This document shows positions 1 to 64,000 of a stretch of DNA of 64,000 nucleotides, piece by piece. Source of the DNA: Clostridia bacterium (GTDB taxonomy: Bacteria > Bacillota > Clostridia > JAAYHZ01); NCBI GenBank assembly GCA_050950825.1, contig JBMNIH010000008.1, forward strand, positions 113,288 to 177,287. The letters are read 5' to 3'. Each line of letters begins with the position of its first letter. Position 1 is the first letter of the stretch. A program made the position numbers and the translations under genes. Under the pieces are notes generated by a model. The model saw only the letters and a program-made list of their open reading frames with translations, did no database searches and had not been told where the DNA came from.

Positions 1-105
1 AACCACATGGCCTAATCCCGTTTTATAGGATGAGGAAGATCCGCAGCCGGTTAACAAAGCCAAAACGAAGATTACAGTAATAATTATTATTAATCCTTTC
101 TTCAT
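1..105 (-). CDS. 5' end of a lipoprotein, probably PplA-like/FMN-binding (runs off the window)
   Basis: Own translation MKKGLIIIITVIFVLALLTGCGSSSSYKTGLGHVV: signal peptide with lipobox LLTGC. Lies directly downstream of the EET genes. Confidence 0.6.
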   Translation of the reverse strand, partial: MKKGLIIIITVIFVLALLTGCGSSSSYKTGLGHVV

Positions 106-149
106 GCTTTCATATTCCTTTCTGTTCTATATCTCCATAGTTTAAATTT

Positions 150-1094
150 TTATAGCCAATCCACAATGCTTTCGATTGCTTTCATATTCTCGGTTTTTGG
201 CAATCGATTTAATAAATCTCGACACCGCAGAATATACCGTTCTTTTAGTGTTTCCGTACTTTCAATCCCGCCGCTATCCTTTACGATTCGTAAAACCTCC
301 CTAAAATCCGTGAGCCCTTCATAGTAGCTTTTGATACATTCTCGGACCTTTTCGTCTTTCATGGCTCCGAATATGAACGGCAAGGAAACAATCCCTTCGG
401 CAAGATCTTTTTGAACGGGTTTTCCTTCTCGTTCGGTGTCGGATCGTATATCCAACAAATCGTCTCGAATTTGAAAAGCCACACCCATATTTAATCCTAA
501 CCGAGTCATAGTTTTCACGACACTATCTTCCAATCCCGCCGCATATGCTCCGCCGCCTAAGGATGCGGCGAATAACACGCCGGTTTTCTTCATCACCCGC
601 CTTAAATAGGAATGAACTCCCGTAACGGTATAACGGCTCAAGTACTGGTTTACTTCCCCTATGCACATAATTTTAGCCGCTTTTGCCACGTAAGCCGACA
701 TATCCATAGGAAGGCCCGACCGGATCAAAAGCAGTACCGACGATGCAAGAAGATAATCCCCCGTATAGACGGCCATATTGATACCGTGTTTTTTCGCTAC
801 GGTGGGTTTCCCCCTGCGCAGGTCCGCATCGTCTATAATGTCGTCGTGTACCAATGTTGCCGCATGAAGGGTTTCGATCGCCGCCGCCAAGGGAAAAACT
901 TTGCTTCTGTCATACTTTCCCGACATGGCCGCCAAGAGGGTCAGTGCCGGGCGTATCCGTTTCCCTCCGGAAAACATGACGTCATGAGACAAATCGTTTA
1001 AAACCCCTCTTTCCTTCGGGTACTCTCGCCTTATATAATTTTCAAATTCCGTCATCTCATCCCTTAGGAAAGGGTAATTATCCCACATGCTCAA
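150..1094 (-). CDS. Polyprenyl (heptaprenyl) diphosphate synthase, DmkB/HepT-like
   Basis: GGKRIRP, LVHDDIID..RRG (FARM) and FQIRDDLLD (SARM) motifs. Confidence 0.92.
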   Translation of the reverse strand: MSMWDNYPFLRDEMTEFENYIRREYPKERGVLNDLSHDVMFSGGKRIRPALTLLAAMSGKYDRSKVFPLAAAIETLHAATLVHDDIIDDADLRRGKPTVAKKHGINMAVYTGDYLLASSVLLLIRSGLPMDMSAYVAKAAKIMCIGEVNQYLSRYTVTGVHSYLRRVMKKTGVLFAASLGGGAYAAGLEDSVVKTMTRLGLNMGVAFQIRDDLLDIRSDTEREGKPVQKDLAEGIVSLPFIFGAMKDEKVRECIKSYYEGLTDFREVLRIVKDSGGIESTETLKERYILRCRDLLNRLPKTENMKAIESIVDWL

Positions 1095-1234
1095 TCCTCC
1101 GGTCTTCCTTCGCCTTCCCGACAGGGACGATTGGTATTACAGTATAGTTATAGCACTGTCGGGGGAAAATAACGGTAACATAGGAAACGAAAACGTCTTT
1201 TTTCCTATAAATTTTCCCGTTTTTTTATTCTTTA

Positions 1235-3160
1235 TTAATTGTCAAAATAGCGGTCGAAGCTGCCTTTGAAAAACAGGCGAAGCTTCTTGTTCTTCCTTAA
1301 GCTGTCCCATACGTTGCACAGGTAAGGAATCAAGTAGTAATCCAACCCGAAAGCCCGTCCTGCGCCGCCCATGGTTGCAATCGCAGCAAAAGGCATCCAC
1401 CAAGAGCTTTGGTACAAGCCGGTAGAAGTGACGAACATGGCCAACAAACCTACCGAAACCAAAGAAGACAGGAAGGTAAACGCACCGCCGATAAGCAACA
1501 AGCCTACGCCGATTTCTAAAATAACAACCAAGACCTGGAAGAACATGGCGATTCCGTCTCCCGCAAGGACCACGTTTTTCAAGAACCAAGGAACCAAATT
1601 AAAGTTACCGAATTGGAATATATCGATTTTGGCAAACATTGTGGAAGACAACGGTTCTCCTTGGAGCATATAGGTTTCCTTACCGATCAAGAAGTTAATA
1701 ATATGAAGCTTCAGCTCAAATATTTCGTCGATTCTTTTCGCAACCGCTTGCGCCGAAGTGGCTCCCGTCACACCGTCCGCAGCCATGCCCAAGAAGGAAG
1801 CCAGCTTGGGCGATGTGAACCAACCTTCTTTTACCTTATTTATGCCTTCTATCAACCAAGTAACCCCAAGGAAGATTCGAAGCGGTACAAGCCACCAAGC
1901 CTGAACTCGTGTAGACCAATGCTTTTCCAAAAAGTGCTTGCTTTGACGTCTTTCCAATACTTCGTGATACAAATATCGCGCGACTCCGGCAAAACCGACG
2001 ATTCCGAAAAGATAATGCATGTTCACCAGGTATTTCATGATAAGGGACAGCCATGCCGGAAGCTTTTTGCCTAATATCTCCGCAACGGCGTAGTAATTGC
2101 CGACGCTTACCATGGTACCGCGCATTTTGACTTCTACGATTTCCTGTTCTTTGCCTTGGACATCGTTCCAAATGTTTACCGCCACGCCGTGGCCGGTTTG
2201 GATGGCGTTTTCCACCATCGCCGGATACACACGATCATCCGCATGGCAGATCAAACCGGATACGTCTCCCGCCGCATAGACATTCGGGTAGTCGGTACGG
2301 CAGTATTCGTCCACTTTTAACCTTTGGGTGGGACAAGCCTTTTCGATGGGTAATTCGTCCACATCATAGCATGCCCGTACTCCGGCGGCCCAGATCAAGG
2401 TTTGCGTTTTAATGAAGTCGTTTTGGGTCATAAAGCCTTCCGGAGTTACTTCTTTTACCGAGGTTTTCAAGAGGATTTCCACATTCAGCTTCTTTTCCAA
2501 ATATTTGTGGGCTTTTATCGCACTATCCTCGCTTAAATTGTTTAATATACGAGGCAGCAAATCCGCGAGGATCAAACGAACTTCGCTTTTGTGAATCCGG
2601 TATTCTTTACAAAGGGATTTCACCCAACGGGCGATTTCGCCGATGACCTCTACTCCGGTGAAACCGGCGCCGCTTACAACGAAGGTAAGCAAAGCGCTTC
2701 TTTTTTCCGGATCCTCTTCGTTGGATGCTTTGGCAAAGCAATGGATAATGTGCTCACGAATTCTTACGGCATCATCCAAGGACCATAGGGTAAATCCGTA
2801 TTCCTTCAAGCCTTTAATACCGTACAGATTCGGTGAACTGCCTATGGCCATAACCAAGTAATCGTACGGATATTCCTTGGTATCCGAATAAACCTTTTTG
2901 TTATCGAAATCGTATTTGGTTATTTTGTCGCATACCGTATTCACGCCGGTAAACTTAAAAATTTTATTCAACGGAATTTTTACCGCATCTTCGGATACTC
3001 GATTTCCTGCAACCTCGTGGATCTCCGTTAAAAGTGTGTGGTAACTATTCTTATCAATAATGGTAATATCCAATTCTTTTCCTTTGTTCAGCTTGTTGAG
3101 TGTCAACGCCGTTTCAACGCCTGCGTAACCCGCTCCGATAATGACTACCTTTTTACTCAT
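1235..3160 (-). CDS. Type II NADH dehydrogenase with C-terminal DoxX-like membrane domain (Ndh2 of flavin-based EET)
   Basis: Two Rossmann motifs (GAGYAG, GAGFTGVE), AAGD motif, C-terminal TM region ending GAGRAFGLD. Confidence 0.9.
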   Translation of the reverse strand: MSKKVVIIGAGYAGVETALTLNKLNKGKELDITIIDKNSYHTLLTEIHEVAGNRVSEDAVKIPLNKIFKFTGVNTVCDKITKYDFDNKKVYSDTKEYPYDYLVMAIGSSPNLYGIKGLKEYGFTLWSLDDAVRIREHIIHCFAKASNEEDPEKRSALLTFVVSGAGFTGVEVIGEIARWVKSLCKEYRIHKSEVRLILADLLPRILNNLSEDSAIKAHKYLEKKLNVEILLKTSVKEVTPEGFMTQNDFIKTQTLIWAAGVRACYDVDELPIEKACPTQRLKVDEYCRTDYPNVYAAGDVSGLICHADDRVYPAMVENAIQTGHGVAVNIWNDVQGKEQEIVEVKMRGTMVSVGNYYAVAEILGKKLPAWLSLIMKYLVNMHYLFGIVGFAGVARYLYHEVLERRQSKHFLEKHWSTRVQAWWLVPLRIFLGVTWLIEGINKVKEGWFTSPKLASFLGMAADGVTGATSAQAVAKRIDEIFELKLHIINFLIGKETYMLQGEPLSSTMFAKIDIFQFGNFNLVPWFLKNVVLAGDGIAMFFQVLVVILEIGVGLLLIGGAFTFLSSLVSVGLLAMFVTSTGLYQSSWWMPFAAIATMGGAGRAFGLDYYLIPYLCNVWDSLRKNKKLRLFFKGSFDRYFDN

Positions 3161-3238
3161 ATCTCACTCCCCTATTCCGTTTACGATTCGATCCTACGCT
3201 GTTCTCTTCATAAATAACGTTGAGGACCGATCGTGATA

Positions 3239-4189
3239 TTAATACCTTATAAAATTATGAAATATTATGGATACACTGAACAACAGTCCCGTCAGCATAT
3301 AGATTTTGACCGTCTTGTCATTGGACGATACCAGTTTCGGAATGTCATTCATGTGTAACTTGCAATTCTTAACGGCTCCTACGGCCATGGGCACCGTGAG
3401 CCAAGAAAGAAGCCAAAGAAGATTTCTTGTGTACAGCACGATGGGTATCACCGATAAATAGGCAAAAGCGAAAATCAATCCGTACACAATCACTCCTTTT
3501 TCTTTTCCAATACGAACCAAACCGTTTTTCTTACCGCTTCTCTTGTCGGCCTCGTAATCAGGATACTCGTTGATCCACAGAACGTTGGCAATCAAAAAAC
3601 CGATAGGAATCGAAACCAACAAAGGCAGTACATCAAACCTTCCGGCCATGACCAAATACATCCCGTTTGTGATTAAAGGCCCGAAGGTGGTTCCTACAAC
3701 CGCTTCCCCGAACCCTCTGTAGCAAAGCTTGAACGGGGGCAAGGAATAGATAATCGCCAAGAAAAATCCGGCCAAACCGACCCAAATAACCTTCGGCTCC
3801 CGAAACAGCACAAAAACGATACCGATGACCGCCGCCAAAGCCATGGTGACAACGCCGATCCAAGCGGATTGATTTACCGTCAGCAATCCGTCCACAATGG
3901 TTTTCTTACCGCCGGAAAAGGGCGTTCGGTGCTCCGTATCCACATATCGATCCGCTCCGGAGATATAGTCGACGCATTCGTTAATGGCATTCTTGCCGAT
4001 TTCAATCAAATATACGCCTACGAAAGCCAAAACCATCCAGAAAAGCCGGAATTCTTTTGCATACGACACCGACAAAAGGACACCTACAACCATAGGCACC
4101 GTAGAAGCGACCCAAATTTTCGGATCCGCCACCTGCCAAAAGCCTTTGTAAAAGGATTTGGATTTATCGGTTACTTGCATAATGGCCAT
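3239..4189 (-). CDS. menA: 1,4-dihydroxy-2-naphthoate prenyltransferase (UbiA family, DmkA/MenA)
   Basis: NECVDYISGAD and NEYPDYEADKRSGK motifs, multiple TM helices. Confidence 0.85.
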   Translation of the reverse strand: MAIMQVTDKSKSFYKGFWQVADPKIWVASTVPMVVGVLLSVSYAKEFRLFWMVLAFVGVYLIEIGKNAINECVDYISGADRYVDTEHRTPFSGGKKTIVDGLLTVNQSAWIGVVTMALAAVIGIVFVLFREPKVIWVGLAGFFLAIIYSLPPFKLCYRGFGEAVVGTTFGPLITNGMYLVMAGRFDVLPLLVSIPIGFLIANVLWINEYPDYEADKRSGKKNGLVRIGKEKGVIVYGLIFAFAYLSVIPIVLYTRNLLWLLSWLTVPMAVGAVKNCKLHMNDIPKLVSSNDKTVKIYMLTGLLFSVSIIFHNFIRY

Positions 4190-4760
4190 CCCTTCCTTTC
4201 AAATCCGCCTTTTCGGTATCCGACTCGCAGCTTTTATGCCAATCGGCCATCACGTTATCAAAAACAGGGATCTTACTCATATGTTGAAGCAGGCTTTTGG
4301 CAGCAACCCCGGTGATGACGCCGGTGATAAGAGACGATAACAGCAAAAAAGGCAGATATCCGAATACCGCTGTCGACTTTAACATCAATGATGCGGCCAA
4401 GATCTGTCCGGTGTTGTGGGCGGCAGCGCCGCCTACGCTGATACCGATCATGGAGAAAAACATCGGATAACCGAATCTCAGCAAAATCATAACCGTAAGA
4501 GCCAGCATGCCGCCGGTCAGTGAAAAAATCAAAGATGTGAGACTTCCGAATAACAAAGAAACGACGATGCAGCGTACAAGAGTGATAAAAAAACTCGATT
4601 GTATGCCTAAACAGAAAAGTGCAAACAAGGTGACAATATTCGCCAAACCTAATTTGATACCCGGTAACGGAATAAACACGTCAAGAGGAATCATCCGTTC
4701 AAAATAGGATATAACGATCGCCATGGCTATTAATATTCCGTTTATGACCATCTTTCTCAT
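4164..4760 (-). CDS. Gx transporter family membrane protein (EetB-like)
   Basis: PLPGIKLGLAN and GAAAHNTGQ signatures, hydrophobic. Confidence 0.85.
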   Translation of the reverse strand: MRKMVINGILIAMAIVISYFERMIPLDVFIPLPGIKLGLANIVTLFALFCLGIQSSFFITLVRCIVVSLLFGSLTSLIFSLTGGMLALTVMILLRFGYPMFFSMIGISVGGAAAHNTGQILAASLMLKSTAVFGYLPFLLLSSLITGVITGVAAKSLLQHMSKIPVFDNVMADWHKSCESDTEKADLKGRDGHYASNR

Positions 4761-4783
4761 ATATTCTTTACCCTCGATATCCG

Positions 4784-5164
4784 TCAGCGAATGACGATAT
4801 CGGTATCATCCTCAGCGCTTCCTATGATATTAATAATTACACCTGCCGGTACGCAAACCGCCGTTTGACCGGGCCGACTGATTCTGCCCATCTTTTCACA
4901 AATACGGTCCGGGCAGTCGGACCGTTCAAAACGAATGGTTCTTTCTTCCGCTATAATGATGTTATTATATTTCCCTTTTAATTCAATAATAATCGGCTCG
5001 TCAACCTGATCAAGATCTATGGTCCGGATCACTTCCCCGTCTCGAATTATTTGAGCGACGGCATGTCCTGCTCCGGTACGGATTCGAAATGAGGCAAATA
5101 TGGCCACAGAGATACAAATGATGACGGCAAATATTAAAATATCTCCCGGTTTAAGCTTCTTCAT
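4784..5164 (-). CDS. NusG domain II-like extracytoplasmic protein (EetA-like)
   Basis: N-terminal TM anchor; SDCPDRIC...G.I...GQTAVCVP motif. Confidence 0.85.
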   Translation of the reverse strand: MKKLKPGDILIFAVIICISVAIFASFRIRTGAGHAVAQIIRDGEVIRTIDLDQVDEPIIIELKGKYNNIIIAEERTIRFERSDCPDRICEKMGRISRPGQTAVCVPAGVIINIIGSAEDDTDIVIR

Positions 5165-5379
5165 TTCTCCTCCGTAAATTTTCCTTTAGCTGTCAAGTTC
5201 GTTCCTTACTGCAATATATAACCTTTTCACCTATTATACAGTACAAACAACAATTTGCTATAGTAAAATCGTATTAATTTTGCTGATTATAACACACATA
5301 TTGACCGGGTTCAATAAATTGAAAAAAGCCGCTATTTACCGAATTACATGCCTTGATTGAAAAAGTAAAGTCCACTTTG

Positions 5380-6771
5380 GTTATAGTCTTAAGTAGTGGT
5401 GTAAATTTCGTGGAGTATGCTTGACAAGAGTAACCACCATATGATTTTTACTTTATTAGATTCAAACAAAAAAGATAAAGTAAAGGAGGTCATACCGTGG
5501 CTACTAAAAATAGAATGTCACTTTTAGAGCAACTTAGCAAGTATGTTGTTGAAAAAGATAAGGATTTTTTAAAGGAAGCGCTTACGCTGTTAATCAATGC
5601 TCTGATGGATGCGGAAGTTACGTCGATGATCGGTGCGGAAAAGTATGAACGAAGTGAGAATCGGAACAATCATCGTAATGGATACCGACAAAGAGAATGG
5701 GATACTCGCCTTGGTACGTTACAGTTAAGCATACCCAAATTGAGGCATGGAAGCTATTTCCCAAGTTTATTAGAGCCTCGGAAGATGTCAGAAAAAGCTT
5801 TATTAAATGTGGTGCAGGAAGCTTATGTGCACGGTGTCAGCACTAGAAAAGTAGATGAGTTGGTAGAATCTCTCGGAATTAAAGGGATGGATAAAAGCGA
5901 AGTTTCCGGGATCAGCAAGCAATTGGATGGCTTTGTCACCGAGTTCAAGAACCGCATACTCGAAGGAGAATACCCTTATCTTTGGCTTGATGCTACTTTT
6001 CCTAAGGTTCGTGAAGGTGGAAGAGTATGCAGTATGGCACTTGTAATAGCCGTAGGTGTAAATCAGTCCGGTGAACGAGAGATACTAGGTTTTGATGTCG
6101 GCATGAGTGAAGACGGAGCTTTTTGGGAAGAGTTTCTGAGAAAGCTTGTAGCAAGGGGACTTAAAGGGGTGAAGTTAGTTGTAAGTGATGCCCATGAGGG
6201 GTTAAAATCCGCCATAAAGAAGGTTTTAACCGGGAGCACATGGCAAAGATGCCGAGTACATTTTATGCGGAACGTATTAAGCCAAGTGCCGAAGAAGTGC
6301 CAAGGAATGGTCTCCTCAATCATACGCACCATTTTTGCACAAAATGATCAGGAATCCGCAAGGGAACAGCTAAGACATGTGGTAGATGAACTGAGGGGGC
6401 GTTTTCCGAAAGCAATGGAAATCCTTGAAGCAGCCGAAGAGGATATATTGGCGTATATGGCCTTTCCCCGTGAGCATTGGATACAGATTCATTCTACGAA
6501 TCCATTGGAACGGCTTAATCGTGAGATACGCCGTCGGACTGATGTTGTATGCATATTTCCTAATCGTGATGCCGTTATTCGCCTTGTAGGTACTATGCTT
6601 ATGGAGCAGAACGATGAATGGCAGGTAGGGCGGCGATACTTCAGTTTAGAATCTATGGAAAAGCTTACACAGGCTAATGGGTTTTCATTAGCTCCGATTG
6701 CTATCTTACATAAATGAAACGAAGGGAAGATAAAGTAGAAATCATTTTACACCACTTGACAAGACACTATC
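5380..6771 (+). mobile_element. IS256-family element inserted just inside the IS30 end
   Basis: 26-bp imperfect IRs ending ...AGTGGTGTAAA; 8-bp TSD CCACTTTG at 5372-5379 and 6772-6779. Confidence 0.92.
5497..6717 (+). CDS. IS256 (mutator) transposase
   Basis: RNGYR, GVSTRKV, SDAHEGL, WQRCRVHF, STNPLERLN motifs. Confidence 0.95.
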   Translation: MATKNRMSLLEQLSKYVVEKDKDFLKEALTLLINALMDAEVTSMIGAEKYERSENRNNHRNGYRQREWDTRLGTLQLSIPKLRHGSYFPSLLEPRKMSEKALLNVVQEAYVHGVSTRKVDELVESLGIKGMDKSEVSGISKQLDGFVTEFKNRILEGEYPYLWLDATFPKVREGGRVCSMALVIAVGVNQSGEREILGFDVGMSEDGAFWEEFLRKLVARGLKGVKLVVSDAHEGLKSAIKKVLTGSTWQRCRVHFMRNVLSQVPKKCQGMVSSIIRTIFAQNDQESAREQLRHVVDELRGRFPKAMEILEAAEEDILAYMAFPREHWIQIHSTNPLERLNREIRRRTDVVCIFPNRDAVIRLVGTMLMEQNDEWQVGRRYFSLESMEKLTQANGFSLAPIAILHK

Positions 6772-7030
6772 CCACTTTGCAAGGTTAAATTCCATCCATC
6801 CTAAAAAATTATTGCATAAGGTGGGATAAAATTATTCTAACAAGGAAGAATTGTTACTATGGAAGGATTTTTTCTGCAAAAAGCAAGTGAATGCTTCATT
6901 TATTACCTGTTTTTTTGCATAGCAAACAAACCGTGTTGATTTCTTCACTTTTTTGCAAAGGTAAAATCCACTACGGTTAAAAGGTAATAATTGGCAGAAC
7001 GATGCCTTTCGGATAATTATTAATACTTTA

Positions 7031-8649
7031 CTCAAACTTCGCAGTAAATTAATATAATAAATTCCTAGATAATTTAATATAAGCTTTTTAAGTAATATAT
7101 GTAACTAAGCGACTTTTGACTTGGGTAATCTTAGTTTTAAATATTCAGGAAGTCTAGAAATGAAAATTCTAAGAAACCCATTTACTCGCTTATCATCAAT
7201 CATGAAATACTCCATTAAGCATTCTGACAGTATTTCGAGAATCAGTTGTATTACTTCATCGAACTTTATGTCTTGCAATTCATCGTAGCATAAATAAAAC
7301 AACTCACCTATAGTTCGATTATCCATATTGTTCCGATTTTCTATTGCCAGCATGATATACCTACTGAGGACTACTGCGGTATGAGCCGTCATCATATCAT
7401 ATGACAAGCCTTGAAACTCTCTACCTAAATTGAGATATGTCTTGCACATTTTATAGAAAACTTCTATATCCCAACGTTTGCCATACGTTTGAATTATTTG
7501 CTCTTCCGAAAGCGCCAAATCGGTTGAAATGATGGCTATCCATTTCTTCCTGTTATTCCGATCCCGTACGAATACAATGCGAGCATCCATAGTCTCTTCT
7601 TCTTTGTTGTGAATGGATACGACAACCGACAAAAGGTATTTGGAACGACCACGTCTCTTTTTTTGAGAATTATAGATTTCCTTAAGGGTCATTTTCTTTC
7701 CGTTAAAGGAATACTTGATATTAGGAGTATCTTTAAGCCGCCCGATGCTGTGAAGCTTCAACTTCGCAATGTCCATGAGTATTGCAGGATAGGAAAACCA
7801 ACTGTCGAACAGCACGTGCTTTGCAGGTATGTGTTGCTCGACTGCTTGCCGAAGCATCGCTATCATTAAATCAGGGGCTTTCTGCATGGCTTGCATTCTT
7901 CGTTTGTATCCATTGGTGTTTTTATGGATATCATCTCTCATTTTACACAAATGTTTTTCAACTTTGCCGGATGTGAGCAAACAAAAATTAAACGGAATAA
8001 GTGTGTTGCCATCTGACCATGCAAGAGTAAGCAACCTGAATCCTTTTTTACACTTGTTGTCGGTATGATCTCTGACAAACGAAAGCATCTCTACACATTT
8101 GCTTCGTAAACGGCCGTAGAAGGTATCATCTACAACAATGACATTAATACGGTCATCCGATGTCAAATCCTTTATATGGCTGTTTATAACCGTGGATGCC
8201 AATGTCATAACAAATGTCTGCCAGTTAATATATATAGAGTTTAGGAAACGATATACAGTATCTTTTTTAAAATCGACATTTTTGTCTCTGTTGCTGTCTT
8301 TATTTTTTATCAGGTTCATATACATACTTCTGTTTGTGAAAACCAATTGAAACAAATAGAGAAAAATTTGAATTACCGGTACACCTCTTTTTTTATAAGC
8401 ATTGGCATGTTGCAGAGCTTGATAAATTTTAAACTTTCTAAAAAAAAGATTGATTCTATCGTTAAACTGCTTTTCTTCGATATAATTTTCCGGTATACTA
8501 TTCATGGCAAGGAGCTCCTTCGTTGTGATATTTTGTTTGTTATGTTAATTAATATTATACCACAACCCAGGTCTCCTTGCTATACTTTTTTGCACTAAAC
8601 TATTGAATTATCTAGGTTCGAACTCACTTTTTCAAGTGCGAAGTTTGAG
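7031..8649 (-). mobile_element. IS4/IS701-like element inserted at the last codon of the IS30 transposase
   Basis: 13-bp IR CTCAAACTTCGCA / TGCGAAGTTTGAG; 7-bp TSD TACTTTA at 7024-7030 and 8650-8656. Confidence 0.88.
7105..8505 (-). CDS. IS4-superfamily DDE transposase
   Basis: VDDT, LFDSWF and YGKRWDIEVFYK (YREK-type) motifs. Confidence 0.9.
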   Translation of the reverse strand: MNSIPENYIEEKQFNDRINLFFRKFKIYQALQHANAYKKRGVPVIQIFLYLFQLVFTNRSMYMNLIKNKDSNRDKNVDFKKDTVYRFLNSIYINWQTFVMTLASTVINSHIKDLTSDDRINVIVVDDTFYGRLRSKCVEMLSFVRDHTDNKCKKGFRLLTLAWSDGNTLIPFNFCLLTSGKVEKHLCKMRDDIHKNTNGYKRRMQAMQKAPDLMIAMLRQAVEQHIPAKHVLFDSWFSYPAILMDIAKLKLHSIGRLKDTPNIKYSFNGKKMTLKEIYNSQKKRRGRSKYLLSVVVSIHNKEEETMDARIVFVRDRNNRKKWIAIISTDLALSEEQIIQTYGKRWDIEVFYKMCKTYLNLGREFQGLSYDMMTAHTAVVLSRYIMLAIENRNNMDNRTIGELFYLCYDELQDIKFDEVIQLILEILSECLMEYFMIDDKRVNGFLRIFISRLPEYLKLRLPKSKVA

Positions 8650-9946
8650 TACTTTAATAAATCGGGATTCAAACAAATATTATTCGGTTCAATGAGTTTG
8701 GATCCCAATTTTTTTATTACTTCTTCACCAAACATAAATTTAAACACTTCATGAGGAGTTCTATCATTTAAAGATAATCCGGAGTAAGAATTTATGTGGT
8801 TCATTACAAGATTAATATCTTCCTGCACGAGATTATCGAAGCTTGTTCCTTTCGGTAAGATCTTCCTCAGTTCCCCGTGATTTTTTTCTTGTGATGCCCT
8901 TTGATAAGCTGAATACGAATCGCAATAAAAGACCTTAGTTCTAACTTCTCCGGTTACTCGGTAGTATTCAATCGCTTTCGGGTTCGTAAATTCACTGCCC
9001 TTGTCAGCCAAAAGTATGGGAAACAGTTTTCGAAACGTGTCAAGACCCAAAAGCTCTGTCAGTTTGTCGAAAACATCGATTACCGATTGCGAATCGTTCG
9101 AGTCTCGTAAAAATGCAAGCATAAATTCGGTTTTAACAAAATGCAACGTCATCAGCACTTTACCGCCTTTTGTACCAAGCACCGAATCCATTTCCACGAC
9201 GAAAGGAGCATTAACATCTGCCATCACTTTTTTGTAATCATCATACGTGCGTCCCTATTCGGCATTCGCGATCCACTTTATGAGTTACGCCCGGTTTTTT
9301 GCGAGATCGATATCTTACTTTTCTGGGCATATCAATATTACGAGCCGTGAAGAGGCCGTAGTCAACGTAATTGTATAACGTCCTTTCGCTGTACATAATT
9401 TTATCGGCATTGTTTACGCAAATATGATGAATGGACTGGCCTTTTTTCAGAAGAGGTGATATCACGGTATCCAATTGTTGCAACGATTTTTCATCGATTG
9501 CCACACCGGAACGTGATTCCGAACGTGTATATTCATATTCTTTGTCTGCAACTTTAGCGTCGTATATCATTTTTTGCAATGAGCACTTGCGTTTTGTCGA
9601 GCATCCGTTACATACGTAAGGCGGTTTTTCGAGAGCATCACACTTCTGTTCTACGAAAGCATCACAGAAGTCATTGCACAGTCTGCATATGCTACAGATC
9701 CCTTTTTCGCAAACTCCGCTTTTTTTACATAGCGAACGTTTATGACAACCGATCCTGTACTTACATGCATTGTACGATTGGCCCGAAAGCACCTGTCTTT
9801 CGTTCTACCCGATGTCGACGAACTTCTTTGGATATTGTCGTGCAATCTTTACCGAGTATTTTACCGATTTCCTTAAAAGATTTTCCCTCCTTCAATAAGT
9901 TTTCGATATCTTTCCTGTCTGATAACGTCAAATGAGTTGACATCAT
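8650..9946 (-). pseudogene. IS30 transposase with Cys-rich insert, two apparent +1 frameshifts
   Basis: HTH start (HLTLSDRKDIE), VEMDSV, DKGSEF, EKNHGELR across three ORFs. Removing one G at ~9781 and at ~9253 restores a single frame. Confidence 0.85.
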
Positions 9947-10052
9947 TATGGTTCTCCTTTCAAAATCATTTTGAAAGACATCGTTCTTTTTTAATGATTG
10001 CACTGATATCGGTAAGTAATACATGTTTTGTTAGTTTTTAGTTTTAGATCAT

Positions 10053-10182
10053 GACAAAAGTCCATCCGGTTAAAAAGACAAGCAATGGCCTTTTGCGGCA
10101 TAAACGGCCTACTTCCCGGCAAAGCCGGGTCCCTTCCATTTATTCCACAGTGCCATGCTTTTCTTTTTTCGCCATGCTTTTG
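10053..10182 (-). other. Long imperfect hairpin with RS_B-like box TTTATGCCGCAAAA, upstream of the IS30 transposase
   Basis: Minus strand GCATGGC-AC-TGTGG-A-ATAAATG...CGTTTAT-G-CCGCA-AAAG-GCCATTGC; same duplex module as at 47938, 51796 and 62378. Confidence 0.65.
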
Positions 10183-10493
10183 AACATATACCGAGGGATG
10201 AAGAGGAGATGCAAGCGACCAATTTCTCAACGTCCCCCTCGTCTTTTATATCGTAGCATGGCGAACACCGTATTACTTTTATATTTGTTTAGGTAATGAT
10301 AGTCTCAGGAATCAGCTAAAAATGCATGCTTTCTTTACTAGTAATTTTTTGTATTTGCGTTTGCATTAGTAAAGTCCACAATATTTTTATTAATATTTTT
10401 GCAAAAGTAAAATCAACTGCAGCTTTCGAAGGGTGGACTTTACTTTTTCGATTAAAGACCGAATTACATGCCTTGAATTTTGAAAAAAGGGTG

Positions 10494-10523
10494 TTGACAA
10501 AAAGGATAGCCTGCTTGTATAAT
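10494..10523 (+). promoter_or_regulatory. Sigma-A promoter of the tRNA pair
   Basis: TTGACA-N18-TATAAT, 17 nt before tRNA-Gly. Confidence 0.8.
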
Positions 10524-10540
10524 GTAAAAGTCCGAAAAAC

Positions 10541-10614
10541 GCGGGTGTAGTTCAATGGTAGAACATCAGCCTTCCAAGCTGATTGCGAGGGTTCGATTCC
10601 CTTCACCCGCTCCA
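10541..10614 (+). tRNA. tRNA-Gly(TCC)
   Basis: Cloverleaf, anticodon arm TCAGC-CT-TCC-AA-GCTGA, GGTTCGATTCC, encoded CCA. Confidence 0.97.
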
Positions 10615-10627
10615 TAATCAACCACAT

Positions 10628-10704
<77 letters not shown>

Positions 10705-10879
10705 CAGATTGTCCGAAAACCTGCTAAAATAGCAGGTTTTCGATGTTTTATCGGTTTGTATGATCACTTTTTCAACGAACTTGAAGAAAACGGTGAAGAA
10801 AAACCGTTGTAATAAAACGGAAATATCAAGAATTCGATATATTAAACGTGATAAAGAAGATAAATAATATAGAAACGAC

Positions 10880-11280
10880 TTACATAGCTGCTATTAATCT
10901 TTGAACTCCCACCATATTAATCGCTCTACGCATGTTATAGGCAAGAAAACACAACCCAAGTTCTGCCGTGATTTTTTCTTTTCCATGACATAAGACATAG
11001 TGGCTTAAATTATGCCATTTTATTGTACCAAATTGATGCTCCGAATGGCACATTCGCTTTTTTCTCATTTCATCCGTATACTTCATTCAGATAAGGACTT
11101 TTTTGTGACTTGTCTTCTTAAAGTTGTTCGGGAGCTTTTCGCCTTCCGGCATGAGTTGCAATGGACGCTCCTTGCATGAATTCATTCTTATGGGAGCATA
11201 CTTTGCTTTTGGTCCAAACGCGGCAACCATGAACCCGGATTACGTACACTTGTTGGTACAAAATCGACAAGCCGCCTTAC
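10880..11280 (-). pseudogene. C-terminal remnant of an IS1182-like transposase
   Basis: KKRMCHSEHQFGTIKW...ELGLCFLAYNMRRAI; it also truncates the AbiEii 3' end. Confidence 0.7.
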
Positions 11281-12120
11281 TCGCTTCATAAGGTGGTTGG
11301 AGAAAATCAATAATTAATTTAACAACATCGGTAAAGTCAAGTTTATATTGCAGTATTTTTTTACAAAAATTGCCCCATCTTCTTATAATAATAGACTCAT
11401 CAGCTAACCTTAAAATAATAGTGACAGAATCTTTTTCATAAGGTGTGCCCCGGTTAGTAAGGGTTTCATAAATAGCTTCCTGTAATTTACGTCCATCGAA
11501 ATTAAAGGTTGTTGCCATATAATATATATCAAAGAAGTCTTTCATCCTGCTTGTAGCTTCCATTAGTGATATGATAGCATCTAATTTTTCTGCCACTGTG
11601 GATTCCAATGAATAAGTCAGAATCTTAGGTTCCTCAAATTCTGGAAGTAATACCGGTAAAGTTCGTTCAACTGGCGAAGGTACTACAACATCACCAACTC
11701 CCAAGTCTATACTAAAAGGGATCTTAACCCTTCCAATAGACCCCATGAGGTAAATTCTAATACCATGGTATTTCTTTATCTCTCTGATAGTTTCTATCCT
11801 TCTAATCTCAAACTGTATAAAATTATTTTTGCCAGTTGAGGAAATAATATTTTTTTAACAAGCTTTTCTACTGCATCCATATCGTTAGGATAATTTCTTA
11901 AAAGATAATCTGCATCAACTGTTGGTCTTGCGGCAAATCCACTGATTGAATATAATAAAAAGCCGCCTTTAAGAATAACTTTTTCTTTGTAATCACTTTC
12001 TGAAAGTCTTCGAATAAATTCCTCCTGGCAAAATAGATTTAGGAGCTGTTGTAATGGAATACCTTGTTCTTTTGATTTGTTTTTAAGTCTCGCTATGACT
12101 GAAGCTTCAATATTTCCCAT
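11280..12120 (-). pseudogene. AbiEii/AbiGii nucleotidyltransferase toxin (type IV TA), one +1 frameshift, 3' end truncated
   Basis: LKGG..RPTVDAD and AEKLDAI..SRMKDFFD motifs; removing one A from the A7 run near 11850 joins the two ORFs. Confidence 0.82.
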
Positions 12121-12716
12121 TATAACCACATCCCTATACGAGTTTGCACTTTATTCTTAATATTAAATATTTCTGCATACTCAAACAGCTTTCTTATGTT
12201 TTTCTTCGAATCCTCTATATAACGGCCAATAGCATTATAAAATACTTCTTTCTCCAGTTTTTTCTCATAACGGAGGACATCGCAAATTGTGCGATCTCTG
12301 TTGTATATCTTTATTTCAATGCCATCTATCTCTATTATATCTACACCAATGTCTAAAAACTTTGGTTCAAGATAGTAAGGTTCTATTAGAGGATAATCAA
12401 TTCTATACTGAGTTGTTTTACTATATCTATCCACAGCAATTTGCCATGCCGGCGGTATGCGGTCTGTGTAGTCATAATGGAATAAGGCACTTTCAAGAAA
12501 TATAACTGCTCGCGGAAATAAACGTGCAATAATTACCTCTTTACGAATAACATAATCTGTAAGTTCATAAAAACCGCGTTTAGCCTTTGTAATAATCCCT
12601 TCATTTAGAAGTCTTTTTATCTGGCGACTCGAAAGTCCTAAATCTTTAAGCTCTACAGTTTTTAAGATTCCCCCGCATCTTTGAAATTCCTTCTTCAAAA
12701 TATCAATTTGTATCAT
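12120..12716 (-). CDS. AbiEi antitoxin (type IV TA)
   Basis: N-terminal wHTH, RGFYEL, ESALFHY, YNRDRTICD; its stop abuts the toxin start. Confidence 0.85.
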   Translation of the reverse strand: MIQIDILKKEFQRCGGILKTVELKDLGLSSRQIKRLLNEGIITKAKRGFYELTDYVIRKEVIIARLFPRAVIFLESALFHYDYTDRIPPAWQIAVDRYSKTTQYRIDYPLIEPYYLEPKFLDIGVDIIEIDGIEIKIYNRDRTICDVLRYEKKLEKEVFYNAIGRYIEDSKKNIRKLFEYAEIFNIKNKVQTRIGMWL

Positions 12717-12718
12717 TT

Positions 12719-12766
12719 TGCACCTCTCGGCCTGCATTTGTTTTTCGATGCAGTCTTTTAAGTGCA
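12719..12766. promoter_or_regulatory. Two TGCA-N10-TGCA inverted repeats, putative AbiEi autorepression operators
   Basis: TGCA at 12719, 12733, 12749 and 12763, between a TATAAT box and the start codon. Confidence 0.45.
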
Positions 12767-13030
12767 TTATACCATATTATTACTATTAAATAATGATCTG
12801 CTTTTTATGCGGGTTTAATCAAATAAGTAATATAAGTTATAAAGATATATAAGCAAATATCTACCAATTACATTTCCGGAAATCGTGTAGAAACCTCTGT
12901 TATAAAAATTATTAGAAACGGCTTCTATGTCTATACTAACAAATTATATTTAGGTGATCCGTTGGTTTTACAATAAATGAAATAATGTGAAATACAGTAG
13001 CATCAAGGGTTCTGATGTGCAGAACCTCCT

Positions 13031-13077
13031 AACGGACTTCTAATCCCTAGGTCGGGGATTCGAATTCCTTCAGGCAC
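13031..13077 (+). repeat. Degenerate copy of the tRNA-Arg 3' half (att site)
   Basis: 43/47 identity to 10654-10700. Confidence 0.85.
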
Positions 13078-13263
13078 AACATTTCGAAAGTCCTTGCAGT
13101 GCAAATATTTTTGACGTTTTAAAGTAAAAAACAGGATGCAATAATATTCGATTCTTTGCCCGATTTACAACAACATCCTAAGTAATTTCGCCTTACATAA
13201 TAACAGCGGATTATATACAAAAAAAATCCGCTGCTATTGTCTATTCCATATTTTGTTGAAAAA

Positions 13264-13577
13264 CTAATATTGACTGGCCGTTTTTCGGTTGACGGTAAAC
13301 TTGACCTTTTTCTCGCCCTCTTACGTATATAAAGTCGATGGTATCCACTTTATCCTTGGCGACCAAGTAGCCGCCTTTTCCTCCCATGTCTTCACCGATA
13401 TAGTAGAGCAGGGCTTCTTGGGTACATTCCTTCAAGCATGCCGCACAAACCCCAGCAGTCTTTAGGATACATCATTTCCACTTTGCCGTTCACCCCTAAT
13501 TCCAGCAAATTGCCGGGGCATATATCCACGCATTTTCCGCAGCCGATACATTTATCCTGTAATATCTTTATGCTCAT
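13264..13577 (-). CDS. aprB: Adenylylsulfate reductase beta subunit-like ferredoxin (two apparent +1 frameshifts)
   Basis: CIGCGKCVDICP and, after correction, CWGCAACLKEC; overlaps the aprA end. Confidence 0.75.
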
Positions 13578-15251
13578 AGATTTCATCCCTTCCTACCAAT
13601 TCTCTGTATATGATGTTAAACTTCCCGTCTTTATATACCGAATTCACGTATTTCAACCAATTTTGGTCGTCTTGATTCGGATAATCGGCGTTGTTCAGAT
13701 AGCAGTACCATCGCGATTCTTTTCGAGCCAGTATATGCGCAATCAAGGCCCTGCATACCAACAAAGCGGTCTTTCACCTCGTGAATAAACAACAAATCGT
13801 GCATCGTGGAGGCTTTTAACGTTTCCACCAACTCCGACAACCTTACGATTTCTTTTTCCCGCCTCCAACAGCTTATTTTGGTAGATAATATAGTTTTCGG
13901 ATATCCCTCCCGCCTTTTTGTCCATGACATCCTGCATCATCAATTCCAAATCTTCAATGGTCAAATCGGTTTCGGGATTATCGAAGTACCGTTCCAATCC
14001 TTCTTTCGTTTTGATTATCTCATCCATATCCGGTTCCGGATCGGGTACGCCTCTTGATATATTCCAAAGCGGATACGGAAGCTATTAATCCTTCCGCAAA
14101 ACAACCCGGTACGTATTTTTTCGGGCTTCCTCCCACCACGTCTCCTGCGGCATACAGCCCTTTTAGCGTGGTTCCGCGGCCGGTATCTACCCAATAGCCG
14201 CTTGCGGCGTGGCCGCCGACGATATACGGTTCCGTTCCTTCGATTTCCCACGTTTTCCTTCGACGGACCGGTATCGTTTTCCAACCATTTCAACGGCTGG
14301 GCTATGGACATGTTAAAATATGCTTTAAACAAGTCCTGCTCTTGATCCTCGGAAATACCCTTCGTTTCCAAATAGCACGGTCCTTTGCCTTTTAAATTTT
14401 CCTGAATGGTGGCAAACAATCTTCCCGGAGTGGAGCTTTTGTATTTTTCAGCGTATTCTTCCCCCGTCTTATTTACCTGCCTTACATTCAACCCCTCCGG
14501 CGATGGTGCCGGTAGGAGAAATGGTGTCCTTGCATCGAAGTGCAATAAAGCGCATTTCGAAGGTCGTCATTTCGGCACCGGCTCGAATCCCCATGGCATA
14601 TCCGGCTCCGGTATTAAAGGGGCAGTACCAGATCTTATGTCTTGAAAAGCTCCAATGCTTCGGCAGGTACAATCCCGCTGCGCCGCCGGTAGCGCATATG
14701 ACGGCTTTCGCATAAATGACCACAAACACTCTCAGGTTAACCATAAAACCGTAAGCGCCGATCACTCTTCCGTCCCGTATAATATAGTCAATCATATTGA
14801 CTTTATTCATTACGATTACATTTTCCGCTCTTCGAACGGAACGGGCCAATATGGGCTTTATGTTTTCACCGTTGATACGAATGCCCCTTCGTCCTCGGGG
14901 AATGTAATTGCCGTTCTCATCCTTTAAAATGGGCAATCCCATGGACTCGATTTTACGGGTAACCTCTTCGATCTTCTCCGCCATGGTAATCAGCAAGTCT
15001 TCACGGACGATGCCTTGGGAATCCTTTTTGACATAGTCCACGTAGGAATCCGGCGTATCTCCTTTATTTATATACCCGTTCAAAGCGTTGATTCCGCCGG
15101 CGAGGCAGCCGCTTCTTCGGATATTCGCTTTATCTACCAATATCACCTTACAATCGGATTTTTCATGTAAAGTCAAAGCGCTGTAGCATCCGGCGGCTCC
15201 GGCGCCGATGATCAAGATATCCGTATTGTATATTTGTACTCCTAAATTCAT
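13552..15251 (-). CDS. aprA: Adenylylsulfate reductase alpha subunit (five apparent +1 frameshifts)
   Basis: GAGAAG FAD motif, DKANIRRSGCLAGGINALN, GAEMTTFEMRFIALRCKD, ARKESRW. Confidence 0.82.
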
Positions 15252-15271
15252 ACCGTTTATTCTCCAAGCTG

Positions 15272-16552
15272 TCAAAACAACGTTTTCAACTGCTTCTCAA
15301 CCGTTTCCGGATTGAAATCTTTTTTATCGATCACAAGAGAGGGCTGCAAATGATAAATGTCGAAATCTTTCTTGATCCGATCAAAGCCTCCACCGGTAAT
15401 ATTCAACATTATCACATCATTCTTGCCGCACTTTTTATTTCTCACATAAGACATTAAAGAAGCCAACGCGATTCCGCCTTCGGGGCAAATGAGAGCGCCT
15501 TCGGTTTTTAGGAACAATTCCACGGCTTCCTTTGCTTCCTCGTTGGTAAAGGCATCCACTTCGCCTTCCGTATCCGTTAATATGTCGTAAAGCCCGCCCT
15601 TGACGGAATACGGCGGATTACGGTTGCTTAAAACGGTGGCCGCGATGTATTCCAATTTTTTATTCGCTTCTTCCGAGGTCATAGGCTCAACGGTTCTGCT
15701 TCTTTTCTTCCATGCATCCGCGATGGGTTGGAACGGTGCGTTTTGCGACAAAACAAGCTTCATCTTCTTCGGATCGTATTGTTTGGATTCGATCAGCTGC
15801 AAATTGCTTTCATAAGCCGCAATGGCTCCGGTTCCGCTTCCGATGGCTTGGAAATAAAGGTCCGGGATGGTTTCCGCAGCTTCCACGAAAGAAAACACGG
15901 TTGTTCCCATACCGGCGCGCCTTGCTACGTTCTTTGCACCGCCCTCATTGACAAAGCCCGGCAGCGAAGCGATGATTCCCGAAAGGGTTATGGCGTCCAA
16001 ATAATCGGAATCCCCTCCTGCGGCAACAATGCGAATGCAAGGGTCAATAGGCTTTACCGACCAGATGGCGTTCATGTTTTTATACGGCACAACCATTACC
16101 AAAGGTATTTTATTCTCCGAACATACTTTTATGAATGCTCTTGCCGTGTTTCCGGCGGATGCAACCACCAGAACCTTGTCGCCGTTTTCCGGCAGTCTTG
16201 CGCATACCGTGTAGGCTTCCGTTTCCTTGAAGGTACCGGTTGTCATGTAGGCACCCTTTTCAGGCCAATATCCGTTGAAGGTGATATATAAAGATCGAAG
16301 ATCCAAATATTCCGCCAAAGCTTTGCTTTTGTATGTAATCGGACTTGCCGATCCTTTTAGAATGCGGTTGATAGGAAGCCTTTCCGCATACCGATAAAGG
16401 CCGGGATATTGATCGTTAATTTTGAATTTTTCGGACTTGTACAAAGGTCTTAAAAGAGCGGCACTTTTTGCATTGGGATTGGAAAGAATATAGCCGTCGT
16501 CTATGATCCTTTCGAGGGTATCTAAGCATACGAGATGGTCGTGATAAAGCAT
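15272..16552 (-). CDS. Cysteate synthase (threonine-synthase-like PLP enzyme)
   Basis: FNGYWPEKGA.MTTGTFKETEA, VASAGNTARAF, EGGAKNVARR, YFQAIGSGTG, VLSNRNPPYS, LNITGGG. Confidence 0.82.
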   Translation of the reverse strand: MLYHDHLVCLDTLERIIDDGYILSNPNAKSAALLRPLYKSEKFKINDQYPGLYRYAERLPINRILKGSASPITYKSKALAEYLDLRSLYITFNGYWPEKGAYMTTGTFKETEAYTVCARLPENGDKVLVVASAGNTARAFIKVCSENKIPLVMVVPYKNMNAIWSVKPIDPCIRIVAAGGDSDYLDAITLSGIIASLPGFVNEGGAKNVARRAGMGTTVFSFVEAAETIPDLYFQAIGSGTGAIAAYESNLQLIESKQYDPKKMKLVLSQNAPFQPIADAWKKRSRTVEPMTSEEANKKLEYIAATVLSNRNPPYSVKGGLYDILTDTEGEVDAFTNEEAKEAVELFLKTEGALICPEGGIALASLMSYVRNKKCGKNDVIMLNITGGGFDRIKKDFDIYHLQPSLVIDKKDFNPETVEKQLKTLF

Positions 16553-16581
16553 TTTTTTGACTCCGTTCCTTTTTAATTTAT

Positions 16582-16610
16582 ACAATAACAAAAATAGAAT
16601 CTTGCGTCAA
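16582..16610 (-). promoter_or_regulatory. Putative sigma-A promoter of the cysteate synthase operon
   Basis: TTGACG-N17-TATTGT with an extended -10 TG. Confidence 0.45.
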
Positions 16611-16806
16611 TGTTATGGAAAGCAGATAATTTATTTTAAGGTATTATTTACCTTTTTCATTGTAATTTCCGCTTTTCCATCCGAGCAAAAAAATCTTATT
16701 ACCCATTATACTTCATTTTGAACAAAATCAATATTAAATGTTCAAAATGAATTTCTTTTTTTATTTTATTCGATTGACATAAGAATTCCGGTAGCGATTA
16801 AATAAA

Positions 16807-16841
16807 AACTCCCTGCCGTCGGTTCGTTGCGGCAAGGAGTT
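16807..16841 (-). terminator. Putative intrinsic terminator after dgoD
   Basis: Imperfect stem AACTCCCTGCCG...CGGCAAGGAGTT followed by Ts on the minus strand. Confidence 0.55.
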
Positions 16842-16867
16842 GAAAATTTTCGTTAAGATTCAAAGGC

Positions 16868-18016
16868 TTACCATTCCGCTACGGAGTTGTCTTGGTTTCT
16901 CCATATGGGATTTTTCCATGTATGACCGATTTTCGCCATTTCTTTGACCTTTTCTTCGTTGATATCGATTCCCAAACCGGGTTTCTTCGGCAAGGAGACG
17001 TATCCGTCCTTGTAGCCGAATTCTCCGGGGTCCGTTAAATAATCCAACAAATCGGAACCTTGGTTGTAATGGATGCCTAAGCTTTGTTCTTGTATAAACG
17101 CGTTAATGGACATAAAATCCACCTGGAAACATGCCGCAAGAGCAATGGGACCTAAAGGACAATGAGGCGCTAAGGCCACATCGTAGGCTTCCGCCATGGC
17201 CGCAATTTTCCTTACTTCCGATATGCCTCCGGCATGACTTAAATCCGGTTGAATGATGTCCACATACCCGTCCTGAAGCATTTTCTTAAAATCCCAACGG
17301 GTATAGTTCCGTTCTCCGGTTGCAATGGGAGTTACCGTATGGTTTCGGAGGTCTTTGAAGGCTTCGTAGTTTTCAATCAGAACCGGCTCCTCAATGAACA
17401 TTAAATGAAAAGGTTCCAGCTCCTTCATTAATATTCGAGCCATGGCCTTATGGATTCTACCGTGAAAATCGACGGCAATATCCAACTTATATCCCATCTT
17501 TTCGCGGATGGCCGCCACTCTTTTTACGCAGCCTTCCACTTTTTCAAAAGAATCGATCCATTCGGTATTGTCGGTTCCATTCATCTTTACGGCGTTGTAG
17601 CCTTCTTTGTAAGCTTTTTGCGCTTCTTCCGCCACGTTATCCGGCCGGTCTCCCCCGATCCAACGGTAAACCCGCATTTTGTCCCGGACCTTGCCGCCTA
17701 GCATCTCGTAAATCGGCATGTTATAATACTTTCCCTTGATATCCCACAAGGCTTGGTCGATACCGGACAAGGCGCTGGTCAGCACCGGACCGCCACGGTA
17801 AAATCCTCCTCGGTATAGCACCTGCCAAATGTCCTCGATGTCGCCGGCGGATCTTCCGATCACGTATTCTTTTAATTCATGAATACAGGCTTCCACCGTG
17901 TCGGCACGTCCTTCCACCACAGGCTCTCCCCAGCCTATGTAGCCGGATTGAGTCTCGATTTTCAAGAACAACCATCGAGGCGGAACCTTGTATGTCGTCA
18001 TGCTCATAATTTTCAC
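16868..18016 (-). CDS. dgoD: Galactonate dehydratase
   Basis: PPRWLFLKIET, GWGEPVVEG, YRGGP, DFHGR, FIEEP, ALAPHCPLGP, EQSLGIHYN. Confidence 0.93.
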   Translation of the reverse strand: MKIMSMTTYKVPPRWLFLKIETQSGYIGWGEPVVEGRADTVEACIHELKEYVIGRSAGDIEDIWQVLYRGGFYRGGPVLTSALSGIDQALWDIKGKYYNMPIYEMLGGKVRDKMRVYRWIGGDRPDNVAEEAQKAYKEGYNAVKMNGTDNTEWIDSFEKVEGCVKRVAAIREKMGYKLDIAVDFHGRIHKAMARILMKELEPFHLMFIEEPVLIENYEAFKDLRNHTVTPIATGERNYTRWDFKKMLQDGYVDIIQPDLSHAGGISEVRKIAAMAEAYDVALAPHCPLGPIALAACFQVDFMSINAFIQEQSLGIHYNQGSDLLDYLTDPGEFGYKDGYVSLPKKPGLGIDINEEKVKEMAKIGHTWKNPIWRNQDNSVAEW

Positions 18017-18045
18017 TTTTTAACACCTCCTCATTCCCTTCTCCA

Positions 18046-18702
18046 TTATAGCCCACGATATTGATTTACGATCTCTACATAAGCTTTTGCCCTTTCACGA
18101 AGGACATCCCATTTTCCGTCGTTGATCACCGAGGAGCCTGCCAAAGAGCTTCCGATGCCCACGCCTTGGACGCCGGCATCCAAAAAGTCCTTCATATTTT
18201 TCACGTCCACACCGCCTACCGCAATCAAAGGAATATAGCCTAAGGGTCCCTGCAAATCCTTTATATATCTCGGACCTAAGGTCCCCGCCGGAAACAGCTT
18301 GACCATATGAGCGCCGCATCGATACGCAAACGCGATTTCCGTAGGGGTCATTGCTCCCGGAATCGACACCAATCCTTGTTTAACCGTTTGCCGGATAACG
18401 GCTTCGTCCGTATTCGGAGAAATGATGTAAGCGGCGCCGGCACCCTTCGCCCGATTCACCTGCTCCTCCGTCATCACCGTTCCCGCTCCTAAGTATATGC
18501 GATCTTCGAATGTTTTTTTCAATAAGCCGATTTGCCGAAGACTTTCCTTGATCCCTTCCTCGGAAGACTGGTCCAAAGTTACTTCGAACAAACGGATTCC
18601 CTCCTGCAGCATAATCTCCGTTGCTTGCAAGATTTGCTCGGTCCGTACTTTTCGGATTATGCATACGACTTTGTATTCTTTAATGGCATCAAGAACCTTC
18701 AT
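18046..18702 (-). CDS. KDPG/KHG/KDPGal aldolase
   Basis: EVT, GAGTV, PGAMTPTE, VKLFPA, AVGGV. Confidence 0.9.
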   Translation of the reverse strand: MKVLDAIKEYKVVCIIRKVRTEQILQATEIMLQEGIRLFEVTLDQSSEEGIKESLRQIGLLKKTFEDRIYLGAGTVMTEEQVNRAKGAGAAYIISPNTDEAVIRQTVKQGLVSIPGAMTPTEIAFAYRCGAHMVKLFPAGTLGPRYIKDLQGPLGYIPLIAVGGVDVKNMKDFLDAGVQGVGIGSSLAGSSVINDGKWDVLRERAKAYVEIVNQYRGL

Positions 18703-18707
18703 AAGAC

Positions 18708-19025
18708 TTACTCTCCTCGATACAAATACTTTTTTAAATCCACCTTGTCTCCCATAACTTCCACGTTTTCTTCCGTAAGGAGCTTCTTTTGAACCTCAAG
18801 GCCTCCGAAGGCAAAGGCACCCGTCAGCTTTCCGGAGGAAGATACCACACGATGGCATGGAATTTCCCGAGGGAACGGATTGTTATGCAATATATTGCCT
18901 ACGGCGCGGGAAGCCTCGGGGCTTCCCGCTAAAATGGCGATTCTTTTGTAAGTAGATACATACCCTTTCGGAATTCTTTTTACCGCTTCATAAACCCTTC
19001 GGCTGAATTCAGGAATTCCTGCCAT
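18708..19025 (-). CDS. MGMT family protein (single alkyltransferase domain)
   Basis: IPKG.V.TY, RAVG, IPCHRVV. Confidence 0.88.
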   Translation of the reverse strand: MAGIPEFSRRVYEAVKRIPKGYVSTYKRIAILAGSPEASRAVGNILHNNPFPREIPCHRVVSSSGKLTGAFAFGGLEVQKKLLTEENVEVMGDKVDLKKYLYRGE

Positions 19026-20110
19026 TATACTCGCTCCAATATACGATTGACTTTTTGTTCGAAGGCGGACAATTGATCCGCTCCATCCAAAATACCGATT
19101 TCCACCCTCATTTCTTTCGTTTCACCGGGCTTTAGATAAGGCAGGATGCCTTCTTTTTTCAATTGGACACGGTTCGCCACCTTGGTATTCACCGGTTCGA
19201 TGGCCAAAACGTATTCTTTATTCGCCGCCGATTTCCATTGGGAGATAAAAGGCAGTGCGTCTACATTGGCGGATATATAAAGACCTAAACCCTGTCCTAA
19301 GGAAGGATTCAAAACTCCTGCATAGCATCGGCCGTCCTCGTCTGCCGCCATGGTATGAAGAAAATTCTCTTCCGGGAAAAATTCCTGCGGAGGGTCGAAT
19401 ATTCGATGCTTGTCCATGTTCTTTACGGATTGCTCGTCGTATCCCCACACGCTTTTGGAGGACAAAACCAAGCGAGCGTTTTCGTCTAAAAGAGGAAAGC
19501 CTGCGTTAATGTGATACAAAATCAAAAACGGAGTTTCCTTCATACCGGCATTTTCCACTCGGTCGGTTATAACCAGCTTTCGTTCGCCGGCAACGCTCTT
19601 TATGTTCCTTCTTAATATCAATTTGGATCCGAAAAAGACGGACTCCTGCATCACGCCTTCGAACTCCAGAATATAGTCGTCATTTTCCCAGCGGGACAAA
19701 TCGTTAAAATTCTCCGCCGGAACGTAAGCGATGTCGCCGTGAAGGCCGTAGGATTCACCTTCATCCGTGCAAGGAGCACCTAAATTCTGCAGTCCGCAAG
19801 TGGTAACCAGTCCTGCAAAAAAACCTTTCATCCAATCGTTTCCGATACCGGTGTAGTAGGAAGGATGCACTTCTCCGGTTTCGCCTTGGTATACCAAATT
19901 GATGCCTTTGTAGGAGCACAACGATATATCCATGCAGCGGTCCGGCAAGACGGTGTAATGAAAACCGTTTCCGGCATTTACGTCCACGCCTCGTACTCCC
20001 TCGGCTTTGCCTTCGCTTAGCCGATATTTTCGACTTCCCGCTACCTGCCGGAAACGGCCGACATAATTTTCAATTTGCTCTCTTGTATATTTCTTTCCAA
20101 ATATATCCAC
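19025..20110 (-). CDS. Aldose 1-epimerase family (DUF4432-like) protein
   Basis: PDRCMDI, TTCGL..G.P, GLHG, LYHINAGFP, LAIEP. Confidence 0.8.
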   Translation of the reverse strand: MDIFGKKYTREQIENYVGRFRQVAGSRKYRLSEGKAEGVRGVDVNAGNGFHYTVLPDRCMDISLCSYKGINLVYQGETGEVHPSYYTGIGNDWMKGFFAGLVTTCGLQNLGAPCTDEGESYGLHGDIAYVPAENFNDLSRWENDDYILEFEGVMQESVFFGSKLILRRNIKSVAGERKLVITDRVENAGMKETPFLILYHINAGFPLLDENARLVLSSKSVWGYDEQSVKNMDKHRIFDPPQEFFPEENFLHTMAADEDGRCYAGVLNPSLGQGLGLYISANVDALPFISQWKSAANKEYVLAIEPVNTKVANRVQLKKEGILPYLKPGETKEMRVEIGILDGADQLSAFEQKVNRILERV

Positions 20111-20154
20111 GATATTTAAAGAACTCCTTTCCCTTGTATTTTCCCTACAAGCTC

Positions 20155-22113
20155 TTAGCGGAATAATACCCCTACAAACCTTGTAAAGTCGTATACGTCG
20201 AATACCGGCTGTAAAAAGTCTTCATGGGCAAACGCATATCGATACGTCATCTGCCAGTATTCACGGGCGATTTTCATATCCTTTTCCGCTCTTGCCTTCA
20301 ATGCTTTTGAAAGCAGCGTGATCAATTCTCCATGGTATAAAAGGTATTTCCAAGACAAGGCAATGGCTGGATTTTCATGACCGGTGTTTCTTTCCACGGT
20401 CTTTCTGAATTCTTGAACCAGACCCGGAACCTTATCCAATTTAATCGCCGCTTCTTGGTGGGCGGATTCGTCCTTTTCTCTTCGCATATAGACGGGATCA
20501 AACAAGCAAGATACTTCGGCCATGTAATCCAAGCATTCTTTCCAGTCCTCTCCGTATGCGCCTTTAAAGTATTCTTCCGCCAACAGGTCAAAGCTTAAGG
20601 ATTTATCCCACAAAGTTTTTCCGTACAAATACATGGGAAATCCGGTGGGGAAATACGCTCTTTGTGTTTGGTCTTCAATAATGCCGTTTAAGCCCAACGC
20701 TTCAAGGTTCTTAATGTCATTGCTCAAGATCTTAGCCATGTCATAGTAGCCCGGATCGTTGTAGCAGTCTCTCCAGAAATGATACTCGAAGCACAAGCCG
20801 TCCCCGTCGAAATACCGGTACCATTGCTTTAAATAACCGATGTTTTCCTTCACGCTTTTCGGATGCGGCAGCTTGTTTCGAACATAAGGAACCAATTCCG
20901 CTCCTTCCGTATCCGGATCATAGGCTTGGCTATAGGTACGGGATATGGGAGCGAATAAAAGGAAGAATCGATCGGTATTCTTAATGGTTTCCTTCGCCGG
21001 AGGCCATATGGTATCCACGTATGAAATGAATACGATCTTGGTTTTTAATCCGGCTTGGTTCAAGCAATCGTCCAACCGATTGCATATCATCACCATAAAG
21101 TCCGAGGGGGTGGTGTCTGCACATAAAGGACATTCGCATTGGGAGTTCCAGCTGTCCGCAAGCCACAAATGGAGAAAATCCACTTCCGGATGGGCTTTGC
21201 AGTAGGCTAACATATCTTGAACGATTTTTTCTCTCACTTCGGGATTGCCGTAGCACAAGTTGCTGTTCATAGGCGAATTATGAACGACCGCCCTCTTGCC
21301 GTCGATCATGGCCAGCCACTTGTCCATTTTCTTTTGCACTTTTTCGGGAATTTCAGGAAAATACAGATTCCAAGGCGATACCAAATCGGTAGGAAGCCCT
21401 AACGCCTTCGCCGTCCACCCGTGTCCCATGTCGTGGTAATTCATACCTCTTTTCTTGATTTCCACCGCCACGGCGGTTTTGTATGCACGACATTCTCTCA
21501 AGGTTCGAGCCTCAGGTTTTTTAAAGGGGTTTCCGTAATGGGAGTACCACTTATTAAAGTATTCGTAGGGGTTTTCCCATTCCAGCATGTACGTGTTCAA
21601 GCCTACCTTCGGCGCCCATTCCACACTGTCCAGCATGTTTTCCAAGCTTACGGATCCTTCGATACACATGCCGCGATGGCGGTAAGAGGCTTTTTCCTGA
21701 AGAGTGACGGCAAGGTTGCTTACATCCCTGTTCGGGATCGTTTCACCGTCTTTCCCGGGTCTCAACCAGCGGCAGCCTAGACATTCAAGGAAGCGGTAAA
21801 CGCCGATCAACACGCTTCTTGCGTTGGAGCCTGCAATATAGCCTTTGGAGTTTTCCACCTTAATATCGATTGCATCGTCAAGCTCCGGATCCTTTAAAAA
21901 ATCATCCGAAATTCCGAAATCCTTAAAAAGCCCTAAGGATATGCCGTCCTTTTCGTTCTTGTCATTGACAATGGACCCGATCTCTTCATCGTTTGCCATG
22001 ATGCCAAGATACTTTGAAAGCTCCGCTGCGGCATACTCGACGGTTTGGCAGGAATTCAAAACCACAATCTTCACCTTATTATTCACCATCATCACCTTGT
22101 CCTTCTTTTCCAT
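20155..22113 (-). CDS. DUF4838-like putative glycoside hydrolase/metalloenzyme
   Basis: GSNARSVLIGVYRFLE.LGCRWLRPG, GHGW, NLCYGNP, HLWLAD..CECPLC. Confidence 0.7.
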   Translation of the reverse strand: MEKKDKVMMVNNKVKIVVLNSCQTVEYAAAELSKYLGIMANDEEIGSIVNDKNEKDGISLGLFKDFGISDDFLKDPELDDAIDIKVENSKGYIAGSNARSVLIGVYRFLECLGCRWLRPGKDGETIPNRDVSNLAVTLQEKASYRHRGMCIEGSVSLENMLDSVEWAPKVGLNTYMLEWENPYEYFNKWYSHYGNPFKKPEARTLRECRAYKTAVAVEIKKRGMNYHDMGHGWTAKALGLPTDLVSPWNLYFPEIPEKVQKKMDKWLAMIDGKRAVVHNSPMNSNLCYGNPEVREKIVQDMLAYCKAHPEVDFLHLWLADSWNSQCECPLCADTTPSDFMVMICNRLDDCLNQAGLKTKIVFISYVDTIWPPAKETIKNTDRFFLLFAPISRTYSQAYDPDTEGAELVPYVRNKLPHPKSVKENIGYLKQWYRYFDGDGLCFEYHFWRDCYNDPGYYDMAKILSNDIKNLEALGLNGIIEDQTQRAYFPTGFPMYLYGKTLWDKSLSFDLLAEEYFKGAYGEDWKECLDYMAEVSCLFDPVYMRREKDESAHQEAAIKLDKVPGLVQEFRKTVERNTGHENPAIALSWKYLLYHGELITLLSKALKARAEKDMKIAREYWQMTYRYAFAHEDFLQPVFDVYDFTRFVGVLFR

Positions 22114-22243
22114 GTTTTTTATACATCATAACATATTCCCGTCTTGTTCGTTTCATTTTTTCGACAAAAAAAGCGCAACGAAAAACGCCGAAGCGTATAA
22201 ACATCTCCGGCGTTCCCGTATTTATTAATAATACAAGGAGTTG

Positions 22244-25200
22244 TTAGGGCTGTATATAGATTATTTGATCGAAGGCTTCCGCCGTACTGTCGATAACGTT
22301 AACCCCTTGAACCTTAGCGCCTTCCGCTTTGTATTGACCGGGAGACGCAATTCTTGCGTAGTAAGTAAAGGTATAGGTTTCTTGGTCTTTGTACGGGAAT
22401 ACATAGAAGGATACCTTTTGTCCGTCTATTTCCTTGTACCAATGTATGATCCTATAGCCGCCCGCATCGTAATAGGGACGGATCGGCGTTTCAATGGCCT
22501 TTAATCCTGCAGGCAGGTAATCGGTGAGCTTGTAGTAATTGTCCATGGCGTCTTTGGTGATGGTCACTTCCAAGGTGACTTCCACTATATCTCCCGAACG
22601 GAACATCGTGCCCGCTTGCCCTTTGATGCTCTTGTAGCTTCTTTTTACCGTTATACCGGGATCGGATTTTACATGATCCGTCTGCGCCGTTTCGTAAACA
22701 ACCGTTAATCCCAATTCGCCTTCAATGGCCGTGACTTTGAAATCCTTTGCCTTCGATGCCGGAACGGTTAAGGTGTACATACCGCCGGGTCCGATTTCAC
22801 GAACGGTTTCTTCTCCTAACCAAGTATACGTCAGGCTCGGATTTCCTCCGGGTACGCGGCTTATGATCTCCTTGACATAGCTTATCTTCTGCAGGTTGAT
22901 CAGGCTTTCTTCGGTAGGATGCATTCTCACGTAATTCATGAGCTTTTCCGCTTCTTCCAGGTTCATGCGGGCCGCCGCTACCGCCGCCAATACCGTGGTA
23001 CGGGTCACGTCATCCCCGGTCTTCATATAGGCGTCTTTCTTTATCTTCGCATAGGAATCGTACATATCCAAGGCGGGTGTCACGTAGTCGTTGTAAATCT
23101 TTTGCGCTACCGGTTTTTCACCTAACGACAGGTAGGACAGTGCCAAATACAACGCTTCTTCCGTAGACAAGGAATCCTTCACCGCCAGCTTTTCAAGCTC
23201 AAGCATTACCGGCTCTCTCAAAGAAGCCAATCCGTACAAAGCCGCCGCTCTCGAAGCGTGAGCCGTTTCTTTTTCCAGGTTTCCGTAGAGGAATTCCTTC
23301 AGCCTAAACAAATCCGTCTCGTCCTTCACGTATGCCGCAGCCCACGCGGTAACAAAGACGTCGGAGGATCCGTAAGGCAGTATGCTCAAGCCGCCGTCGG
23401 ACACTTGGTAATTTTTCGCTTCAAATACGTTATCGTCATGCTTTTCGATTTCAAAATATTCTTCCAGCAATTCTTGGGCGATACGGCTTCCCAGCTTCTG
23501 CTCAATCCGGTTTCCGTAGGACCGGCTTAAGGAATACAAATCCGGGAGCCAACGTCCTCGTGTTCTGTCGGTGAAAATGAGCGTCAGCATACGAGAATCG
23601 TAGTTGCCGAGAACCGTGTAGGGAGTAAGCTCCGTATAATCGGCTTTTTGCATGGTTTTATACGTATCAAAGGTAGTGAACTTGTGGCTTATGCCGTCCC
23701 TTAATCCCGTTGACGTAACGGCTTCAACGATCCATTCTCCTTTGCCTGCCTTCAATTCGGGCATTTGGATATTCGCTCGTTCAAAGGCACGCCCCGTAGC
23801 GGTAGCCACCGTTTCTCCGGTTAAATTGTCTTTTACTCGGTAGGTGATTTCGTCCCCGGGTTTTAATTCCGCTCCGTATCCGGTTACCCCTAAAACGGGT
23901 AGGTCACCCGTTAAGAAGGTTTCGCTTGCCGCAATGTTGATGAAAAACGGCAAGGTTACATCCAACTGCATGATTTCCGTACCGGCCTTCAAGTCCGAGG
24001 AAACGCCGGATAAGGTAATTCTCCATTGCGTGATATTGTCCGGCAGCTTAAAGCTTACAAAGCCTTTACCGTTTTCGTCCAAGCGCACGGTCTTGAATAC
24101 GGCCGTATCTTTAAAATCTTCACGTATCGCCGTTTCTTGTTGGGCGGCAGGAGCTATCGACGCCTTATTCTCCGCCAATCCGAATGAAACGGATTCATCT
24201 CGGGTCCAAGCCGTACCGTCGGCCACATCCCTTCCGCTGTTGGCATGGGACCTAAATTCCCAAACCAAGCCGAAGGATACGTTTCGGTAAAGCTGCTCCA
24301 GGGTATTTACATACCGATCGTTCAAAGCGAACAGCGCCTCGTCCACGATGGAGAGATTGACAATGGCTCCGGCCCCGTTTTCCGATGACAGTTTGACCGT
24401 AACGGTTTCACCGGGCTTGTAGGTCTTTTTATCCGTTTCCGCCGTCAAGGACAGTCGATTGTCCGAATAATCGTAGGGTATAATCAATTGATGCGATACG
24501 ATGTGCACTCGGTTGTTGAACCATACGCCGTATACGTAAATGTTCGGAGCGTATTTGTCCTCCATGGTAAATTCGAAACGAGAATCGTCCTTCACATCCC
24601 ATTCCAAATAGCCTCTTGCGGCCTTTACATACAGGAATCTACCGCCCTCCAAGGCTTTCTCGCCGTATTTGTACGTCAATCCCACGATTTCGCCCGATTT
24701 GTAGTTGTCCTGTTCCTTATCCTTTTCCAACCGATAGTATTGGTACTGCTCCGGATAATAGGCGTAAGCTCTTGCGGAACCGGATACATAAATGTTGTCG
24801 TACTTAATGGATCTTCCGGCCCGGTCCTTTGTTCTTATATTGACGGTGTAGTAGCCTTCGTCAACGTCAAGAGGCGTAAACTCCGTTTTGGCGATACCGT
24901 CTTTGTCGGTTTCCATCGTAAAGGTTGTCACCGTTTCGGTACGGAGCTTGTATTCGTAACGAGGATACGTCACCTTGTTGATGTAGTCGTAATATTTTCC
25001 TACCTCGATTCGGTCCCAGGTATTCCACAGGACGGTTCCTTCAATCTTATGACCTTTTAAAGGTGCGCCTATATAGTCGCCCTTTTCATCGGCATTGTAT
25101 TTGTCCAAATCGATCAGGTTGACTCGGACCTCCACCGTTCCTTTTGCCGGAGCGTCCTTATCTTCCTTTTCGATATAGGCGTTTGCTTGGACATGGATGT

Positions 25201-27286
25201 CATTGACAAACACCATGACCGAATGATTGGCGGATATTTCTCCGGATTCCGGCAGCTTGGCGTTTGCATAGAAGTACAGAGTATAAATTCCTTGTACACC
25301 GTCTTTGGCATCGGGTATGAAGGATACCTTTGCATCTCCGTTCGCATCGGTAGTCACCTCGCCCTGCACGTATTGATTGCCGGGATAAAAGTTTATATTG
25401 TATTGAATAGCCAAATCGGATACCGGAGTACCTTCGAAGAAGGCCGCATGTATGGTAAAGACAACCGGTTCTCCGTTTTTGATGCCTTTTTTGTCGGAGG
25501 ATACTTCAAGGGTATAGGCAGGCTTCACGTAGTCTTGTACGGTGATGTAGCTTCTTGCCAATACCGTATCCTTGTCTTTCACGGTGATGCCGTATCCGCC
25601 CTGCTGCAAATTCGGGATTTTGATCTCCCCTTGGTACATTCCGTCCGTCACTTTCACCGTGACTTTTTCCATGGCCGATCCTTGGTAGCCGGGACCGGGC
25701 CATATGAGGGAGGATTTGTACAAAGGAATGTAATAGGGAGAGGAGATTTCCACCGTCACCTCTTCGGGAACTTGAACTTCTTTGTCTCTTTCCTTTAAAA
25801 AGCCCCAGAAGGAGACGATATCATTCGGTTTGTATAATTGTCTGTCCAATTGGAACGTGCTCCAATAGTCTTCCGAGTAATCGCTGAAATAGCGATAGCC
25901 GTAATAGGAGTCGTAAATCCGATAAACGTTTTCATAACGAATTACCGTATTGTCGCCGCCTTTCGTAACAAGCATATAGGCTATTCCGGTTTCTTCGTCA
26001 ACGTTCAATATGTCGGGATTGAATTTGGCGATGCCGTTTTCGTCGGACGTCACCTTCGAGGCGGTTCCTACCGCTTGAACGGTTGCATTATTAACCCCTC
26101 TTCCGGATCCCACGGTATTAAGCCAAACCAAAGCTTCCTTGTCGGTAACTACCGAGTACACCCCGATATCCGTGACTTGAAGCAGGGTTTGGAATGTACG
26201 GTCTTCCCATTTGGCATTGACGAGGTAAAACCCTTTCGGCAGTTTTTCCGGCAAGCGAAGGAAATTGTCTTCCTCCGTCTTGTTCTGCGCAGGGAAAACC
26301 TGCTTGAAGGACATCACTTTGTTCAAGCCTTTTTCCGACAACAAATTATTTTGGTACGAATAGGAAGCCCACATCGGCACCTTGTCTTTTTCTTTTAAGG
26401 CGTCCAAGAATTTTTGTACATTGCCATAAGAATAGATTTCGGCTTCAACCGTCATGTCTTCCGGGGTTTTTTCACCGTATCGATTGTAAATATAGTAGTA
26501 GACCGGAATGAAAGGAGCTTCGTCGGAAGCCGCATCGTTTAAAACGTTGGTAAAGCTGAACCATCCCTTATCGTATATGCTCACGGATGTTTCTTGAGGT
26601 TGGGTTTCAAAAGAAAATACAAAATCTTCTTGAAGAACTTTATCCGATCCTTCTAAGGGTAATCCTTTTTTCAGCGTTACCGTGTACAAGGTTCCGTATT
26701 CCAACTCTTTTTCCGGAACAAAGACCGCGGTGCTGCCATGGCGTTCGAATTTTCCCGGTACGCTCGGGGTAATGGAAAAGAAAGAATCGATGTCTTGATA
26801 ACCGTCCAGATTAAACGTAATCTCGATTCCGGTATTGATAGGAACCCCGGTGGATCGATGCGCCGGTAAGCTTGACACGATACCAAAGGGATAACCCGTT
26901 TGAAAACTCCAAGTTATATCTTCGTAGCCGTTTTTTTGCATACGAAAGGTATAGATTTTATTCGGTTCCAAAGGTTTTGCGGGAGTAATGACGAATTTTG
27001 TCGCCGATCGTTTTTCTATTGTCGGCTTCGGTTCGCCGTCAATGAAAAAGTTCGCTAAAACCTGTTCCAATGTGTGCTCCGATAAAGTGAGTAACGTAAA
27101 TTTCGAGTCGATCGAAACACCGTATAAGTCGTACTCTTCCGGTATGAGAAGATAGCCGTTACGGTATTGACCTTCTGCGGAAACCGTTGTGCCCACAAAA
27201 GGATCAAGCCAAACAACAACACCTGCCATCATAATCGCAAAAGCTGTCACGATACTGATCCATATTTTCATCTTTTTACTTAACAT
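22244..27286 (-). CDS. Ig-like domain / alpha-2-macroglobulin family protein
   Basis: N-terminal anchor, Ig-like repeats, DRQLYKP (MG2), VDEALF, IREDF.DT, LPDNITQW, DYLPAGL. Confidence 0.85.
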   Translation of the reverse strand: MLSKKMKIWISIVTAFAIMMAGVVVWLDPFVGTTVSAEGQYRNGYLLIPEEYDLYGVSIDSKFTLLTLSEHTLEQVLANFFIDGEPKPTIEKRSATKFVITPAKPLEPNKIYTFRMQKNGYEDITWSFQTGYPFGIVSSLPAHRSTGVPINTGIEITFNLDGYQDIDSFFSITPSVPGKFERHGSTAVFVPEKELEYGTLYTVTLKKGLPLEGSDKVLQEDFVFSFETQPQETSVSIYDKGWFSFTNVLNDAASDEAPFIPVYYYIYNRYGEKTPEDMTVEAEIYSYGNVQKFLDALKEKDKVPMWASYSYQNNLLSEKGLNKVMSFKQVFPAQNKTEEDNFLRLPEKLPKGFYLVNAKWEDRTFQTLLQVTDIGVYSVVTDKEALVWLNTVGSGRGVNNATVQAVGTASKVTSDENGIAKFNPDILNVDEETGIAYMLVTKGGDNTVIRYENVYRIYDSYYGYRYFSDYSEDYWSTFQLDRQLYKPNDIVSFWGFLKERDKEVQVPEEVTVEISSPYYIPLYKSSLIWPGPGYQGSAMEKVTVKVTDGMYQGEIKIPNLQQGGYGITVKDKDTVLARSYITVQDYVKPAYTLEVSSDKKGIKNGEPVVFTIHAAFFEGTPVSDLAIQYNINFYPGNQYVQGEVTTDANGDAKVSFIPDAKDGVQGIYTLYFYANAKLPESGEISANHSVMVFVNDIHVQANAYIEKEDKDAPAKGTVEVRVNLIDLDKYNADEKGDYIGAPLKGHKIEGTVLWNTWDRIEVGKYYDYINKVTYPRYEYKLRTETVTTFTMETDKDGIAKTEFTPLDVDEGYYTVNIRTKDRAGRSIKYDNIYVSGSARAYAYYPEQYQYYRLEKDKEQDNYKSGEIVGLTYKYGEKALEGGRFLYVKAARGYLEWDVKDDSRFEFTMEDKYAPNIYVYGVWFNNRVHIVSHQLIIPYDYSDNRLSLTAETDKKTYKPGETVTVKLSSENGAGAIVNLSIVDEALFALNDRYVNTLEQLYRNVSFGLVWEFRSHANSGRDVADGTAWTRDESVSFGLAENKASIAPAAQQETAIREDFKDTAVFKTVRLDENGKGFVSFKLPDNITQWRITLSGVSSDLKAGTEIMQLDVTLPFFINIAASETFLTGDLPVLGVTGYGAELKPGDEITYRVKDNLTGETVATATGRAFERANIQMPELKAGKGEWIVEAVTSTGLRDGISHKFTTFDTYKTMQKADYTELTPYTVLGNYDSRMLTLIFTDRTRGRWLPDLYSLSRSYGNRIEQKLGSRIAQELLEEYFEIEKHDDNVFEAKNYQVSDGGLSILPYGSSDVFVTAWAAAYVKDETDLFRLKEFLYGNLEKETAHASRAAALYGLASLREPVMLELEKLAVKDSLSTEEALYLALSYLSLGEKPVAQKIYNDYVTPALDMYDSYAKIKKDAYMKTGDDVTRTTVLAAVAAARMNLEEAEKLMNYVRMHPTEESLINLQKISYVKEIISRVPGGNPSLTYTWLGEETVREIGPGGMYTLTVPASKAKDFKVTAIEGELGLTVVYETAQTDHVKSDPGITVKRSYKSIKGQAGTMFRSGDIVEVTLEVTITKDAMDNYYKLTDYLPAGLKAIETPIRPYYDAGGYRIIHWYKEIDGQKVSFYVFPYKDQETYTFTYYARIASPGQYKAEGAKVQGVNVIDSTAEAFDQIIYIQP

Positions 27287-27424
27287 GGCTTGATTGCCGC
27301 CGCTAAATTGCGTATTCTTGTTTTCACAAAACCGGGGGGTGAAGACGAATGTAGCGGCTTTCCTCCTTCATATATTTTTTCTAAACTTCCATATCACATA
27401 GAAAGTTATTTTCGGTTCTACCTG

Positions 27425-27453
27425 TTAGACGAATGGAAGGAACTTCTTGTTCC
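27425..27453 (-). promoter_or_regulatory. Putative ECF sigma factor promoter upstream of the macroglobulin gene
   Basis: GGAAC-N17-CGTCTAA on the minus strand. Confidence 0.4.
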
Positions 27454-27509
27454 TTGGATCAGAGTTTTTTTATTTCTACCTATACTTTTACATGATGACG
27501 TCAAAAACT

Positions 27510-28298
27510 TTAGCCGGCTTTTTCTTTTTTTACTTTGTCGAACAAAAACAATTCCTTCTTTCGGGCTTTTTTAATAACGAAGAAAAATCCTGCCGCAGCC
27601 AAGATCGGCAAATACAAGCCGTTTATCCAAGGAGCCGAATTGCTGAAGTAAACGGCCGCCGATATGGTAACACCGTGCAGCACAAAACTTAAGACAAGCA
27701 GGGACAGTCTTCCCCTTTTGGCCGCATACATGGTCAAAAGCGAAAAAGCGGCATGAATTACAAGCATGGTGATTCGCTCCCAACCTGCCAACAAATGCAT
27801 ATATACGGGAGTAGCTTTTAATTCCTCGATAAAGGAGGTAACACTCGGATTGTTTTCCAATTCGCCGTATCTTCCCATATGGTACATAACGGAGAACATG
27901 AATCTTCGTACGTATACGCCTCCGGTGACCGTCATTCCTTCAAGGCTTGCAAAACCTAAGCCCATAGCCAATCCGTTTTCCCAAGTCATATGATCTCGGA
28001 CAAACACACGATAGTATATGAATCGGCCTACTTCGTCGAATAACCCGGCCGAAAAACCTAGCAAAAGAGCATACAAAACGGGATTTTCCACGTAAGCTGC
28101 GTACTGCTCATTTTCGGTAAAGGCTCTTAAAAAAGGCATTCTCAAAAAAAGCTCGAATACCAAAAACACAATGAATCCTGCTGCAAACATATCCGGCTTC
28201 ATTTTATACTTGCCATAGAAGCGAAAAATGAGCACTACGGGAAGCACAAAGCATATGACCAAATTCAATAGCATAAAAAGCATGGAAATAAAATTCAT
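27510..28298 (-). CDS. YhfC-family intramembrane metalloprotease
   Basis: AGLFDEVGR, GLGFASLE, ERI...HAAFS, LH motifs; multi-TM. Confidence 0.78.
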   Translation of the reverse strand: MNFISMLFMLLNLVICFVLPVVLIFRFYGKYKMKPDMFAAGFIVFLVFELFLRMPFLRAFTENEQYAAYVENPVLYALLLGFSAGLFDEVGRFIYYRVFVRDHMTWENGLAMGLGFASLEGMTVTGGVYVRRFMFSVMYHMGRYGELENNPSVTSFIEELKATPVYMHLLAGWERITMLVIHAAFSLLTMYAAKRGRLSLLVLSFVLHGVTISAAVYFSNSAPWINGLYLPILAAAGFFFVIKKARKKELFLFDKVKKEKAG

Positions 28299-28562
28299 AT
28301 TTTAACTCCGTTTTTTTTCATTTATATATTCATTGTCTTTACCATTATAGCATACGGAACAACTCGGTGAACACCTGAAAAAGCGGCATTGACAAACGGA
28401 AAAGATAGACATACAATTTTTACATAGAGAAAGCTATAAAGAAAAGCAAGCAACGAATGCCCTGCCGGTGGGGTGGTTTCTATATAAAACCGGAAAAAAC
28501 ATAATAAGGAGGTGCGCTGTCATCCCCGTGACAAAATCAGGGGGTTTTCTGTCGCAGGTATT

Positions 28563-29492
28563 ATGAAAAAGTGGATTATCCTAATCGTTATTGTTGTCAT
28601 TCTTATGTTTGTTATGGCGTCCGGGTTGGCATTAGCCGCCCTGAAATCCGACAGTGCTTTTTTCCGTATTCCGAGAGAAATGATTCAAAGTCTGTTGTCC
28701 GGAGAAAAGTTTTCCTTCGGCCTATTAACCAATACCTTTGATATTGACGAAATTTCATCCGATTCCGTAAAAGGCATCAATCGCATTGAAATCTTAACCG
28801 TTTCATCGGATATTACGATTCATTTGACCGACAGCTCGGATATCGAGGTGACATTAAAAGGGGTCTTTCGTACGACGGGAAATAAACCGGTTCGATTGGA
28901 AAAAAGCAAGAAAGGATCCGCTTTATCCTTTAAGGTCGAATACCCGAAAGGGAGAATCAATTCCTCCTCCGATATGAAGATGGATGTTTATCTTCCGAAA
29001 AGCTATGAAAATACATTGAAGGTAACGACGGTATCCGGAGACATCATGGCAAAGGAGCTTTTGAATGAAGCCAATATCTTCGATTCGGTATCGGGAAATA
29101 TTAAAATCGATAAAATTCTTTTTTCCGATGTAAAAGCTACCATGGTTTCCGGGGATGCGATCATCGGATTAGAAACGGTCCGAGAAAAAGCCGTCTTGGA
29201 TATCAACAGCGTATCCGGGAATATCCGTTTGGATTTTGCCAAACCTTTAGGAGCGAACAAAAACAAGGAGGATATTAAAGTGGAAACGGTATCCGGGCAT
29301 GTGGATATCTATCTTCCGGATAATTCCTCCTTCACGGTCAAATACGAATCCACCTCCGGTAAGCTCAGCTCGGATTTTCCCATGACCATCGAATCCTCAG
29401 GGAAATTCTCTTCATCGGGAACCGTCAACCAAGGAAACGGCCAAATCAAGGTTCAAACCGTATCCGGAAAATTGAGCTTATATAAGAATTAA
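28563..29492 (+). CDS. DUF4097 beta-strand repeat (adhesin-like) membrane-anchored protein
   Basis: N-terminal TM; repeated T/SVSG.I units. Confidence 0.8.
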   Translation: MKKWIILIVIVVILMFVMASGLALAALKSDSAFFRIPREMIQSLLSGEKFSFGLLTNTFDIDEISSDSVKGINRIEILTVSSDITIHLTDSSDIEVTLKGVFRTTGNKPVRLEKSKKGSALSFKVEYPKGRINSSSDMKMDVYLPKSYENTLKVTTVSGDIMAKELLNEANIFDSVSGNIKIDKILFSDVKATMVSGDAIIGLETVREKAVLDINSVSGNIRLDFAKPLGANKNKEDIKVETVSGHVDIYLPDNSSFTVKYESTSGKLSSDFPMTIESSGKFSSSGTVNQGNGQIKVQTVSGKLSLYKN

Positions 29493-29520
29493 AAAGACGA
29501 AAAGCAAGGCAGCAACAAAG

Positions 29521-29548
29521 GGCCGTGCAGTTTTCGTATTGCACGGCC
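29521..29548. terminator. Hairpin between convergent genes
   Basis: GGCCGTGCA...TGCACGGCC. Confidence 0.6.
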
Positions 29549-29552
29549 TTTG

Positions 29553-30884
29553 TTATTCTTTATCCATAGCTTTTTTATAGGGGGCAATCATTCCTTCGTT
29601 CATTTTGTTCCCCATCTTCGCCTTCAGCTTCGGGGAAGACATCAATGCACCTACAAGATACATTTTAAAAGCCGTCCCTTTTTTCTTTTGGGGAAAGTCA
29701 TAAAATCCGTGTTGCTTGTAAAACCGATGGTCCGCCTTCATCAAACCTCGCATAAGCCAGATAAGGTCCCGGAATATTTTCATCCCGCCGACTCCGTAAA
29801 AATTTCTAGGCATTACAAGCTTTTGCTCCATGGCATAGCTTAGCCTTGCCGCCAATTTGTCGATCTCTCCGTCCGGGTCGATCTCGTCGCAGGCAACCCC
29901 TGCAAGAAAGTTTCCTCCTACCTCGCTTCGGCCTTCGATAATCATCCGCAGGTTCTCTTCGGCCGGGTAATTGCCGCTTATCAAGTACCCTATGGGCATG
30001 CCCATCGTCACGGTGCGATGGCCGTTGCAAAACTGCCTGTCGTCATACATTTTAAAAAGGGATCCCATGGAATGGTCTTTTATCGTAAATGCATAAACGA
30101 TGGCATCCGCCGTTTGTATGTGATTTCTTAAAAAATCGTCAAATCCGTCGTTGTATATGCATTTCCCGGAAGATGCGCAATGAAAACAGCCTAAACATCC
30201 TCCCTTTATGGGATACGAAGAGATGTCCGTGACTCGACTTTCGTACGGCAAAACGGCTTGAAATCGATCGATCATATCCTGCAGCTGCCGATCGGGTCTG
30301 TCCGTTACGATCACTACGTCTTTTTTCTTTTTGCCGGGAGTCGGCGAAGAAGGAGTAACCTTAATGTGAGCGGGTTTTACCGAAGACTTTGGTATCGTTT
30401 CATAAATATCGTTTTTGACGCACCACGACACGTACTCAAAAAAGGCCTTGGCCGTTTTACGACCGTTTTCCGTAAGAAGATCGTCCATATCCGCGGAAAG
30501 ACCGTTGATATATTTCATACCCAAATCCCCACAGTTTTCTTGGATGTATTTATGGGCCGTCACATCGTAAAAATGCTTGGATGTGGTCACTTGCGTTACG
30601 AATTTTCTCGACAAATCAAGACCGGAATCTTTTAAAAGCTCCATAAAGCGGTGAAGCTGGCTCGGTGCAATGAAGGTATACACGGGATAGGAAAACAACA
30701 GAAGGTCCGCTTCTTTTATGGCTTCCGCCGCTTCCGAAAAGTCCTTCTCTAAAGATTTGATACGCCTTCCTACATGAAGAAAACGAAAATAATGCTCCGA
30801 AAATTTCTTCTCCAAATACAAAACCGTCTGAAACGTAATGCTGTACTCCCCTTTCGGGCTTCCGTTTAAAACAAGAACCTTCAT
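29553..30884 (-). CDS. Tandem flavodoxin-like NAD(P)H-dependent oxidoreductase (iron-sulfur flavoprotein type)
   Basis: LNGSPKG start; CLGCFHC..C motif in the second domain. Confidence 0.78.
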   Translation of the reverse strand: MKVLVLNGSPKGEYSITFQTVLYLEKKFSEHYFRFLHVGRRIKSLEKDFSEAAEAIKEADLLLFSYPVYTFIAPSQLHRFMELLKDSGLDLSRKFVTQVTTSKHFYDVTAHKYIQENCGDLGMKYINGLSADMDDLLTENGRKTAKAFFEYVSWCVKNDIYETIPKSSVKPAHIKVTPSSPTPGKKKKDVVIVTDRPDRQLQDMIDRFQAVLPYESRVTDISSYPIKGGCLGCFHCASSGKCIYNDGFDDFLRNHIQTADAIVYAFTIKDHSMGSLFKMYDDRQFCNGHRTVTMGMPIGYLISGNYPAEENLRMIIEGRSEVGGNFLAGVACDEIDPDGEIDKLAARLSYAMEQKLVMPRNFYGVGGMKIFRDLIWLMRGLMKADHRFYKQHGFYDFPQKKKGTAFKMYLVGALMSSPKLKAKMGNKMNEGMIAPYKKAMDKE

Positions 30885-31019
30885 ATTCCTATGTTCTCCT
30901 ATTAATTATATCTATTATTCATTATACCTTATTCCCGTGTAAAAAACACATAAAAAAGGCCCGGAAAACCGGTTTTTTAAAACCTGCTTTCGGACCTTTA
31001 AAGCTTTTTACTTCACGGT

Positions 31020-31736
31020 TTATACATGAAACTTCTTTACAAACTCTTCCGCGATAGCCTTTCGTGCGAATACGGCCAGTCCCATAATAATAAGGTAGGA
31101 AATAGCGGCGGCGATCAAACCGGGCAGCATCGGCTCCGTCAAGAAGCAAAGCACAATGATGAAGGGTACAAAGCCTGCTACGCACAAACACAAAAGGTAA
31201 AAAAGGAAGTCTTTTCGGTTTTGCTTTTTCTTGATCATAATAATGACCGCAGCGACTATAAAGGCTATGAAAACAATGGGCATTCCGTAAGATACCGACC
31301 AGGTGACCGGATTCAGGGTCCCGGTTTTGGATATAAATACGTTCATAATCAACATGAGTACCGACACGGATATTGCATGCCCCACCAGCTTAATGCCTAA
31401 ATGAACTCTTGTTTTGAAGGTTACCAGCCCCATCAGCCAAATGTACAGAACATAAGCGGAGAATATAACGCTCCACAGGCTTCCGGACCAAGTGAGGGCG
31501 TTAATGCCGGCGCTGAGCATAATTAATAAAATGGCGGAAATAAACATAGCTTTCGCCAGTTTGCGGTTGCTGCGAACCTTCGGAATATATTCCGGATACT
31601 TCGGTTCCGGATTTTGTTGGTAAGCACCGGGCATATGCTTGTCACATAGAGGACAGCGATCGGAATTTCCGGTGATACGTACTTTGCAATCAATACAATA
31701 AAGCATGGATGACTCCTTTAAAAATATTTCTCCCAA
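31020..31736 (-). CDS. Zn-ribbon membrane protein (DUF6320-like)
   Basis: CIDC..CPLC followed by ~6 TM helices; coupled to the acyltransferase gene. Confidence 0.7.
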   Translation of the reverse strand: MGEIFLKESSMLYCIDCKVRITGNSDRCPLCDKHMPGAYQQNPEPKYPEYIPKVRSNRKLAKAMFISAILLIMLSAGINALTWSGSLWSVIFSAYVLYIWLMGLVTFKTRVHLGIKLVGHAISVSVLMLIMNVFISKTGTLNPVTWSVSYGMPIVFIAFIVAAVIIMIKKKQNRKDFLFYLLCLCVAGFVPFIIVLCFLTEPMLPGLIAAAISYLIIMGLAVFARKAIAEEFVKKFHV

Positions 31737-33037
31737 TAATTGCCTTGAATCTCGACTTTAATCCCTTGTTCGGAGAGAAAACGGAAAAACGTTTTTTCCA
31801 CTTCTTTTTCTTTGATTCCTCTCGAAAAGGCTACGGAAGCGACTCCCTTGCAGGATACGACGGCTGCATTCGGACCGGATTTATATCGGGCGCCTAAATT
31901 CAGTTCCACATCCTCCACGTACTTGGACATCGAGGAGGGCAATACCACATTCCCCAAATTGGTAATGGTTGCCGTGGCCAATCGATTGGCAAACATGCTA
32001 TATCCCGCCTTAAGAAGCAACTTCTTCACAAACAAGGGGCTTCCTCTTACGGCCAAATTTTTCTCCGCGGCCACATTGGCCTTCATGGTCTCCAATAAAT
32101 GAGCAAGATTCAATTTTTCTTCAAAATCTTGTTTTGTTTTTTCCAATATCTCTTTAAACTCAATGCTGTCATCCTTGTATTTATGGATGGAATAAAAGTA
32201 CAAAGAGAAATTCCGCAGGGTTTTCGAATTAAAATATTTCCTCATATTCACCGGTATGAAAATGTTGACGGGACGTCTCGCCAATCTTTTTCGATCTCCG
32301 GTTTTTAAAATGCTGTAAGCCAACAAAGCGGCTAAAAATTGCGTAACGGTGGCATTGTAATCTTTGGCTACCTTCTTCAGTTCCTCTACGCTCATTTTAC
32401 CGGTAATGACACCGGTACCGCCTTGGATAAAGGGGGTTCCTTTAATTTCATAGGCTTTGTTTACGACAGGGCGGGTCGACGGTCCTTCTTTATAGTTTTT
32501 CAAAAAGCTGTCTTCCATCTCCTCCGCAGAAGGTGACTGATCCACCGTCAGTACCATGTTTTCGCTTTCCATGGGATATCCTTTTAACTCCAAGTACCGA
32601 TATACCAAGGATTTCGTATATTCCAGCGCACCGTTGCCGTCGCAGATGCTGTGGAAAACCTCCACACTGATTCTTTTTTTATGGTAATAACAAGAAAACT
32701 GGTATCCGTTATTCGCAAAAAAATCAATGGATTTACACATAAAAGGCGGTTCCGGCTTGACTTCAAGCGTCCGCTCGTTTTTTTCATAGTAATACCAAAA
32801 GAAACCTCTTCTCATCCTCACGTAAAAAGTGGGAAATCGCGGTTTTAAATCGAAAACCGCTTGTTGAAGAAGCTTCGGGTCAATATCCTCCGTTAAAGTC
32901 ATGGATATTCTAAAAACATGGCCGTTCTGAGGACCGGCCACAACAGGGTATATTTTGGCAGCGTTGTCAAGCCGAAACCACTTTGGTGCGGCATGACCCG
33001 TTTTTGTATTTACAAGGGGATTCAATTGCAATACCAT
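31718..33037 (-). CDS. Alcohol acetyltransferase / condensation-domain acyltransferase
   Basis: WFRLDNAAKIY, FHSICDG (HxxxDG), PVNMRK.F.S.TLRNF, TNLG. Confidence 0.8.
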   Translation of the reverse strand: MVLQLNPLVNTKTGHAAPKWFRLDNAAKIYPVVAGPQNGHVFRISMTLTEDIDPKLLQQAVFDLKPRFPTFYVRMRRGFFWYYYEKNERTLEVKPEPPFMCKSIDFFANNGYQFSCYYHKKRISVEVFHSICDGNGALEYTKSLVYRYLELKGYPMESENMVLTVDQSPSAEEMEDSFLKNYKEGPSTRPVVNKAYEIKGTPFIQGGTGVITGKMSVEELKKVAKDYNATVTQFLAALLAYSILKTGDRKRLARRPVNIFIPVNMRKYFNSKTLRNFSLYFYSIHKYKDDSIEFKEILEKTKQDFEEKLNLAHLLETMKANVAAEKNLAVRGSPLFVKKLLLKAGYSMFANRLATATITNLGNVVLPSSMSKYVEDVELNLGARYKSGPNAAVVSCKGVASVAFSRGIKEKEVEKTFFRFLSEQGIKVEIQGNYWEKYF

Positions 33038-33224
33038 TTTACTCCTTCAGTTTATACAACCATTTTACAATGAAAGGTCATTCCTGTCAATGATAAAAGT
33101 TTCTGTCTGCCAAAAATATATAAAAAATATATTAAAAACGGAAAAAGAACGGATGCAATGCATGCGGCATCCATCCGTTTTCATAGTCAGTCTATTTATT
33201 GATTCTGTTCGAACCGATATTTCC

Positions 33225-34736
33225 TTACTGCAATCCTCCTGCCAGAAGGACCCCCATTTGATGTTGCGGGTCGATTTGGCCGTCCTTATGCCTTCTTCCG
33301 TTTAAGAAGTAAAGGTCAAAGTGGCCGTCCATCCCGTTGCCCGATATGGCATCGTAGTTCGGACCGTAACCGTAGTCTCCGCTTCTTCCGGACACATTGG
33401 CAAGATAAGGCGCTCCGTCTACACCGGCATGAGGCATCGCCGAAACGGATACGGCAAACCGTCTTCCGTCAACTTCCAATATAAAGGGTTTTCTTTCCCA
33501 AGACCATTTGCCGCCAAAAGCGTCCTTGAGCTTTTGGGTATCGGCCATTGTCAACGTTTCCGTGTCCGCGTGAGACGAACCCGTTGTCCTTTTTACTTGA
33601 ATACGGACACCGGTATTCATATCGATCAACACGCCGGTTTTGTTCAATGGAAATACGTATTGGCCTTGTTCTTTCCAATCCAGCACTTCTCCGTATTTCC
33701 ACGAGGGAACGTATTTTTTAGCGATCTTGCGCACCGGAATCTTGATGACTTGCCCGATATCCAAATAACCGCTTTGAATACCGTTTGCTTTTCTCAAATC
33801 GTCTTCGGATATTCCGTGTTGCGTCGCTACGGACCAAATGGTGTCTCCGCTTTTTACCGTGTAGGATTTATAGGTCGTATAGTCTCCTAAGGTGCTGTAG
33901 CCGATTTCTCCGCTGAAGAGATTGCCGTTATCGGCAAAGCCTTGGTTGCTTAGATCCGTCCAAAATACACTTTTGTGAATATATCCGATACCTTTCGGTG
34001 AAGATACCTTATACCAATCCCCGTTTTTCCCTAATACCGTAATGGGCGTCCATGCCGCCAAATATCCTTTGTCTTGGTAGGAGAATCCGGGTCCCGCTTC
34101 CAATGTGGCGCTCTTTGACACGTAAGCATCGTAAGAGAAGGTATCATTATGATATCCTACGGTCAAAAGCTGACCGGGGTATATCAAGTGGCTGCTCAAC
34201 CCGTTTTGGTTCATAAGCCAATTTACCGAAACACCGTATCGAGTTGCCAATTTACTCAAAGTATCCCCGGACTGCACCTTTACTCTTACGGCGCCGGCGT
34301 TGCCCGGAGGATATACCTCGTATCGATTCTTTTCGTAGTTGATATATACTTTCATACCGAGCTTGTCTGCGGCAAAGGTTGCCGGAACGTAGACGCTCTG
34401 TCCGATAATCTTCGTCGGTGCATTCGCCCATACGTATTTGCCGTTTACCTTCACCGTGTTGTCATTCAAATTGAAAACAAGCTCCGTATCGCCTCTCGTT
34501 ACGGTATACGTCAACCGGTCGCGGTCGAACCGTGAAACGGCTCCCATGGCATCGGCCAATATTTTTACCGGCAGCATCACTTTCCCGTCTCGATTGACAA
34601 TCGCTCCGCTTTCCATAATGAAATTGTTGTTATACCAAAAATCCATTCCGTACAAAGCTTCATTCCCCGAAGCGTTTGCCGTATGAGGAACAATAAAAAG
34701 CAACAGTATGAGTACCGCACAAAATATTTTTTTCAT
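33225..34736 (-). CDS. Secreted protein: copper-amine-oxidase N-terminal domain, two LysM domains, SH3-like and C-terminal catalytic-like domain
   Basis: Signal peptide, VQSGDTL/VKSGDTI LysM motifs, HADTETLT, NGMDGHFDLYF. Confidence 0.82.
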   Translation of the reverse strand: MKKIFCAVLILLLFIVPHTANASGNEALYGMDFWYNNNFIMESGAIVNRDGKVMLPVKILADAMGAVSRFDRDRLTYTVTRGDTELVFNLNDNTVKVNGKYVWANAPTKIIGQSVYVPATFAADKLGMKVYINYEKNRYEVYPPGNAGAVRVKVQSGDTLSKLATRYGVSVNWLMNQNGLSSHLIYPGQLLTVGYHNDTFSYDAYVSKSATLEAGPGFSYQDKGYLAAWTPITVLGKNGDWYKVSSPKGIGYIHKSVFWTDLSNQGFADNGNLFSGEIGYSTLGDYTTYKSYTVKSGDTIWSVATQHGISEDDLRKANGIQSGYLDIGQVIKIPVRKIAKKYVPSWKYGEVLDWKEQGQYVFPLNKTGVLIDMNTGVRIQVKRTTGSSHADTETLTMADTQKLKDAFGGKWSWERKPFILEVDGRRFAVSVSAMPHAGVDGAPYLANVSGRSGDYGYGPNYDAISGNGMDGHFDLYFLNGRRHKDGQIDPQHQMGVLLAGGLQ

Positions 34737-35059
34737 TTCAACCACCTCCGTTTGTTTCTAACCGCTAAAAGCTTTTAGCGGAAGGATCGGTATTTTTATT
34801 ACCGATTTTCAAATGAGGTTATTGCGCTTTCTCTCTCTTTGGCAAGAACCGACAGCTTAACTGTCTTCCTTTTCAATCGCAAATCAGGTTTTTGAAAAGG
34901 CGTTTTTAATTTTAAAGGATAAAACCCGAAAAGTATACAGGTAATTTATAACAAGCAGGGTCTCGTTTGTCTTGCATACGTTTTTTTATTATGCTACATT
35001 GGTATTGGGCTAATGATATTTGCTTGTTCTTCCACTTTTTCAAAAGGAGATAGGGTGTC

Positions 35060-36790
35060 ATGAAAAAGTTCGCTTTCTATATATTGCTGATCGCTATTCT
35101 GCTTACCGGCTGCACCGACGGAGGAAAAGAGCTTTCTTACGAGGAACGATTTCTGTCGAACCAAGGTATCATCCATGTGAATGAAGAAAGAGCACCGGTT
35201 TTCGATACGGATTTCGAAACCTCGGACAAAGATGTCGCTGCATTTTCATTGGAGCTCAAGGATTATTCTTCGGAATTAGCAAATCAAGAACAAACCGTCT
35301 CCGTGTTTTTAGACGGCGGTAAAAACAATTACAAGCTTATCCTACAATTTCCGGACGACCGAAAAGAAATTCATTATTCCTTGCCTCAGGATATCTTAAA
35401 GCCCTTGTCTTTCAATTACATGTACGATGACATGGACTTTCCCTTGTATTTAAAAACCTTAAACAAGGGTAACATCGTAAAATACTACAAAGTCGATTTG
35501 AAGAAAGAAACCATCGGGGAATACAAACCGATCGGTTTATGGAGCCGTATCTTAAAAACAAAATGGACCTATACGGGAGAAGAAATCCAAAACTATATCA
35601 CAGACGAAGCGAAGAATTCCCTTTTGGTTATCAACCACGACGGAGGTATCAGCGGACATCATTCCCGTTCCTATTTAACCGCCGTAGACAAAAAATCGGG
35701 AGAAGAAATTTGGTCGGTATACGCCGGATACATGGGAAGTACGTATGCTTTTAATAAAAATGAAAGTAAAGTATTTGTGGGAGTCAATCTCGCTTTTCAG
35801 GCTCCCGGCTACCTTTACTGCATCGAGCACAAAACGGGAACCGAGTTATGGAAAATTGAAATTGATCCGGACGATTCTTTGTATTCTTTGGTTTCGGTAA
35901 AAGACGTTTTAGTGGCATGTGTTCAATCGAAGGATGAGGAATTAAAGCTTTTTGCCTACAGCGAAGAATCCGGGAAAAAGCTTTGGCAAAGGGACTTAGG
36001 TCAAGACAAGCTGTATACGGACACCCGCAGCATGGACTTTCTTGTCCTGTATAACGAAAGGGGAATCACCGCGTACGACGTACGTACTTTAAAGCAAAAA
36101 TGGCATTTGGACGTTAAGCTTGCCGTAAACGATAGCGAATACACCGACCACACGCAAACCGTTGCGATACTCGATCCGATTGCCTATGGAAAGCAAAAGG
36201 ATTCGAAGCAGGTATGGTTTGCTTTAAGCAACGGATTTATAAACGTCAATATCAAGAACGGAAAAATTCGCCAAACCGTAACCTCTTCCAACAGCCGACT
36301 GCTGCTTTTAGATAAAAAGCATGCCGTCATCATGAAGTATAAAACGGATAATGCTGCAGCCTCGAAATTGTATACCTATGCTTACGAATTAATGGATACG
36401 GAACAAAACAAAGTATTGTTTAGCGGAGTAGGTCGGCTTCAAGGCGGCATTGTACGGAATAACCGATGGATTGCCGTTATAGGAAATTCCGTAAAGTGCT
36501 ACGATCTTAAAACGAGAAAAGAAATATGGAATACGCCTCTTGAAATCCATTTCGACTCTTTCGACAACTCCGGTCTCATAAAGCCGGTCGTGTATAAAAA
36601 TCGAGTGATAATCCCTCAAGAGGATCATTTGATGGTATTGAGCATATCTACGGGAGAGCTTCTTTATCAAGTGGCGGATTACCTTTTGCCGGCAAGTCCT
36701 TTCCCGAATCATAAGCCCTATAAAGCGTACTCCGACGGAAAAACCCTTTATGTATCAAGACTCAATCGCAAATTGGAAGCCCTTCGTTAA
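35060..36790 (+). CDS. Lipoprotein with PQQ-like beta-propeller repeats
   Basis: Lipobox LLTGC; repeated D..SG/TG...W motifs. Confidence 0.75.
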   Translation: MKKFAFYILLIAILLTGCTDGGKELSYEERFLSNQGIIHVNEERAPVFDTDFETSDKDVAAFSLELKDYSSELANQEQTVSVFLDGGKNNYKLILQFPDDRKEIHYSLPQDILKPLSFNYMYDDMDFPLYLKTLNKGNIVKYYKVDLKKETIGEYKPIGLWSRILKTKWTYTGEEIQNYITDEAKNSLLVINHDGGISGHHSRSYLTAVDKKSGEEIWSVYAGYMGSTYAFNKNESKVFVGVNLAFQAPGYLYCIEHKTGTELWKIEIDPDDSLYSLVSVKDVLVACVQSKDEELKLFAYSEESGKKLWQRDLGQDKLYTDTRSMDFLVLYNERGITAYDVRTLKQKWHLDVKLAVNDSEYTDHTQTVAILDPIAYGKQKDSKQVWFALSNGFINVNIKNGKIRQTVTSSNSRLLLLDKKHAVIMKYKTDNAAASKLYTYAYELMDTEQNKVLFSGVGRLQGGIVRNNRWIAVIGNSVKCYDLKTRKEIWNTPLEIHFDSFDNSGLIKPVVYKNRVIIPQEDHLMVLSISTGELLYQVADYLLPASPFPNHKPYKAYSDGKTLYVSRLNRKLEALR

Positions 36791-36806
36791 AAGGGCTTCT
36801 TTTTTT
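36777..36806 (+). terminator. Intrinsic terminator
   Basis: GAAGCCCTT-loop-AAGGGCTTC followed by a T run. Confidence 0.7.
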
Positions 36807-36817
36807 ACGTATTCATT

Positions 36818-37055
36818 TTAACTTCGATAATGCTTGGCTTGGGCGTCGTAGAACTCTTAGTAGGATGCGTTTCGAGCGTACAGGTCCTTGTGCTTTCCCG
36901 AATCCGCGATGGTGTTGTCATGAATGTATAAAACACTGTCCGCCGGACAAAAGGATGCCGTCCTTGTTGAGCTGCCTTTGCAGGTAGGTATCAAAGCCGT
37001 GGCTTGTCTTTTCAATATCTTTCGTAATATCCGGCCTGTCGCATATATCCTTCAT
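36818..37055 (-). pseudogene. Internally deleted ABC exporter ATPase remnant
   Basis: Own translation ...GFDTYLQRQLNKDGILLSGGQ then IADSGKHKDLYARNASY*EFYDAQAKHY: signature motif plus typical C-terminus, with an in-frame stop. Confidence 0.6.
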
Positions 37056-37299
37056 AAAGTATATTATATATATTTTACCTTACCTCGGACCGTAAACGAT
37101 TTCACCCGCCTCTTTCCGGGATTTTACCGATTTTTCCGTTATCCGATTAAAATACCTCCCGGTTTCTTTCGTTTTTTTCTTCTTGCCCAATGTTTTGAAA
37201 TTTGTTGCCGAAACTTTCCTATTACCCAAAAAATCAAATTCGATTCTCCGCATAGTATAATAACCATGAATAACAATGAAACGGGAGGAAATTAAGGTC

Positions 37300-38343
37300 A
37301 TGAAAAAATGGATAGCGTTCTTCTTGACAATCTGCATGGTATTCTCTACGGCAGTTGTCGCTTTCGCACAAACGCAAACGGAAATCAATGCAATCACCGT
37401 CGTACTTAACGATGCCAAAGTATTCGTAAGCACAGATGTGAACAATGTTGCCGCCGTTAACGTTCAGCTTCCCTTGCATCGAATGATCGAAGCCGGCATC
37501 TTTCAAAGCGATACGACGGACAAATTCGTTGAAATCGTGAAAAAGGTATGGGATGAAATTACGAAAATTCCCGCCGTCAACCAAACGCAAAAAACCCAAC
37601 CGACGGCCATCAATATAACATACCAAGTGAACCAAGCCGGAGATTTACTCATTCTCAGCGGCGTCGGTGTTCTCCCCGCCGGAAAACCGGCCATTAAAGA
37701 GGACTATACTTACGCTACCCTGCTCCAGAAAAAGCTGGAAGATCAGGTGATGAAAAAGCTTGCGAAAATGGTGCTGGATATAAAAGGCGAAAACCTTAAA
37801 AAGCTAAAGGAGCAAACCGACACGGCATTGCAAACCATGCTTACCGGTTTCGAAACCGCCGATCTGGCTACGTTAAGAGCAAGAATCCAAGCGTATATCA
37901 ACGTTTCCAATCTGTACAAAACGGCGCAGGTCGAATATGAGAATTTGAAAAAATACAACAAAGAAGTCGTAGAGAAAAACTGCAATACGAAATACACACT
38001 GAACAAAAAAACGACGGATCCCAAAAAAGATGACGATTTTTATTTCGGCGATTGGGATAAATACTTCCAAAACAAATTATCCGTTATCTTTAAACTGTTA
38101 GAAAAACAAGGTAACAAGGGTACAAAAAATGCCGCTTCGCAACAGCTCCGGAATTTGCAGAAGAAATTCGGCGATTCTTTTAAAGTCTACATGGAAAAAT
38201 ATTTAGGAAAAGATTACGAAGAATATTTGGAAGATCTCTTTGACTACAAGATTGACGATGACAATGATGACAAAGATTATCAAAAGAGCAATAAGAAGAA
38301 TAACAACAACAACGGAAAAAACGGCAAGGGTAAAAATGATTAA
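37300..38343 (+). CDS. Secreted hypothetical protein with D/K/N-rich tail
   Basis: Signal peptide MKKWIAFFLT...AFA; low-complexity C-terminus. Confidence 0.7.
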   Translation: MKKWIAFFLTICMVFSTAVVAFAQTQTEINAITVVLNDAKVFVSTDVNNVAAVNVQLPLHRMIEAGIFQSDTTDKFVEIVKKVWDEITKIPAVNQTQKTQPTAINITYQVNQAGDLLILSGVGVLPAGKPAIKEDYTYATLLQKKLEDQVMKKLAKMVLDIKGENLKKLKEQTDTALQTMLTGFETADLATLRARIQAYINVSNLYKTAQVEYENLKKYNKEVVEKNCNTKYTLNKKTTDPKKDDDFYFGDWDKYFQNKLSVIFKLLEKQGNKGTKNAASQQLRNLQKKFGDSFKVYMEKYLGKDYEEYLEDLFDYKIDDDNDDKDYQKSNKKNNNNNGKNGKGKND

Positions 38344-38484
38344 AGGGGGGTTACCCGGGTCGTTGAATAGGGGAAATTGAATGAAAAAAGCAAAGCAGTC
38401 CAAAAAAGAGTAGGTCTGCTTTGCTTTTTGTCCTTTAAACGTGATATTCTAATGACAAGCGCAGACTTTTGGTGAGGATTAAGA

Positions 38485-39180
38485 ATGAATAATGTCGACC
38501 AAAGGGCGGTCGAGTCTAAGACCGATCCTGTAAAAAAGGAAAAACTGATCGAAGACTATATTCCGTTTATACTCTCTTGCGCTCAGAAAGCAACGGGACG
38601 ATATATCGACACGGCAAACGACGAAGAATTTTCGGTAGCTTTAGAAGCTTTTTCCGAAGCCATTGAAAGTTTTAATATTGAAAAAGGTACCTTTCTTTCC
38701 TTTTCCAATCAGGTAATCAAAAACAGGCTGTACGACTATATGCGTAAGACGGAAAAATATAACGAAACGGTCGTATTCGACGATATATATAATGATGACA
38801 GCAAGATTCTATCCTTTGATATCGTTGCGGCTGCAGAAAATTACCAACAAGAAATGCAAAGAAGCGATTTGGTCGTAGAAATCGACCTGCTTTCTCGAAG
38901 GTTGGCAAAATGGGATATTTCTTTTAACGACTTGTCTAAGATATCGCCGAAGCACAAAAAAACGCGGCAAATGTGTATAAAGATAAGCGAATATATACTA
39001 AAGAACGATGAATTGTACCGACAGATGATGTCAAGCAAACAATTGCCCTCCAAACAAATTGAAAACACTTTCAAATTACCCAAAAAAAAATTCGAGAGAT
39101 TTCGCAAATATATAATAGCGGTAGTGATTATCAAAAGCGGGGACTTTGAGCAAATAGCCGAATATGTGAAGCTCAAATAA
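38485..39180 (+). CDS. sigI: RNA polymerase sigma-I factor
   Basis: YIPFI, DEEFSVALEAF.EAI..F..KG.FLSF, SPKHKKTR, ERFRKYIIA; followed by rsgI. Confidence 0.9.
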   Translation: MNNVDQRAVESKTDPVKKEKLIEDYIPFILSCAQKATGRYIDTANDEEFSVALEAFSEAIESFNIEKGTFLSFSNQVIKNRLYDYMRKTEKYNETVVFDDIYNDDSKILSFDIVAAAENYQQEMQRSDLVVEIDLLSRRLAKWDISFNDLSKISPKHKKTRQMCIKISEYILKNDELYRQMMSSKQLPSKQIENTFKLPKKKFERFRKYIIAVVIIKSGDFEQIAEYVKLK

Positions 39181-39192
39181 AGGTGATAAAAA

Positions 39193-40659
39193 ATGAAGGC
39201 AGTAATACTAAATACGGAAAAAAAGCATACGAATATTTTATGTAACGACGGAAGCTTTAGGAAAATCAAAAGGCAGTCCTGGCATACCGCCGGTAAGGAA
39301 TTTGATTATGTTCCTTCTTCGACAAGCGTCGTTTCCAAAGCTGCCGTTATTTTGATCGCCGTTCTATTAACCTCTCTCATTTCCGCTTACGCCTTGCCTT
39401 ACCGTACTTTGGCTTTGGATATTAATCCTTCCGTCACCATGAGCATTAATCGTTTCGGATACGTAATAAACGCTTACGGAACGGATGAAAGCGGAATCAA
39501 GCTTGTTCATAACCGAAAATTGATTCATAAAAAAGTGGAAAACGCGCTGGGGCTGTTGGTAACGGAAGCTACCGCCGAAGGCTACCTCAAGCCGGAAACC
39601 GATAACGTAGTGCTGCTGTCGTATAACGTCCCTTCCGAAATAAAGTACAATCGCGAGACCGACTATATCGATAAGCTGGTTCGCACCTTTGAAGAAACAA
39701 CAACTCGCTTAAACATACCCGCCCAAATTGTAACCCAACCGATTGATACGGAAATTATGGAGCAGGCTAAAGCCAACGATGTCAGTCCGGGGCGTATGGC
39801 ATTGTTAAACAAGCTCAAAGAAGTCGACCAAGACGTTACCTTAGAAGATATCAAGGACGGTCCGGTAAAAGATATCATATCCGCCATTCAAAGCAACGAC
39901 AAGGACTATTTCATGGCAAAAGAAGCCTTTGCCGACTCGGAAACGGAAAAAACACCAAAGGGTAAGAATGATGAAAATGAAAATAATAAAGACAATAAAA
40001 ATAACAATAAAGATAATAAAAGCAATGTAGAAAATAACTCAAAAAATAACAAGAAGGAGGACAAAGAAAAGAACGACAAAGAAAAAGAAGATAAAAAGAA
40101 CAATAACGAGGACAAAAAGGATAATAAAAACATAGAGAATAAAGAAAACAAAGAAAACAAGGATAACAAAAATAATAAGGAGAACAAAGATAACAATAAT
40201 AATAAGGAGAACAAAGAAGACAAGGAGAATAAAAAAAATAATAAAAAAGATAACGAGAATAAAAAGAACGATAATAACGGGAACAAGAACAACAAAGATA
40301 ACAACAAAGTACGGAATCCGTTCTTGAACAATAAAGGCAACGGAATCATAAATGAAGCAAAGGATAAAAACAACTCCTCTGAAAAGCAGAATAAAGAGAT
40401 GAATAACGGCAAAGATAACAAAAACAACGACAATAGTATGAAAAAAGATAATAAAAAAGAGGAAGAAAAGGAAAATAACAAGCATAAAGAAAAAGAGAAG
40501 GAAGATAATAAAAACAAGCAAGACAAAGAAAACGATAACAACAGCTCCAAGAACGAAAAAAACGACAGTAAGAATAACAATAACAAAAATAATAACGGTA
40601 ACAATAAAAGCAATAATAAGAAAAAAGAATCGAACAAACGTCAAAATAAAAACGGCTAA
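39193..40659 (+). CDS. rsgI: Anti-sigma-I factor RsgI with long N/K/D/E low-complexity tail
   Basis: N-terminal DGSF.K domain, TM helix, LDINPS motif, SPGR, ~235-aa disordered tail. Confidence 0.88.
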   Translation: MKAVILNTEKKHTNILCNDGSFRKIKRQSWHTAGKEFDYVPSSTSVVSKAAVILIAVLLTSLISAYALPYRTLALDINPSVTMSINRFGYVINAYGTDESGIKLVHNRKLIHKKVENALGLLVTEATAEGYLKPETDNVVLLSYNVPSEIKYNRETDYIDKLVRTFEETTTRLNIPAQIVTQPIDTEIMEQAKANDVSPGRMALLNKLKEVDQDVTLEDIKDGPVKDIISAIQSNDKDYFMAKEAFADSETEKTPKGKNDENENNKDNKNNNKDNKSNVENNSKNNKKEDKEKNDKEKEDKKNNNEDKKDNKNIENKENKENKDNKNNKENKDNNNNKENKEDKENKKNNKKDNENKKNDNNGNKNNKDNNKVRNPFLNNKGNGIINEAKDKNNSSEKQNKEMNNGKDNKNNDNSMKKDNKKEEEKENNKHKEKEKEDNKNKQDKENDNNSSKNEKNDSKNNNNKNNNGNNKSNNKKKESNKRQNKNG

Positions 40660-40916
40660 ACGAACAATTATTGAACGAAAAATGATGAAACCGGAAAACA
40701 CCGTTCTAAAACGTCTCTATTGTGTTATATACTCTCTAGCCCTACTTTCCGAAAAAGGTGCTTCTTGGCACCTTTTTCCTTTGTGAAGCCAAGTTTTCTC
40801 ATGGGTAAAGTCTTCTCTTTATGTACATTCTATCAATGAGGTTCGATCAAAGTATCGAACCGAATTCCGATCCTTGCATATTATATATAGACCGAAACCA
40901 AAAAAAGGAGACCGTT

Positions 40917-41993
40917 ATGCATACCGAGAGACACATGTTTCCGGGAAACAATACGTCCCGGGGCTTTTACAGCTATTATCCGTACATTGTTCCGTATTCG
41001 GCGGCCGAACATATTTATATCCTCAAAGGCGGACCGGGGGTAGGAAAATCTACGTTTATGAGAAGAATTGCGGAAAAAGCCGCTTTGCTAGATTTTGATA
41101 TTGAATTTATGCATTGTTCGAGTGACCCGGACTCTCTTGATGCGGTGTTCATCCCCCAAAAGAAAGTCTTGGTTGTGGACGGCACGGCTCCGCATGTCAT
41201 CGACCCGAAGTTCCCCGGTGCCATCGATGAAATCATCAATTTAGGTGACTGCTGGAATCAAGAAGGATTAAAGGAAAAAAGGGCGGAAATCGTTTCTCTA
41301 AGCGTCGAAGTCAGCCGAATCTTTGCACGAGCATACCGCTATTTGAATGCCGCCGCCCGCATTTATGAAAACTTAGAAGAAATATATAGCTTGGCCTCCG
41401 ATAAGAACCGAATCAACCTCATAGGGGCGGAAATCATCGACACATACTTTAAAGACGATCCTATAACCGGAAAAGAAGGCTCCCTCAGGCGCTTATTTGC
41501 CACGGCCATTACACCGGACGGCTTAAGGGATTACTTGCCTTCTGCACTTAATACAAGCCGTAAAATTATCCTCAAAGGAAGCCCGGGAACCGGTACGGAG
41601 AAAATACTGGCAAAGGTATTGGAAGCTGCCGTATCGAGAGGGTACGATACGGAAGCCTTCTATTGTGCCCTATTCCCCGAAAAACTTGAGCATATCGTCA
41701 TTCGCGACAAGGATTTGTCCATTGCCACTTCTAACAAGTATCATACCGTACCTACCGAGGGCTTCGGCAGCTACGACTTGGACCCGTATCTGAACAAAGA
41801 TATCATAAAAGCATACGACGATTATCTGCAGTACAACCGCTTGGAATTCGAGGGCTTACTCCATCGCGCCATCTATACATTAAGTACGGAAAAAATCTAC
41901 CACGATCGATTGGAAAGGATCTACGTCGATAATATGGACTTCGAAAAAAGAAACGCGTATGCCGATAGGGTCATCGAAAAAGTATTCGGATAA
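40917..41993 (+). CDS. PRK06851-like tandem P-loop ATPase
   Basis: FPGNNT..GF.S, GGPGVGKST, HCSSDPDSLD, DGTAPH, second GSPGTG. Confidence 0.8.
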   Translation: MHTERHMFPGNNTSRGFYSYYPYIVPYSAAEHIYILKGGPGVGKSTFMRRIAEKAALLDFDIEFMHCSSDPDSLDAVFIPQKKVLVVDGTAPHVIDPKFPGAIDEIINLGDCWNQEGLKEKRAEIVSLSVEVSRIFARAYRYLNAAARIYENLEEIYSLASDKNRINLIGAEIIDTYFKDDPITGKEGSLRRLFATAITPDGLRDYLPSALNTSRKIILKGSPGTGTEKILAKVLEAAVSRGYDTEAFYCALFPEKLEHIVIRDKDLSIATSNKYHTVPTEGFGSYDLDPYLNKDIIKAYDDYLQYNRLEFEGLLHRAIYTLSTEKIYHDRLERIYVDNMDFEKRNAYADRVIEKVFG

Positions 41994-42061
41994 AATTACC
42001 GGTTCCGTTTTTCGAGACAAAAAAAGCAAGCCGCTCGAGCTTGCTTTCTTGTTTTTTATCG

Positions 42062-43078
42062 TTATCGATGTTTGGCGGAAAACTCTTTGTAATCCTCCAA
42101 CATGTCCTTCAACAATCGGGGCGTATCCAAATGATAAGGGCATCTTTCGCTGCACTCATAGCATTCGATACACTCTTCGATTTTATGCATCTTTTCATTC
42201 CATTCGTCGGTTAAGAATTGCCGGTAAGGTGCTCTTCGGAGCAAGAATTTCATTCTTGCCGCTTGCGGGATATCGATTCCTACGGCACAAGGCAAGCAAT
42301 ATCCGCAAGATCTGCAAAAGGAGCCGGCGAGCTCTTCCCGATCCTTTTCTACCCGTCTTTTCATTTCGTCGTCGTATGCGGGCGGATTTTTCGATAAGGA
42401 TAAAAATTGGTCCAGCTCTTCTTCCTTTTGAATTCCCCAAATCGGCACCACATGATCGTATTGCCACAGGAAAGCAAAAGCCGCTTCCACGTCGGCGATC
42501 AATCCTCCGCAAAGAGCCTTCATGGCGATAAAGCCCATGTTTTGTTCTTTGCACATTAAGGTAATTTCATAATCCCCTTGCGACGAAATGGAGCTAAAAG
42601 GATACTGCAGCGTATCGTAGTATCCTGTGGCGATGGCCTCTTTTGCAATATCCGCCGTGTGGTTGGTTATGGAAATAAAGCGGATCCGACCTTCTTTTTT
42701 CGCTTTTTTTGCTTCCTCCAGCATCTCCATGAATTTTTCGGAGCGTATATTTTTCGGGTTATGGAATTGGTATATATCGATATAGTCGGTTTTCAATTTT
42801 TCCAAGCTGGTTTCCAAATGCTCCCTCATGGTTTTGGCGTCGGCTGCATGGGTTTTTGTAGCGATGACAATATTTTTTCGTACGTCGGATAAAGCCTTTC
42901 CCACCTTTTCTTCGCTATCCGTATAGGCTCTTGCGGTATCAAAGAAGTTAATACCGTTTTCATAGGCTTTCCTTAATATTCTAACGGCTTCTTCTGTAGA
43001 AATTCGTTGTATCGGAAGAGCGCCGAAAGCAACTTTGGATACTCTTAATCCGGTTTTTCCCAAGACGGTATACTGCAC
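42062..43078 (-). CDS. Aldo/keto reductase with C-terminal 4Fe-4S dicluster
   Basis: FFDTARAY, DYIDIYQFH, CRSCGYCLPC, CIECYECSERCP. Confidence 0.9.
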   Translation of the reverse strand: MQYTVLGKTGLRVSKVAFGALPIQRISTEEAVRILRKAYENGINFFDTARAYTDSEEKVGKALSDVRKNIVIATKTHAADAKTMREHLETSLEKLKTDYIDIYQFHNPKNIRSEKFMEMLEEAKKAKKEGRIRFISITNHTADIAKEAIATGYYDTLQYPFSSISSQGDYEITLMCKEQNMGFIAMKALCGGLIADVEAAFAFLWQYDHVVPIWGIQKEEELDQFLSLSKNPPAYDDEMKRRVEKDREELAGSFCRSCGYCLPCAVGIDIPQAARMKFLLRRAPYRQFLTDEWNEKMHKIEECIECYECSERCPYHLDTPRLLKDMLEDYKEFSAKHR

Positions 43079-43111
43079 GGACTTTCACCTTCCTTTTTGC
43101 CTTTCATTGTA

Positions 43112-43753
43112 CTATTCACGAATCATGAAGTCAACGTGTTCTCCTTTACCGTATCTTGGTACTTTTTTATCGTCTTTAAAGACAAAATTCTCATTGCTAA
43201 AATCCTTTAAATTGCTGCAAGAGATTGCACGGTTAATCAAGTCTTCTACAAAGTAGGTATAAAATTTCCTCCAATAACGGAGGCTAACCAATAAAATCAA
43301 GCATATAAAGAGAAGGATTAAAAGCGCCGAGGACCAAAGCTTATTAAATTGAATCACCGATGCAATAAAGATGCCGAAATGAGCCGAAAAAACCAATCCC
43401 AATGCGATAATCAAGGCGGGGAACAAGGCGGATTTGAGAATGAAGGTCAAAACCGCACCGATCAAAAAGCTTTTCGATATCAGTTCCTGGTCCATGGCTT
43501 CTTTTATCAGTTTATATGCTCCTTTTTTCTTCTTTTGGCCTTTGAGACCATCCAATTTTTCATACAGGATCCATCGTTTTGATACAAGCTTCGGATCGGC
43601 CATTTCCTCCGTAACCGCTCTTCGACTCATCCCTTCATCCATTTTTTTATCTACATACAAAGTATAGTAATGGTTTAAGGTATTTTTCGTATCCGAGTGC
43701 AAATTCTGCGTCAACTCCTGCAATTCTTCCAAGTAAAAGTCCCGTATTTTCAT
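43112..43753 (-). CDS. Hypothetical membrane protein with HAAS/DUF1700-like N-terminus
   Basis: YLEEL..L....D....L.HY....GMS....EEM.DP pattern followed by TM helices. Confidence 0.55.
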   Translation of the reverse strand: MKIRDFYLEELQELTQNLHSDTKNTLNHYYTLYVDKKMDEGMSRRAVTEEMADPKLVSKRWILYEKLDGLKGQKKKKGAYKLIKEAMDQELISKSFLIGAVLTFILKSALFPALIIALGLVFSAHFGIFIASVIQFNKLWSSALLILLFICLILLVSLRYWRKFYTYFVEDLINRAISCSNLKDFSNENFVFKDDKKVPRYGKGEHVDFMIRE

Positions 43754-43901
43754 ATTTTCCTACCTCCATATTTGGGGATTAAGTATCCGTAGAAAAGCAA
43801 TATAACAAAGAAAATAAAAGCCAGCGGTTTAACAAACATCAAAAGGAAAGAGCCTACAAGTAATAAAATTTTTAAGATTCTCCAAATGATTCTTAACGCT
43901 T

Positions 43902-46900
43902 TCATATTACGCACTCCTTCTTTCGGGATCTTAAAAGCTCTTTCATTCCTTCATACGTCATTCCTTGTTCACGAGCAATATCGGCGGCAAAGCTTCGTCC
44001 GTCGGCCTTTCCTTCCTTAATCTTAAAGGTTCGTTCGTACGTTTTTTCTCCGCTCAATAGGGCTTCTTTCACCCCTGCCGTCAAGGAAACGATTTTATAC
44101 GGACTGTCCGATTTTTCGTTCAAGGAATCGGATTCTTTCGACAGCTCGTGAAGATGGGTGGAATAGACGGTTTTAACGCCTTTATCTCTCAGTCCTTTAA
44201 TGACATGGCAAGCAATAATAAATCCGTCGTAGGCCGATGCGGAGGATACCGATTCGTTCATAAGGAGCATATCCTTTGAGGATAACACCCCAAGCAAGGC
44301 GGTCAGCTCTTTTAGCTCCTCTCCTAAACGGCCTTCCCCGAAAACTTTGTTTTCCCTTTTTAAAAAATGCGTAGCCAAATTCCCTACGGGTGCCATTTCG
44401 GCGTATTCCGCCGGCACATACAACCCTCCTTGGAAGAAGACCTGCGCCGTACCGATGGCTTTTAAAAAAGTGGTCTTTCCTCCCCCGTTGGGTCCCGTGA
44501 GAATAAAAACTCGTTTTCCTTCGGAAAAATCGATGTCATTTAACACTAGGGTATCCCCTTTGTTTTCTTGAAAAAGATATAATGCGGTTGCAATATCCCA
44601 CAGCCCTTGGATTTTTGTATTGTCTTCCGTGATTTTCGGTCTGCACATGGGAGCTCCCAGCTTCATCAAATCCTTTGTGAATCGATAAGCCGCCGTATAG
44701 AATTGAATCTCCGATGCCAAACGAAGCAGATTTCCCCCGTGCTCCGCTATATAGGAATCCATTCCGTCGGACAGCTGCTGCAAGCTTTGGTCAATATATC
44801 GTTTGACATCGTTTAGGAACACCGCATCTTGGTTAAAAGCTTCCGGCTTCGGTTTAAAGGCTCGCATAAGAACCGGAACTTCCAAGACGGCTCTGTAAAA
44901 TCTATCGGCCAAAGGTCTTTTGCCGGCAGGAGGCTTCGGCGAAACCGTTTTAATAATATCGGCTTGAGATTCCTTCGGTAGTTTTAAAAATCCCACATTA
45001 TAAAGCTCCATTTCGTCGGGCTCCAGTTTGGCGTTAAACCGAACTTGAATTTTCAAGTTTCGCATCCCGACGATTTCCTTTTCCAATTTCGGGAGTAATT
45101 CTTTCAGGTTCGAGACTTCTTTTTGATCGTGCATTTCTCGAACGAATTCCTTAAGCCGTAACAAGCCTTCGCTTCGAATATCACTTCGATTAAGGATTTG
45201 AAGCAAGGATTCCAAGCAGCTTATATACCGATCCAAGGACCGTATCTTCCACCGGATTCTGCGTCTGTGGTCCGGCAGCCTGTTATACTTATCGCGAATG
45301 TGTTCCTCAAAAGCGGCCACCTCTTCGATCCATTTTATGAAATCCTCCGCCATTGCTTCATTCGCCATCAACTCATAAAAGATTTCCTGACGATACGAAA
45401 TATTCTCCCTGTCCGCAGGAATACGGTTTAAGTACTTTAAAAACCCGGCGTAGCTTCGGTCCGTATTCGATGCAAATTCGATCAGGGAATCCATACCGAT
45501 ATCCGATAATGTTTTTTCCGTTATTTCCGTTTCGATATGGAAATCTTGGTATAATAAACTGAAGGAATCGTTTCTCACAAGCTTATGCTCCGAAAAGTAA
45601 TCCCCATGTCCTGTCGGATTGTAAGAAAGACCGTAGCGTCTTACGATTTCGTCGGCATAGCTTTCCCCGTCGGGCAATCCTTTTTCGATTTTGTATGTAG
45701 CCTTATGGTTTTTAACGCCGTTTATCTGTTCCGTTTCTACACCGGCAGTCCATGAATCTACTTTGCTTTTCACCGAGGCGCAAAGATTTCGCTCCTCCCA
45801 TCCGAAAGCCAAAGGATGAAGATGGGTTGCAAAAACGCTTTTTACGCCCAACTCCGAGAGGATTTTTATGAAATCCGTACATATAGCCAAACTGTCGTCT
45901 TTTCCCGTGCTTGACAAAGACTCGTTGAGAAGAACCAAATCCCCTTCTTCCGCTTGCATTAATATATTTTTCAGCTTGTTCAGTTCTTTTCCAAGATGTC
46001 CTTGCCCGTACACTTTTTCTTCCTCTTTGGGAAAATGGGTAAAAATTTTACGGACCGGGCTCATCCGGGCAAAGCTTCCCGGAACGGGCAAGCCGTTTTG
46101 AAATAACAGCCATAGACAACCGATACCTCGTACATAAGTTGTCTTTCCCCCCTTGTTAATGCCGGTCAGAATATGTATACGTCCCGTATCGTCAAAAACC
46201 GCTTGGTTTTTAACGGCGGTTTTCGAATCTACCCCGGATTTTGTCATTCTCATGACAAGGCCGAGGTCCGTCATTTCATGAACAATCCCTATATTCTCTT
46301 CCATAGAGCACACTTTCGGCATACATATTGGAATATCTTTTTCTTTCCAATACTCGATGAATTTTAAAGCTGCCAAGTAAAAATCAAAACCGTAATCCAA
46401 GTCACAAAGCACAAGGAAGTCTTTTTCGGAATAAGCATTAAGAATAGGGTCCAAATCCTTGAAAACGGCTTCCATCTCCGACCGAAAAGTTTGGTTGTAA
46501 AGAGTCCTGATTCCGGGAACGGAATGGCTCAATACGGAAAAAGCATACCTTTTTCCTTCCTCCGGTCCGAATAGCGCCCTCGCCAAAGTTAAAGGGTCTT
46601 CTTCCTCGTTGTGAGATTTGACAACCGTCGTAAAAAGCGGTCGGTATTCTGCATTAAAAAGAACGTTTAAAGAAAAAGTACCGGTATCCTTCACTTTTTT
46701 CCTTATGGTCGGCAAGAATTCTACGGCCTCAATGTACTCGGGTTGTTTTTGAATATTTCGAACGTATTCTTTTAAACTTCTCAAGCCTTGCGATCGGATC
46801 TGCAACTCGTGTCTTTCCAAAATATCGGACAAACGGGTAAGACACTCCGAATACAAATTGAAAAGCTCCGTTTTCCATAATCCGTCTCGTATCTCATCTT

Positions 46901-47222
46901 GCTGCATCGATCTGTATTCCTCGTATTCCCGAATACAGCGATGAATTTCGGGAAGGAATCGGTTGATTTCTTCCCTTAAGGAAGGTATGCTTTGAAAGTC
47001 CAAAAGAACCTCTTGCCGGTAAGAGATGGCGTGTTCTAAAGTCAAAATTTTATTGAGTTGTTGTTTGTGTTTTGAATAATACCGTTCCGTATTCTTAAAG
47101 GGAATTTTCACATCGTCAAATCCTAAGTCCTCTGCCGTTTCTTGTTCAACAACGGTTTCGGTTTCCTTACTTTTAGCGTCGGGATAAAGAAGACTGAAAA
47201 ATGAATCCATGGTAAAAACCAA
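43902..47222 (-). CDS. MutS-related protein with two fused MutS ATPase (domain V) modules
   Basis: Two halves, each with FSLLY start, YRQE, Walker A (GINKGGKT / GPNGGGKT), THF, G.LG.EL, NES.SS, TH.H.L. Confidence 0.88.
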   Translation of the reverse strand: MVFTMDSFFSLLYPDAKSKETETVVEQETAEDLGFDDVKIPFKNTERYYSKHKQQLNKILTLEHAISYRQEVLLDFQSIPSLREEINRFLPEIHRCIREYEEYRSMQQDEIRDGLWKTELFNLYSECLTRLSDILERHELQIRSQGLRSLKEYVRNIQKQPEYIEAVEFLPTIRKKVKDTGTFSLNVLFNAEYRPLFTTVVKSHNEEEDPLTLARALFGPEEGKRYAFSVLSHSVPGIRTLYNQTFRSEMEAVFKDLDPILNAYSEKDFLVLCDLDYGFDFYLAALKFIEYWKEKDIPICMPKVCSMEENIGIVHEMTDLGLVMRMTKSGVDSKTAVKNQAVFDDTGRIHILTGINKGGKTTYVRGIGCLWLLFQNGLPVPGSFARMSPVRKIFTHFPKEEEKVYGQGHLGKELNKLKNILMQAEEGDLVLLNESLSSTGKDDSLAICTDFIKILSELGVKSVFATHLHPLAFGWEERNLCASVKSKVDSWTAGVETEQINGVKNHKATYKIEKGLPDGESYADEIVRRYGLSYNPTGHGDYFSEHKLVRNDSFSLLYQDFHIETEITEKTLSDIGMDSLIEFASNTDRSYAGFLKYLNRIPADRENISYRQEIFYELMANEAMAEDFIKWIEEVAAFEEHIRDKYNRLPDHRRRIRWKIRSLDRYISCLESLLQILNRSDIRSEGLLRLKEFVREMHDQKEVSNLKELLPKLEKEIVGMRNLKIQVRFNAKLEPDEMELYNVGFLKLPKESQADIIKTVSPKPPAGKRPLADRFYRAVLEVPVLMRAFKPKPEAFNQDAVFLNDVKRYIDQSLQQLSDGMDSYIAEHGGNLLRLASEIQFYTAAYRFTKDLMKLGAPMCRPKITEDNTKIQGLWDIATALYLFQENKGDTLVLNDIDFSEGKRVFILTGPNGGGKTTFLKAIGTAQVFFQGGLYVPAEYAEMAPVGNLATHFLKRENKVFGEGRLGEELKELTALLGVLSSKDMLLMNESVSSASAYDGFIIACHVIKGLRDKGVKTVYSTHLHELSKESDSLNEKSDSPYKIVSLTAGVKEALLSGEKTYERTFKIKEGKADGRSFAADIAREQGMTYEGMKELLRSRKKECVI

Positions 47223-47253
47223 CCTTAAACTTTGACTTCAATCTATCAATATT

Positions 47254-47845
47254 TTACCATACACAGGAATGTATATCAAGAAACGAATTTTTTATATGGA
47301 AATATTGTGATTCCTTGGTACAGGCCAAATCTAAAAAACAATAATTGGAATTATATATGGCATAATCTAATAATGTATACATACTAGTCATTATTTCATT
47401 TAAATTACTCTCCGGTTCGTTACCGTGATGCATGCCGTTCATAAATTCGTATAAAGCATCAATATCATTGATCGCATTGATATCGACACCGGTTTCTTCA
47501 AGGAATTCATTTTTAACCATTAGGGCTAACACAGATACATCCGGTATTCCCGCATAAATTGCATAGACCTTGCCGTCGATGATGAAATTGTCTTTGATTT
47601 GCGGATACCTTTCGAATTTCAAAAGTCGGGACAGAAGGAAAAATCAAATCTCCCGACAATCCCGAATTAATGTGTAGGGCATAAGCACTTTCTTCTTTAT
47701 CATTTATTTTCGTAAATTTAACGGAAAAACCGAGCTTCTCATTACATAAAGTTGATAAATTAATGAAATTTACAATCATCACATTATTCTTACTGCAATA
47801 ACTACCCTAAAATCCATCAATCGCATATAGAATTTCTAACGGTGA
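47254..47845 (-). pseudogene. Degenerate gene fragment (solute-binding-protein-like) truncated by IS256
   Basis: Two overlapping frameshifted ORFs (…LCNEKLGFSVKF…, …IDGKVYAI…) abutting the IS end. Confidence 0.4.
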
Positions 47846-47937
47846 AGTCAAGTCCAAAATAGTGTGTAAATTACCTCGGTTTGTCCAGCCGGTATGCTAA
47901 AGGACATTGATGTTATCAACCGGACCAGACGAAAGCT

Positions 47938-48097
47938 TTTATGCCGCGAAAGCTGTTGATAATGAGTACATGGCATGTTAGGCTGATTGCCAGGCATCAC
48001 CACTCCAGCGTAAGACATATCGATAAAACAATGGGGATGGCTCTGATGCATATAAACAGGCCATGAGAGGCTCGTTGTCAACAGACCGTGGAATAAA
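47938..48097 (+). other. Covarying hairpin with RS_B-like box TTTATGCCGCGAAA (ssoA-like)
   Basis: Homologous to 62378-62542 with compensatory changes; lies 3' of the transposase, on the opposite strand. Confidence 0.7.
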
Positions 48098-48119
48098 CGC
48101 AATGATAGTAGTAGGTACC

Positions 48120-49334
48120 CTAGGCAGCAGGGTTTCTATCCTTGGTTTTCTTGTTTTCCATACTTTGATAATATAAATCCATATCAAAGTATTTACGGCC
48201 TGCTTGCCACTTTTCATCTTGTTCCATAAGCAGGGCACCTATCAAGCGGATTACGGATGCCTCATTAGGGAAGATGCGTATTACCCGCTCTCGCCGCCTC
48301 ACTTCCTGATTGAGCCGTTCCACGCCGTTTGTAGTACGTAGTCGCTTTCGATATTTCAGGGGCACTGCCAGAATCGCCGTGACATCATCGAAGGATTCGT
48401 CTAATAGAGTAGCAGCTTTTGGAGCTATCGTCCCGTATTTACCAAGGAGCTGATCTCTGACCTTTCGAGCGCTATCTAAGTCAACAGCTTCATACAGCTC
48501 ACGAAGATCTTCTTTGATAACAGGCTGTAGTGCTTTAGGAGTGTGATCCAGCATGTTCCTTGAAAAATGGGTTTGACATCGTTGCCAGGTTGCTCCTTGA
48601 AAATGTCTCTTGACTGCATTGACAAGCCCCTTGTGATTGTCGGATGTAATTAAGCGAACGTCTTTTAATCCCCTTTCCTTTAGGGATGCGAAGAATTCCC
48701 CCCAACTGCTTTCAGTTTCTGTGTTAGCCACCTGAAAGCCAATAATTTCGCGATAACCTTCTTCGTTGACACCTACGGCGATGAGTAATCCTCTTGACTC
48801 AACCCGATGATCTTCACGCACCTTAAGGTAAAGAGCATCTACAATTAGAAAGGGATAATGACTTTCAAGCGGTCTTGTCCTAAAAGCGTGAACCATGGGA
48901 TCCAGCTGCTTACAAAGAGCTGAAACTGTGGATTTAGAAAACGATTTACCACAGAGCTCTTGTGTGATGGCTTCAACTTTACGAGTTGAAACCCCATTAA
49001 TCACCATCTCCATCATGGCCAGTATCAAGGCCTGTTCACTGCGTTGATATCGGGCAAACAGCTCTGTAGAAAACTTACCATTGCGATGCCTGGGGACCCG
49101 CAGAGTAAGTGTGCCAACTCGAGTAGTCATCTGTCTGTCTCGAAAACCATTGCGGTAGGCAGTTCTTTCTTCAGTTCTCTCATAGGGTTCAGCTCCTACC
49201 TGTTCTGAAGATTGGGCTAATAGTACCTGGTTGAAGATTTCCTCTAATAGCTTGGAAAATGCTTCATCCCTGCCGTTTGATAAAAATAGTCCGTGCAAAA
49301 GTTTTTCGGTTATTGTAATATTAAACTGAGCCAT
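48120..49334 (-). CDS. IS256 transposase
   Basis: RNGFR, GVSTRKV, SDNHKGL, WQRCQTHF, TTNGVERLN. Confidence 0.95.
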   Translation of the reverse strand: MAQFNITITEKLLHGLFLSNGRDEAFSKLLEEIFNQVLLAQSSEQVGAEPYERTEERTAYRNGFRDRQMTTRVGTLTLRVPRHRNGKFSTELFARYQRSEQALILAMMEMVINGVSTRKVEAITQELCGKSFSKSTVSALCKQLDPMVHAFRTRPLESHYPFLIVDALYLKVREDHRVESRGLLIAVGVNEEGYREIIGFQVANTETESSWGEFFASLKERGLKDVRLITSDNHKGLVNAVKRHFQGATWQRCQTHFSRNMLDHTPKALQPVIKEDLRELYEAVDLDSARKVRDQLLGKYGTIAPKAATLLDESFDDVTAILAVPLKYRKRLRTTNGVERLNQEVRRRERVIRIFPNEASVIRLIGALLMEQDEKWQAGRKYFDMDLYYQSMENKKTKDRNPAA

Positions 49335-49645
49335 GGTTCATCCTCCTCGGTTTGGTATTTGATGACACTTATATTCTAACCGAGGTATGAGCTTTGGCTC
49401 AACTTCTTTTTACACCATTATATAGACTTAATCTTCTGTTCTTTCGTTTAACAACTTTTTAAACATCTTTTTAATCAGAAAAAGGCTTAAGGCACAAGGG
49501 AAAAGTTGATTTCGTTGCTATACTAATTATCAAAAGTCTAGTTATACTGAAAACAAGTTTATAAAATAAAATGTGCAGGATTCTCTCCTACACCTTAACC
49601 CTTATTCCATATCCCTTATAAACCTAATTCCCTTTTTATCCCCTG

Positions 49646-50536
49646 CTATTCATCTTTTAAGTACCTTGTAATAAGTCCATCCAGTCTCTGGCTTAGTTTC
49701 AACGCCTCTTCATTGTTTATTCCTTTGCCCTCGAGGGTAACTTTTTTATTCAACTCATCTCTTAATTTCTCTATTTCCCGAAGCAAATGCTTCAATTTCT
49801 CACTATCCTGTTTGTCTTTAGATTTTTTTATTCTTTTCTCTTTGTACAAATCTCTATCTGCCATTTTAATTATGTCCTCCATGTTTCTTAAAGAATCATA
49901 ATAGGCCGCTCCTGCACTGATTTGAATATTTATCCCTTGTCCTGCTACTAATTCGCTAATCTCTCTTCTGATTCTTTCTATTACTCTATAAGCAGCCTTT
50001 TTATCCTGGTTAAAAAGTAAGATTATGAATTCATCGCCTCCGTACCTTAGTCCCGCATCCTCTTCTCTTATGCACTTTTTTATCGCTTGTCCTACTGTTT
50101 CAATGGCCTTATCTCCTGCTGTATGTCCATATGTATCGTTCATTTCTTTTAAATTATCCACGTCAATAAGTATTAAGGAAAAGTTTTGGGTTCTAGGGTG
50201 AAGGGTTACATCACTGATAATCTGCTCCCAATAATTACGGTTATATAACCCAGTGACTGCATCAGTCAATGCTTTTCTGCAGTTTTCACACTTAGGGTAT
50301 TCTAATACAGCAGTAATCACATAATACATATTGTCAGTAATATTAACTTCATCAATAGTGACATGATAGTTCTCCAAATCATATTGGACAGGTAAATCAT
50401 CAAGCAATCTATTTACAATATCCAGTTTTTTAATATAATCTATAGCATTTTTATTGTCTATACTGGCATATTGAATATCACATCTTTTATTTAATACGAT
50501 GCGAATTATCTCTCTATTTTTGTCTTCCTTACGCAC
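49646..50536 (-). CDS. Diguanylate cyclase (GGDEF) with C-terminal Spo0E-like domain
   Basis: DAVTGLYNR, D.D..K..ND.YGH..GD, RxxD I-site plus RYGGDEF; C-terminal IEKLRDEL...LSQRLDGLI..Y. Confidence 0.85.
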   Translation of the reverse strand: MRKEDKNREIIRIVLNKRCDIQYASIDNKNAIDYIKKLDIVNRLLDDLPVQYDLENYHVTIDEVNITDNMYYVITAVLEYPKCENCRKALTDAVTGLYNRNYWEQIISDVTLHPRTQNFSLILIDVDNLKEMNDTYGHTAGDKAIETVGQAIKKCIREEDAGLRYGGDEFIILLFNQDKKAAYRVIERIRREISELVAGQGINIQISAGAAYYDSLRNMEDIIKMADRDLYKEKRIKKSKDKQDSEKLKHLLREIEKLRDELNKKVTLEGKGINNEEALKLSQRLDGLITRYLKDE

Positions 50537-50642
50537 AATAATTAGCCCCCAAATTTATGGTTTGTTCTTTATTAGAACATATTATTGCATAACTTCGGAT
50601 AAAATACAACTGTTCCAATAAAGAACATGAGGTGATGTAATT

Positions 50643-50888
50643 ATGAAATTAATACTGGATTCCGAGCAACGCAATATTGCAGGTTCCAGAGTAAAAATTG
50701 CAAGGTTAAGAAATAATCTAACCCAACAACAGTTATCCGCTAAACTGGAAACCTTGGCCGTGTATATAGACAGAGCCAGTATTTCTAAAATCGAGCAACA
50801 AAAACGCATTGTGACTGACTATGAGTTACTTGCCCTGTGCGAAGTCCTCAAAGTCAGCCCTGGTTGGCTATTAGGGTTAGAAAAATAA
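50643..50888 (+). CDS. XRE-family HTH regulator
   Basis: GSRVKIAR...LTQQQLS...ISKIE. Confidence 0.88.
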   Translation: MKLILDSEQRNIAGSRVKIARLRNNLTQQQLSAKLETLAVYIDRASISKIEQQKRIVTDYELLALCEVLKVSPGWLLGLEK

Positions 50889-51142
50889 TTTTTGTTCTAA
50901 TAAAGAACATTATAATATATACCCTTATTTTTGTAAATCTAACAGTCTCTTTTTCCTTTTCTTGCACCTTTACCTTATATCAGTCCTCATTTACCCACCT
51001 TGTTTGCCTTCATTTACCTATATTTATCAAAGCATAAAAAAACACACCTCTCCTCTGCGTTATGCAGTATAAGAGAAGTGTGTCCCTCTCGACCATATGT
51101 TCTCATATTACCATATTCTAGTTGGTAATACAAGGATTAATA

Positions 51143-51430
51143 TTATTTTTTCTTTGCAATTAATGTCCATCGAATGGCAGTCTTACTAATTGGCTGTATA
51201 TCATTTCCTGCTGTGTTTACTTTAACGTAATATGGCCTCAAATTAAACCTATACCCTTTACTCACCAGATATTCAACCGCTTGTATAAGGGCTTTCACTG
51301 TCATATATGTTGCCTTTATTCCTATTGCATCAATATGGACAATGCCATCCTCAACTACGTATTTATTAATTGTATCAGCAATAGCGTTTATATTACCATT
51401 TCCTGAAACCTTTAATACCTGTATACCCAA
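51143..51430 (-). CDS. SpoVS-like protein
   Basis: VLKVS, A..I, AIG..A....KA motifs of SpoVS. Confidence 0.75.
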   Translation of the reverse strand: MGIQVLKVSGNGNINAIADTINKYVVEDGIVHIDAIGIKATYMTVKALIQAVEYLVSKGYRFNLRPYYVKVNTAGNDIQPISKTAIRWTLIAKKK

Positions 51431-51511
51431 TATAAAATTCCTCCTTAATGCTGGTTTTGAGCATTATAGGAAGGGATTGCTCATAATTTCAAGTTTCTTG
51501 GTTTCTTACAT

Positions 51512-51628
51512 TTATGTAATGAAGTATTAATTAAAATACTTAAAACCTATACTTCATTACGAAAGAGAGGAATTTGGTTAATCTCTCCTTTTCGTAATGA
51601 AGTACTTGTTTAATACTTCATTACATAA
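51512..51628. repeat. Nested inverted repeats (four TACTTCATTAC boxes)
   Basis: Perfect 19-bp IR 51512-51530/51610-51628 enclosing a perfect 15-bp IR 51550-51564/51590-51604. Confidence 0.85.
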
Positions 51629-51795
51629 GTTATTATAAAGCCCAAAAACTTTTTGTCAAATTTTCACGGCTATTTTTTTTATTAAATTTTTGTTACAATT
51701 CTTGATCAAGTCCAAAATAGTGTGTAAATTACCTCGGTTTGTCCAGCCGGTATGCTAAAGGACATTGATGTTATCAACCGGACCAGACGAAAGCT

Positions 51796-51955
51796 TTTAT
51801 GCCGCGAAAGCTGTTGATAATGAGTACATGGCATGTTAGGCTGATTGCCAGGCATCACCACTCCAGCGTAAGACATATCGATAAAACAATGGGGATGGCT
51901 CTGATGCATATAAACAGGCCATGAGAGGCTCGTTGTCAACAGACCGTGGAATAAA
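51796..51955 (+). other. Second copy of the IS256 ssoA-like hairpin
   Basis: Same sequence as 47938-48097. Confidence 0.7.
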
Positions 51956-51977
51956 TGCAATGATAGTAGTAGGTACC

Positions 51978-53192
51978 CTAGGCAGCAGGGTTTCTATCCT
52001 TGGTTTTCTTGTTTTCCATACTTTGATAATATAAATCCATATCAAAGTATTTACGGCCTGCTTGCCACTTTTCATCTTGTTCCATAAGCAGGGCACCTAT
52101 CAAGCGGATTACGGATGCCTCATTAGGGAAGATGCGTATTACCCGCTCTCGCCGCCTCACTTCCTGATTGAGCCGTTCCACGCCGTTTGTAGTACGTAGT
52201 CGCTTTCGATATTTCAGGGGCACTGCCAGAATCGCCGTGACATCATCGAAGGATTCGTCTAATAGAGTAGCAGCTTTTGGAGCTATCGTCCCGTATTTAC
52301 CAAGGAGCTGATCTCTGACCTTTCGAGCGCTATCTAAGTCAACAGCTTCATACAGCTCACGAAGATCTTCTTTGATAACAGGCTGTAGTGCTTTAGGAGT
52401 GTGATCCAGCATGTTCCTTGAAAAATGGGTTTGACATCGTTGCCAGGTTGCTCCTTGAAAATGTCTCTTGACTGCATTGACAAGCCCCTTGTGATTGTCG
52501 GATGTAATTAAGCGAACGTCTTTTAATCCCCTTTCCTTTAGGGATGCGAAGAATTCCCCCCAACTGCTTTCAGTTTCTGTGTTAGCCACCTGAAAGCCAA
52601 TAATTTCGCGATAACCTTCTTCGTTGACACCTACGGCGATGAGTAATCCTCTTGACTCAACCCGATGATCTTCACGCACCTTAAGGTAAAGAGCATCTAC
52701 AATTAGAAAGGGATAATGACTTTCAAGCGGTCTTGTCCTAAAAGCGTGAACCATGGGATCCAGCTGCTTACAAAGAGCTGAAACTGTGGATTTAGAAAAC
52801 GATTTACCACAGAGCTCTTGTGTGATGGCTTCAACTTTACGAGTTGAAACCCCATTAATCACCATCTCCATCATGGCCAGTATCAAGGCCTGTTCACTGC
52901 GTTGATATCGGGCAAACAGCTCTGTAGAAAACTTACCATTGCGATGCCTGGGGACCCGCAGAGTAAGTGTGCCAACTCGAGTAGTCATCTGTCTGTCTCG
53001 AAAACCATTGCGGTAGGCAGTTCTTTCTTCAGTTCTCTCATAGGGTTCAGCTCCTACCTGTTCTGAAGATTGGGCTAATAGTACCTGGTTGAAGATTTCC
53101 TCTAATAGCTTGGAAAATGCTTCATCCCTGCCGTTTGATAAAAATAGTCCGTGCAAAAGTTTTTCGGTTATTGTAATATTAAACTGAGCCAT
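51978..53192 (-). CDS. IS256 transposase
   Basis: Identical protein to 48120-49334. Confidence 0.95.
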   Translation of the reverse strand: MAQFNITITEKLLHGLFLSNGRDEAFSKLLEEIFNQVLLAQSSEQVGAEPYERTEERTAYRNGFRDRQMTTRVGTLTLRVPRHRNGKFSTELFARYQRSEQALILAMMEMVINGVSTRKVEAITQELCGKSFSKSTVSALCKQLDPMVHAFRTRPLESHYPFLIVDALYLKVREDHRVESRGLLIAVGVNEEGYREIIGFQVANTETESSWGEFFASLKERGLKDVRLITSDNHKGLVNAVKRHFQGATWQRCQTHFSRNMLDHTPKALQPVIKEDLRELYEAVDLDSARKVRDQLLGKYGTIAPKAATLLDESFDDVTAILAVPLKYRKRLRTTNGVERLNQEVRRRERVIRIFPNEASVIRLIGALLMEQDEKWQAGRKYFDMDLYYQSMENKKTKDRNPAA

Positions 53193-53401
53193 GGTTCATC
53201 CTCCTCGGTTTGGTATTTGATGACACTTATATTCTAACCGAGGTATGAGCTTTGGCTCAACTTCTTTTTACACCATTATATAGACTTAATCAAAGTTTTT
53301 TATCCAAAAAGTTGATTTTTATTTATTTCAAAGTATAATGCCGTCATCATTTAACACACCGTCAAATGGCGTTTTATTTTTATGTGTTACTTTATAATTA
53401 G

Positions 53402-55054
53402 ATGATAAATTTCTACGAAAGGATGATGGCAATGAATATCAATGAAATTATAGAAATCAAAATCAAATATGAAATGGGACAACTGTATAATTACCTAAAT
53501 GAAATAGAGAATACTTATATATCATCTCAGATAACTGGGGAAAATTTAGTTAAATTTTATAACCTGAATGCAACTAATCAATATGGACACTGGCGATGTG
53601 TATGTCCTTTTCACCAAGGCGCATCAAATAGAACTGAGTTTATATTTAACGATAACGAAAAAAGTTTTACATGCTTTGCCTGCAAAACCAGTGGAACCTA
53701 CTTAAAGTTTATTGCATTAATGCAGGGATTTACTTCAAATGCTCTTAATGAAGCCAAAATATTTGCTGCAGTACATTTTGCTCATTTGAACCTTGCTTTT
53801 AATTCAATAAGTGATTATAGAGAAAAAATAAAGCAGAAAGTCATAAAAAGATATGAGGCAACAAAAAGTTTAGACATTAAGGATTATTATGATATCTCAA
53901 TATTACCCGATAAATCTGCTTTACCGGTCAATACAGTAACGAGAAAACCAGATAATTCTTCTGTGAATAACAAAAATGAATTTCCTATTGAATCATCTTC
54001 GAAGAAAGATGCTGAACATAATATTTATATACAAGCGACAGAAGACGCAAAAAACAGTATATTGCTGCATGAAATCCTGTTAAATAAAGAACAGTTCAAT
54101 TCAATTGATAAATTGCAGGATTTCATGCATAAAAAGTATTATATTTCTGGCGGTATTATAGAAAAATATGGACTTATTTATTTTGACAGACAAAGCCAAA
54201 GTAAACTTACTCATCCTAATTTTTATGGACTTAGTGATAGAGTAATATTCCCATTCAAAGACCATAACTCAGGCATAATAGTAGGGCTTCATTGCAGACA
54301 CGTCTTATACAAAAAAGAAGAAGGCAAAAGTAAACAATGGGGGAAGTATTCAAATATTCTTGATTATGGTGAACTCAAAACTAAAGACAATGGATATCAG
54401 TATTACGGTATAAAATCTTTTTCCATAGGCCAGTTTTTGTTTAATTTATTTGAAATTAAAGAAAATAAAGTAGCCCAATTATGGATTACTGAAGGTGTCG
54501 CAGATTGCTTGAAACTAATATCTTTAGGATATGTTAATGCAGTTTCCCCTGGCCAATCGAACCTGACTGATGAGCAGATAAATCTATTAAAACACTATTT
54601 TGGATGTGAGATTGAGATATTTCTCTTCTTCGATAATGATAATAATAACATCGGGCAGTGCAATAGCATCCAAATAGCCTATAAGTTATGGAAAAGCGGA
54701 TTTAGAAATATAAAAATTGTCCGCACCTTTCCTGGACAAGGAAAGGATTTGACGGATGTTGCTGTTGCAATCCAGAATGATAGCCAACTGCGGATGCTGA
54801 TTGACTTGTGGGAAAAGAATGCTTATGTTTTCTCGCCTGCTTCAGAAGAACATTTAAATGTACTTTTGAACTCTGGATATTACACTGATTCTGAAGTATA
54901 TTCAATAGACCCTAGAAATATAGAAGATGAAATCGCAAAAGTTAAACTTCTTAAAAAACTAAGCAAACATCCCGACTTGGATATCAAAGAATTAAAAGAG
55001 ATAAAAGATATTAATATTGATTCTACTGCAAAAAGCTCATTCTTACACTCGTAA
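53402..55054 (+). CDS. DnaG-like primase of a mobile element (CHC2 zinc finger plus TOPRIM), possibly 3'-truncated
   Basis: CPFH...CFAC, RVIFP, ITEGVAD, FDND, KDLTD; AT-rich. Confidence 0.82.
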   Translation: MINFYERMMAMNINEIIEIKIKYEMGQLYNYLNEIENTYISSQITGENLVKFYNLNATNQYGHWRCVCPFHQGASNRTEFIFNDNEKSFTCFACKTSGTYLKFIALMQGFTSNALNEAKIFAAVHFAHLNLAFNSISDYREKIKQKVIKRYEATKSLDIKDYYDISILPDKSALPVNTVTRKPDNSSVNNKNEFPIESSSKKDAEHNIYIQATEDAKNSILLHEILLNKEQFNSIDKLQDFMHKKYYISGGIIEKYGLIYFDRQSQSKLTHPNFYGLSDRVIFPFKDHNSGIIVGLHCRHVLYKKEEGKSKQWGKYSNILDYGELKTKDNGYQYYGIKSFSIGQFLFNLFEIKENKVAQLWITEGVADCLKLISLGYVNAVSPGQSNLTDEQINLLKHYFGCEIEIFLFFDNDNNNIGQCNSIQIAYKLWKSGFRNIKIVRTFPGQGKDLTDVAVAIQNDSQLRMLIDLWEKNAYVFSPASEEHLNVLLNSGYYTDSEVYSIDPRNIEDEIAKVKLLKKLSKHPDLDIKELKEIKDINIDSTAKSSFLHS

Positions 55055-55473
55055 AATTACACTAATGACATAATAAAATCCAATTTATGGTATTCAATTG
55101 CGATAAACGTCCCGAATTTGGGTATCAGCTACCTCGATTCGATATCAAATCGAGGTAGTTTTCATGTGTTTTTTACCTTTTGCCTAATAAAAGGCACAAT
55201 AATCCCTTTTGTTTGTCAAGTTGTTACTTTTGCATATCCGCCTTGCAAAAATTTGATAACTCGTTTTATGTTCTGCGCCATTGATAAGAATCCGCATACA
55301 ACGGTTGATTTAATCAAACCGCGTACCTTCATATTATTCAGTCCTGTGCGTTTCAACGCCGAAACGGTTCCTTCGATTCCCGCTCTCTTACTAACGTTTT
55401 CCTTCCTGCAAGTGGCTATTTCTACTCGTTTCTTTGCGGATTCGACGGCTTTTTCGCTGATTCTCACCACACT
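55019..55473 (-). pseudogene. IS1182/IS5-like transposase C-terminal remnant with its right end
   Basis: RAGIEGTVSALKR..L..MKVRGL..…AQNIKR; end-like TTTTGCAGTAGAATC at 55019-55033. Confidence 0.65.
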
Positions 55474-55552
55474 TGTATTTGTCAATCTAAAACTGTACCA
55501 TTTTACAATCGAAAACTGTACCACCTACAAACTGTACCACCCTATTATCAAA

Positions 55553-56314
55553 TCAATTAATTTTCTCTAACCATTCGCTAGTTTCCTTTATCCTGTAAGA
55601 ATCTCCATTCATATTTATCACATAAGACTTGTGGGTTAATCTGTCAATTAAAGCAGCAGTCATGGTTGCATCATTGAATACCTCATTCCATCTGTCGAAG
55701 GAAAGATTAGTTGTAATGATAGTGGATTTCCTCTCCGCTCTTAAAGAGAGAAATGTAAATAATAATTCACTCCCTTCTTTATCAAAAGAAATATATCCCA
55801 ACTCGTCTGCGATGATTAAATCATATTTTTCAAACCTTTTTTCATATGCATACAGCTTTCTTTCACTTCTTGTTTCTTTTAATTCGTTTATTAAGGACGG
55901 TACCGTCGAAAAATATACCTTATAACCCTTGTTGCATGCTTCAATACCAAGACCAATGGAAAGATGCGTCTTACCCGTTCCGGGATTTCCGGATAATATT
56001 ATATTCCTTCCTTCGTCAATAAAATTTAACGTTTTAAGCTCTTTTAATCTCTTTCTACAGTCTTCCGGAAGGTATTCGGGTCTAAGTTCATCCAAGTGCT
56101 TTCTATACGGAAATTTGGCATTTCTGATCCTGTTCTTCCTACCGTTTTCCTTCCTTGTATCATAAGCTTCTACTAAAATATCACGTAGAAATTCTTCATA
56201 CGGCTTATCAAATTTATATGCCTCTTCAATATTCATTGTCAGTCTCTGGTTGATTCCCGGAATCTTCAGCTCCGATATGTATTTTTTTATTTCAGTGATC
56301 ATTTCATTACTCAA
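55553..56314 (-). CDS. istB: IS21 helper ATPase
   Basis: GNPGTGKT, IADELGY, ITTNL, IDRLTH, GDSYR. Confidence 0.95.
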   Translation of the reverse strand: MSNEMITEIKKYISELKIPGINQRLTMNIEEAYKFDKPYEEFLRDILVEAYDTRKENGRKNRIRNAKFPYRKHLDELRPEYLPEDCRKRLKELKTLNFIDEGRNIILSGNPGTGKTHLSIGLGIEACNKGYKVYFSTVPSLINELKETRSERKLYAYEKRFEKYDLIIADELGYISFDKEGSELLFTFLSLRAERKSTIITTNLSFDRWNEVFNDATMTAALIDRLTHKSYVINMNGDSYRIKETSEWLEKIN

Positions 56315-57903
56315 TTTTTATACCCCCCTGATGATTTTAAATTGAACATTTCATTAAGTATCTCTATTTGCCTTATCGACGCCTTTTGTATTGTGAGATC
56401 TTCTGCTCCTAAAGGTTCGTAATGCTCTCTCGGAGTCTTGCAAACGATATTCTTGATATTCGCTGTTGTTACCAATTCGTTTTTAATCTTTTTCAGTTCA
56501 TTTATTGCATTAACCACACTATTCAAGCCTTTCTCTTTGATTAATTCCAAAAGCTCTATGAAATCTCTTGCTTTATCTGTATAATATTCATGATAAATTG
56601 TTTGAAGCTCCGGGCTAAGCTGGCGCCTGCCGGCACTGGAATGTAAGGCTCCGGGCTTCTTTTTTAATGTATCCAGATAATGATTAATCTCAATAATCCA
56701 CTCATGCTTTTGGTATGATCTTTTGTGCTCGGCCACTTTAATTTTTTTATGATGGACTTCTATCCTTTCGGGATAAATCCTTGCATCCACAAATTTGCCT
56801 ACAAGATAGTCAGGTACTGAATATTTGTTAAGATCCAAGTTAATTACGCTGTATTTATTGACTCTCGCTTCCGTCCTTCTGGATGTATCGTAAGATGGCT
56901 TTAATGGTATGAGATAGGGCATCTCTTGCTTTAACACATCGATTGGGCTTTGATTGTTTTTTAACCAGTTTCTTTTCTTTGAATTAAGTTTATGGAGCTC
57001 GATTATCAGATGTTCATTTGCTTGCTCCAATGTATCAAAATCAGTTCTGCTAGAAAATATTTTTCTCCTGACAAACTCAACTCCCCGCTCCACATGACCT
57101 TTCTCATTCCCGCTGGCTACATTGCAAAACCTATATTTGAAGCCGTAATACAATGACAGCTTGATTAAGTCTTCTGTTGCTTCTTTTTCGTTTATTCCGA
57201 CAAATTTCCTTACGGCTTGCTTCAAGTTATCATACACAACTTCTTTGTGAACGCCGCCTATGTTATTAAATGACTGAACATGAATATCTAAAAAGTTCTC
57301 CATTTTTTGATTGTGGTAAAGCTTCGCGTAATGATACGGACTGCAGGCTGTAGTCATCAAACCCATTTGTACTGTAACATTTTTACCGGCTATCGTCAGT
57401 TTTACTTCACCCCAGTCAAATTCCACCGTTTCGCCAAAGTCATATTCTTGCCTGATGAATGCCTCTTTGATTTCGCAGTTTTCTCTGATGTAATTGCACA
57501 CCGTAGAGTAGCTGATGTCATAACCCATATCAACGAGCTTTTCGTGTATGTCAATCTTCTTCATCAACTGCTTGGATCTGCCTAGGAACTTATTTTGTTC
57601 ATTCTGCATTAATAGTTCTTCTATTTTGCCAATAATCTCGGTTGTTAGCTTTGTTTTCTTTCTGTTGCTGGTGTCATAACTGGGCGAAGAGGACAGTTCA
57701 TCTATCAGTGCTGACATCTCACTTTTATCACCATCCACATTCTCTTGTAACTCAAAAATCTTTTCGCACTTGGATTCATATTCTTTGATATATTTTCTTA
57801 CTGTGGTTCTGGAAATTTTCATTTCGCGGCTTATTGCTCTCTGTGATTTATTTTCCCTATAATATTTAATTAAGATTTCTGCTTTCTGGTCCAATCTCAT
57901 CAC
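56311..57903 (-). CDS. istA: IS21 transposase
   Basis: HTH, EFDWG, YDNLK, NEKGHVE, YSVP. Confidence 0.95.
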   Translation of the reverse strand: MMRLDQKAEILIKYYRENKSQRAISREMKISRTTVRKYIKEYESKCEKIFELQENVDGDKSEMSALIDELSSSPSYDTSNRKKTKLTTEIIGKIEELLMQNEQNKFLGRSKQLMKKIDIHEKLVDMGYDISYSTVCNYIRENCEIKEAFIRQEYDFGETVEFDWGEVKLTIAGKNVTVQMGLMTTACSPYHYAKLYHNQKMENFLDIHVQSFNNIGGVHKEVVYDNLKQAVRKFVGINEKEATEDLIKLSLYYGFKYRFCNVASGNEKGHVERGVEFVRRKIFSSRTDFDTLEQANEHLIIELHKLNSKKRNWLKNNQSPIDVLKQEMPYLIPLKPSYDTSRRTEARVNKYSVINLDLNKYSVPDYLVGKFVDARIYPERIEVHHKKIKVAEHKRSYQKHEWIIEINHYLDTLKKKPGALHSSAGRRQLSPELQTIYHEYYTDKARDFIELLELIKEKGLNSVVNAINELKKIKNELVTTANIKNIVCKTPREHYEPLGAEDLTIQKASIRQIEILNEMFNLKSSGGYKN

Positions 57904-58486
57904 TCCTTTTGCCCCCTTTAAAAATATTCTTTTTAAAGGGTAATCTTACTTCAAACCGGTACAGTTTTCAATTAATGTAGTGGTCTACTTTTAGATTAGC
58001 ACAAACATGAGTACCGCATGAACTGGCTTCAAGACCCGCTTTTGCGCTGTTCCTGCGGACTACGCCGCGTATTTGTACACACCCCATCGGATCGCCGCGG
58101 AGATGGCTGAACCGTACAAAAAGTGTCCTGCATGAACTCTGCGGACGCGCATTCATCAGATATTCCACCAATGATGACCCTAATTTTGCAGACAGCGGCA
58201 GTACACGATTAGATCCATTTTTTGTGCTGCATACTGTCACACAACCACTATGCCAATTGAAGTCATCCAGCGTTAGTGCCGCAACCTCCGAGCATCTCAG
58301 TCCAAGCTCGGTAAAGAATAGAATAACGCAACTATTTCTTTTGCCGATGTCTGTGTTCTTGTCTGGAATCAAATACAATGTATCGAAAACGTTAGTATCA
58401 ATAGTGGACGGAAATGCGGATTTTTTCCATACGGCAGGCGAAAGGGGCAGGTGGAAGATGGATGGGGTAACTGATTGCCCATAAAA

Positions 58487-60188
58487 CCTAAGCTCCCGGA
58501 AAAATATAACGTGCCTTAAGTAATAAGAGTCTAAAAGCATTGTTACATCTATATTACAAATGTTTGAGACTCTTGATTTTTGCCCTAAAAACACGTTATA
58601 ATATAACGTGTTGGAGGTATTTTATGGAACGTATTGTGCATCATAAAAAGGATAACGGTACTACATATGTATATAAAATCGTTAAAGAATATTGGAGCAA
58701 AGAACATAAACAAATGCGAAACAAACAGGTCTACCTTGGAAAGCTGGATCCCGAGACAGGAGAATTGATTCCGTCTAAACGTTTTAATAAAGAGCCGTCG
58801 CCCATGGCCACTGCTTCGACTACAGTCATTGGACCTACATTGGTTTTATCAAAGGTTGCGCATGACATCGGGTTGGAGGCCACACTAGAACAAGTCTTTC
58901 CAGCTTCTTGGAAACAAATCCTTACCCTTTCTTACTTCCTTGTTTGCAAAGGTGATCCATTGGTTCATGCGGATCCTTGGTGCAGAAATCATGAGGTTCC
59001 TGAAAAAGGATCATACACAAGCCAACGCTTAAGCGAGTGGCTATCAAGTATCACGGAAGACGAACGCCAAACATTTTTTAAAGTTTGGAAAAGACATGTC
59101 AGCGAAAATGACTATCTGTGCTACGATATAACTTCTGTTTCCTCATACTCTGAACTTAATGAATATATTCGCTACGGTTATAATAGGGATAGAGAATCGT
59201 TACCACAGGTTAATTTGGCAATGGTGCTTGGACAAATGAGCGGTTTACCCGTAACATATCGTTTTTTACCCGGTTCCATCAGTGATGTCACCAGCTTAAA
59301 AAAGCTGTTGGGAACTTTTGAAAAATTGGAATATCCGAAATTAACCCTTGTCTTGGATCGTGGTTTTTACAGCCAACAAAATATAACGAGTTTATTCAAT
59401 GAACGCTACCATTTTATTATAGGTCTTCCAAGCAACCGCAAGTGGGTTCGTTCCATCATAGATCGCTGTCAAGACGCAATTGTAAGCCCTAAGGGGTACA
59501 GGAACACCGATACAGCAACGCTGTATATGCACACAGAATTGCATCGATGGGAAGAGAATAACCGACGATGTTATGTGCATGTCTATTATGATCCGCACAG
59601 GGCGGCAGAGGATTTCGACAAAAAAGTCAAACATCTTTTGGTCTGTAAAGAGGAATTGGAAAATGGGCGTGCCAACCCGGCTAACAAAGAGGATTACGAA
59701 AGATACTTTGTTGTAAAGGAAACTCCCGTCAGAGGTCTAAGTGTTGAGTATAACGATGAAGCAATACGGGAATATCGCAACAAGTATGCCGGCTTTTTTA
59801 CGATTATGACTACAAAAAAGATGGACGCTTTGGATGCTTTGCAAACTTATAGAGGTAAAGATTGTATTGAAAAGGTTTTTGACGATTTGAAAAATACGTT
59901 GGATATGAAAAGATTGCGTATCCATTCGTCAGATCAAATGGCATCCCGTCTGTTCGTTCAGTTTATTTCGTTAATACTTCGTTGCGGAATACAGAAAACG
60001 ATGAGAGAAACTAAAATGTCTGAGAAATATTCACCGGTGTTGCTGTTAGAAGAACTGGAATCGCTAACCAAGATTCACTATGCAGGAAAGTACAAGGACA
60101 TCGTTTCGGAAGTCACCAAGGTACAGCGTGATATCTTAGAAGCCTTCGGAATTAATGTTAACACGTTATAATTTCACGGGATTTTAGG
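58487..60188 (+). mobile_element. IS1634-family element
   Basis: IR CCTAAGCTCCCG / CGGGATTTTAGG; 6-bp TSD ATAAAA at 58481-58486 and 60189-60194. Confidence 0.9.
58624..60171 (+). CDS. IS1634 transposase
   Basis: YDITSVSSYS, YGYNRD...PQVN, DRGFYS, YR.KD.IEK.F..LK. Confidence 0.92.
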   Translation: MERIVHHKKDNGTTYVYKIVKEYWSKEHKQMRNKQVYLGKLDPETGELIPSKRFNKEPSPMATASTTVIGPTLVLSKVAHDIGLEATLEQVFPASWKQILTLSYFLVCKGDPLVHADPWCRNHEVPEKGSYTSQRLSEWLSSITEDERQTFFKVWKRHVSENDYLCYDITSVSSYSELNEYIRYGYNRDRESLPQVNLAMVLGQMSGLPVTYRFLPGSISDVTSLKKLLGTFEKLEYPKLTLVLDRGFYSQQNITSLFNERYHFIIGLPSNRKWVRSIIDRCQDAIVSPKGYRNTDTATLYMHTELHRWEENNRRCYVHVYYDPHRAAEDFDKKVKHLLVCKEELENGRANPANKEDYERYFVVKETPVRGLSVEYNDEAIREYRNKYAGFFTIMTTKKMDALDALQTYRGKDCIEKVFDDLKNTLDMKRLRIHSSDQMASRLFVQFISLILRCGIQKTMRETKMSEKYSPVLLLEELESLTKIHYAGKYKDIVSEVTKVQRDILEAFGINVNTL

Positions 60189-60520
60189 ATAAAACTCCTG
60201 AAAGTGAAAGAAGTTGCGGATCGATGTGATATAGCGACCTTTTGTCGAGTTGGAAAGTTTATCAAGCTCCTCAAGAACATAGTCGCGTATATCCTCTGCC
60301 GCCAATCCATTGTAGAGCCCTTGAGGGTTGCGATCCAACATATTCTCTAAGAATCTGCGTACGTGGCTGGTTTCCGAATCGACAGTGCCGGTTCTAAGGT
60401 GCTTGATATCCAATGAATACTCTCGGAAACGTTGCAATACAGCCTTTATTGCAGGATTTAAGTCCTGAGGCGGTGGGACTTTCATACTGCAATTGGTAGC
60501 CATTTTGTAGAACAAATTGA

Positions 60521-60700
60521 TGTTCCGTATTGCTTATGTCTCGCAAGACGAGCTTGTTCCATAAACCACTGAACCTGTTGCTCTAACTCAGCAATTCGAT
60601 GATCTTGTTCTTCAATCCTGTGGTCTTGTTCCTCAATCCTGCGATCCTTTTCTTCAATTATATCGAGCAGTTTTTCTGCGGAAATTTCTTGTATATCCAT
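60521..60700 (-). pseudogene. tnpC: IS66 TnpC 5' fragment
   Basis: Coiled coil ...AELEQQVQWFMEQARLARHKQYGTS, then homology stops. Confidence 0.75.
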
Positions 60701-60794
60701 AAGTAAATTGTACCACGAAACCCGCATATTATCAAGGCTTTAGCACATTTTCCAATGAAGTTTTTACAAGATATTTTTACAGAATCTATAATGT

Positions 60795-60952
60795 ACCCTA
60801 TAGCTTGGACACTTTGGGTTTTCAAAACCCTTACCATCGGACATTAGGTTTTTGAAAAAACCCTACATTTCGGACAATAGATTTTATATAATCCCTGTTG
60901 TTCGGACACATGCATTTTCAAAACCCTATATTCCGGACAAGAACAGTTTTTG
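60795..60952 (+). repeat. Five tandem IR-like units (~32 bp period) at the IS3 left end
   Basis: (A)CCCT-N7-GGACA-N5/7-TTTT repeated five times. Confidence 0.8.
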
Positions 60953-61003
60953 ACTTCAATTCAGATGCATATTACAATAAATGTAGTTGGATTGGAGGCA
61001 TAT

Positions 61004-61408
61004 ATGGCAAATAAGAAATTTACCCCAGAAGAAATGTCCGAGTTAAGAAAAAGCAAGTATGTTCTGGATGTATCACCAAGCACTGTACACTTCTCTGCGG
61101 AATTCAAAAAAGAATTCTGGAATGCACTAATGCAAGGGAAATTACCAAAAGATATAGTTAAATCTCTTGGCATTAATCCCGAGATACTAGGCGAAATAAG
61201 GATTGGCGGATTAAAAACAATGATCCGTAATGAAGTAAAAAAAGGCAATGGATTCCGTGACTTGAATACTTATATGCAAGCTGGAAACGGCTATATGTCA
61301 GCAGAAAACAGGATTAAATACCTAGAGATGCAACTGGCATATAAGGAGCAAGAGATAGAGTTTCTAAAAAAAATTGTATCTTTAGATCCGGAGGCACGGG
61401 AATTATGA
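61004..61408 (+). CDS. IS3 OrfA
   Basis: HTH-like region and C-terminal ..LEMQLAYKEQEIEFLKK. Confidence 0.85.
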   Translation: MANKKFTPEEMSELRKSKYVLDVSPSTVHFSAEFKKEFWNALMQGKLPKDIVKSLGINPEILGEIRIGGLKTMIRNEVKKGNGFRDLNTYMQAGNGYMSAENRIKYLEMQLAYKEQEIEFLKKIVSLDPEAREL

Positions 61409-62364
61409 TCATTCCTGCAAATGCCAAGTATAAAATCATACAAGAAACAGTAGCACTGCATGGGAATCTTTTAAATGTTTCTGTCCTGTGCGAAATCGCT
61501 GGTGTTTCTAGATCCGGCTATTATCACTATCTCACTACAGAAGAAGTTAGAAAACAGAAAGAAGAACAGGATCAACAGGATTTTCTTCTCATCATAGAAG
61601 CATATAAACACAGAGGATATGATAAGGGTGCACGTGGGATTTATATGAGATTACTGCATCAGACTCCACCGGTTGTCATGAACATAAAAAAGATTCGGCG
61701 TCTTATGAAGAAGTATGGATTAAAATGCCCAATTCGCAAAGCAAATCCATACAGACGTATAGCAAAAGCGATAGGTACTTCCTATGTCGCTCCAAATCTC
61801 CTGAATCGCGAGTTTGAGGAACATGGACCACGGAAAGTTCTGCTTACAGATATCACATATATTATTAACGGTAGAGCACCTAGATGCTATATGTCTACTA
61901 TTATAGATGCCTGTACAAAAGAACTCCTAGCATGGGTAGTGAGTCCATCTTTGGAAGTTGATTTTGTACTTGAGACAGTGAATCAGCTCATTGAAAAACA
62001 TGGGATTTCCTTAACGGCAGAAACCCTAATCCACAGTGATCAAGGGTCACATTACACTAGTCTTAGTTTTATACAGCTGATTAAAAACAGCGAATTAAGG
62101 CAGTCAATGTCCAGAAGGGCAAACTGCTGGGATAACGCTCCGCAAGAGTCCTTCTTCGGACATATGAAGGATGAAATTCATATCGAAGAGTGTAACACTT
62201 ATGAAGAAATCCTATCAGCAATAACTGACTGGACAGAGTATTATAACTACGAAAGATATCAATGGGATTTAGCAAAGCTATCTCCTGCAGAGTATTACAA
62301 ATATTTAACAACTGGCGAGTATCCACTAAATATACCCAAGCCAAATGGATTCAAGGAGAGCTGA
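61405..62364 (+). CDS. IS3 OrfB DDE transposase
   Basis: GVSRSGYY, TDITY, HSDQGSHY, DNAPQESFF, YYN.ER. Confidence 0.93.
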   Translation: MIIPANAKYKIIQETVALHGNLLNVSVLCEIAGVSRSGYYHYLTTEEVRKQKEEQDQQDFLLIIEAYKHRGYDKGARGIYMRLLHQTPPVVMNIKKIRRLMKKYGLKCPIRKANPYRRIAKAIGTSYVAPNLLNREFEEHGPRKVLLTDITYIINGRAPRCYMSTIIDACTKELLAWVVSPSLEVDFVLETVNQLIEKHGISLTAETLIHSDQGSHYTSLSFIQLIKNSELRQSMSRRANCWDNAPQESFFGHMKDEIHIEECNTYEEILSAITDWTEYYNYERYQWDLAKLSPAEYYKYLTTGEYPLNIPKPNGFKES

Positions 62365-62374
62365 TGGGAAGGCA

Positions 62375-62545
62375 GCGTTTATGCCGCGAAAGCCTCTTGA
62401 CAATGAGAGCCCGGCATGTTAGGCTATCTGACCGGGCATCAACCACCTCCAGAGCCCTTCTGCCTTGTTCAGCATGGGGGATGCCTCTGATGCCAGCAAA
62501 CATGCCGGCAGAGGCTCGTTGTCAAGAGGATCGTGGAATAAATGC
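62375..62545 (+). other. Covarying hairpin with RS_B-like box TTTATGCCGCGAAA (ssoA-like) 3' of IS3 orfB
   Basis: Homologous to the IS256 hairpins; stems CCTCTTGACAATGAG/CTCGTTGTCAAGAGG, CCGGCATGTT/AACATGCCGG, GCATCA/TGATGC. Confidence 0.72.
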
Positions 62546-62670
62546 GGAAACCTGACTCCGAAACACCGGTATGGTAGTACTCAAAGTCCGGGACAGGTGA
62601 ATCAACAGCCACTGAATACTCATTTATGAATTGAAATCAAAAACTCATTTTGTCCTTGACAAAGGGTACA

Positions 62671-63019
62671 CTTTAATCCGACGCTCGAAAACTTCTTTTC
62701 CCTTAAGCTTTTTCTCCAATCTTGCTCCGTCGATCAGGCAGGTTAATTCCTTGCCATCAAGTAACATTGTGGAGTTTTCTCCTTCCGTAGGCCATTGGAA
62801 TCGACCGCGTTCCAATCTTTTAAAATAAAGCCAAAAACCATCGCCGTCCCATTCCAAAATTTTGAGCCTGTCTCTCTTTTTATTGCAAAACACAAACAAA
62901 GCATCTGAAAACGGATCAAGCGAAAAACTGCTCTCCACCAGTGTCATAAGTCCGTTTATGGATTTTCTCATATCCGTATGCCCGCAACATATGTAAACCG
63001 GTTTGTCATCCCATCTCAT
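62671..63019 (-). CDS. tnpB: IS66 accessory protein TnpB (3' end hit by IS3)
   Basis: TDMRKSINGL, FVFCN..RDRLKILEWDGDGFWL..KRLE.G.F.WP. Confidence 0.9.
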
Positions 63020-63370
63020 CACAGCGACCTCAACATATGACAGACTTTTCTCAGAAGCCTCAATATCCGTACCTTCGCTTACATTAACATGACAACCGTT
63101 AATTTCAATGTTTAAGCTTTCGGCTGAGCACTGCGGTTGTTTTGGACTTAATCGCACCCATCCGTTAGGTGCATCGCTTTTCGGCTCTTTAGTTTTTGCA
63201 AGTTCTACGCCGGTCTGCCGCAACTTTTTTTGCCAGTAAAAGTAGGTGTATTTGCTTATTCCCTCCGACTCACAGAAATCCTCGATAGTTTTACCGCTTT
63301 CAAGGCGTGCCTGTATTATTTGTGCCCAATGAGACAGCCGGTAATCTTTTGCATCCATTCTTGTGTCCAC
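63019..63370 (-). CDS. tnpA: IS66 accessory protein TnpA (apparent +1 frameshift fuses it to tnpB in the ORF track)
   Basis: W...I....SG.TI..FC...GIS..TYFYWQKKLR; removing one G near 63058 gives DIELLRKVCHMLRSL* overlapping the tnpB ATG. Confidence 0.8.
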
Positions 63371-64000
63371 ACCAATCACTCCACTCCATTCCAGGCAGAT
63401 CCGGTTTGCTTACCTTCTCAACCTTGTTTTCTGTGATTGTACTATTTTTTGAAACGCCATACTACGTGATGGACTATTTGACGCTTACATGCAGATGGAA
63501 ACAAGGTTGCGTTGCAAGAATGCCGAAACCGTTAGAACAACCGCCGGAGTCTTCGAGAATTGCATTTGCATACACCTTGATATTAAGGGCCTTACAGGGG
63601 GTTTTGCTTGCAGGGGCGGAACGAAAGAATACGATATAAGCACAGGGAATCGGTATAGTACGTCATGTAAGCTGTTTCAAAAACAATACCTTGTCCGCAA
63701 CCTATGAATTGACGGAATAAATCGGTAAAGGTGAAGGCTATATGCCGGTTGGCGACGGAATGCTGCGAAAATATGAAGCAATCAATTTAAAGGAAAGTTT
63801 TGTAGGGGCAGCCGAATATACTACCTGCGCTGATAAGAACGGTGACATTGTCATCTTCGAAAACTAAAGATTCAAAACCACAACAAGGCTCAACTTCATA
63901 TTTTTCTGTCGTCATATAAAACACCTCTCAATAATTGGGAATTTTTATCAAAGAGGATTGAATCAATAGATCCTTCTAATTTGCTAAACACCGACTATTG

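Follow-up and report, generated by a model that had tools for sequence, protein, structure and literature searches.

Single-strand promoters are known from a few enterobacterial plasmids. In one of the closest described systems, a hairpin 5' of M.EcoGIX on the IncI1 plasmid pESBL was identified as a class 3 single-stranded DNA promoter, its start having been mapped by 5' RACE, and the accessible part of that report adds that the M.EcoGIX operon is induced early in transconjugants, that the hairpin is conserved in F, that the class 3 promoter is unlike other hairpins and that single-strand promoters are inactive as duplex (PMC12672017, 2025). Transcripts from single-strand promoters are described, in the available portions of two reports, as serving both as mRNA and as primers (PMC7736820, PMC12672017). 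A second relevant system is the ssoA origin, for which the accessible text of one source describes RSB as the loop-distal part that binds RNA polymerase and CS-6, located in the loop, as the site that ends the primer (PMC8860593). With subscription journals and figures outside the search, the literature yielded no account of a connection between RSB and leading-region promoters, of such hairpins within insertion sequences (ISs) or of a link between single-stranded IS DNA and priming by RNA polymerase. Literature searches with the core sequence strings described below returned nothing relevant, and the strings had no occurrence in 8 supplement files of Samuel et al. 2024, whose texts were possibly incomplete. 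A 2025 AEM paper on an IS inverted repeat that changes the host range of a rolling-circle vector was considered and set aside, no RSB link being shown in the part available.

The DNA analysed here is a stretch of 64,000 nucleotides from a Clostridia bacterium (contig JBMNIH010000008.1, positions 113,288 to 177,287), referred to as the window. A preliminary description had reported a hairpin upstream of an IS30-family transposase gene that carries the RSB-type duplex of neighboring IS3 and IS256 elements with the two strands in the opposite order. The minus strand at positions 10053-10182 reads exactly as given there, which confirms that the hairpin exists. Its core runs GCATGGC-AC-TGTGG-A-ATAAATG on the 5' side, followed by a 30-nt apical part, and CGTTTAT-G-CCGCA-AAAG-GCCATTGC on the 3' side, and the stem is extended by AAAAAGA/TCTTTTT and CAAAAG/CTTTTG. 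The hairpin and its carrier comprise the following features:

10053..10182, minus strand: whole hairpin (outer stems, internal loop, RSB-type core and apical hairpin), from read-out, folding and covariance model R1 (76.9 bits, E 4.9e-21)
10137..10151, minus strand: 5' core arm (b arm), with the AC side of the internal loop, TGTGG, an unpaired A and ATAAATG, from read-out and alignment A2
10107..10136, minus strand: apical part with a CCCGGC/GCCGGG hairpin, whose motif GGAGGGnCCCGGC..GCCGGGAGG is also present in Clostridia and Proteobacteria members of the family described below
10090..10106, minus strand: 3' core arm (a arm), RSB-like, with CGTTTAT, an unpaired G, CCGCA and AAAG, by comparison with the RSB string of pSELNU1
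10057..10085, minus strand: putative promoter boxes on the a strand, TTGCTT (10085-10080) and GACTTT (10062-10057) separated by a 17-nt spacer, by analogy with the family survey and the sso-type modules
8650..10449, minus strand: IS30-family element of ~1800 bp, one of three genomic copies, from BLAST against the genome and flank comparison
8650..9946, minus strand: transposase frame, split into three frames, from three-frame translation and alignment of the three copies

Folded as RNA, positions 10053-10182 gave -55.7 kcal/mol (z -3.8), a value equaled in 0 of 200 shuffles; folded as DNA they gave -28.4 kcal/mol (z -4.3), and the opposite strand -23.3. The two core 12-mers in the IS30 order occurred once in the window and in none of 100 dinucleotide shuffles, so the match is not due to chance. 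Across the 3.55-Mb genome, the two-arm core was found by pattern search solely in the three copies of the IS30 element, and R1 recovered the same three copies (76.9-78.4 bits, E ~1e-20). The a-arm 17-mer was also seen at C4:44184-44205, inside a coding sequence ...RAVYAAKGAGRNRV with a GGDEF-like end; it has no partner arm and was rejected as a module, being a chance match via a protein motif. No relevant Rfam family was matched by the window, by either hairpin region or by any of three proteobacterial loci, at gathering thresholds or at E values up to 10; the best match was Atu_Ti4 (14 bits, E 6.2).

We compared the hairpin with each of the described systems. On the F plasmid, R1 gave a single match above noise (41.5 bits, E 5e-11), located 80 nt upstream of a DNA methylase gene and on its template strand, and on pESBL-EA11 it gave 40.9 bits at the homologous place, again 80 nt upstream of the methylase gene and on its template strand:

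L178:3986-4087 (NC_002483 53985-54086), minus strand: RSB-core hairpin of F
L180:2602-2703: RSB-core hairpin of pESBL-EA11

Both plasmids carry a diverged member of the same hairpin family upstream of an M.EcoGIX-type methylase gene. The class 3 promoter and the IS30 hairpin share the core ACCGTGGAATA ... TATGCCGCGAAAG, the arm order and closure on the RSB side. They differ in that the A/T stem is shorter on the plasmid, where the hairpin drives an operon, whereas the IS30 version has no gene behind it, resides in a Firmicute insertion sequence and carries a U-A variant pair and a Clostridia-type apical hairpin. The expected hairpin was not recovered when the pESBL stretch was folded by minimum free energy (z -2.1). 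With respect to ssoA, the a arm (TTATGCCGCAAAAGGCC) is identical to the RSB printed for pSELNU1 (TTATGCCGAGAAAATTT) at 11 of 17 bases, including TTATGCCG and AAA, which makes the name 'RS_B' chosen in the preliminary description a fair one. In ssoA, however, RSB is loop-distal and CS-6 lies in the loop, whereas in the IS30 hairpin the RSB duplex is loop-proximal and the arm order is inverted; moreover, no TAGCG (CS-6 being TAGCGT/TAGCGA) is present within 10053-10182, and ssoA-type origins belong to rolling-circle plasmids rather than to a chromosomal IS. Lastly, Frpo/ssi hairpins (class 1; F and ColIb-P9) have the same topology, with an A/T-rich apex and transcription that exits toward the leading genes, and dual use as promoter and primer is reported for them as for class 3. 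The core was absent from Frpo1 and Frpo2 (upstream of ssb and ygeA in F), which showed no sequence similarity and scored at most 8.6 bits with R1.

BLAST of the hairpin against plasmids identified replicons of Shinella, Paracoccus and Xanthomonas with the same permuted arm order and matched no Gram-positive origins. The exact pattern of two 12-mers was found in at least 122 stretches of a one-genome-per-species collection; by record title, the matches listed came from Proteobacteria (alpha-, beta- and gamma-), Acidobacteriota, Bacteroidota, Gemmatimonadota, Chloroflexota and Firmicutes and represented 117 distinct elements after duplicates were removed. Exact matches were also seen in viral contigs (6 permuted and 2 sso-type). 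The permutation had been presented as a rearrangement peculiar to the module of IS3 and IS256, a view that does not hold, since in conjugative leading regions of diverse phyla the IS30 topology is the usual one.

For analysis of covariation, we aligned 80 diverse elements with the window (alignment A2, 81 members). Invariance of the core in A2, including all b-arm columns except a compensatory C/T, follows by construction from the search pattern, the exception being the pair beside the internal loop. That pair was C-G in 77 members and U-A in 4 of 81 and was never unpaired, so the compensatory change claimed for the window (CCGCA/TGTGG) is real. The outer stem covaries: all 12 of its pairs showed changes on both sides, doubly changed cells numbered 294 versus 120 +/- 7.9 in shuffles (0 of 500 shuffles as high), and 88.3% of outer-stem cells were paired versus 36-49% with slid partners. 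A strand bias was also evident: the core has two invariant G.T pairs, G.T exceeded A.C in the outer stem (67 vs 37), and in both the window and L054 the folded strand was favored over its complement by 5-6 kcal/mol. A scan of the window's class with the model rather than the pattern gave matches in 7 of 151 genomes (G000 included), among which compensatory changes were also seen in the core itself (CATGG/CCGTG in L193 and L197; ATAAG/CTTAT in L195 and L196).

The IS30 hairpin has the arms A(C/T)YGTGGAATA... and ...TATGCCGCRAAAG, the G/A mismatch and the AAAG x AC internal loop of this family, is closed on the RSB side and has a base-paired, covarying outer stem; it is not the template of a gene starting within ~100 nt on its 5' side. 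Its membership of the family is well supported. The U-A pair and the apical GGAGGGnCCCGGC..GCCGGGAGG group it with Clostridia loci (L041, L049, L054, L078 and L121) and not with the modules of its own genome, which bears out the earlier proposal of independent acquisition and indicates that the hairpin arrived in the IS30 element as a ready-made family member. An origin as the remnant of a tandem module was considered and rejected, the apical hairpin and variant pair matching distant Frpo-type members rather than local modules.

To describe the genes around family members, 143 long frames from loci L026-L105, among the matches listed, were compared with Pfam, and side and strand were tabulated. 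Genes for ArdA (6/6), RadC (2/2), DUF932 (3/3), DUF6573 (1/1) and ParB-HTH (1/1) all lay on the 5' side and on the complementary strand in these loci, as did 6 of 9 N6_N4 methylase genes; the other three methylase genes were on the 3' side, two of them within element arrays (L046 and L047). Drawn gene starts were 13-108 nt from the hairpin where the two did not overlap; several frames overlap the element and have their domains on the 5' side. TrwC and MobA relaxases, VirB4 and TrbM were also found near family members, and the gene set is that of conjugative leading regions. In conjugative members, the hairpin lies just upstream of leading-region genes and the folded strand is their template strand, which is the geometry of single-strand promoters as set out in the available part of one report (PMC11541004). 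Four loci of Steroidobacter and Gammaproteobacteria (L046, L047, L058 and L095) contain two to three permuted hairpins in a row, 550-1100 nt apart and each before a small gene (methylase, DUF932), and look like single-strand promoter arrays of a leading region.

Promoter-like boxes occur on one arm only. TTGAY or TTTAC was found 3-5 nt after (G/A)AAAG on the a arm of 54 of 111 elements and on the b arm of none (0/111). Among the 54 box-bearing elements, nAnnnT peaked at spacers of 14-15 nt (35 elements), shorter than the canonical 17. The remaining 57 elements include some with the box further out (Steroidobacter type) or weaker (alpha-proteobacterial type), and in the Clostridia subgroup (L049 and L054) no spacing gave a convincing -10 box. 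By analogy, the TTGCTT and GACTTT of the window's IS30 copy would be weak matches to -35 and -10 boxes.

The same genome carries modules of the opposite topology, here called sso-type, in which the a arm comes first:

62378..62542, plus strand: sense-strand sso-type module that closely follows orfB of an IS3 element
47938..48097, plus strand: antisense-strand sso-type module that closely follows the stop codon of an IS256 transposase gene, with a second copy at 51796-51955
Contigs C8 and C6, outside the window: modules with ISLre2-family transposase genes, at L181:5198-5361 + 5408-6934 and L183:2726-2890 + 2901-4403

As the preliminary description stated, the IS3 and IS256 hairpins have the same base as the IS30 hairpin with the arms reversed (CGTTTATGCCGCGAAAG ... 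A(C/T)CGTGGAATAAA). A genome-wide pattern search identified 29 modules with the a arm first (a arm, ~130 nt, b arm) versus 3 permuted ones, all three in IS30. The 29 modules represent at least six sequence types with compensatory stems, and every one lies just past the stop of a transposase gene, on the sense strand in IS3 and ISLre2 (two types, including the 13-copy type) and on the antisense strand in IS256 (three types). The 13-copy type and one single-copy type directly follow transposase genes of the ISLre2 family, not IS256. In the window, the IS256 copies at 48120-49334 and 51978-53192 have one module each, whereas a further copy (5497-6717, plus strand) has none and gave no match in the pattern searches, again as first noted. 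The a arm of sso-type modules contains a TTGACA-like box, a 17-18-nt spacer ending in TGT and then TAGGCT. Over both arms, the IS3-type module aligns with an unannotated intergenic stretch of small Bacillus plasmids, namely pFL7 (MOBV, 7.9 kb), whose sso this stretch may be, and a B. cereus plasmid.

The carrier of the permuted hairpin was identified as an IS30-family element from an N-terminal HTH_38 domain (5.9e-17) and from matches of NF033563 (IS30 transposase) to the two later frames, with 75.6 and 23.3 bits, under the 80-bit cut-off because the frame is split. At 9784 and 9255, the window copy differs in length by one base from the other two genomic copies, which splits its frame. In each of those two, an insertion of ~1.36 kb interrupts the element (C2:462860-464215 and C2:531274-532637), and the joints show overlaps of 11 and 4 bases. 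In none of the three copies is the transposase frame both open and uninterrupted, and conservation among the copies is therefore uninformative on function. The hairpin lies ~100-240 nt upstream of the start codon (9946), within an unusually long 5' untranslated region of ~500 nt, and 270-400 nt from the left end of the element. Between the hairpin and the IS end at 10449 there is no gene; the transposase gene follows on the 3' side and shares the strand of the hairpin.

How could one duplex be retained in two topologies? In both, a single strand presents the same linear order of RSB, 3-5 nt, a TTGACA-like box, a spacer and a TAnnnT-like box. With the a arm as non-template strand, RSB would take the place of an UP element, followed by the -35-like and -10-like boxes. 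In the permuted form, the complement lies 5' of the a arm, and the hairpin would be closed at its RSB end, such that polymerase exits through the open end; this would be the promoter or long-primer form. In the sso form, the complement lies 3', closure would fall downstream of the -10 box, and polymerase would run into the loop and make a short primer. Because the a-arm order is the same and the closure side would set whether the polymerase exits the hairpin or enters the loop, this model may explain why the duplex was kept 'regardless of topology'. The related suggestion, that the duplex is a structural site in single-stranded nucleic acid, is supported by its conservation and strand specificity and by relatives that include a reported single-strand promoter hairpin for RNA polymerase.

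In the IS30 element, it is the transposase-sense strand that folds, and for this reason the transposase gene cannot be driven by the hairpin on single-stranded DNA. Host RNA polymerase would instead run ~270-400 nt to the left end and, since no gene lies before that end, the product would most likely prime synthesis of the complementary strand on single-stranded IS DNA. In the established model of copy-out transposition of the IS3, IS30 and IS256 type, one strand is circularized and displaced and its complement must be made. The single-stranded template may be this displaced or circularized strand, or the IS may ride on transferred single-stranded DNA; on a circular single strand, the orientation of the module relative to the transposase gene would be neutral. 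We hold with moderate confidence that the IS30 hairpin is a single-strand DNA promoter or priming hairpin of the RSB-core family carried in an IS30-family element. Its role in the IS is what we infer from this arrangement, with RNA-polymerase-dependent priming on single-stranded IS DNA as the most likely, though unproven, function. Against a role in priming are the lack of a gene downstream within the IS, unlike in conjugative members, the weak boxes, the absence of the hairpin from most IS30 relatives and the absence of an intact transposase frame here.

The last two points bear on whether the hairpin does anything for its carrier. It could be a passenger or fossil, captured from a leading region or another IS into the long 5' region of the IS30 element and useless to it, an explanation that we consider unlikely yet the strongest of the alternatives. 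We searched 29 loci with IS30 homologues, drawn from 400 genomes of the window's class (46 genomes with homologues, G000 included), and none of the 29 matched R1, 20 of them holding at least 300 nt upstream of a closed frame. This upholds the earlier view that the hairpin is optional, and such sporadic occurrence is as expected of a passenger, as are the broken frames of all copies in this genome and the unusual length of the 5' region. The same can be said of the many unrelated IS families that family members adjoin in varying orientation: the permuted form was found next to IstB/IS21 (3 loci), IS110 (2), IS3 (3), ISLre2 (4), IS256 (1), ISNCY (1) and IS30 (1, in addition to this genome), as well as with ISXac2 on Xanthomonas plasmids, and a transposase gene adjoins the element in 7 of 8 Firmicutes loci among the pattern-scan matches listed whose neighbors were scanned. 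Orientation relative to the transposase gene varied in these contexts (R-, R+ and L+; sense or antisense), which fits a circular single strand, although passengers would show the same.

Two diverged relatives, whose RSB modules share the position and strand of the window's hairpin, argue against mere capture. L054 encodes an intact 445-aa IS30 transposase (NF033563, 99.1 bits; 57% identical over the C-terminal part) and has the same hairpin on the same strand, 119 nt upstream of the gene; its 18-bp outer stem differs in sequence and is still paired. In L162 (G049:C232; 51% identical in the C-terminal part), whose contig roughly equals the IS in length, an sso-type module occupies the corresponding position, 100-250 nt upstream and likewise on the same strand. 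The same hairpin in one relative and the other topology at the same place in another fit the view that the duplex matters and not its topology. In addition, the 29 further modules in IS3, IS256 and ISLre2, of at least six types with compensatory stems, would be hard to account for by accident.

Less probable still, at a level we would call quite unlikely, is that the a arm is an ordinary double-strand promoter of the transposase gene and that the partner arm is incidental or regulatory. From a distance of 100-250 nt upstream, the a arm is directed toward the start codon in the window as well as in L054 and L162, and the boxes of L162 are TTGATA-18-TAAAAT. Metatranscriptome contigs from two studies (9840-10063 and 9887-10041) run from the 3' foot of the hairpin into the transposase gene, which is weak evidence given that their depth is low and that they may derive from DNA; the hairpin core was crossed by no contig, in RNA runs and in a DNA-like run alike. 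A duplex promoter, however, needs no covarying partner arm, no invariant G.T pairs and no unpaired G/A. The a arm of IS256 modules reads antisense into the transposase gene, that of IS3 and ISLre2 reads out of the element, and conjugative members have their gene on the other side, behind the b arm. Inactivity as duplex, as stated in the accessible part of the class 3 report (PMC12672017), also speaks against a double-strand promoter. A structured RNA, with the hairpin forming either in the 5' leader of transposase mRNA or in a small antisense transcript, is very improbable, since, despite RNA-like G.U pairs, the RNA fold z score of -3.8 and an RNA-library contig at 10152-10305 (low in depth and possibly DNA), no Rfam family matches, the folded strand of conjugative members is antisense to the following gene, so that the RNA of that gene excludes the fold, and the core matches the RSB box of DNA origins.

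Under the preferred reading, a single-strand promoter or priming hairpin of the RSB-core family, several points are new. The class 3 hairpin is one member of a family found in about six phyla, whose core is almost invariant and matches the RSB box in rolling-circle origins of Gram-positive bacteria. Promoter and origin forms are distinguished solely by the side on which the hairpin is closed, and both occur inside insertion sequences. As a tentative extension, possible rather than probable, ISs of many families (IS30, IS3, IS256, ISLre2, IS21, IS110 and ISNCY) may repeatedly have taken up RSB-core signals for RNA-polymerase-dependent single-strand priming, in both topologies, because their transposition would pass through a free single-stranded, probably circular, copy that needs conversion to duplex. 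If true, one core would unite rolling-circle sso, leading-region single-strand promoters and IS-borne hairpins. Second-strand synthesis of the copy-out IS circle is an unsettled question that an IS-borne, polymerase-dependent priming site would make directly testable, and covariance model R1 can readily be used to mark leading regions, and the strand that is transferred, in genomes that lack annotation.

Further observations concern the left end of the IS30 element and its surroundings. The ends of the element were set by comparison of the three copies, with no clear terminal inverted repeat seen; the left end (10400-10449, minus strand) contains an imperfect internal palindrome, AAAAGTAAAGTCCAC ... 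GTTGATTTTACTTTT. In a comparison of IS30 5' region DNA with 60 relatives, recurrence was limited to the first ~55 nt of the left end, at contig ends of G023 and without the hairpin. Similar left ends were found at 10 places in G023 (L005, L010 and L013-L020), mostly at contig ends, and L005 has no adjoining IS30 gene. Two tRNA genes (10541-10611 and 10628-10701, plus strand) begin ~90 nt past the left end, in the same direction as transcription exiting the hairpin. Lastly, 15 public DNA runs contained 0.81-0.90 of the words sampled from the IS30 5' region (9900-10460), and these runs were labeled as bioreactor, anaerobic digester, biogas fermenter, landfill or sludge metagenome, or simply as metagenome.
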